DNA from: Okeania sp.
GTDB taxonomy: Bacteria; Cyanobacteriota; Cyanobacteriia; Cyanobacteriales; Microcoleaceae
Assembly (NCBI RefSeq): GCF_035285525.1
Contig: NZ_JAYKGW010000098.1
Coordinates: 1-32,000 of the forward strand
Reading direction: 5' to 3'
Length of the DNA stretch: 32,000 nt
Position numbers and translations under genes: made by a program. This document shows positions 1 to 32,000 of this stretch, one piece after another. Position 1 is the first letter of the stretch. Every line of letters starts with the position of its first letter. Under the pieces are notes generated by a model, which was not told the DNA's origin, did not search any database, and saw nothing but the letters and a program-made list of their open reading frames with translations.

Positions 1-125
1 GGTTATTTTCACACTTTATATAAACCTGCCCTAGCAAATAGTAGGGGCGGGTTTTAAGTAAAATTTTCATGGTTATTTTCACACTTTATATAAACCTGCC
101 CTAGCAAATAGTAGGGGGTGGGTTT
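1..125. repeat. 70-bp tandem duplication (1-55 and 71-125 align), each copy with a terminator-like stem-loop
   Basis: ggttattttcacactttatataaacctgccctagcaaatagtagggg occurs at 1 and again at 71. Each copy can fold as aaacctgccc...gggcgggtttt with G-T wobbles, so the fold is better on a plus-strand RNA. A third partial aaaacctgcccctac lies at 158-175. Confidence 0.7.
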
Positions 126-200
126 ATCTAATTTCTGGATGATTATTAACTTAACTGAAAAACCTGCCCCTACTGTTTCAGCTAAACTCACCCGACACTT

Positions 201-2855
201 TTATTCTTCCTCTGTTTCTACTACTTCTAATTCCATTATTTCTTCCTCTTCTATTTCCTCTATTATTTCTTCATTTTCTGTTGCCGGAACTAAAGCAACT
301 TCTGCTATAGCATCCGCATCATCTAATCTTTGTACCCGAACCCCTGTCGCACTACGAGATTGAATCGAAATAGCATCTATTGCTTGACGAATAATAATTC
401 CTTTGGCAGTAATTATCATTAATTCTTCTGCCTCATTTACTACTCGTAAAGCAGCTACTTGGTCTTGTTTCTTTTTCTTCTGTTTAAACTTAGTAGCAAT
501 ACGACCTTTTCCACCTCGGTTTTGTAGAGTAAATTGAGAAACTGGTACTCGCTTTCCATAACCATTTGTTGTAATCACTAATACCCAAGGACCTATATCA
601 TTTCCACCAGAATTTTCATCAGTTTCTCCCTCTTCCATTTCCTCAGTTTCTATTTCTAACTCTTCCTCTTCTAATTCCAAATTTTCTTCATCTATATCAG
701 CAATTATTTCCACTATTGAACTGGGTAAAATATCCATACTAATTAACTCATCGCCCTTGATAAGTTTCATAGATTTTACTCCCCTAGTATTTCGACCTAA
801 AGGACGCAATTGTTTATTATCTGTTCTGAAGTGAATTGCCATTCCAGAACTAGAACCAATTATTACACTGTCGTCAACTCTCGCTCTTCTAACCCATCTT
901 AAACTATCTCCTTCTGACAAAGAAATAGCAATTAATCCATTGGAACGAATATTAGCAAATGCCGATAAAGCTGTTTTTTTGATATATCCGCCCTTAGTTA
1001 ACATGACTAAATATTCGTCATCTGTAAATTCGGAAACCGGAACAATAGAAGTAACTTTTTCATCTCTAGGAATTGGTAACATTTGCACTATTGGTACTCC
1101 TCGCGCCACACGAGAACCAATCGGAATTTGATAAGCATTTAGACAGTAAACTACACCCCTTTGACTAAAGAATAAAATACTATCATGGTCATAACAACTG
1201 AGAAAATGTTCCACTACATCATCTTCTTTCATTTTCGTGCCAGATTTACCACGAGTTGCTCGACTTTGAGCTTCAAAAGCATTAATAGGCATCCTTTTAA
1301 TATAGCCTTGTTCTGTTAATAAAATAATGGCTTTTTCATTGGCAATTAAATCTGTATCGTCTAGTTCTCCTTCTGCTAATTCAATCACAGTTCGTCTCGG
1401 AGTTGCATGACGTTCTTTAATTTCTAAGGCTTCGGTTTCGATAATTTCTAAAATTCTTTCCCGTTTAGCTAATATATCTTTTAAATCAGCAATTCTTAAC
1501 AGTAATTCTTCATGTTCTTTTTCAATTTTTTTAGCTTCTAAGGCGGTTAATCTTCTTAACTGCATTTGTAAAATTGCGTCTGATTGAACTTCCGATAAAT
1601 CATAATTTTCCATTAATTCTTGTTTTGCACTAGAAGTATCGGCAGCACTTCTAATTAATTGAATAATTTCGTCTAAATTATCTAAAGCTATTAACAAACC
1701 TTGTAGTAAATGATCTCTTTCTTCAGCTTTTCTTAGCTCATATTCTGTTCTTCTGGTAATAGTTTCCACCCGAAACTCTAGGAAAACTTCCAGATATTTT
1801 TTCAGAGTTAATAACTGAGGTTCAGAATTTACCAATCCTAAAATATTAGCTCCAAAATTTGCTTGTATAGGAGTTTGTTTGTAGAGATTATTCAACACAA
1901 CTCTCGGATAAGCATCTCGTTTCAATTCAATAACAATTCGCATTCCCGTGCGATCGCTCTCATCTCGAATATCAGAAATACCCTCAATTTTTTTGTCATT
2001 AACCAGTTCCGCAATTTTTTCAATTAATGCTGCTTTGTTAGTTTGATATGGTAACTCAGTAACAATAATAGCTTCCTTGTCAGGACGACCCCGTTGTTCA
2101 ATAGTTTCTATATTCGCCACACCCCGCATCGTGATGGAACCACGACCAAGAGTATAAGCATCCCGAATCCCAGATTTACCCAAAATTTTAGCACCTGTAG
2201 GAAAATCAGGACCCGGAATATGCTGCATTAATTCGTTTTCAGTAATTTCAGAGTTGTGAATAAGTGCCACCAAACCATCAATTAATTCTCCCAAATTATG
2301 GGGAGGAATATTCGTTGCCATCCCCACCGCAATACCAGAAGAACCGTTCAGAAATAGTTGGGGAACACGAGAAGGCAGTACCAACGGTTCCTGTTGAGAA
2401 CCATCAAAGTTATCAGCAAAATCTACTGTTTCCGAATCAATATCCCGCAACATCGCATCACAAGTGAGCAGTTGCAGACGACATTCCGTGTAACGCATAG
2501 CAGCAGGGGGGTCATTATCTACAGAACCAAAATTACCGTGACCATTAATTAGAGGCGATCGCATCGAAAAATCTTGAGCCATTCGTACCAAAGCATCATA
2601 CACTGCCGTATCACCGTGAGGATGGTATTTACCCAATACTTCCCCTACTACACGAGCGCATTTCCGAAAAGGACGGTCTGGAGTTAAACCTAATTCGTGC
2701 ATCGCATAAAGTATCCGACGATGCACAGGTTTAAGACCATCTCTAGCATCTGGCAGTGCCCGACCTACAATTACGCTCATGGCATATTCCAAGTATGATT
2801 GGGACATTTCATTGCGCAGATCGGTTGGTACAATTCGTGACTCAGCAGTAGTCAT
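201..2855 (-). CDS. gyrA: DNA gyrase subunit A
   Basis: 884-aa ORF. It has the QRDR-type [17 protein letters not shown] motif, the active-site Tyr context PAAMRYTE, a coiled-coil region and a C-terminal beta-pinwheel-like region. It also has an acidic insertion and an acidic tail. Confidence 0.97.
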
Positions 2856-3336
2856 AGAATCAAAAACTCCATTAAAATTGAGAATTAACTAACAACAAAT
2901 ACCCAAAAATTGGATTTATTCCAATTAACTTTGGTATGATTAAAAAAATATGCTGTTTCTATCTAAAATTATAGCAGGTTTTGTGTAAATATTTTGCTAA
3001 TTTTAATGGAAAAATAAGGAGATATTTTTATTTGGATGAAAAGTTAAAATCTTGGTATAATTTTAACTACAGCGGATTCCAGTTTTGTGAGGTACATTCA
3101 CGCGAGCAAGATGTACGGTTCCCGAAAAATCGCACTGATAAGATTTAACTATTAATACCTGTACTTCAGATACTTGGAATCTACTGTAACTAGCTATCAG
3201 CTTTTAGCATTTAGCTCTCAGCTTTTTGCAGCTAAACTATGGAAAAATAATCTGGCTAATTGCTGAGTGCTAACCGCTAACCACTTTTTTTAAGTTTTAC
3301 TCAGTTGCACAACCTCTAAATATTTATTTTTGTAAT

Positions 3337-4278
3337 ATGATTTCTGTTATTTATTCCGATGAATTTCTCGAACACAAAACTGGCATGTCACACCCAGAGC
3401 GACCAGAACGTTTGACTGCTATTGTCGAAAGCCTCAAAACTTTTCCTAATCATGGCCAACTCCAATGGCAGTCACCCACCTCAGTACAACAGCGCGGTTC
3501 ATCATTGATGAAACTGCTAGAAAAAGTTCATTCTCGTAGTCATATTGGAACAGTAGCAGGAATAGCTAATAGTGGTGGCGGTTATCTAGATGGAGATACA
3601 CCAATTTCTGCTAAAAGTTATGATGTAGCATTGTTAGCGGTAAGTGCTTGGTTAGATGGGGTCGATCTAGTTTTGGAAAATGGGAAACCTGCTTTTGTTT
3701 TGGCAAGACCTCCCGGACACCATGCTGAAAGTCAACGAGGTATGGGTTTTTGCTTGTTTTCTAATGCAGCGATCGCCGCTCATTACGCTTTAGAAAAACC
3801 AGATATTAACAAAGTTGCGATTCTCGACTGGGATGTACATCATGGTAATGGTACTCAGGAAATCGTGGAAAGTAATAAAAATATCGCCTACTGTTCTCTC
3901 CATCAATCTCCCTGTTATCCGGGAACTGGGCATTCCTCAGAATGTGGTTCCTACAACAATGTACTAAATTTACCCATGTCACCAGGTAGCACAATGGCTA
4001 TTTATAAACCGACTTTTGAGGAAAAAGTCGTACCCTTTTTAGCTAATTTTCAACCAGATTTATTAATTGTTAGTGCTGGTTATGATGCTAACCATGACGA
4101 TCCATTAGCTGGTATTTCTTTAAAACCAAAAGACTATGGATTATTTACAGAAGATTGTTTACAAATAACCCGCAAAATATTATTTGGTTTAGAAGGAGGT
4201 TATGACTTACCTAGTTTATCTCAGTCAGTATTAGCAACAATTGAAAGTTGTCTTCTAGTTAGAGGGAATGGGCAATAG
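3337..4278 (+). CDS. Histone deacetylase-family protein (AcuC / acetylpolyamine amidohydrolase-like)
   Basis: 313 aa with ARPPGHHA, ILDWDVHHGNGTQ, SAGYDANHDDPL and EGGYDL motifs typical of the arginase/deacetylase fold. Confidence 0.9.
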   Translation: MISVIYSDEFLEHKTGMSHPERPERLTAIVESLKTFPNHGQLQWQSPTSVQQRGSSLMKLLEKVHSRSHIGTVAGIANSGGGYLDGDTPISAKSYDVALLAVSAWLDGVDLVLENGKPAFVLARPPGHHAESQRGMGFCLFSNAAIAAHYALEKPDINKVAILDWDVHHGNGTQEIVESNKNIAYCSLHQSPCYPGTGHSSECGSYNNVLNLPMSPGSTMAIYKPTFEEKVVPFLANFQPDLLIVSAGYDANHDDPLAGISLKPKDYGLFTEDCLQITRKILFGLEGGYDLPSLSQSVLATIESCLLVRGNGQ

Positions 4279-4280
4279 GC

Positions 4281-4660
4281 AATAGGCAATAGGAAAAAGA
4301 AACCAAGTTGATGACTGCGCTCTGATTTTTTCCACTACGAAATTTTCGGAAATCAACCCTAGATGTAGTGCTGAAAACTGTTGTACAATAGTTTTTTAAC
4401 TCTATATATAGTACCTTTGCCTAAGTAAAAAATAGGCAATAGGAAAAAGAAACCAAATTTATTACTGCGCTCTGGTTTTTTCCACTACGAAATTTTCGGA
4501 AATCAACCCTAAATATAGTGCTGAAAACTATGGCGCAACAGTTTTTTAACTCTACATATAGTATCTTTGCCTAAGTAAAAAATAGGCAATAGGAAAAAGA
4601 AACCAAGTTGATTACTGTACTCTTGTTTTTTACACCACGAAATTTCTGTAAATAAACCCG
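4281..4660. repeat. 150-bp tandem repeat, about 2.5 units (units start at 4281, 4431 and 4581)
   Basis: Units 1 and 2 differ at 13 of 150 positions by hand alignment. Unit 3 diverges after about 70 bp. Each unit contains the module ctagatRtagtgct..aaaactNttg.acaa.agttttttaactctaYatatagtaYc, which is also seen at 6961-7020 and, inverted, at 27885-27940. Confidence 0.85.
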
Positions 4661-4712
4661 GTTTCTTTCGTAGGGGCAAATGGTATTTGCCCTCTAAACA
4701 AGATAGTATATC

Positions 4713-4830
4713 TGCGATAAATGACGTACAAAGCTGAAATATCAAAAGTTTTATACTGCTGAAAACTGACAGAATATATTTGCGATAAATGACGTACAAA
4801 GCCTGAATATCAAAAGTTTTATACTGCTGA
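4713..4830. repeat. Direct repeat of a 50-bp unit spaced 68 bp apart
   Basis: tgcgataaatgacgtacaaagc(c)tgaa(a)tatcaaaagttttatactgctga occurs at 4713-4762 and 4781-4830. Confidence 0.8.
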
Positions 4831-4831
4831 T

Positions 4832-4932
4832 ACTTAATCACCAATATAATCAATTATTATCCATAAATCATCAATTACTCTTCTTTGTTTCCCGTATCCT
4901 GTTCCATGTTCCATCTTTTAAGGAGATGTCTA
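4832..4932 (+). mobile_element. Degenerate copy of the gacatctcc/ggagatgtc-TIR MITE family
   Basis: The right end ggagatgtc+ta (4922-4932) and the interior ccataaatcatcaatta...cctgttcc align with the intact copy at 8573-8683. The left TIR is degenerate. Confidence 0.5.
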
Positions 4933-5118
4933 ATAACTGATTTAAGTGATAAGCATCACTAACAAACACGAATATACTCACCTTCAATCTATGACAATAA
5001 CTACGAATTAACTTGATAACAATCATTAACTAATCACTACTAAAATCACTGAATTTAATTAGCAAAACCATAATACTTAAAATTGTAAGTTTTAGTTAGT
5101 CATCAGTAAACGATTAGT

Positions 5119-5322
5119 ATGCAACTACTTAATATATCACCAGCAAAAAATGTACTTGAGGAACTATTTAATAAAGTAATGTCCTCCAACGTTATTACTA
5201 GCAATGAACGCCAACAAATTCGACGTATATTACTGATAGGTCGTTTAGACAATGATGAATATCTAATGATTAAAAATTTAGTCGATCATGTTAGTCGTGG
5301 ATGTGTCAAAGTAGTCGAATAA
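5119..5322 (+). CDS. Hypothetical small protein (67 aa)
   Basis: An ORF of non-repetitive composition in an otherwise repeat-filled spacer. I recognised no motif. Confidence 0.4.
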   Translation: MQLLNISPAKNVLEELFNKVMSSNVITSNERQQIRRILLIGRLDNDEYLMIKNLVDHVSRGCVKVVE

Positions 5323-5689
5323 AAGTAAGACTAATTTGAAATAAAGAATGCTATCAAAAAGAGCATTTCCATCAAAGATATTTGGTAGTTATTTAGATGT
5401 AGTGATTTAGACTAGAGGTACGGAACAGGGAAAACGGAACAGAAAATTCCTTTAATTCTACTTTTTGAAAGAAATTAAATTTCCTTGACTAATTGACTTT
5501 TTTCAGCATATTACTACTTGCACACCAGTACCAGATACTTAAAAATCACTACTAGAATATATTAAAGATAGTTTTCTATGTTATCGTTTTCCCTTTTTCT
5601 CAAAATTTACTTATCCTTCCTGATTTTTTGGTCAAATAAATAATAAAGAATTACAATATTCAGGGAAAACTTTAAATATATCCATAACT

Positions 5690-6709
5690 ATGACATCAGC
5701 AATTTTAATAGAAAACCTACAAAAAAGTTATGGTTCATCTGTAGCAGTTAAGGACGTTTCCTTTCAGATAGAACCTGGAGAAATATTTGGTTTACTCGGC
5801 CCCAACGGCGCTGGTAAAACCACCACCTTACGCGCTCTATGTACTCTCATTACTCCAGATGCTGGACGTTTAGAAGTCTCCGGTATTTCCGTAACTGACC
5901 AACCAAGAATGGCTAGACAACTCCTGGGGTATGTTGCCCAAGAAGTGGCCCTAGACAAAGTATTAACAGGTCGAGAACTACTCCAATTACAGGCAGCTAT
6001 ATATCACATTCCTGGCAAAATGGCAAAAGAAAGAATTAATAAAGTGATTAGCCTCCTGGGTATAGAAGATTGGGCGGATAAAAAAACCGGTACTTACTCC
6101 GGCGGTATTCGCAAACGTCTGGACTTAGCAGCAGGTTTACTACATCAACCAGATGTTTTAGTTTTGGATGAACCCACCGTTGGTTTAGATATTAATAGTC
6201 GGGTAGCAGTATGGGATTTTTTGCGTCAGTTGCGAGACTCAGGGACAACAGTTTTGATTACCAGTCATTATCTCGAAGAAGTTGACGCTTTAGCAGATCG
6301 GGTAGCTATTATTGACAAAGGTGTAGTCATAGCAACTGGTACTCCTTCTGAACTTAAAGATAGGGTAGGAGGCGATCGCATCACTCTCCGCATTAGAGAA
6401 TTTTCTCCCCCAGAAGAAGCAGAAACAGCGAAAACATTACTGGAACCTTTACCAATAGTTCAAGAAGTTATTATTAATGGTGCTCAAGGAAATTCTTTAA
6501 ATTTGGTTGTCACACCTCAGAGTGATGCTTTAATTACGATTCAACAGTCATTACAAGCAGCAGGTTTACCTATTTTTGGTATTGCTCAAGCGCGACCAAG
6601 TTTAGATGATGTTTATCTGGCAGCAACAGGAAAAACGTTAATGGATGCAGAGTTAGCTGCTGCCAATAGTCGAGATTTGAAAGCAGAGAAAAAACAGAGT
6701 ATGCGTTAA
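5690..6709 (+). CDS. ABC transporter ATP-binding protein (ABC-2 / DrrA-like subfamily with C-terminal extension)
   Basis: Walker A GPNGAGKTT, signature YSGGIRKRL, Walker B VLVLDEPT and H-loop TSHYLEE, plus an extra C-terminal domain of about 100 aa. Confidence 0.93.
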   Translation: MTSAILIENLQKSYGSSVAVKDVSFQIEPGEIFGLLGPNGAGKTTTLRALCTLITPDAGRLEVSGISVTDQPRMARQLLGYVAQEVALDKVLTGRELLQLQAAIYHIPGKMAKERINKVISLLGIEDWADKKTGTYSGGIRKRLDLAAGLLHQPDVLVLDEPTVGLDINSRVAVWDFLRQLRDSGTTVLITSHYLEEVDALADRVAIIDKGVVIATGTPSELKDRVGGDRITLRIREFSPPEEAETAKTLLEPLPIVQEVIINGAQGNSLNLVVTPQSDALITIQQSLQAAGLPIFGIAQARPSLDDVYLAATGKTLMDAELAAANSRDLKAEKKQSMR

Positions 6710-6833
6710 GGAAATCAGAAGTCAGAAGTCAGAAGTTGTTTTGGTAACAGGGATTTCAGTATGGGCGAATCGAATTTGCTAGCGCCAAGCTCCGCTTTAT
6801 ATATCGCGAATCGAATCGCTCCTACAAATAAGC

Positions 6834-6919
6834 TCAAATCCGGTAGTATCCTTAGAATTAGACACCGTAGGGGTTTGGTCTCCAATTTTTCGGGAACCGT
6901 ACCCTCTACCAACTAGAAA
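6834..6919 (+). mobile_element. MITE-like repeat with an inverted sibling at 20748-20837
   Basis: tcaaatccggtagt...ccgtaggggtttggtctccaatttttcgggaaccgtaccctctac aligns with the reverse complement of 20748-20837 over about 85 bp. Confidence 0.7.
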
Positions 6920-6944
6920 TTTTCTCCAATACTAAACTATGTCA

Positions 6945-7034
6945 GCACTTACGCAGCCATCCTAGATATAGCGCTTAAAACTATTGCACAATAGTTTTTT
7001 TAACTCTATATATAGTACCTCTCGTGTAAGTCCT
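6945..7034. mobile_element. 90-bp MITE of the AGGACTTACGCA...TGCGTAAGTCCT terminal-inverted-repeat family
   Basis: The ends are gcacttacgca (degenerate) and cgtgtaagtcct. The interior ctagatatagcgcttaaaactattgcacaatag recurs, inverted, at 27900-27940. Confidence 0.7.
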
Positions 7035-7080
7035 GTATGCGTTAACGAAGTTAGAAGTCAGAAGTCAGAAGCTATTTTTT

Positions 7081-7163
7081 AGGGTGCGTTACATTTCATT
7101 AACGCACCGCCAAAATGAGTTCATAAGTTTTGTAGGGTGCGTTACATTTCATTAACGCACCGC
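7081..7163. repeat. Two identical 30-bp hairpin units (period 53) plus a third degenerate unit at 7177-7208
   Basis: agggtgcgttacatttcattaacgcaccgc occurs at 7081-7110 and 7134-7163, with stem ggtgcgtta/taacgcacc. The block ends in tgcgtaaatcctg at 7229-7243. Confidence 0.85.
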
Positions 7164-7274
7164 TTTCTTAAGATTTCGGTGCGTTACGCTGCGCTAACAC
7201 ACCCTACCACTACCACACTACTAAAGATTATGCGTAAATCCTGATATAATTTATCTAGAATTAAAGGTAAAATT

Positions 7275-8453
7275 ATGGAACCATTGTTCTTAGGTTGGGA
7301 ATTACCAAAAATAGCAGCTCCTTTGTTGGGCAGTGTTTGAAAACAAGGTGGCGATCGCTTAATTCAATCTCTCCACAAAACCGACATAGAAAAGGCAATT
7401 GAATCTGGAGAAAAAGCTGTTAAAAAATGGGAAAAAACACTCTCTTTTTTTGACCTTTTATTTTATTCTGCTAAACCCGATGGATGGAATGGATTTAAAA
7501 AATTGAGGAAATTGATTATCAAGCCGATAATGAGGATGATTTTGAGATTGTGTTGGGTTGTATTCGGAAGTATTTGCATGATTCCCATTGGGAGGAAGTT
7601 TTACTATTATTGATAGCGGAACAAAAGCCGAAGAAAGTAGCAAAGGCGATGCGGGAGATATTAAGGCGTGGTAGTGAGTATGAGGAGTGGTTACATCGGG
7701 ATTTGTTGTTTGCTGGTAGTTGTTTGGCAGAAGAACCGAAAGTTTACGGAGTGTTGATGGTGATTTGGTGCAAGAGATTTTGGAGAAGTTGGTTGAGTTA
7801 GAGGTAAGCAATGAGAAGCAGACTGGTTATAAAGCTTTTTAGAAGGTTGAACAAATTCTTTGTAATTTTTCTGAAACTGATTTAGAGAATTCTACTTTGA
7901 AGATGTTGAAAGAGCGAGCAGATTTAATTTATGAGGAAAGGTTGTTGAAATATCAAGCAGAATTAGGAGAAAAGGATCAGGACTTACACGGGAGGTACTA
8001 TATATGGTGTGCTGGTGCGTTACGCTACCCCTTTACATGTCGCTTAGCGTTTCGGCGCTTGAGCCGACATATAAAGCGGAGCTTTGCGGAACGCAAAACA
8101 CACCCTACCAATAGGGTTAATGCGTAAGTTATGAGGATGAGGTAATTGCCACGTTACTGGCACAACTGAAAGATAATGATTCTAGTGTCCACAAGAGGGC
8201 AGCTTTTGCTTTGGGTAATTTGGGGAACAACTCAGAATCTGTAGTCAGTATCTTACTAGAACATATCGAAGATAATGATTCTACTGTGCGCGGGAGTGTA
8301 GTCAAAGCCTTAAGCAAATTGGGCAACAACTCAGAAATGGTACTCAGCGCTTCACTAGCTAGACTTCAGGATAAAAATTCTGATGTATGTAAGGAGGCAT
8401 CTATATCTTTAGGTAAGTTAGGTAGTGGCCCTACATCAAATATTACCAAATAG
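7275..8453 (+). pseudogene. Remnant of a STAND (NACHT-like) NTPase with HEAT / PBS-lyase repeats
   Basis: An N-terminal MEPLFLGWELPKIAAPLLGSV is followed by an in-frame TGA at 7338. No P-loop core remains. The post-NTPase segment HWEEVLLLLIAEQ...LHRDLLFAGSCLAEEP is in another frame. HEAT repeats (DNDSSVHKRAAFALGNLG, DNDSTVRGSVVKALSKLG, DKNSDVCKEASISLGKLG) are open from 8130 to 8453. A MITE lies at 7979-8129. Confidence 0.7.
7979..8129. mobile_element. ~150-bp AGGACTTAC-family MITE inserted in the HEAT-repeat pseudogene
   Basis: Starts aggacttacacg and ends tgcgtaagt. The interior ttcggcgcttgagccgacat...acacaccctacc is related to 16770-16800, 27800-27830 and 30345-30370. The HEAT reading frame resumes immediately after the element, at 8130. 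Confidence 0.7.
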
Positions 8454-9148
8454 TTTCTAAATCTAATACAAATCCAGGCAAAACATTTTCTCCAGACACG
8501 ATCTCCGGATATTTCAATATTTCTGCTTCTTGCTGAGGGCGATAAATTTCTACTTCTCGTTTTTTTCGATTAGACATCTCCAAAAATAAAAAATTAAATC
8601 AATTCTTATCCATAAATTATCAATTATTTCTTCCTGTTCCCACATATCTAGTGTTCCCTGTTCCCTCATTTGGAGGAGATGTCTACTAATTAACCATCCT
8701 AATAATGCACCATTTTCTACATACTCTAACATCTTTTCTCGTGTTTTTGGTAAACTATCACTAGGAGACATTAATTCCACTACCAAATCAGGACATATAA
8801 GGTGCAAATTTATCTTGTTCTTCAAGAGTTAAACTATCCCAACTTTCAAGTTTTACCCAAGAAGCATCAGGAGAAAGAACAGCTCCATTTGGTAAAGTAA
8901 AACAACCATTAGAATCAAATACTTTACCTAATTTATTTTTACGGTTCCATGCTCTTAGTTGAAAATTTAGATCGGAGTTTCTTTCTGCAGTATTTGCTCC
9001 TGTAGGTGACATAATAATTAATTCTCCTGTAGCAGTTCTTTCAAATTTTAAATTATCATTTTCTTGGGCTTTGTTGCCAAAATTGTTCTTGAGTCAAATT
9101 CATTTTTAATTCTAATCTGGGTGGTAAATAAATTGTCGATTTTTCCAT
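8443..9148 (-). pseudogene. Uma2-family (DUF820) putative endonuclease, disrupted
   Basis: Pieces found in three frames are MEKSTIYLPPRLELKMNLTQEQFWQQ, AQENDNLKFERTATGELIIMSPTGANTAERNSDLNFQL...LTLEEQDKFAP, ICPDLVVELMSPSDSLPKTREKMLEYVENGALLGWLI and NRKKREVEIYRPQQEAEILKYPEIVSGENVLPGFVLDLETIW. Frameshifts lie near 9070 and 8798, and a MITE is inserted at 8573-8683. Confidence 0.8.
8573..8683. mobile_element. 111-bp MITE with perfect 9-bp TIRs (gacatctcc / ggagatgtc) flanked by a TA duplication
   Basis: The TIRs are at 8573-8581 and 8675-8683, and TA is at 8571-8572 and 8684-8685. Deleting the element plus one TA joins ...GWLIS to NRKKREVEIYR in frame. Confidence 0.8.
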
Positions 9149-9162
9149 GATTTTGCCTTCTT

Positions 9163-9290
9163 TACCGTTATTATGTTAATCTATAGCAATCCTAAATAGG
9201 TTGTAAAATTTTCTTGTAGGGGTTTGGTCTCCAAATCCCTAGTGTTTCGAGACTAAACCCCTACAGCTTTTCATTTATGGCTATCTTTGA
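9163..9290 (-). repeat. Composite repeat of a long hairpin plus a promoter-like module, with a sibling at 11621-11760
   Basis: The hairpin is gtaggggtttggtctc (9216-9231) paired with gagactaaacccctac (9249-9264). The adjacent module aatcctaaataggttgtaaaatttt is shared with 11641-11667. Confidence 0.65.
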
Positions 9291-9334
9291 GATAATGTTA
9301 TATTTTAGTCAAGTTTTACGAACTTTATAGTTTC

Positions 9335-9435
9335 AGGACTTACACGCTCTCAACCAAGAAACCGGGTTTATTGCCGCGATCTTGTTGTTCAAACCAGGAA
9401 ATCTCGTTCATAAACCCGATTTCTCCGTAAGTCCT
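9335..9435. mobile_element. 101-bp AGGACTTAC-family MITE
   Basis: The ends are aggacttacacg and ccgtaagtcct. The subterminal caaccaagaaaccgggttt and cataaacccgatttc are shared, inverted, with 10720-10816. Confidence 0.75.
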
Positions 9436-9490
9436 AAGTTTATATATTTTAGCTTAAAATAATTGTGGCATTCTGAGGAGTTAGTAAGTA

Positions 9491-10693
9491 ATGGTAAGTC
9501 AATATCAAAAAAATCTATCAAAATTAAAATCCAGATTAAAATTTATTAGCTTAATGGGAACGCTAGCAATAAGTTTTAGTTTACCTAGTCCAGTTTTTGC
9601 CGCTTTCTTAACCAACTGGTTTTTTGATCCCGATAATAATCAACTTCAGTTTACTCTCCCAACAGGTACGATTCCTACTTATCAGGTAGAAAGCAAACCT
9701 AATCGTTTAGTAGTTTATATTCCCAATACCGAAGTTAGTGTAAATGTAAATGAATTATATCCAGAACAGTTGGTGCGTCAAGTTAGTCTCTCTCAAGAAA
9801 AACCAACACAAGCAAAAGTGGTGATACATTTTGCTCCAGAGGTAGCTGTATCTTATCAACAAATAAAATTAGAACAGGTTAAACCCCAAGAAAATAGTTG
9901 GCAGTTACGTCTACTTGTAAATGAGGGAGAAATCTCAAAACCAAAAGAAAATAATCAAGTTTTGACTCCACCAAAGTCAGAGCAACCAAGTCTTCCAGAA
10001 GAAAATAATCAAGTTTTGACTCCACTAAAGTCAGAGCAACCAAGTCTTCCAGAAGCAGATAAATTTATTCAACCTCCTCCACAACCTAAACCTGTAGAAG
10101 AAACAAACGATAGCGATACTAAATCAGTAGATGTAATTTCTTTTGGAGAACCTTTACCTGAAACTTCGGAAAAAAACAAATCTGAAGATAATGCTGATAT
10201 TTTGCTTAAAGAAGGAAAGGTAATAAGTTTAATTTACCCTACTGGAAAACTGACACTACCACAAGATGTTCAGATACAAGAAGTTTTACTTCTCAAAGAA
10301 GCGATCGCTGATCAATCTGGTAGAGTTATAGTACCAGCTAAAACGCCTGTTATTGGTAGTTTTAATACTAAAACTCAGGGTAGTAAATTTACCGCTAGAG
10401 CTATATATTTGAATGGCAGTTTTATTTCTTTTGCTGCTGAATCTGAATTACTTCAAGGAAACCCTGATATTGATAAACAAGATTTAGCAGGTAGGAGTGT
10501 TGGTGGGGGACTAGCATTGTTACTTCTGACAGGTTCTGGTCTTGGTCTTTTGGCAGGAGCAGCACTGGGAGCTGGTAGTTTGGTTTTGACTGCCCCTCGT
10601 CAACCTGTCACTGTCGAAGCAAATCGTATTGTAGAAGTTCGTTTGGTTAAAGATTTACCCCTCTCTAGATTTTATGATTTCAACAATAAATAG
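9491..10693 (+). CDS. AMIN-domain protein with a Pro/Glu-rich linker and a C-terminal Gly-rich hydrophobic segment
   Basis: There is a signal-like N-terminus. LTNWFFDPDNNQLQFTLPTGTIPTYQVESKPNRLVVYIPNTEV resembles the AMIN domain. An 18-aa tandem repeat is present. The C-terminal GGGLALLLLTGSGLGLLAGAALGAGSLVL is hydrophobic. Confidence 0.8.
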   Translation: MVSQYQKNLSKLKSRLKFISLMGTLAISFSLPSPVFAAFLTNWFFDPDNNQLQFTLPTGTIPTYQVESKPNRLVVYIPNTEVSVNVNELYPEQLVRQVSLSQEKPTQAKVVIHFAPEVAVSYQQIKLEQVKPQENSWQLRLLVNEGEISKPKENNQVLTPPKSEQPSLPEENNQVLTPLKSEQPSLPEADKFIQPPPQPKPVEETNDSDTKSVDVISFGEPLPETSEKNKSEDNADILLKEGKVISLIYPTGKLTLPQDVQIQEVLLLKEAIADQSGRVIVPAKTPVIGSFNTKTQGSKFTARAIYLNGSFISFAAESELLQGNPDIDKQDLAGRSVGGGLALLLLTGSGLGLLAGAALGAGSLVLTAPRQPVTVEANRIVEVRLVKDLPLSRFYDFNNK

Positions 10694-10719
10694 ATAATTA
10701 ATAATTTATAATTGATAAT

Positions 10720-10816
10720 GGGCTTACGCAGCAACCGGGTTTATAGACGAAACTTCTTCATTTTAACAAATAATTAGTACAATAGATCGGGTTTCTTGGT
10801 TGATTTGTCTAAGCCC
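10720..10816. mobile_element. 97-bp MITE (gggcttacgca...tgtctaagccc), same family as 9335-9435 in inverted orientation
   Basis: The terminal and subterminal sequences align with the reverse complement of 9335-9435. The element begins 27 bp after the AMIN gene stop. Confidence 0.7.
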
Positions 10817-10899
10817 TGACAGTCAGGAATCATAGAAAAGATAGTCAGAAAAATCAAGGGATAATTCTTCTAACTATCTCCTCTAAATTTTTTGTTACA

Positions 10900-10938
10900 A
10901 CTGATAACTGATAACTGATAACTGATAACTGATGACTG
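10900..10938. repeat. STRR-type heptamer array (actgata) of about 5.5 copies
   Basis: ctgataactgataactgataactgataactgatgactga read directly from the sequence. Confidence 0.9.
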
Positions 10939-10954
10939 AACAACTCCCTATTTT

Positions 10955-11467
10955 CTAGAAATTGTTATTTTCAGGTGCAGTCATTCCCGGTCCTAATTGA
11001 TTTTTCAAAAATAGGTTTTGAGCATTATTATTTTGATAAACACAGTCAACTTCTGGTTCATCATTAATATCTCCTGTATACCCAAAAGTATTCATCCGAT
11101 TTTTACAATCACGAACTTGATCGTTGTTAAGTAAATTTCGTTGTTCTAGAATTGTCCAATTATTTCTGCGGATGACACATCCTGGTTCCATACCTGGTTG
11201 AGATACATATACATTAAAAGGGTTTAAAGTCAAGAAAACGCGCATATTCATTACCATAGCGCTCGCTCCAAACTGTACACAAAGTTCGGGGTTAGGTACG
11301 CTGCGATCTATAAATTCACGAGAAGCTACATTTTGTGGGGTAAAATTAGCAGTGGAGCTGAAGGCAATGCCAATACCAATACCTAAAATAAATACTCCTC
11401 CTAGAATTGCTAGAGTAGCATAATTGAATCTGGATGGTTGAGTCATGCTTTGATTTCTACGTTTCAT
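10955..11467 (-). CDS. Conserved cyanobacterial membrane-anchored protein (DUF3172-like)
   Basis: 170 aa with an N-terminal TM helix ATLAILGGVFILGIGIGIAF followed by CVQFGASAMVMNMRVFLTLNPFNVYVSQPGMEPGCV. The family assignment is from memory, not from a search. Confidence 0.7.
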   Translation of the reverse strand: MKRRNQSMTQPSRFNYATLAILGGVFILGIGIGIAFSSTANFTPQNVASREFIDRSVPNPELCVQFGASAMVMNMRVFLTLNPFNVYVSQPGMEPGCVIRRNNWTILEQRNLLNNDQVRDCKNRMNTFGYTGDINDEPEVDCVYQNNNAQNLFLKNQLGPGMTAPENNNF

Positions 11468-11620
11468 TTAAAAATATATATTATCTGAAATTATTTGAGC
11501 AAAAGCTACACACAAGTCAGAAGTTAGAGGTAATTCCTAACATATTCCCACTATGATAAATTTTAGCAGGAAAATAATTTGTTTTGAGTAGGCAGAAGGA
11601 AGCATTAAAAGTACCTGTTT

Positions 11621-11760
11621 TGGTTAATGGTATAACTATAGTAATCCTGAATAGTTTGTAAGATTTTATCTAACGGGGTTTGGTTTTGAAATCCAAGCAC
11701 TAGGGATTTGGAAACCAAACCCCTACAGTTTTTTCTCACAAATCATTTCTTAATGGTTAT
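11621..11760 (-). repeat. Sibling of the 9163-9290 hairpin plus promoter-like module
   Basis: ggggtttggttt (11675-11686) pairs with aaaccaaacccc (11712-11723). The module gtaatcctgaatagtttgtaagatttt is at 11641-11667. Confidence 0.65.
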
Positions 11761-11919
11761 ACTCTAGCATTTTTTTAAGTCAAAAGTGACAATAAAAAAG
11801 TCAGATGACAAAAAAATAGAATTTTTTATCTAACTTCCGAGTCTAATATTAAGTTTTATGTTAACATATTTTAAGTATAAAATTAGCATTAGTTTGTTTA
11901 AGTAAGCGGGTATAAAACA

Positions 11920-12207
11920 TTGTCTGTAGAGATTATAGAAAAACCTACCACTTCCACAATCCGCAAACCTGCACCTCGTTATCGAGTTTTACTTCATAAC
12001 GATGATTTTAACAGTATGGAATATGTAGTGCAGGTATTAATGAAGACTGTACCGAGTTTGACTCAACCCCAAGCTGTAAGTATAATGATGGAAGCTCATT
12101 CTAATGGTATTGCATTAGTGATTGTATGCGCTTTAGAGCCAGCAGAGTTCTACTGCGAAAATTTAAAAAATCATGGACTGACAAGTACCATAGAACCTGA
12201 TGATTGA
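11920..12207 (+). CDS. clpS: ATP-dependent Clp protease adaptor ClpS
   Basis: 95 aa with a TTG start. YRVLLHNDDFNSMEYVVQVLMKTVPSLTQPQAVSIMMEAHSNGIALV is a typical ClpS core. Confidence 0.9.
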   Translation: MSVEIIEKPTTSTIRKPAPRYRVLLHNDDFNSMEYVVQVLMKTVPSLTQPQAVSIMMEAHSNGIALVIVCALEPAEFYCENLKNHGLTSTIEPDD

Positions 12208-12223
12208 TTTAATTTATAATAAT

Positions 12224-12259
12224 AGAAACCGGGTTTCTCGACTGAGGAACTCGGTTTCT
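12224..12259 (+). terminator. Possible clpS terminator hairpin
   Basis: agaaaccg (12224-12231) pairs perfectly with cggtttct (12252-12259) and is followed by tgttgtt. The 20-nt loop makes this weak. Confidence 0.3.
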
Positions 12260-12268
12260 TGTTGTTAG

Positions 12269-12312
12269 GGTAGGAAGTAGGGAGTAGGGAGCAGGGAGTA
12301 GGGAGTAGGGAG
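12269..12312. repeat. STRR heptamer array (gtaggga/gcaggga) of about 6 copies
   Basis: gggtaggaagtagggagtagggagcagggagtagggagtagggag. It is followed at 12325-12371 by the left-end half of the ggagatgtc MITE family in reverse orientation. Confidence 0.85.
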
Positions 12313-12436
12313 AAAGAATTAATTATTTTTGTGGGATAATTGATTTGATTTTTGATGATTGGAGATGTCTAATGATTACCTCTTCTTATAAAGAAGAGGA
12401 TTGGCTAAAAGTAATTTTTTTTCTTTATTCGACGAG

Positions 12437-12497
12437 GTACTGATAACTGAAATGGTACTGATAACTGAAATGGTACTGATAACTGATAACTGAAATG
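12437..12497 (+). repeat. 18-bp unit ggtactgataactgaaat x3, the last with an extra heptamer
   Basis: Units at 12437, 12455 and 12473. The ATG of the CPBP ORF (12495) lies inside the final ctgaaATGa. The same tail occurs at 13644-13670 and 13968-13993. Confidence 0.85.
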
Positions 12498-13349
12498 ACA
12501 TTTACTAAAATAGCAAAGTTTTCTGCTCTGGCAAGAATCGGAATTTTTATTTTAACATTGATTGTGATATGGATGCCATTGGCAATACCGATATATTTAT
12601 TGGTGAAAGATATTAATCTAGAAAGCATTTTGACGATCACTATACTCTACTTTGAGTTTATTATTTTAGTTAGGTTATGGGGAAAGAATGTATATCAGGA
12701 ACCTCGTCTATTACGTCGCTACGGTTTAGTAATAAATAAGCGGAATTTTCAATTATTTTTCCAAGGTTTAGGTATAGGTTTATTTGGTTTATTTAGTCTG
12801 TTTATATTAGAGATATTTTTAGGGTGGTTAGTATGGCAATCACCGTCAGAAAAGTTTCTACAGTTTATTTTTGAAGGTTTGTTAGTTGCTGTTGGTATTG
12901 GTTTTGCAGAAGAGTTATTATTTCGGGGTTGGTTATTAGATGAATTAGAGAGAAATTATCACTCAAATGTAGTTTTATGGGTAAGTAGTATTGTTTATGC
13001 AGTGCTACATTTTATTAAACCTCTTGAGGAAATTTTACGAACTTGGCTACAATTTCCGGGTTTAGTTTTATTAGGTTTAATATTTGTTTTGGCAAAACGT
13101 AGTAGTGAAAAAAAGTTAGATAAGACTAAGAATAAGAAACAAAAATTATTAGGTTTACCGATGGGTATTCATACTGGTTTAGTGTGGGGATATTATATTA
13201 TTAATGTAGGTAGTTTAGTCAAATATTCTCAAGGAGTTGAAGAGTGGTTAGTTGGAATAGATGGTAATCCTTTGGCAAGTTTAATGGGGTTATTATTTTT
13301 AGGAGCGATCTCTCTCTGGATAGGTGTATCTAAATTAAGTGATAAGTAA
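12495..13349 (+). CDS. CPBP-family intramembrane metalloprotease (CAAX protease / Abi-like)
   Basis: Polytopic membrane protein with GFAEELLFRGWL (EExxxR motif) and YAVLHF (His motif). Confidence 0.85.
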   Translation: MTFTKIAKFSALARIGIFILTLIVIWMPLAIPIYLLVKDINLESILTITILYFEFIILVRLWGKNVYQEPRLLRRYGLVINKRNFQLFFQGLGIGLFGLFSLFILEIFLGWLVWQSPSEKFLQFIFEGLLVAVGIGFAEELLFRGWLLDELERNYHSNVVLWVSSIVYAVLHFIKPLEEILRTWLQFPGLVLLGLIFVLAKRSSEKKLDKTKNKKQKLLGLPMGIHTGLVWGYYIINVGSLVKYSQGVEEWLVGIDGNPLASLMGLLFLGAISLWIGVSKLSDK

Positions 13350-13692
13350 TTATATTCAAAAATCGGGAACACTCAAACACAAAAAAAAGTCATCTTTTAA
13401 GATGGGTGGTGGAGACTAGGTGGCGATCGCCAACTCCCCATAATGATCATAATAATTATTATTAGTATGAAAATTGCTATGATTGATTTTTTCTATCTTT
13501 ATGGTATGATATTTATTATTTATTCATTATTATTAAATAACCTTTACCAAAAAAAGAGGTATAAAGCCTCCCCTGGTTCGGGGATGAAAAAATTTTAACT
13601 CAGTATTTCAAGCCTCCGACTAAATTCGGAGGTTCACTCTCTACTGATAACTGATAACTGAAATGACTAACCAAAAAATAAGGTCTCAAGCC

Positions 13693-13855
13693 GTAAGCAT
13701 TCAGCTATTAGCTATCAGCAACAAGACTCTGTTTTTAAAGCTATCCATTATAAAGTTTGATATTAAGAGAAATATTTATAAATATAGTATTAAAGATGAG
13801 ATTTACATCTAAAAAAAAATAGCTGATAGCTGATGGCTGAGGGCTGAATGCTTAC
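13693..13855. repeat. 163-bp inverted-repeat element with arms built from agctRat heptamers (GTAAGCATT-type ends)
   Basis: The left arm is gtaagcattcagctattagctatcagc (13693-13719). The right arm is gctgatagctgatggctgagggctgaatgcttac (13822-13855). Confidence 0.8.
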
Positions 13856-14076
13856 CTCAAACCTGCCCTTGACTGCACCACGAGCTGTCGCTCTAGAAAA
13901 GAATAAAAGAAACTTTAGTATTTAAAACCAGAGGCTTTCCTAGGTCATGCTGCGCCAACAGCGAGAGGTACTATAACTGATAACTGAAATGATAATATTT
14001 AGTCTTAAATCTGAACTTTATCAAGTATTTTTAGGAATTTTTCAGAAACAACTCATTAATTAGATTAATAAAAAAA

Positions 14077-14499
14077 ATGCCAAATGATAAAACTAAAGAA
14101 ATTCCTATATTAGCTGAGGAATTACCTTTACAAATTTTATTAGCAGAAGATAATAGGGTTAACCAAAAAATTGTCCTAAATATTTTAAAAAAATTAGGCT
14201 ATTCGGCAGATGCTGTTTCCAATGGCTTAGAAGTTTTAAATGCTTTGAAGCGTCAGAAATACGATATTATTTTAATGGATATGCAAATGCCAGTGATGGG
14301 TGGTTTAGAAGCAACAAAAAAAATTTATGAGCAGTTTTCACCTACAGAAATACCTTATATTATTTCAGTTACTGGCAATGAGATAGAAAGTGATAAGCAA
14401 TTATGTTTTGATGCGGGAATGAATGATTATTTAACTAAACCTATCGGGATTCAAGATTTGATTGAAGTATTACGAAAATATCAGGAGCAAATTAAATAA
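14077..14499 (+). CDS. Stand-alone response-regulator receiver domain (CheY-like, hybrid-kinase type)
   Basis: 140 aa. ILLAEDNRVNQKI...DIILMDMQMPVMGGLEATKKI...DAGMNDYLTKP carries the acidic pocket, the phospho-acceptor Asp in LMDMQMP and the conserved Lys in TKP. Confidence 0.85.
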   Translation: MPNDKTKEIPILAEELPLQILLAEDNRVNQKIVLNILKKLGYSADAVSNGLEVLNALKRQKYDIILMDMQMPVMGGLEATKKIYEQFSPTEIPYIISVTGNEIESDKQLCFDAGMNDYLTKPIGIQDLIEVLRKYQEQIK

Positions 14500-14722
14500 C
14501 TAATACCAATTACCAAAAGTAATGCTATACTGAACGCCATATTGTAACAGTCAATAATTACCAAGATTAAAAGTCTTTGGCTTGACAATTATTAGTTGGT
14601 TAGTAATTATTTTTCCTGCTTTTCTTCTCCCCACACTTCCTACACTTCCCAGACTTCCCCACCCCATCAGATATAGCATTCTTTTTGATAAATGGTATAA
14701 GTAAGTAGACGTTACCAAAGAA

Positions 14723-14794
14723 TTAATAATTAAATAATTAAATAATTAAATAATTAAATAATTAAATAATTAAATAATTAAATAATTAAATAAT
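14723..14794. repeat. Octamer array taaataat x8 perfect (14731-14794), preceded by one variant ttaataat
   Basis: Counted directly: 64 nt split exactly into eight identical 8-mers. Confidence 0.95.
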
Positions 14795-14941
14795 TAGCAC
14801 CTTGAAGCCTCCCCTTTCAAGGGGAAAAAGTGCCGAAAACGCCATTTCTAATCTCCCCTTCAGAAATAAATTTTTTCTTTTTATTCAATCCCCTCCCTAA
14901 AAGGAAGAGGTAATTATCAATTATCCATTATTGAAAGCTAT

Positions 14942-15068
14942 CAGTAGTGCATTGTTTCACCTAAAATGGTGCAATAGCTATAGGTTACAAAAATGTTTCT
15001 CCCCTATTCCCCTACTCCTCTACTTCCCTACTGCCTAATGCACCATTTTAGCTGTGTCAGTCCAGTAG
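14942..15068 (+). repeat. ~127-bp element with an inverted sibling at 20583-20709
   Basis: The ends cagtagtgcattgtttcacctaaaatggtgcaatagctataggtt and aatgcaccattttagctg..cagtccagta match the reverse complement of 20583-20709. The middle is divergent. Confidence 0.75.
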
Positions 15069-15142
15069 GGTGTACGCGAGATGTAAAGCGCATAACGCAC
15101 AACGCACCGACACACTATATATAGTACCCTTGCGTAAGTCCC
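15069..15142. mobile_element. Partial AGGACTTAC-family MITE (right end only)
   Basis: ...cataacgcacaacgcaccgacacactatatatagtacccttgcgtaagtccc. The motif actatatatagtacc + gcgtaagtcc is shared with 6999-7033 and 16905-16932. Confidence 0.6.
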
Positions 15143-15260
15143 GATCAATTATCGATTATTGAAAGCACTTTCCGTTGCCAGTGAAGTACACCCCCTATAC
15201 CGGCTTTCCGGCCCGCACAAACGGTGCGGCCCTGGGTGAAAGATTTTATAAGAAGAGATA

Positions 15261-15295
15261 ATTATTAATTATTAATTGTTAATTATTAATTATTG
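15261..15295. repeat. Heptamer array attatta x5 (one variant attgtta)
   Basis: attattaattattaattgttaattattaattattg read directly from the sequence. Confidence 0.9.
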
Positions 15296-15620
15296 AACGC
15301 TTTTTAGTATGGAGGTTTGGAGGCAATGGTCAATGGGCAAGAGTTTGGGAATTTATTTCCAGTTTTTAAATTGTTACAACCTATTTAGGGTTTGCTGATT
15401 AAATATAAAAGCTTTTACAGACATAGGTTTCAACCTTTTTAACGCCTAAAAAAGTATCAGCTTTTAGGTCGCTCAGATTCAAAAAGAAGCGCATTTTGGG
15501 CGCATAGTTGGGTAAAAAAATGACTCCCCACTTCCCCATTTTCTGATAAAGACTGTTTCAACAAACCCTATTTAGGATTTTTATGTGCTAACATTATCCG
15601 TAATCTCATAAATTTTAGTT

Positions 15621-16565
15621 ATGCCATCACCTGTAAAAAAGACTGCAAAAGCAGCACAAAACGTTAAACAAGCCAAAGCACTTAAACAAAAAGGTGCCAT
15701 ACCAGCAAAAAAAACTGCAAAAGTAGCAGAAAATATTAAGCAAGCCAAAGCACTCCAAGCAAAAGGTTCCATTGAGGAAGCAATCCAAGAGTATAATAAA
15801 GCTCTCAAGCAAGCTCCTAAAAACTTTAAAGTTTTAAATCAGCTTGTGGTTCTCTATACCATGCAGAAAAATTGGCAAGAAGTGATTAACTATTGTTATC
15901 AGGTTATTGCTTTACGTCCTAAAAATGTCCCAGCATATTTGCGGTTGGCAAAGGCTTTGACAAAACAAAACAATTTGTATGGAGCTGTAGCTGCTTTCCA
16001 AAAGGCAATAGAATTAGATGCAAATGCTGTTAAAGCTACAAACTACAAACAATATGGGGATATTCTCATTAAGCTAGGAACTGGAAAAACTCAAAAGATT
16101 CAAGCTAATGAAGCAGTTGCAGCTTACCAAAAAACAGTGGATTTGAATCCAAAAACACCTCCCTCAGTTTATTTGAAGTTAGCAAGCACTTTGGAAAAAC
16201 AAAAAAGGTTTGAAGAGGCGATCGCTTCTTACAACAAACTCCTGGAGTTAAAACCTGATCTTGGTAAAAAAATATATGTAAACTTGGGTACGGCCCAAAT
16301 GAAACAAGGTTTGTTAGATGAGGCGATCGCTAGCTTTGAGAAAGCACTAGAGATTAACCCTAATCAAGCAAATGCTTACGGAAGTTTGGGGACTGCTTAC
16401 CGCAAGAAAGGTTTATTGGGCGATGCTATTGCTAATTATGAGAAGGCACTTGATCTGAAACCAAATACACCTTCTTTGCACCGTATCATGGGCGATATCT
16501 TGACTAAACAAGGTCGTACTACAGAAGCAGCTCAACATTATGAGCAAGCAAAGTCAACTAAATAG
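15621..16565 (+). CDS. TPR-repeat protein with a Lys/Ala-rich repeated N-terminus
   Basis: 314 aa. It has repeated A..Y.KAL.L.P motifs (AIASYNKLLELKPD, AIASFEKALEINPN, AIANYEKALDLKPN). The N-terminus is duplicated: KKTAKAAQNVKQAKALKQKG and KKTAKVAENIKQAKALQAKG. Confidence 0.85.
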   Translation: MPSPVKKTAKAAQNVKQAKALKQKGAIPAKKTAKVAENIKQAKALQAKGSIEEAIQEYNKALKQAPKNFKVLNQLVVLYTMQKNWQEVINYCYQVIALRPKNVPAYLRLAKALTKQNNLYGAVAAFQKAIELDANAVKATNYKQYGDILIKLGTGKTQKIQANEAVAAYQKTVDLNPKTPPSVYLKLASTLEKQKRFEEAIASYNKLLELKPDLGKKIYVNLGTAQMKQGLLDEAIASFEKALEINPNQANAYGSLGTAYRKKGLLGDAIANYEKALDLKPNTPSLHRIMGDILTKQGRTTEAAQHYEQAKSTK

Positions 16566-16596
16566 TTAATTGAGCTATAATAGGACTTTATCAAAC

Positions 16597-16687
16597 AGGA
16601 CTTAGGCAACTGCAAGGTATTTTTGTCCGATACGACAACAGGAAGCAATCTCAAACCCCTGTTTTTGATACCTCATGGGTAAGTCCT
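16597..16687. mobile_element. 91-bp AGGACTTAC-family MITE, with a sibling left part at 20509-20583
   Basis: aggacttaggcaactgcaaggtatttttgtccgatacgac...cctgtttttgatacctcatgggtaagtcct. Positions 20509-20580 share the first ~70 bp. Confidence 0.75.
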
Positions 16688-16743
16688 ATAAAAATAAGCT
16701 TTACAAATTTTATCGGAAATCAATTGTGAACTTTTTTTTCTAT

Positions 16744-16933
16744 AGGATTTACCTATAAACGCTATTGGTAGGGTGTGTTTTCCGCCCTTGAGCGGACATG
16801 AAACGCTACGGGACATGAATGCGTAGCATCCCGTAGGGAAGCATTCGGTTTGCGTAGCATTTCGCAGGAAAGGAAAAAGCGTATCTCGTAACTGAGGAAG
16901 ACTCTATATATAGTGCCTCCCGTGTAAGTCCTG
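16744..16933. mobile_element. ~190-bp AGGACTTAC-family MITE (long form)
   Basis: The interior acgctattggtagggtgtgttttccgcccttgagcggacatg is shared with 27791-27830 and 30345-30370. The right end is ctctatatatagtgcctcccgtgtaagtcctg. Confidence 0.7.
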
Positions 16934-17216
16934 TTCCATAAAAAAATTGTTTGGGTTATTTTTAGAAGAGTCCTATATGCAAAAAAAGCGATCGCTCTAG
17001 TGTATTACTACAGCGCTCGCTTTTATTATTGGGACTTGAGATTGGTATCAAATCTCTTCCATAATATCATGTCCGGCAGTATCGGTGTAAAAAGAGGGTG
17101 GGAAGTGTGGGAAGATATAGTAAAGATGAAACATTTTTTTCTACCGAATTAAGCGGATTTGATATAACACACAAAATTAGCTGTGTTAGTCCAATAGTTA
17201 AAATAATTAGGATACT

Positions 17217-18182
17217 ATGATGGAAAAGCGAAGATTAGGCACATCTGAAATTAAAATTACTCCAATCATTATGGGGACATGGCAAGCAGGAAAAAAGATG
17301 TGGGTAGGTATTGAAGATTCTGAGGTTATTAAAGCAATTAGAGAAGCTTTTAATGCAGGTATTACAACAGTTGATACTGCTGAAGTTTATGGAGATGGTT
17401 ACTCAGAAAAAATTGTAGCTCAAGCATTGGGAAATGTGCGGGAACAAGTGGTTTTAGCTACTAAAGTTTTTGCTAATCATCTCAAATATGACCAAGTAAT
17501 AGAGGCTTGTCATCGCTCTCTAAAAAATCTTAATACTGATTATATTGATCTGTATCAAATTCATTGGCCTTCTGGTTATTTTCATAGTGAAATTGTACCC
17601 ATAGAAGAAACAATGAATGCTCTTAATAAACTGAAAGAAGATGGTAAAATTAGAGCAATTGGTGTTTCTAATTTCTCTAGTAAACAAATAGCAGAAGCTT
17701 GTCAATATGGTATAATTGATAGTCTGCAACCACCCTATTCTTTATTCTGGAGAATAATAGAAAAAGAAGAAATGCCTTACTGTGTTGAAAATAAGATTTC
17801 TATGATTGCTTATTCTTCTTTAGCACAGGGATTATTAACAGGTAAATTCGGACTAGAACATAAATTTGCCGAAGGGGATCATCGCTCTAAAAATAGATTA
17901 TTTGCTATTAAAGAAAATTACGAACGGGTACAAACAGCTTTACAAAAATTACGCCCTATTGCAGAAAGAAAACAATGTACGATGGCTCAATTAGCGATCG
18001 CGTGGTTGATTGCTCAACCCCAGACAAATGCTATTGTGGGAGCGCGGAATGCAGAACAAGCTATTGCTAATGCTAAAGCTGCTGATGTTAAATTATCTGA
18101 GGATGAGTTGGCAGAAATTGATGCTATTGGGCAAATAGTTACGGAGCATTTAGACGATCGTCCTGTTATGTGGGATTTTTAA
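17217..18182 (+). CDS. Aldo/keto reductase family oxidoreductase
   Basis: 321 aa with DTAEVYGDG (Asp/Tyr), LATKV (Lys), LYQIHWP (His) and GVSNF motifs. Confidence 0.92.
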   Translation: MMEKRRLGTSEIKITPIIMGTWQAGKKMWVGIEDSEVIKAIREAFNAGITTVDTAEVYGDGYSEKIVAQALGNVREQVVLATKVFANHLKYDQVIEACHRSLKNLNTDYIDLYQIHWPSGYFHSEIVPIEETMNALNKLKEDGKIRAIGVSNFSSKQIAEACQYGIIDSLQPPYSLFWRIIEKEEMPYCVENKISMIAYSSLAQGLLTGKFGLEHKFAEGDHRSKNRLFAIKENYERVQTALQKLRPIAERKQCTMAQLAIAWLIAQPQTNAIVGARNAEQAIANAKAADVKLSEDELAEIDAIGQIVTEHLDDRPVMWDF

Positions 18183-18247
18183 CAAGGTTTAACAGTTATT
18201 TAGCAGAAGTCCCGCACCATAATTTATTTGGTGTCGGGATGAATGCG

Positions 18248-18433
18248 TTATCTTTCTACCAATTTATCAACCTGTGACCGTTTGTCTTCTACATCATCTG
18301 GCAAATTATCTATGAAATCACTTATTACCTGAGTCATTGTTTTTTGTTTTTTGACTGCATATAATCTTAACTTATCTAATCTTTCTTTAGTCATTCGACA
18401 ATGTAATGATTCTTTCATAGTTATATGTTGCAA
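18248..18433 (-). CDS. Small ribbon-helix-helix (CopG/Arc-like) DNA-binding protein candidate
   Basis: 61 aa from a TTG start, or 56 aa from the ATG at 18418. [36 protein letters not shown] fits a beta-strand / helix / helix RHH pattern, followed by an acidic tail. The call is by pattern only. Confidence 0.55.
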
Positions 18434-18484
18434 TTATGTATACATACTATTATAATAGATATATGGTCGAAAGGGAAAAGAAAG

Positions 18485-19697
18485 ATGAGAATAGCCTACC
18501 AATATAAACTACGTCCAACAAAAGAACAAGCAGAAAAAATAGATAGAATTTTAGATATGTTGCGTTGTCAATATAATTATATGTTGGCTGAAAGGTTTAA
18601 TTGGTGGGAGCAAAATCGTTGTCCAATTAATGCTTGTCCTTTAATATGCCATCTTCCCGAATTAAAAGACCAGCCAACAAGATTTAGTCAGCAAAAGTCA
18701 TTAACTCAATTAAAAGTAGACAGACCTTGGTACAAAGAGATTCATTCTCAAGTTTTGCAAGAAGTGCCAAAACGGGTTGAATTAGCTTTTAAAAGATGGC
18801 TGAAAGGTGACATCAAAGGTAAACGCTCAGGCAAGCCTAGATTCAAAGGCAAAGGTCAGTACAAGACATTCACTTATGCTCAATTTCAGCAGCATCATTT
18901 TATCAACAATAGAGTTAAATTATCTAAAATTGGTGATGTAAAAGTAATTGTACATAGACCTATTCCAGATGGTTTTAGCATCAAAACAGCATCAATTACC
19001 CAAAAATCTAATGGCTCCGCAAGTCACATTTAGTTTAGAAGATAAGTCTGTACCCGAAATTAAACCAGATATTAAACGAGGTAATATTGTAGGTATAGAT
19101 GTAGGGTTAATAGACTTCTACGTTACTTCGGATAATGAGTCCGTACCAGCTCCTAAATATTTGAGAAAGTCTGAACGAAAACTCAAGTCAGCACAAAGAA
19201 AAGCATCTAGAAGAAAGAAAGGCTCTAAACGTAGACAAAAAGCTATTAAACAACTAGCCAAAAAGCATAGAAAAGTAGCTGATACTAGAAAAGATTTTCA
19301 CTTTAAAACTGCTAATAATTTGTTGAAAAAATATGACATTACAGCAGTAGAAGATTTGAATATTAAAGGTATGGCTAAGTCTAAGTTAGCTAAGTCTGTA
19401 CATGATGCAGGTTGGGGTCAATTTAATACTATATTAGCTAACAAAGCCGAAAAAGCTGGTCAGTTAATTGTAGAAGTCAAACCTCATGGAACATCTGTTG
19501 AATGTAGTAGATGTGGTCATAAAGTCAAGAAAACTTTGGCTCAGAGACAGCATAATTGTCCTAATTGTGGATTATCAATTGGACGTGATTATAATGCTGC
19601 AATTAATATCAGAGATCGATCCAAAGTATTGATGAAAGACTTGCTGCCACCAATCAAATTTGAAGCTTATCAAGGTACTCAATTGAGCCTGTTCTAA
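18485..19697 (+). pseudogene. tnpB: TnpB (RNA-guided RuvC-like nuclease, IS605 OrfB family) split by a 1-nt frameshift near 19012-19020
   Basis: Canonical N-terminus [15 protein letters not shown]. RuvC motifs are GIDVGLIDF, AVEDLNIKGM and GRDYNAAINI. The zinc finger is CSRCGH...CPNCG. The span is 1213 nt, which is 3n+1 and consistent with a single extra base. The two overlapping ORFs are 18425-19033 and 18948-19697. Confidence 0.85.
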
Positions 19698-19806
19698 ATC
19701 AATTGGAGAGGAAGGGCATTCCTTGCTAGCTCAGTTTATGTCTACATAGTAGAGTCGCTGAGAAGCCCGCACTGTAGCTTGTCTCAGTGTCGGGAGTATG
19801 TCACGC
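19560..19806 (+). ncRNA. Putative omega (right-end) guide RNA scaffold of the TnpB element
   Basis: The call is by position only. In characterised TnpB systems the guide RNA scaffold overlaps the tnpB 3' end and the RE hairpin, and the guide is read from flanking DNA. Here the RE hairpin is at 19766-19794 and the tail gagtatgtcac ends near 19804. Confidence 0.4.
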
Positions 19807-20217
19807 ATAATAAATCGGGTTTATTACTTTAATTAGAATTTGCTAAAAAAGTCTTGTTGTCAAGGTAGGGAGTCGGGAGTCGGGAGTAAAGTCACCCCCA
19901 ACCCCTCCGGTGGAGTGGAAGTTAAGAGGAATCAGGAGTTTTAGAGGATGTACTTGTAAAAATTCTCTCTTGCCAACTCTGCCCAAGTCTTACCCAGATA
20001 CTCACTTTTTCACTCTTATATATAAGGGAAAATCTGGTACTTTATCGCTATCTAAAAAGCCTAAAACATTAAAGTATTGATATATAAAAAAATTAGGCTT
20101 TTAAGGTTGGGAAAAAGTACAAGCTTTTTGCTCTTCATATTATTTCCTTTGGTGTCGTTTGTGTAAAAATTGGAGAAATATCTACCTTTTTTAAGGTTTT
20201 TTCTTCTCTTAAAGCTT

Positions 20218-20245
20218 CTTCCTTCTTCCTTCTTCCTTCTTCCTT
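20218..20245. repeat. Heptamer array (ttccttc) x4
   Basis: cttccttcttccttcttccttcttcc read directly. It accounts for the spurious low-complexity ORF 20061-20294. Confidence 0.9.
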
Positions 20246-20508
20246 TTTCCTTACCTTCTCTATACAAAACCGATGCTACCGGACATGATATCAATTGGCA
20301 AAAAAGCTAGGATTTTGGTTTACTTTGGCAGAAAAACTAAGGGATAATTCTTCCTCCTGTCTTCTGTAAATTTTCTACTTCTCCTGGATTGCAAGATTGC
20401 TGACTTTTGACTCTTTTCTGACAAAAAGACTTTTTCAGCAAACCCTAATTATTTATTGTTTTTCAAATCAGAAAATATAGAGTATAAATCTGACTTTTAG
20501 ATAATATC

Positions 20509-20583
20509 AGGACTTACGCAACTGCAAGGTATTTTCGTCCGATACGACCGTCGGGAAGCAATCTCAAACTCCTGTTTTTCGTA
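20509..20583. mobile_element. Left part of an AGGACTTAC-family MITE (sibling of 16597-16687), abutting another repeat
   Basis: aggacttacgcaactgcaaggtattttcgtccgatacgaccgtcgggaagcaatctcaaactcctgtttttcgtac. Confidence 0.7.
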
Positions 20584-20709
20584 CTGGACTGTTTCAGCTA
20601 AAATGGTGCATTAGGGAGTAGAGGAGAAAAAATTTTTGCCCTTGTTTCGTACCTCAATCCAACCTATAGCTATTGCATCATTTAAGGTGAAACAATGCAC
20701 TACTGGACC
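20583..20709 (-). repeat. Inverted sibling of 14942-15068
   Basis: The reverse complement gives ccagtagtgcattgtttcaccttaaatgatgcaatagctataggtt...aatgcaccattttagctgaaacagtccagta. Confidence 0.75.
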
Positions 20710-20747
20710 GACACTTTAAATTCACCATCAGAAAAGAGCGAAGATTC

Positions 20748-20837
20748 CTAGTTTGTAGAGGGTACGGTTCCCGAAAAATTGGAGACCAAACCCCTACGGT
20801 CTTAAATTATACCAAGACTACCGGATTTGATATAATT
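20748..20837 (-). mobile_element. Inverted sibling of 6834-6919
   Basis: gtagagggtacggttcccgaaaaattggagaccaaacccctacgg...ctaccggatttga is the reverse complement of the 6.8-kb copy. Confidence 0.7.
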
Positions 20838-20940
20838 TTAGTATAATAAAATATTTCTAGTGCAGGCTGGAAAGCCCGCTTAGGTATACCTTACGTTTGG
20901 TGAAATATACTATAATTCCTATGTCGAATAAATAACAAAT

Positions 20941-22317
20941 ATGCAAATTCCAACTAATCATATTTATTTAGCTACAATACTTCTTAAACGACGACAAAAT
21001 TTAGCAAAATTAATTAATTTTCCCGTCATCCTTTGGTCAGGTAGTCGTAGTTCCCGTAATTTTCCTGCCAATACTTTCCCTTTCCGTTGTAGCAGTCATT
21101 TTCTTTATTTCGCTGGTCTACCTATTGAAAATGCTGCTATCTGTTTAGAAGGAGAAAAATTAACACTATTTATGGATAATCCACCGCCAAGTAATCTACT
21201 TTGGCATGGAGAAATACCAACAGGCGATCGCCTCGCAGAAATTATTGGTGCTGATGCTGCTTTTCCGATGTCAGAATTAAAATTTTATGCCACAAATGCA
21301 GCAACTATTTCTGTACAAAATCCTATTACTAAAATTACACAATCTGAAGTTTTGAATCGCGATATTTTTCCTGCTAATAAAGCTGAAGAAATTGATTTAG
21401 AATTAACTAAAGCAATTATATTTTTAAGACTTAGTCATGATGATGCAGCTTTAACAGAAATTAAACAAGCAGTAGCAGTAACAATGGAAGCTCATAAAGC
21501 AGGAATGGCAGCTACAACAAATGCTAAATTTGAAGCAAATATCCGGGCGGCAATGGAGAATATTATTATTTCTGATAATATGACTTGTGCTTACCCCAGT
21601 ATTGTGACTGTACATGGGGAAGTTTTGCACAATGAAGAATATTTTCATCCTGTACAAAAAGGGGATTTACTATTAGCAGATGTGGGAGCCGAAACAAGTT
21701 TAGGTTGGGCAAGTGATGTGACTCGAACTTGGCCGGTTTCCGGGAAGTTTTCTTCTACACAAAAAGATATTTATGATGTGGTTTTGGCTGCCCATGATCA
21801 TTGTATTTCTCAAATTAAACCAGGTGTAGAATATTTAGATATTCATTTATTAGCAGCTAAAGTTATTGCGGAAGGATTAGTCGATTTAGGAATATTAAAA
21901 GGAAAAGTAGAAGATTTAGTAGAAATGGATGCTCATGCCTTATTTTTTCCTCATGGAATTGGTCATTTATTAGGTTTAGATGTTCACGATATGGAAGATT
22001 TAGGAGATTTAGCTGGATATGAAATAGGTAGGGAACGTAGTAATCGTTTTGGTTTAGGTTTTTTGCGATTAAATCGACCTTTAATTCCAGGAATGTTGGT
22101 AACAATAGAACCTGGTTTTTATCAAGTTCCAGCAATTTTAAATAATCAAGAAATGCGGGGAAAATATCAGAATATTGTGAATTGGGAAAAGCTAGAAAAA
22201 TTTTCTGATGTTCGAGGTATTAGGATTGAAGATGATGTTTTAGTTACTACAAATGGTGCTGAAGTTTTGACTCAAGAATTACCAACTAATACGGATGGAA
22301 TTGAAAATTTAATGTAA
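20941..22317 (+). CDS. pepP: Xaa-Pro aminopeptidase (M24B family)
   Basis: 458 aa. Metal ligand contexts are LLADVGAE, SDVTRTWP, HGIGHLLGLDVHD, TIEPGFY and IRIEDDVLVT. Confidence 0.88.
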   Translation: MQIPTNHIYLATILLKRRQNLAKLINFPVILWSGSRSSRNFPANTFPFRCSSHFLYFAGLPIENAAICLEGEKLTLFMDNPPPSNLLWHGEIPTGDRLAEIIGADAAFPMSELKFYATNAATISVQNPITKITQSEVLNRDIFPANKAEEIDLELTKAIIFLRLSHDDAALTEIKQAVAVTMEAHKAGMAATTNAKFEANIRAAMENIIISDNMTCAYPSIVTVHGEVLHNEEYFHPVQKGDLLLADVGAETSLGWASDVTRTWPVSGKFSSTQKDIYDVVLAAHDHCISQIKPGVEYLDIHLLAAKVIAEGLVDLGILKGKVEDLVEMDAHALFFPHGIGHLLGLDVHDMEDLGDLAGYEIGRERSNRFGLGFLRLNRPLIPGMLVTIEPGFYQVPAILNNQEMRGKYQNIVNWEKLEKFSDVRGIRIEDDVLVTTNGAEVLTQELPTNTDGIENLM

Positions 22318-22406
22318 GTATTTAATAGTGATTTCAATTATCAATATATTCGTATTTATCCGGAGGTATGAAATCTGAAATAATAGCTAATAGTTGAATG
22401 CTTGCT
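22314..22406. repeat. Short GTAAGYATT-type inverted-repeat element overlapping the pepP stop codon
   Basis: The left end is gTAAgtattt (22314-22323, TAA = pepP stop). The right arm is taatagctaatagttgaatgcttgc (22381-22406). Confidence 0.55.
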
Positions 22407-22675
22407 ACCCAGGAGTAACCCAGTTTCTACGAGAAACCGGGTTTCTTTTCGTATCAGCATAAAGTAGTTATTTAATCGATAGTTTATCAGCTATTATATA
22501 AAGGTAAGTACCTTTTTATATCTGGAAAAAGTAACTGGTTTTAAGTTGCTGAATGCACGGTTCCCAAAAAATCAAAAAGTTACCATTTTCGGCAAGAGTA
22601 TAGTTAAGTGGTTATTTAATTTTTGTTGCTAACGATTAAATATTAGATTTTCCCACACTTTTTTATTATAAAATT

Positions 22676-22705
22676 TTGCCATAACCTATTTAGGATTGGT
22701 ATAAT
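22676..22705 (+). promoter_or_regulatory. Sigma70-type promoter candidate for the sensor gene (TTGCCA-18 bp-TATAAT)
   Basis: ttgcca at 22676-22681 and tataat at 22700-22705, 33-42 nt upstream of the GTG/ATG starts. It is embedded in the cctatttaggatt repeat module. Confidence 0.4.
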
Positions 22706-22737
22706 ATCATAACAAAAAAAAATGGCTATTATTTAGG

Positions 22738-25700
22738 GTGGCTTCCATGAAAAAAAAATCCCTCTGGCAATTAAATAAGAAGACAAACATTTGGGGTAAA
22801 ATACCTTTAATGAGTGTCTTAATTATTCCTTTCCTCTTAAAAATATTAATTATAGTTGGATTAATAGGATGGTTATCTTTTCGCAATGGACAGAGAGCTA
22901 TTAATAATCTAGCTACTAAATTGCGTCAACAAGTTGTTGCTCATATTGTTGAACAAATAGATAACTATTTACAAATTCCTCATCAGATTAATAAATTAAG
23001 TGCTTATGCTGTTAAAGAAGATAATCTCACTATATTCCCAGTTCAAGGTCAAGGTCTTTTTTGGCAACAAATGAATTTGTTTCAGTCAATTCAATGGATT
23101 TATTGCGGTAGTCCTGAAAAAGGTGAGTTTATGGGAGTAACAAGACTAGGAAAAAATGATGGTTTGTGGTTGACTTTTAGTAATGAATCAACTGACTTCT
23201 TTAGTTATGAATCTCCTCTAGATAGCCAAGGTAATATTATTGATTCAGTTACAAAAAGATCTAAAATATCTCAAAAATTTGATGCGAGAAATCGTCCCTG
23301 GTATCAAGCAGGTGTGAAGGCAGGTAAACCTACATGGAGTAGAATTTACAAAGGTTTTAGCACTGAAGAACCTATAATTTCTGCTGTTTTACCAGTATAC
23401 GATTCGCAAAATAATCTCAAAGCAGTTTGTGGTGTCGATATTTACTTTTCTCAAGAACTCAATAAAGTTCTCACAACCATAGAAATTGGCAGGACTGGAG
23501 AAGCTTTTATTTTAGATACAAAAGGTGTTCTTATAGCAAGTTCTATAAGAAAATTAAAATCAGAAGAAAAAGATGAATTAGGAATTGAAAAAGCAATAAA
23601 TAGTAATAATAAACTAATAAAATCAGCAACACAACATTTGACAGAGCAATACCAAAATCTCACTGAAATTGACACGAAAAAACAACTTGATTTTATTCTG
23701 AATGGTGAGCGAATATTTATGGAAGTTTCACCTTATGAGGATGAATATGGTTTGGATTGGTTAACAGTAGTAGTTATCCCAGAAAATGAGTTTATGGCAC
23801 AAATAAAAGCTAATACTCGCTCAACTATTCAATTATGTATTTTAGCTTTAGCAACAGCTTTAGTTTTAGGATTATTAACAGTGAAATGGATAACTAAACC
23901 AATCATAAAATTATCAACAGCAGCTCGCGCAATTTCTCATGGAGAACTAAATCAAAATGTACCAATTCAAGGAGTGAAAGAATTAGTTATTTTAGCTGAA
24001 TCTTTTAATCACATGACACAACAATTAGAAGAATCATTTAATGATTTAGAAACCAAAAATCAGGAGTTGCAACACCTAGATGAACTTAAAGATGAATTTT
24101 TAGCAAATACATCCCATGAACTGCGTACACCTCTGAATGGCATGATCGGGATCGCAGAGTCTATGATAGATGGTGCTACTGGTGCTATTTCCGAATTGCA
24201 AAAAAATAATCTCTCGATGATTGTTGGTAGTGGATATCGTCTAGCAAATTTGGTCAATGATATTCTTGATTTTTCTAAACTACGACACCACAATATTGAA
24301 CTACAAATAGGTTCGGTAGGTATGCGAGAAGTTACGGAAGTAGTTCTCACCTTTTCTCGGATGATGTTGCTGGGGAAAGATTTACAACTTGTTAATGCTA
24401 TTCCTTCAGACTTTCCTGCTGCTGCTGCTGATGAAAATCGTGTTCAGCAAATTCTCCATAACTTGGTGGGAAATGCTATCAAATTTACAGAATGTGGTGT
24501 AGTCAAAGTCTCAGGAGAATTAATTGATGTTAATAACAACCAACAAATGGCAATTACTGTCTCGGACAATGGTATTGGTATTCCGGAAGATAAACAGGAG
24601 GCAATTTTTGCTTCTTTTGAACAAGGAGATGGGTCTACAGAGCGTCGATATGGTGGTACAGGTTTGGGTTTGCCTATCACCAAAAAATTAGTTGAATTAC
24701 ATGGTGGTAATATTTGGGTAAAATCGACTCCTGGTATTGGTTCGGAGTTTACTTTTACTCTAAATATTTCAGACAAACCTGCACACACCACCTCTGCTGA
24801 ATCTTCTGTGAAAAGACAAATTTCTGTGTTCAATACTGATTATTTAGCCAAATCAATTCTTGATGAAACTAATTCTCTCTCACAAAAATATACTCCTATT
24901 TCTACTGTTTCTTTAAGTAATCAAGAAGAATTTAAAATTATGATTGTTGATGATGAACCAGTAAATTTAATGGTATTATCTAATCAACTTTCTTTGTATA
25001 ATTATCAAGTTATTCAGGCTAATAATGGTCAGGAAGCTTTGGATATACTTGAGCAAAGTTTTCTACCGGATTTAATTTTATTAGATGTAATGATGCCTGG
25101 TATGACTGGTTATGAAGTAACCCAAAAAGTTAGGCAAATTTGGCCGCTCCATCAACTACCAATTATGATGTTAACTGCTAAAAATAGAGTTTCAGATTTA
25201 GTTATAGGATTAGAAGCAGGTGCTAATGATTATTTATCTAAACCATTCCATAAAGAAGAATTATTAGCTCGAATTAAGACACATATTAATATTAAAAAAC
25301 TCCGCACCGAAAAGGCACATATTCGTCAAGCTTTTGGTCGCTATCTTACAGATGAAGTTGTTTCTAATCTCCTGGAAACTCCAGAAGGTTTAAAACTAGG
25401 AGGTGAACGAAAAAAAGTTACTATTCTTACTTCCGATATCCGAGGTTTTACTGGCATTTCTGAAAGATTCGCACCAGAAGAAGTTGTGAATGTTCTTAAT
25501 TTTTATCTTTCTTCTATGGCAGATGTGATTATGTCTTTTCAAGGTACTATAGATGAGTTTATGGGTGATGGAATTTTAGTTTTATTTGGGGCACCAAATC
25601 CGAGAAAAGATGATGCGAAAAGAGCTGTTGCTTGTGGGGTAGCGATGCAGCAAAAAATGCTCTCTGTAAATAAACAAATGGAAGCTTGGGGTTTAGTTCC

Positions 25701-26373
25701 TTTAGAGATGGGAATTGGTATTAATACTGGAGAAGTTGTGGTGGGAAATATTGGTTCTGAGAAACGAACCAAATATGCTGTGGTGGGAAACCAAGTCAAT
25801 TTAACTTATCGGATTGAGTCTTATTCTACTGGCGGTGAAATACTTATTTCTGAAACTACACTGCAAGAGGTAGGAGAGTCAATTTTAAGAATTGATGGAC
25901 AAAAATTAGTACAGCCAAAAGGTGTGAAACAACCTATTAATATTTATAATATTAGTGGGATTTCTGGAGAATATAATATCTTTTTAGAAAAGGAAGAAGA
26001 GGTATTTTTAGACTTAACTGAAGAAATATCTACCCAATATACAATTTTGGAAGGGAAGCACGTTGGGGAAAACTTATTTTCTGGTAAGTTAGTTCAACTT
26101 TCTGCCCATGGAGCGTTGGTAAAGTCTGATTCATCAGAAGCAAATTCTATACCTTCTGTATTGAGTAATATTAAAATTAATTTATACCCCTCTACTAACT
26201 CAGAATTAGTAGGAGAAGATATTTATGCTAAGGTTTTGGATAAACCTGTAGAGTCTGGATATTTTTATGTTTTATTTACTTCTAAACCACCAGAAGTCAA
26301 GGAGTTACTTGATGCTAAATATAGTAAATTGATTCCTTTTGATCAAAAGAAAAAGATGAAAGTGAGAAGGTAA
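22738..26373 (+). CDS. Multidomain sensor: TM-double Cache-TM-HAMP-HisKA-HATPase-receiver-class III nucleotidyl cyclase-C-terminal beta-rich domain
   Basis: 1211 aa; the start may be the ATG at 22747. H-box SHELRTPLN (His codon 24115-24117), N-box HNLVGNAIKFT and G-box GTGLGLPITKKLVELHGG are present. The receiver has IMIVDDEP...LLDVMMPGMTGYEV...MLTAK. The cyclase has ILTSDIRGFT, GTIDEFMGDGILVLFGAP and VVGNQVNLTYRIES. Confidence 0.93.
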   Translation: MASMKKKSLWQLNKKTNIWGKIPLMSVLIIPFLLKILIIVGLIGWLSFRNGQRAINNLATKLRQQVVAHIVEQIDNYLQIPHQINKLSAYAVKEDNLTIFPVQGQGLFWQQMNLFQSIQWIYCGSPEKGEFMGVTRLGKNDGLWLTFSNESTDFFSYESPLDSQGNIIDSVTKRSKISQKFDARNRPWYQAGVKAGKPTWSRIYKGFSTEEPIISAVLPVYDSQNNLKAVCGVDIYFSQELNKVLTTIEIGRTGEAFILDTKGVLIASSIRKLKSEEKDELGIEKAINSNNKLIKSATQHLTEQYQNLTEIDTKKQLDFILNGERIFMEVSPYEDEYGLDWLTVVVIPENEFMAQIKANTRSTIQLCILALATALVLGLLTVKWITKPIIKLSTAARAISHGELNQNVPIQGVKELVILAESFNHMTQQLEESFNDLETKNQELQHLDELKDEFLANTSHELRTPLNGMIGIAESMIDGATGAISELQKNNLSMIVGSGYRLANLVNDILDFSKLRHHNIELQIGSVGMREVTEVVLTFSRMMLLGKDLQLVNAIPSDFPAAAADENRVQQILHNLVGNAIKFTECGVVKVSGELIDVNNNQQMAITVSDNGIGIPEDKQEAIFASFEQGDGSTERRYGGTGLGLPITKKLVELHGGNIWVKSTPGIGSEFTFTLNISDKPAHTTSAESSVKRQISVFNTDYLAKSILDETNSLSQKYTPISTVSLSNQEEFKIMIVDDEPVNLMVLSNQLSLYNYQVIQANNGQEALDILEQSFLPDLILLDVMMPGMTGYEVTQKVRQIWPLHQLPIMMLTAKNRVSDLVIGLEAGANDYLSKPFHKEELLARIKTHINIKKLRTEKAHIRQAFGRYLTDEVVSNLLETPEGLKLGGERKKVTILTSDIRGFTGISERFAPEEVVNVLNFYLSSMADVIMSFQGTIDEFMGDGILVLFGAPNPRKDDAKRAVACGVAMQQKMLSVNKQMEAWGLVPLEMGIGINTGEVVVGNIGSEKRTKYAVVGNQVNLTYRIESYSTGGEILISETTLQEVGESILRIDGQKLVQPKGVKQPINIYNISGISGEYNIFLEKEEEVFLDLTEEISTQYTILEGKHVGENLFSGKLVQLSAHGALVKSDSSEANSIPSVLSNIKINLYPSTNSELVGEDIYAKVLDKPVESGYFYVLFTSKPPEVKELLDAKYSKLIPFDQKKKMKVRR

Positions 26374-26586
26374 GCATTTAGCAGTCAGCCATCAGCCGTC
26401 AGCTAGTCTCCTATTGTAAGTATTCAGCAGTCAGCATTTAGCGGTCAGAAGAGTGCTTTTAGTTTTAGATAAAAGCTTTATGATTCTGAAATTTTATCTG
26501 ACTACAAAATTCAGTTTTCAAATCTATATTCGTTTAAATCTCCTCCTTAAGGTTGAGGTTTTTATTGCTAATAGCTGAATGCTTAC
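26370..26586. repeat. 217-bp GTAAGCATT-type inverted-repeat element overlapping the sensor gene stop codon
   Basis: The left arm is gTAAgcatttagcagtcagccatcagccgtcagc (26370-26403). A second left-type arm is gtaagtattcagcagtcagcatttagcggtcag (26416-26448). The right arm is gctaatagctgaatgcttac (26567-26586). Confidence 0.8.
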
Positions 26587-26632
26587 ATTTAATGTTTAAA
26601 GATCATCCCTTATTACAAGACTTACTAAATAC

Positions 26633-27586
26633 CTATAAACATTTATTTAATCCATCCTGAATTTGCTGATTATCTAAATGACGCCCAATAAATACTAACT
26701 GATTTTTGTTGGGTTTTAAACAAGTTTCATCTGCTTCTAATGTATGACGATTGCCACTCATTTGAAAGATATGTGGATGCTCAATATCATCTAGCCAAAG
26801 AATACCTTTTGCCCGAAATAAATCACCCGAAATATGTTCAAGAAAATTTTCAAATTTAAATACATCCATAGGGCGATCGCTCTCAAAAGATACAGCCATA
26901 AATCCATCATTTTCTAAATGCCCAGACTGATATTTTTGAGACAGAATATATTCTGCCACAGGTGTCAATCCTACATCTAAAATTAAAGGTAATGCTACTT
27001 GACTATATTCAGTATATAATATCTTTGCTTCCTGTTTTATCAATTTAATATTTGACTCTACTTCCTGTAGTCTTTCTCCAGAAACTAAGTCAGTTTTATT
27101 CAGCAAAATAATATCGGCAAAAGCAATCTGTTTTAAAACAGCTTCACTGTCAAAATGATTAGGAGAAAAAGTTTCAGCATCTACTACAGTTAGAATCGAA
27201 TCTATCCTAGTCAATTCTCTTAACTTTGTTGCTAAAAATGTCAAAAGAATGGGAAAAGGGTCGGCTATTCCTGTCGTTTCTATAACTAAATAATCAATTT
27301 TTTTATCTGTAGCTAATACTCGCTCAACTGCTGCTACCAAACCATGATTTAAACTACAACAAATACAACCATTATTGAGTTGAACCATATCCTCTTCAAT
27401 AGATACTAAAAGTTGACTGTCTATATCAATATCTCCAAATTCATTGATTAAAACAGCCACTCTTAAATCTTGTTTATTTTTAAGAATATGATTGAGTAAT
27501 GTTGTTTTGCCACTACCAAGAAAACCAGTAATAATACTAACAGGTATTCTCTGTTTAAGAAAGTCAGTTATTTCTTGTTTAGTCAT
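26633..27586 (-). CDS. COG0523-family GTPase (CobW/metallochaperone-like)
   Basis: 317 aa with P-loop GFLGSGKTT, metal motif GCICCS, ETTGIADP and NKTD, plus a CobW C-terminal-like domain. Confidence 0.9.
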   Translation of the reverse strand: MTKQEITDFLKQRIPVSIITGFLGSGKTTLLNHILKNKQDLRVAVLINEFGDIDIDSQLLVSIEEDMVQLNNGCICCSLNHGLVAAVERVLATDKKIDYLVIETTGIADPFPILLTFLATKLRELTRIDSILTVVDAETFSPNHFDSEAVLKQIAFADIILLNKTDLVSGERLQEVESNIKLIKQEAKILYTEYSQVALPLILDVGLTPVAEYILSQKYQSGHLENDGFMAVSFESDRPMDVFKFENFLEHISGDLFRAKGILWLDDIEHPHIFQMSGNRHTLEADETCLKPNKNQLVFIGRHLDNQQIQDGLNKCL

Positions 27587-27610
27587 TGAAATTTATCCCT
27601 ATTTCAAAAT

Positions 27611-27648
27611 GTAAGCATTTAGCCGTTAGCTGTCAGCAATCAGCTATT
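27611..27648. repeat. Solo GTAAGCATT-type arm
   Basis: gtaagcatttagccgttagctgtcagcaatcagctatt, 25 bp upstream of the COG0523 start codon. Confidence 0.7.
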
Positions 27649-27699
27649 ATTTTTTGTGTGTGTTCAAAGCTTTATTACAGCGATAGAAATCGGTAAACC

Positions 27700-27953
27700 T
27701 TGTAAGGACGTTTTGCTGCGCAACATGTTTGCGGAGCATTCCGGAACGGAAAACGCATTTTTGCAACTTATAACGTCCCTACAAGCACCAACGCTATTAG
27801 TAGGGTGTGTTTTCCGCGCTTGAGCGGACATGTTTGCGGAGCATGACCTCAGGAAAAAACGCTAGCGTAACGCACCATGACCATATATGTAGAGTAAAAA
27901 AACTATTGCACAATAGTTTTAAGCACTATATCTAGGTTCACTGCGTAAGTCCT
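27700..27953. mobile_element. ~250-bp long-form AGGACTTAC-family MITE ending 6 bp from the S8 gene stop
   Basis: The interior acgctattagtagggtgtgttttccgcgcttgagcggacatgtttgcggagcat is related to 16770-16810 and 30345-30420. The right end is ctgcgtaagtcct (27941-27953). The left end is degenerate (aaggacgttttgc). Confidence 0.65.
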
Positions 27954-27959
27954 GTTAAT

Positions 27960-30164
27960 TTAATTCTGATTCAGACCAAATATTTCATTCTTTGCACCAT
28001 CAACAAATTGAGCCGTTCCTTCAAAAAGACAGGTAGAGCGGGTACTAACCCACATCCCTATCTTGAAAGAGCCGTTAGATTGAATTTTTAAAGCAATGTG
28101 AGGATGGACAGAATTAGCAATTAAATTCCAGGGAATTAAGTCTCCTGCTTTATACACTCCGTCATAATCTTTATCGGCAACAGTACCAGCAGATTGAGGA
28201 TGCAGATTTTTATCAAAATTAATAACTTGTTCTTTTCCATCTTCTTCTATCATTATCAAACTATAGCCTTCAGCAGTAGATTTAATGCTAGCTGATGTTA
28301 TTTTTCTTGTATTCTCACTTTCTTCGGGTCGGTATGGCATGGAACAACTTACCTTACCAACACTAGGTGGTTTTTTAGCACCCTCTATTAATAAAGAATA
28401 ATATTGAGAATCTCGTGAGTCATCAATCTCGCCGTCAACTAGAATTACATACTTGGCATCTTTCTTAGTTTCTTTGATTAACACCTGTTCTACATTGTCA
28501 AATTTATTCGGTCTATTTGTTACCGCATTTAGATCGGGTTTGTTTGGATTTAAACTCCAAGGATAATAAGTTTCATACCCATTTCCAGTAACCTCTCTCA
28601 CCCGAAGGTCTAAATCATTGACAATATTTTTGCCTGGTTGATCCGTCCAAGCTATCGTTACTTTTAAAGGTTTTCTACCATCACTAATCACCTGGATAGG
28701 TTGTCTTTGTGGATACACTTTTTCTAGCAGAAACTTGTCAGACTTAGATTTATTAGCTTTAGTTAGAAAATCAGCAGCCGCTTTAGCATCAACCAACCCC
28801 CAACCAAACTGATAATCAGGACCTTCGTTGCCCAAATCTTCTGCGGTATGAATTAAAAGCCCTTTGATAGTTGCGCTAAAAGGTTTCTCACTATTTGTCG
28901 TCTCTTTAATAACACTTTCAGACTCTTGCCAAAGGTTTTGGAAATGTTCCACCAATAATACTGCCGTACCTGTCACACTCGGAGCAGAATAGGAAGTACC
29001 GCTTCCCTTGTATGCTTTTAAATAACCACCAGAAGCACTCAAAAGGCGAGGTAACCGATAGCCATTACCAACAACATCTGGTTTAATTTGCCCAGTCTCA
29101 GTCGGACCCCAACCGGAAAAGTCGGTCATATTCTTTTCTCCATCGACAGCTCCAACGACAATTCCATTTTTCGTAGCTGCTTGAGGTACTATCGTGCGAT
29201 AACCTCCAAAATATTCCCCATCTCCAGGTGGTGGTGTTGACTGAGAATAGTATTTAGAAAATAAATAGAAACCTTCTTGAAAATCAAATCCAGATGTTCC
29301 CCATAGCTGTTGTAAGTATTTGCTTTTCTCTACATAAGCCACATACCAACCTGTTTGATAAACGTCTAAGTTACTCATGTTGTCGTCTCTATCATTTCCA
29401 GAGCTAAAAACACTTATTAGGTAAGGATAATCCTGAAGTATTTTATCTATTTTTTCTGATCCAGCTAATTCATAATTACCAAACCAATTGTGGGAACCTA
29501 TAAATACTGGAAATTGACCTTTTAACTTAGGAAAGTTAACTACTCCTTCTGGCAAACTTGTAACATCAACCAATTGCCAACCAACTCCTAAACCATAAGA
29601 GTGATTGGAAGCAACAATGGAATTAGCTGCTTTTTTTAGACTTTTAAAATCATTCTGTGCTGAATAACTTTCTATTTCAACACCTTGAGTCATCCCCGTA
29701 GAAAACTCTGATGGATTTCCTGTAGCAGCAATTATACCTGCTACAGCAGTGGCATGATCGCTAGACACACCTTCTTGAGACACTGTAACTCTGCCTTTTA
29801 ATTTTTCATGTTCTTTGGAAACAGCCCATTTATGCTTACCTTTTCCCGATGCTTCCCAAACTCCAACCACAAAACCTTGACCGCTTAGGTTAAGGGGAGA
29901 CGTCAACCAGATTCGGTCGGTTTTTATCGTCTGTGCTGCAACCGAACTGGTGGGCTTAACTATCTTCAAGTCTTCAGGAGGAATACCTGCACCAAGATAA
30001 TAAACATCATCAGAAAGTTTGACCGGCTCTTCATTTAACCCTAAGTCTTCCACTAAATCAATGCTGGCATTTGTTTCTGTTAGATCGATTTCAGGTTGGT
30101 TTAAATTACAACCGGTAGATAAAGATATAAGTAGTAGTAAAGCCAACAGTTTTGGGATTTTCAT
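27960..30164 (-). CDS. S8 (subtilisin-like) serine peptidase, probable lipoprotein, with C-terminal extension domains
   Basis: 734 aa. The signal plus lipobox-like sequence is LLISLSTGC. It has His motif SSDHATAVAGII, oxyanion SSGND and Ser motif GSGTSYSAPSVTG (Ser codon 28992-28994). The expected Asp motif reads GFVVGVWEASG. A post-catalytic ...TIAWTDQPGKNIVNDLDLRV segment is followed by ~130 aa of unassigned sequence. Confidence 0.9.
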   Translation of the reverse strand: MKIPKLLALLLLISLSTGCNLNQPEIDLTETNASIDLVEDLGLNEEPVKLSDDVYYLGAGIPPEDLKIVKPTSSVAAQTIKTDRIWLTSPLNLSGQGFVVGVWEASGKGKHKWAVSKEHEKLKGRVTVSQEGVSSDHATAVAGIIAATGNPSEFSTGMTQGVEIESYSAQNDFKSLKKAANSIVASNHSYGLGVGWQLVDVTSLPEGVVNFPKLKGQFPVFIGSHNWFGNYELAGSEKIDKILQDYPYLISVFSSGNDRDDNMSNLDVYQTGWYVAYVEKSKYLQQLWGTSGFDFQEGFYLFSKYYSQSTPPPGDGEYFGGYRTIVPQAATKNGIVVGAVDGEKNMTDFSGWGPTETGQIKPDVVGNGYRLPRLLSASGGYLKAYKGSGTSYSAPSVTGTAVLLVEHFQNLWQESESVIKETTNSEKPFSATIKGLLIHTAEDLGNEGPDYQFGWGLVDAKAAADFLTKANKSKSDKFLLEKVYPQRQPIQVISDGRKPLKVTIAWTDQPGKNIVNDLDLRVREVTGNGYETYYPWSLNPNKPDLNAVTNRPNKFDNVEQVLIKETKKDAKYVILVDGEIDDSRDSQYYSLLIEGAKKPPSVGKVSCSMPYRPEESENTRKITSASIKSTAEGYSLIMIEEDGKEQVINFDKNLHPQSAGTVADKDYDGVYKAGDLIPWNLIANSVHPHIALKIQSNGSFKIGMWVSTRSTCLFEGTAQFVDGAKNEIFGLNQN

Positions 30165-30186
30165 TTGAGTAGTAGTTAATAGTATT

Positions 30187-30493
30187 AGGACTTACGCATA
30201 AGCGCTAATGGTAGGGATGTTGCATGCAAGTAATGGTAGGGACGTTGCATGCAAGTAATGGTAGGGACTTACGCATAAGCGCTAATGGTAGGGATGTTGC
30301 ATGCAAGTAATGGTAGGGACGTTGCATGCAACGTCCCTACAGGTGTCTTTTCCGCGCTTGAGCGGACATCTTTGCACAGCATTCCCTATAGAAAAACGCT
30401 ACGCGACATGTTTGCAGAGCATTGCGTCAGGAAAAAGCGCACTTTGTAACACACCAATACTCTAATATTATATAGCATTTCTGCGTAAGTCCT
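30187..30493. mobile_element. 307-bp AGGACTTAC-family MITE with an internal 77-bp tandem duplication and a 28-bp perfect palindrome
   Basis: The ends are aggacttacgca (30187) and tgcgtaagtcct (30482-30493). Positions 30188-30264 and 30265-30341 are identical for 66 nt. The palindrome gtagggacgttgcatgcaacgtccctac is at 30313-30340. Confidence 0.85.
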
Positions 30494-30501
30494 ATATTCA
30501 C

Positions 30502-30591
30502 AGGACTTACGCAGAAACGTTATTTGTAGAGGGCGAATGCCATTCGCCCCTACTAGATATAGCGTTTGATCTCAGAATTTGCGTAAGTCCT
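30502..30591. mobile_element. 90-bp AGGACTTAC-family MITE
   Basis: aggacttacgcagaaacg...gtagagggcgaatgccattcgcccctactagatatagcg...tttgcgtaagtcct, with near-perfect TIRs. Confidence 0.85.
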
Positions 30592-30628
30592 GATTCATCT
30601 AAACTTCTTCCCTCAAAGCAAGACTTAT

Positions 30629-30659
30629 TGCTGATAGCCGATCGCTGACAGCTCAATGC

Positions 30660-30662
<3 letters not shown>
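30629..30662. repeat. Solo GTAAGCATT-type arm overlapping the hemB stop codon
   Basis: The minus strand reads gTAAgcattgagctgtcagcgatcggctatcagc. The TAA is the hemB stop (30660-30662). Confidence 0.75.
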
Positions 30663-31679
<1,017 letters not shown>

Positions 31680-32000
31680 CTAAATAATTTTGATAGTCTT
31701 TAATAATAATCAAAAATTGACATCTAGTCAATGGAGATTAAGTAGATTAGTGTTAAAATTTGTCACTATGTAACAAAACTATAAACTTAAGAAAAGGGCG
31801 GAAAAATTAAGGGGGTTTTTTTCTACTGAGGACTTTGTACTGTCCAATAAAATTTGTACAACTTATTTTTACATGAATCCTATGAAGAAAAAATTGATTA
31901 TTCTTTTAACCAAATCATTTTCTTTTTCGTAAATACCTGGTACTTTTCAGTTATCAGTAGTCAGGAGACAGAATAAAGAAGTTAGGATTTCCATAACTGT

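Follow-up and report, generated by a model that had tools for sequence, protein, structure and literature searches.

Results

Structure and boundaries of the element

The window (the whole stretch of DNA that was analyzed, 32 kb) contains a 1.6-kb region with two divergent genes, tnpB on the plus strand and a small gene on the minus strand, enclosed by an imperfect hairpin at either end. According to Pfam, the region is flanked by genes for an aldo/keto reductase and for an aminopeptidase P. The first of these proteins is 100% identical to one from Okeania sp., which identifies the host as Okeania (Oscillatoriales) instead of a member of the Nostocales, as originally assumed.

The left hairpin, AGAAG-T-CCCGCACC-N11-GGTG(T)CGGG, is located at 18205-18238 and the right hairpin, AGAAG-CCCGCACTG-N10-CAGTG(T)CGGG, at 19761-19794, each with the bulged T that the original prediction had described. 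The pattern CCCGCAC-N8-20-GTGTCGGG matched only twice in the window, at 18211-18238 and 19766-19794, compared to an expected number of 0 based on 100 shuffles. In short form, the hairpins of the ends can be written as AGAAG-CCCGCAC...GTGTCGGGA. When folded as single-stranded DNA, the left hairpin had an energy of -10.5 kcal/mol (z = -4.2) and the right hairpin one of -8.5 kcal/mol (z = -1.7), the latter being weak to marginal on energy alone. The right stem reads CTTTG/CAAAG in three loci (L005, L006 and L011) and the left stem CATCA/TGATG in L008, both of which are compensatory changes.

Eight close copies, including the window copy and copies from Trichodesmium, Okeania, Dapis and an unclassified MAG, could be aligned over positions 18188-19804 with 80-93% identity, and their flanks were unrelated. 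At the right terminus, all eight copies of the subfamily to which the window belongs (group A) stop at the same base, 19804 (...GTATGTCAC), with the sequences diverging immediately beyond it, and the left boundary of the copies is found at 18188/18194. Since eight copies in unrelated flanks end exactly at these positions, the small ORF is located within the element. Two more distantly related subfamilies, B and C, are likewise bracketed by hairpins, with the small gene within, and their right ends finish in TCAC as well. The left end of group C carries the same hairpin type, as do other TnpB elements that have no such gene. Several copies of a subfamily were present per genome in Okeania or Scytonema.

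The left end (LE; 18194-18247, plus strand) contains the imperfect hairpin at 18211-18238, with the bulged T at 18234 and AGAAG ahead of it. It is preceded by the motif TTTAAC (18188-18193, plus strand), which is found left of the element in six of the eight group-A copies (ATTAAC in L011 and TTTAAG in L005) and left of all five group-C elements whose ends were inspected. The DNA upstream of TTTAAC is unrelated from copy to copy, and neither a duplication of the flanks nor terminal inverted repeats were present. Based on its conservation across copies, TTTAAC is probably the insertion target and therefore also the target-adjacent motif (TAM) of TnpB; we infer that it is placed outside the element and not inside. 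A search of other Okeania via the orthologues of the two flanking genes recovered no empty insertion site, because their intergenic DNA and gene order diverge directly past the reductase stop codon. In the known layout of TnpB and its omega-RNA, the guide corresponds to the DNA just past the right end (RE), and by this layout the flank GCATAATAAATCGGGT (19805-19820, plus strand) would be the guide of the window copy.

Neither in the element nor elsewhere in the window did a motif screen or a Pfam search of the mid-size ORFs detect a Y1/HUH transposase, in line with the original prediction. A tnpA gene is absent from the element because the ends leave no room for one. The motif screen, which was based on regular expressions and had no positive control, did not detect a Y1 TnpA in 186 loci either. 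When metagenomes were scanned for the hairpins, the pattern was not specific enough: the majority of the 120 matches were due to chance, and about a dozen were true relatives; among these neither tnpA nor an RHH (ribbon-helix-helix) gene was found, with the exception of L103, which is a re-find of the L002 contig. Combining the ends and the copies, it is concluded that this is a real mobile element of 1.6 kb of the IS200/IS605 family, which is tnpB-only, has subterminal hairpin ends and carries an RHH gene inside them and divergent from tnpB, the anatomy that had been proposed from the window alone.

tnpB and the presumed 3' RNA region

The tnpB gene of the window copy (18485-19697, plus strand) was identified by Pfam, by tblastn and by alignment with intact copies. 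It is indeed present inside the element as predicted, but its reading frame is interrupted, which the original prediction had not noted: the two parts cover 18485-19033 and 18948-19697. In an alignment with four intact copies, the window copy shows a +1-nt change at ∼19017-19023, accompanied by local substitutions. Unless this change is a sequencing error, tnpB of the window copy is a frameshifted pseudogene. Pfam identified HTH_OrfB_IS605, OrfB_IS605 and Cas12f1-like_TNB on the two pieces, and in tblastn the gene showed 92-93% identity to the intact 403-aa TnpB of L001, the copy from Trichodesmium MO_231.B1. This intact TnpB matched the NCBIfam model guided_TnpB with 322 bits and aligned over its full length with ISDra2 TnpB (E = 2e-49), including the D/E/D motifs. 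The aspartate that aligns with the RuvC-III motif of TnpB structures is canonical. These matches of intact copies agree with the RuvC D/E/D triad and zinc ribbon expected of a TnpB in this family.

The last 215 nt of the element (19590-19804, plus strand) overlap the 3' end of tnpB and the RE, with the RE hairpin at 19766-19794. Among eight related sequences, this region has a conserved multi-stem consensus fold of 52 pairs, of which 11 show compensatory changes. A search of the whole window against Rfam at gathering scores gave no match. The fold is consistent with the region being the omega-RNA scaffold, which would then end at the RE. Apart from the broken tnpB, the window copy is intact in its RHH gene, its two ends and this presumed RNA region.

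The small gene encodes a predicted RHH protein

The ORF of 56-61 aa that had been noted at 18248-18433 does exist on the minus strand. Its 61-aa start was not upheld, as the homologues begin at an internal Met, resulting in a protein of 56 aa encoded by 18248-18418 (minus strand); 9 nt separate its stop codon from the left hairpin stem. An exhaustive profile search yielded 267 clusters of homologues at 50% identity, in which 12 residues are invariant. Within the subfamilies dN/dS was between 0.05 and 0.2, and many copies retain the gene inside the hairpin-defined ends. Judged from these comparisons, the 56-aa ORF is a real gene under purifying selection.

When the protein was compared with Pfam and NCBIfam, no family scored above the cut-off. 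Among the sub-threshold Pfam matches of 86 family members, DUF6364 was found in 44 and 56B_RHH in 17, and RHH_10, Antitox_RHH, ParD, RHH_1, TacA1 and ParG were recurrent as well; all of the recurrent matches, DUF6364 included, are to RHH families. In a profile search against the PDB, the leading matches were ParG and 56B, an RHH protein from a virus, with weak scores (E = 0.11 for ParG). For a first AlphaFold2 model, built from 28 sequences, Foldseek was uninformative (top match ParG at E = 3.8). A model from a larger alignment reached a pLDDT of 84.7; it begins with an extended N-terminal segment, after which helices span residues 11-23 and 28-37. The Foldseek list for this model consisted almost wholly of RHH proteins, with CopG, KacA, ParG and Arc on top, none of them individually significant; the alignments had an rmsd of 1.8 over 38 residues for CopG and of 1.0-1.2 for Arc. 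That the individual scores are not significant is not surprising for a domain of 40 residues, and it is the agreement among them that carries the argument. Past the RHH core, the protein has a variable C-terminal tail of 15-20 aa, which was modeled with low confidence. The RHH-like pattern of the original prediction is therefore backed by AlphaFold2, Foldseek and Pfam jointly, with no single significant match, and the models indicate an RHH fold with the order strand-helix-helix.

The RHH gene is linked to tnpB in filamentous cyanobacteria

The search for the small-protein family resulted in 62 loci from filamentous cyanobacteria, and 63 distinct loci were classified. In 50 of 63 genome loci, tnpB is located directly upstream of the RHH gene and divergent from it. 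Every pair is arranged head to head, and the spacer is mostly 42-74 bp long. Other tnpB genes within the fetched loci had no neighbor of the RHH family, so that the adjacency of the RHH gene and tnpB is not trivial; three of these tnpB genes were preceded by the same hairpin type. Across the linked loci, the identity of TnpB to that of the closest intact copy, L001, ranged from 32 to 94%, and therefore the linkage must be old.

Both genes are intact in 30 of the 63 loci. The RHH gene is intact beside a broken tnpB in 11 loci, among them the window, and is intact with no tnpB in another 10, compared to four loci in which the RHH gene is broken and tnpB intact; the remaining eight were truncated at the end of a contig or had another combination. 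Loci that keep the RHH gene intact and have tnpB broken or absent (21) thus outnumber those with the reverse state (four), in a sample that is biased in its retention rates because the loci were found through the RHH gene. In loci with no tnpB, a search for Cas12k or other partners identified housekeeping neighbors only.

Spacer repeats of two subfamilies change together with the RHH strand

The divergent control region between the two start codons of the window copy is 66 bp long (18419-18484). It contains a putative tnpB promoter consisting of TTGCAA (18428-18433), a spacing of 17 nt and TATAAT (18451-18456). A match of this quality was no commoner than chance in the region, and both hexamers are conserved among the sibling copies. 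The TATAAT -10 box is located in the palindrome ATTATAAT, and could therefore serve both directions.

Between the -35 and -10 boxes lies the candidate operator TATGTATACATAC (18435-18447), proposed by homology to TCTAYACAAAC, the repeated unit of group B. The candidate operator motifs of the spacers can be written as TGTAYACAAAC and TGTTGCAAT. The palindrome TATGTATACATA at 18435-18446, which the original prediction had named as a site to test for binding, was rejected as a conserved site: it is specific to the window copy, and the sibling copies read TGTACACA.

Across the subfamilies, the 25 nt beside the RHH start codon contain two direct repeats 11 bp apart, and three in one locus. The summed score for repeats at 11 bp was 240, compared to 192 ± 5 in shuffled sequences and 168-189 at other spacings; for group A this statistic was not significant. 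The subfamily of the window, with the strand ESLHCRIT, has one clear unit, TGTAYACAAAC, between the -35 and -10 boxes and a degenerate unit over the -35 box.

In groups B and C, the 11-bp-spaced repeats change along with those residues of the RHH strand that are predicted to face the DNA. The strand GLNLRIS is found with the repeat unit CTAYACAA, KYIRVRTS with GTTTCCTC, and KVRLSVRIA with CTACCC. Strands of the HxR and NxR type correspond to units of the type T(G/C)TAYACAA, and RxR strands to GTTTCCTC. For GAGGAAAC, the reverse complement of the group-C repeat, a function as ribosome-binding site of the RHH gene is possible as well.

Discussion

The most likely function of the RHH protein, as judged from this analysis, is that of an element-encoded repressor of tnpB and of its own gene in Okeania. 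We consider it probable that the locus is a non-autonomous, tnpB-only IS200/IS605 element, in which the RHH gene would act in this way and which would be moved in trans by an unlinked Y1 TnpA. The element would occupy ∼18194-19804 of the window, to the right of its TTTAAC target in an Okeania chromosome. Its hairpin ends are of the kind that is recognized by Y1 TnpA, which is assumed to act in trans. Following what is described for ISDra2 and in related work, the TnpB of intact copies would, together with the 3' omega-RNA, cut the emptied site, in which TTTAAC is followed by the right flank, and the element would thereby be restored. A dimer of the Arc/CopG-like RHH protein would most probably bind the 66-bp spacer and repress both the tnpB promoter and its own. 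By analogy, and with partial support from the sequences, this repression would keep the levels of the nuclease and the guide RNA low.

Instead of binding DNA at the promoter, the RHH protein might be an antitoxin-like inhibitor that binds TnpB or TnpB/omega-RNA and blocks cleavage, so that the two genes form an addiction module. RHH proteins are commonly antitoxins, the Foldseek matches include KacA, AtaR, TacA, ParD and MazE-mt9, the tail past the RHH core offers a variable segment, and such a function was proposed for archaeal RHH/MazE-TnpB pairs (PMC10691335). The genes studied here are, however, divergent and not in an operon, the elements are mobile, and the D/E/D motifs of TnpB are canonical, compared to the rearranged RuvC-III of the archaeal clade. 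Moreover, the 11 loci with a broken tnpB and the 10 with none keep an intact RHH gene, which is not expected once the toxin is gone, in a sample that is biased as described above. Inhibition of TnpB therefore appears unlikely. The loci with no tnpB lend themselves to another explanation, in which the RHH gene is under domestication and controls genes of the host, or else every sibling copy in trans, its link to tnpB being historical. In these ten loci the intact gene lies between housekeeping genes, and solo loci such as L027, L028, L032, L033, L036 and L037 keep the upstream repeats and a -10-like box. Most loci nevertheless keep the pair inside mobile ends, and the solo genes are possibly recent remnants in a sample found through the RHH gene, which makes domestication quite improbable.

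The position of the gene, abutting the left-end hairpin and occupying the place of tnpA in IS605-type elements, might also suggest an accessory role in transposition, with the protein binding the ends or nearby double-stranded DNA and aiding or restraining the trans-acting TnpA. The substrates of TnpA are hairpins in single-stranded DNA, whereas RHH proteins contact the duplex in its major groove. In addition, the candidate operator of the window element is found in the spacer only and near neither end, and the conserved repeats are at the promoter, away from the ends. An accessory role is thus given very little probability. A reading frame that is open by chance within the left end, as the shortness of the ORF, its missing annotation and the missing curated family might suggest, is already refuted by the homologues, the invariant residues and dN/dS, and also disagrees with the confident fold; practically no weight is left for it. 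Returning to the repressor, it is a rather doubtful extension that the RHH protein controls the copy number of, or 'immunity' to, all sibling copies in trans, possibly outliving tnpB, or that the pair represents an ancestral arrangement that was later rebuilt by cyanobacterial Cas12k transposons with Arc_1, Arc_2 or CvkR.

The original prediction did not recognize an RHH partner as a described component of TnpB elements. Such a pairing is already published: Arc-like RHH ORFs were reported with TnpB elements and Cas12k transposons (Zedaveinyte et al., bioRxiv 10.1101/2023.11.20.567912), and archaeal RHH/MazE-TnpB pairs were described as a toxin-antitoxin system, in which the gene is upstream of tnpB, the pair is non-mobile and RuvC-III is rearranged (Altae-Tran et al., 2023, PMC10691335). 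RHH proteins in IS605-family elements, among them elements with arc and tnpB only, were described in 2023-24, and repression of the tnpB promoter followed in a preprint dated 28 Sep 2026, where binding and repression by Arc, also in elements with arc and tnpB only, were demonstrated by ChIP-seq, reporters and mutagenesis (Moon et al., 2026, bioRxiv 10.64898/2026.09.24.754181). Since RHH proteins of IS605-family elements were already described and shown to be repressive, the Okeania element is a new, unannotated cyanobacterial instance of them. The claim of novelty fails, and what is added are the non-autonomous elements, the covariation of protein and operator, and the persistence of the RHH gene beside a dead or lost tnpB.

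Both the Arc/IS605 elements and IStrons and the element described here have a small RHH gene inside their ends, in many cases oriented opposite to tnpB with a short, promoter-bearing spacer in between. Elements with arc and tnpB only occur among the former, and their Arc binding sites overlap the tnpB promoter. The described arc is located on the tnpA strand, opposite to tnpB, whereas the Okeania element has no linked tnpA. The likeness to the Arc clade (WP_003367503.1, WP_094548610.1) is drawn from fold and layout. With IS1341-type tnpB-only elements and ISDra2, the Okeania element shares the subterminal imperfect hairpins with a bulged T, the lack of terminal inverted repeats and the full-length TnpB match, and apparently also the lack of a duplication and the fixed motif left of the LE; it differs in that a regulator gene is added between LE and tnpB. 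The TAM of ISDra2 is TTGAT, compared to the TTTAAC predicted here.

In cyanobacterial type V-K CAST, genes for Arc_1 and Arc_2 of 53-72 aa are divergent from cas12k (2023, PMC9938897). There, as in the Okeania element, the gene of a TnpB-derived effector is immediately preceded by a divergent RHH gene in filamentous cyanobacteria; here the partner is a tnpB whose catalytic residues are kept, and it resides in an IS element and not in a Tn7-like one. Homology to these proteins was rejected, as hhalign of A2 gave E = 0.16 for Arc_1 and E = 0.069 for Arc_2. The archaeal RHH/MazE-TnpB pairs likewise have a small RHH-type DNA-binding protein that is stably linked to tnpB, whereas the Okeania pair is divergent and mobile and has a canonical catalytic triad.

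The studies of Zedaveinyte et al. and Moon et al. concern Clostridia and do not mention cyanobacteria (10.1101/2023.11.20.567912, 10.64898/2026.09.24.754181). If the protein is indeed a repressor, transposon-encoded regulation of TnpB of the Arc type would extend from Clostridia to filamentous cyanobacteria, and to elements devoid of a transposase gene. The arrangement resembles the one in which regulator genes adjoin cas12k in these cyanobacteria, and it bears on the silencing of TnpB-derived systems, for which the general principle is already published. The 267 clusters also define an unannotated family of small proteins that has no Pfam or NCBIfam model. Within this family, the strand residues and spacer motifs that change together form a natural series, on which operator specificity can easily be tested.

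Hairpin ends outside the element

The type of imperfect hairpin that marks the ends of the element also immediately precedes other tnpB genes that are only distantly related, and no RHH gene intervenes. This arrangement was identified in three loci from the metagenome scan for the hairpin pattern, L100 (65-559), L163 (3273-4694) and L166 (126-1388), and in L100 and L163 the distant tnpB shared 31-33% identity. Therefore, the hairpin end type is common to several TnpB lineages.

Solo copies of such hairpins, AGAAGCCCCGCACT(G/A)TACCGTAGGTCAGTGTCGGGA, were also observed in intergenic DNA, accompanied by neither tnpB nor the RHH gene. Such copies are located at L145 7247-7282, L157 363-398 and L182 2154-2189, and further ones were identified in L106, L118 and L171. 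The DNA adjoining the solo hairpins of L145, L157 and L182 contains an identical reading frame (...LPHDRTLLFHRSFLDTQMLPFTYPRPDTST...), which points to a miniature non-autonomous element with this family of ends.

tnpB start and loci with an unusual layout

The start of tnpB was placed ∼20 codons too early (MLQLC...) by gene callers, both in the window (18425-19033) and in L001 (3723-4994), the closest intact tnpB copy, from Trichodesmium MO_231.B1. With this early start, the spacer becomes part of tnpB, and the start of the RHH gene is then just 6 nt away. The conserved start, MRIAYQYKL, is located at position 18485 of the window.

Within the window's subfamily, two loci consist of the left end and the RHH gene only, L014 (4001-4214) and L015 (1265-1433); in L015, a fragmented, unrelated tnpB lies on the other side. 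In one Aetokthonos copy (L040), three GTTTCCTC units are arranged in tandem at about 3920-3985 instead of the usual two, and the reading frame stays open for ∼90 aa, far beyond the usual end at 51-57 aa.

Surroundings of the element

Downstream of the aldo/keto reductase gene, the gene order was different in every Okeania genome examined. In Okeania sp. SIO3I5 (L188), the orthologous aldo/keto reductase gene is followed by a MerR-plus-resolvase gene (6481-7089), which is an IS607-type serine transposase. Just right of the element, the window contains two tandem repeats with 7-nt units, GGGAGTC (2.9 copies, 19868-19887) and CTTCTTC (5.4 copies, 20215-20252), and a 36-nt inverted repeat (20029-20064/20093-20128; 81% complementary, 28-nt loop) lies in the intergenic region that separates the element from the aminopeptidase gene. 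CTTCTTC-type repeats were also observed in other Okeania loci, e.g., L004 (9566-9635) and L061 (6408-6516).
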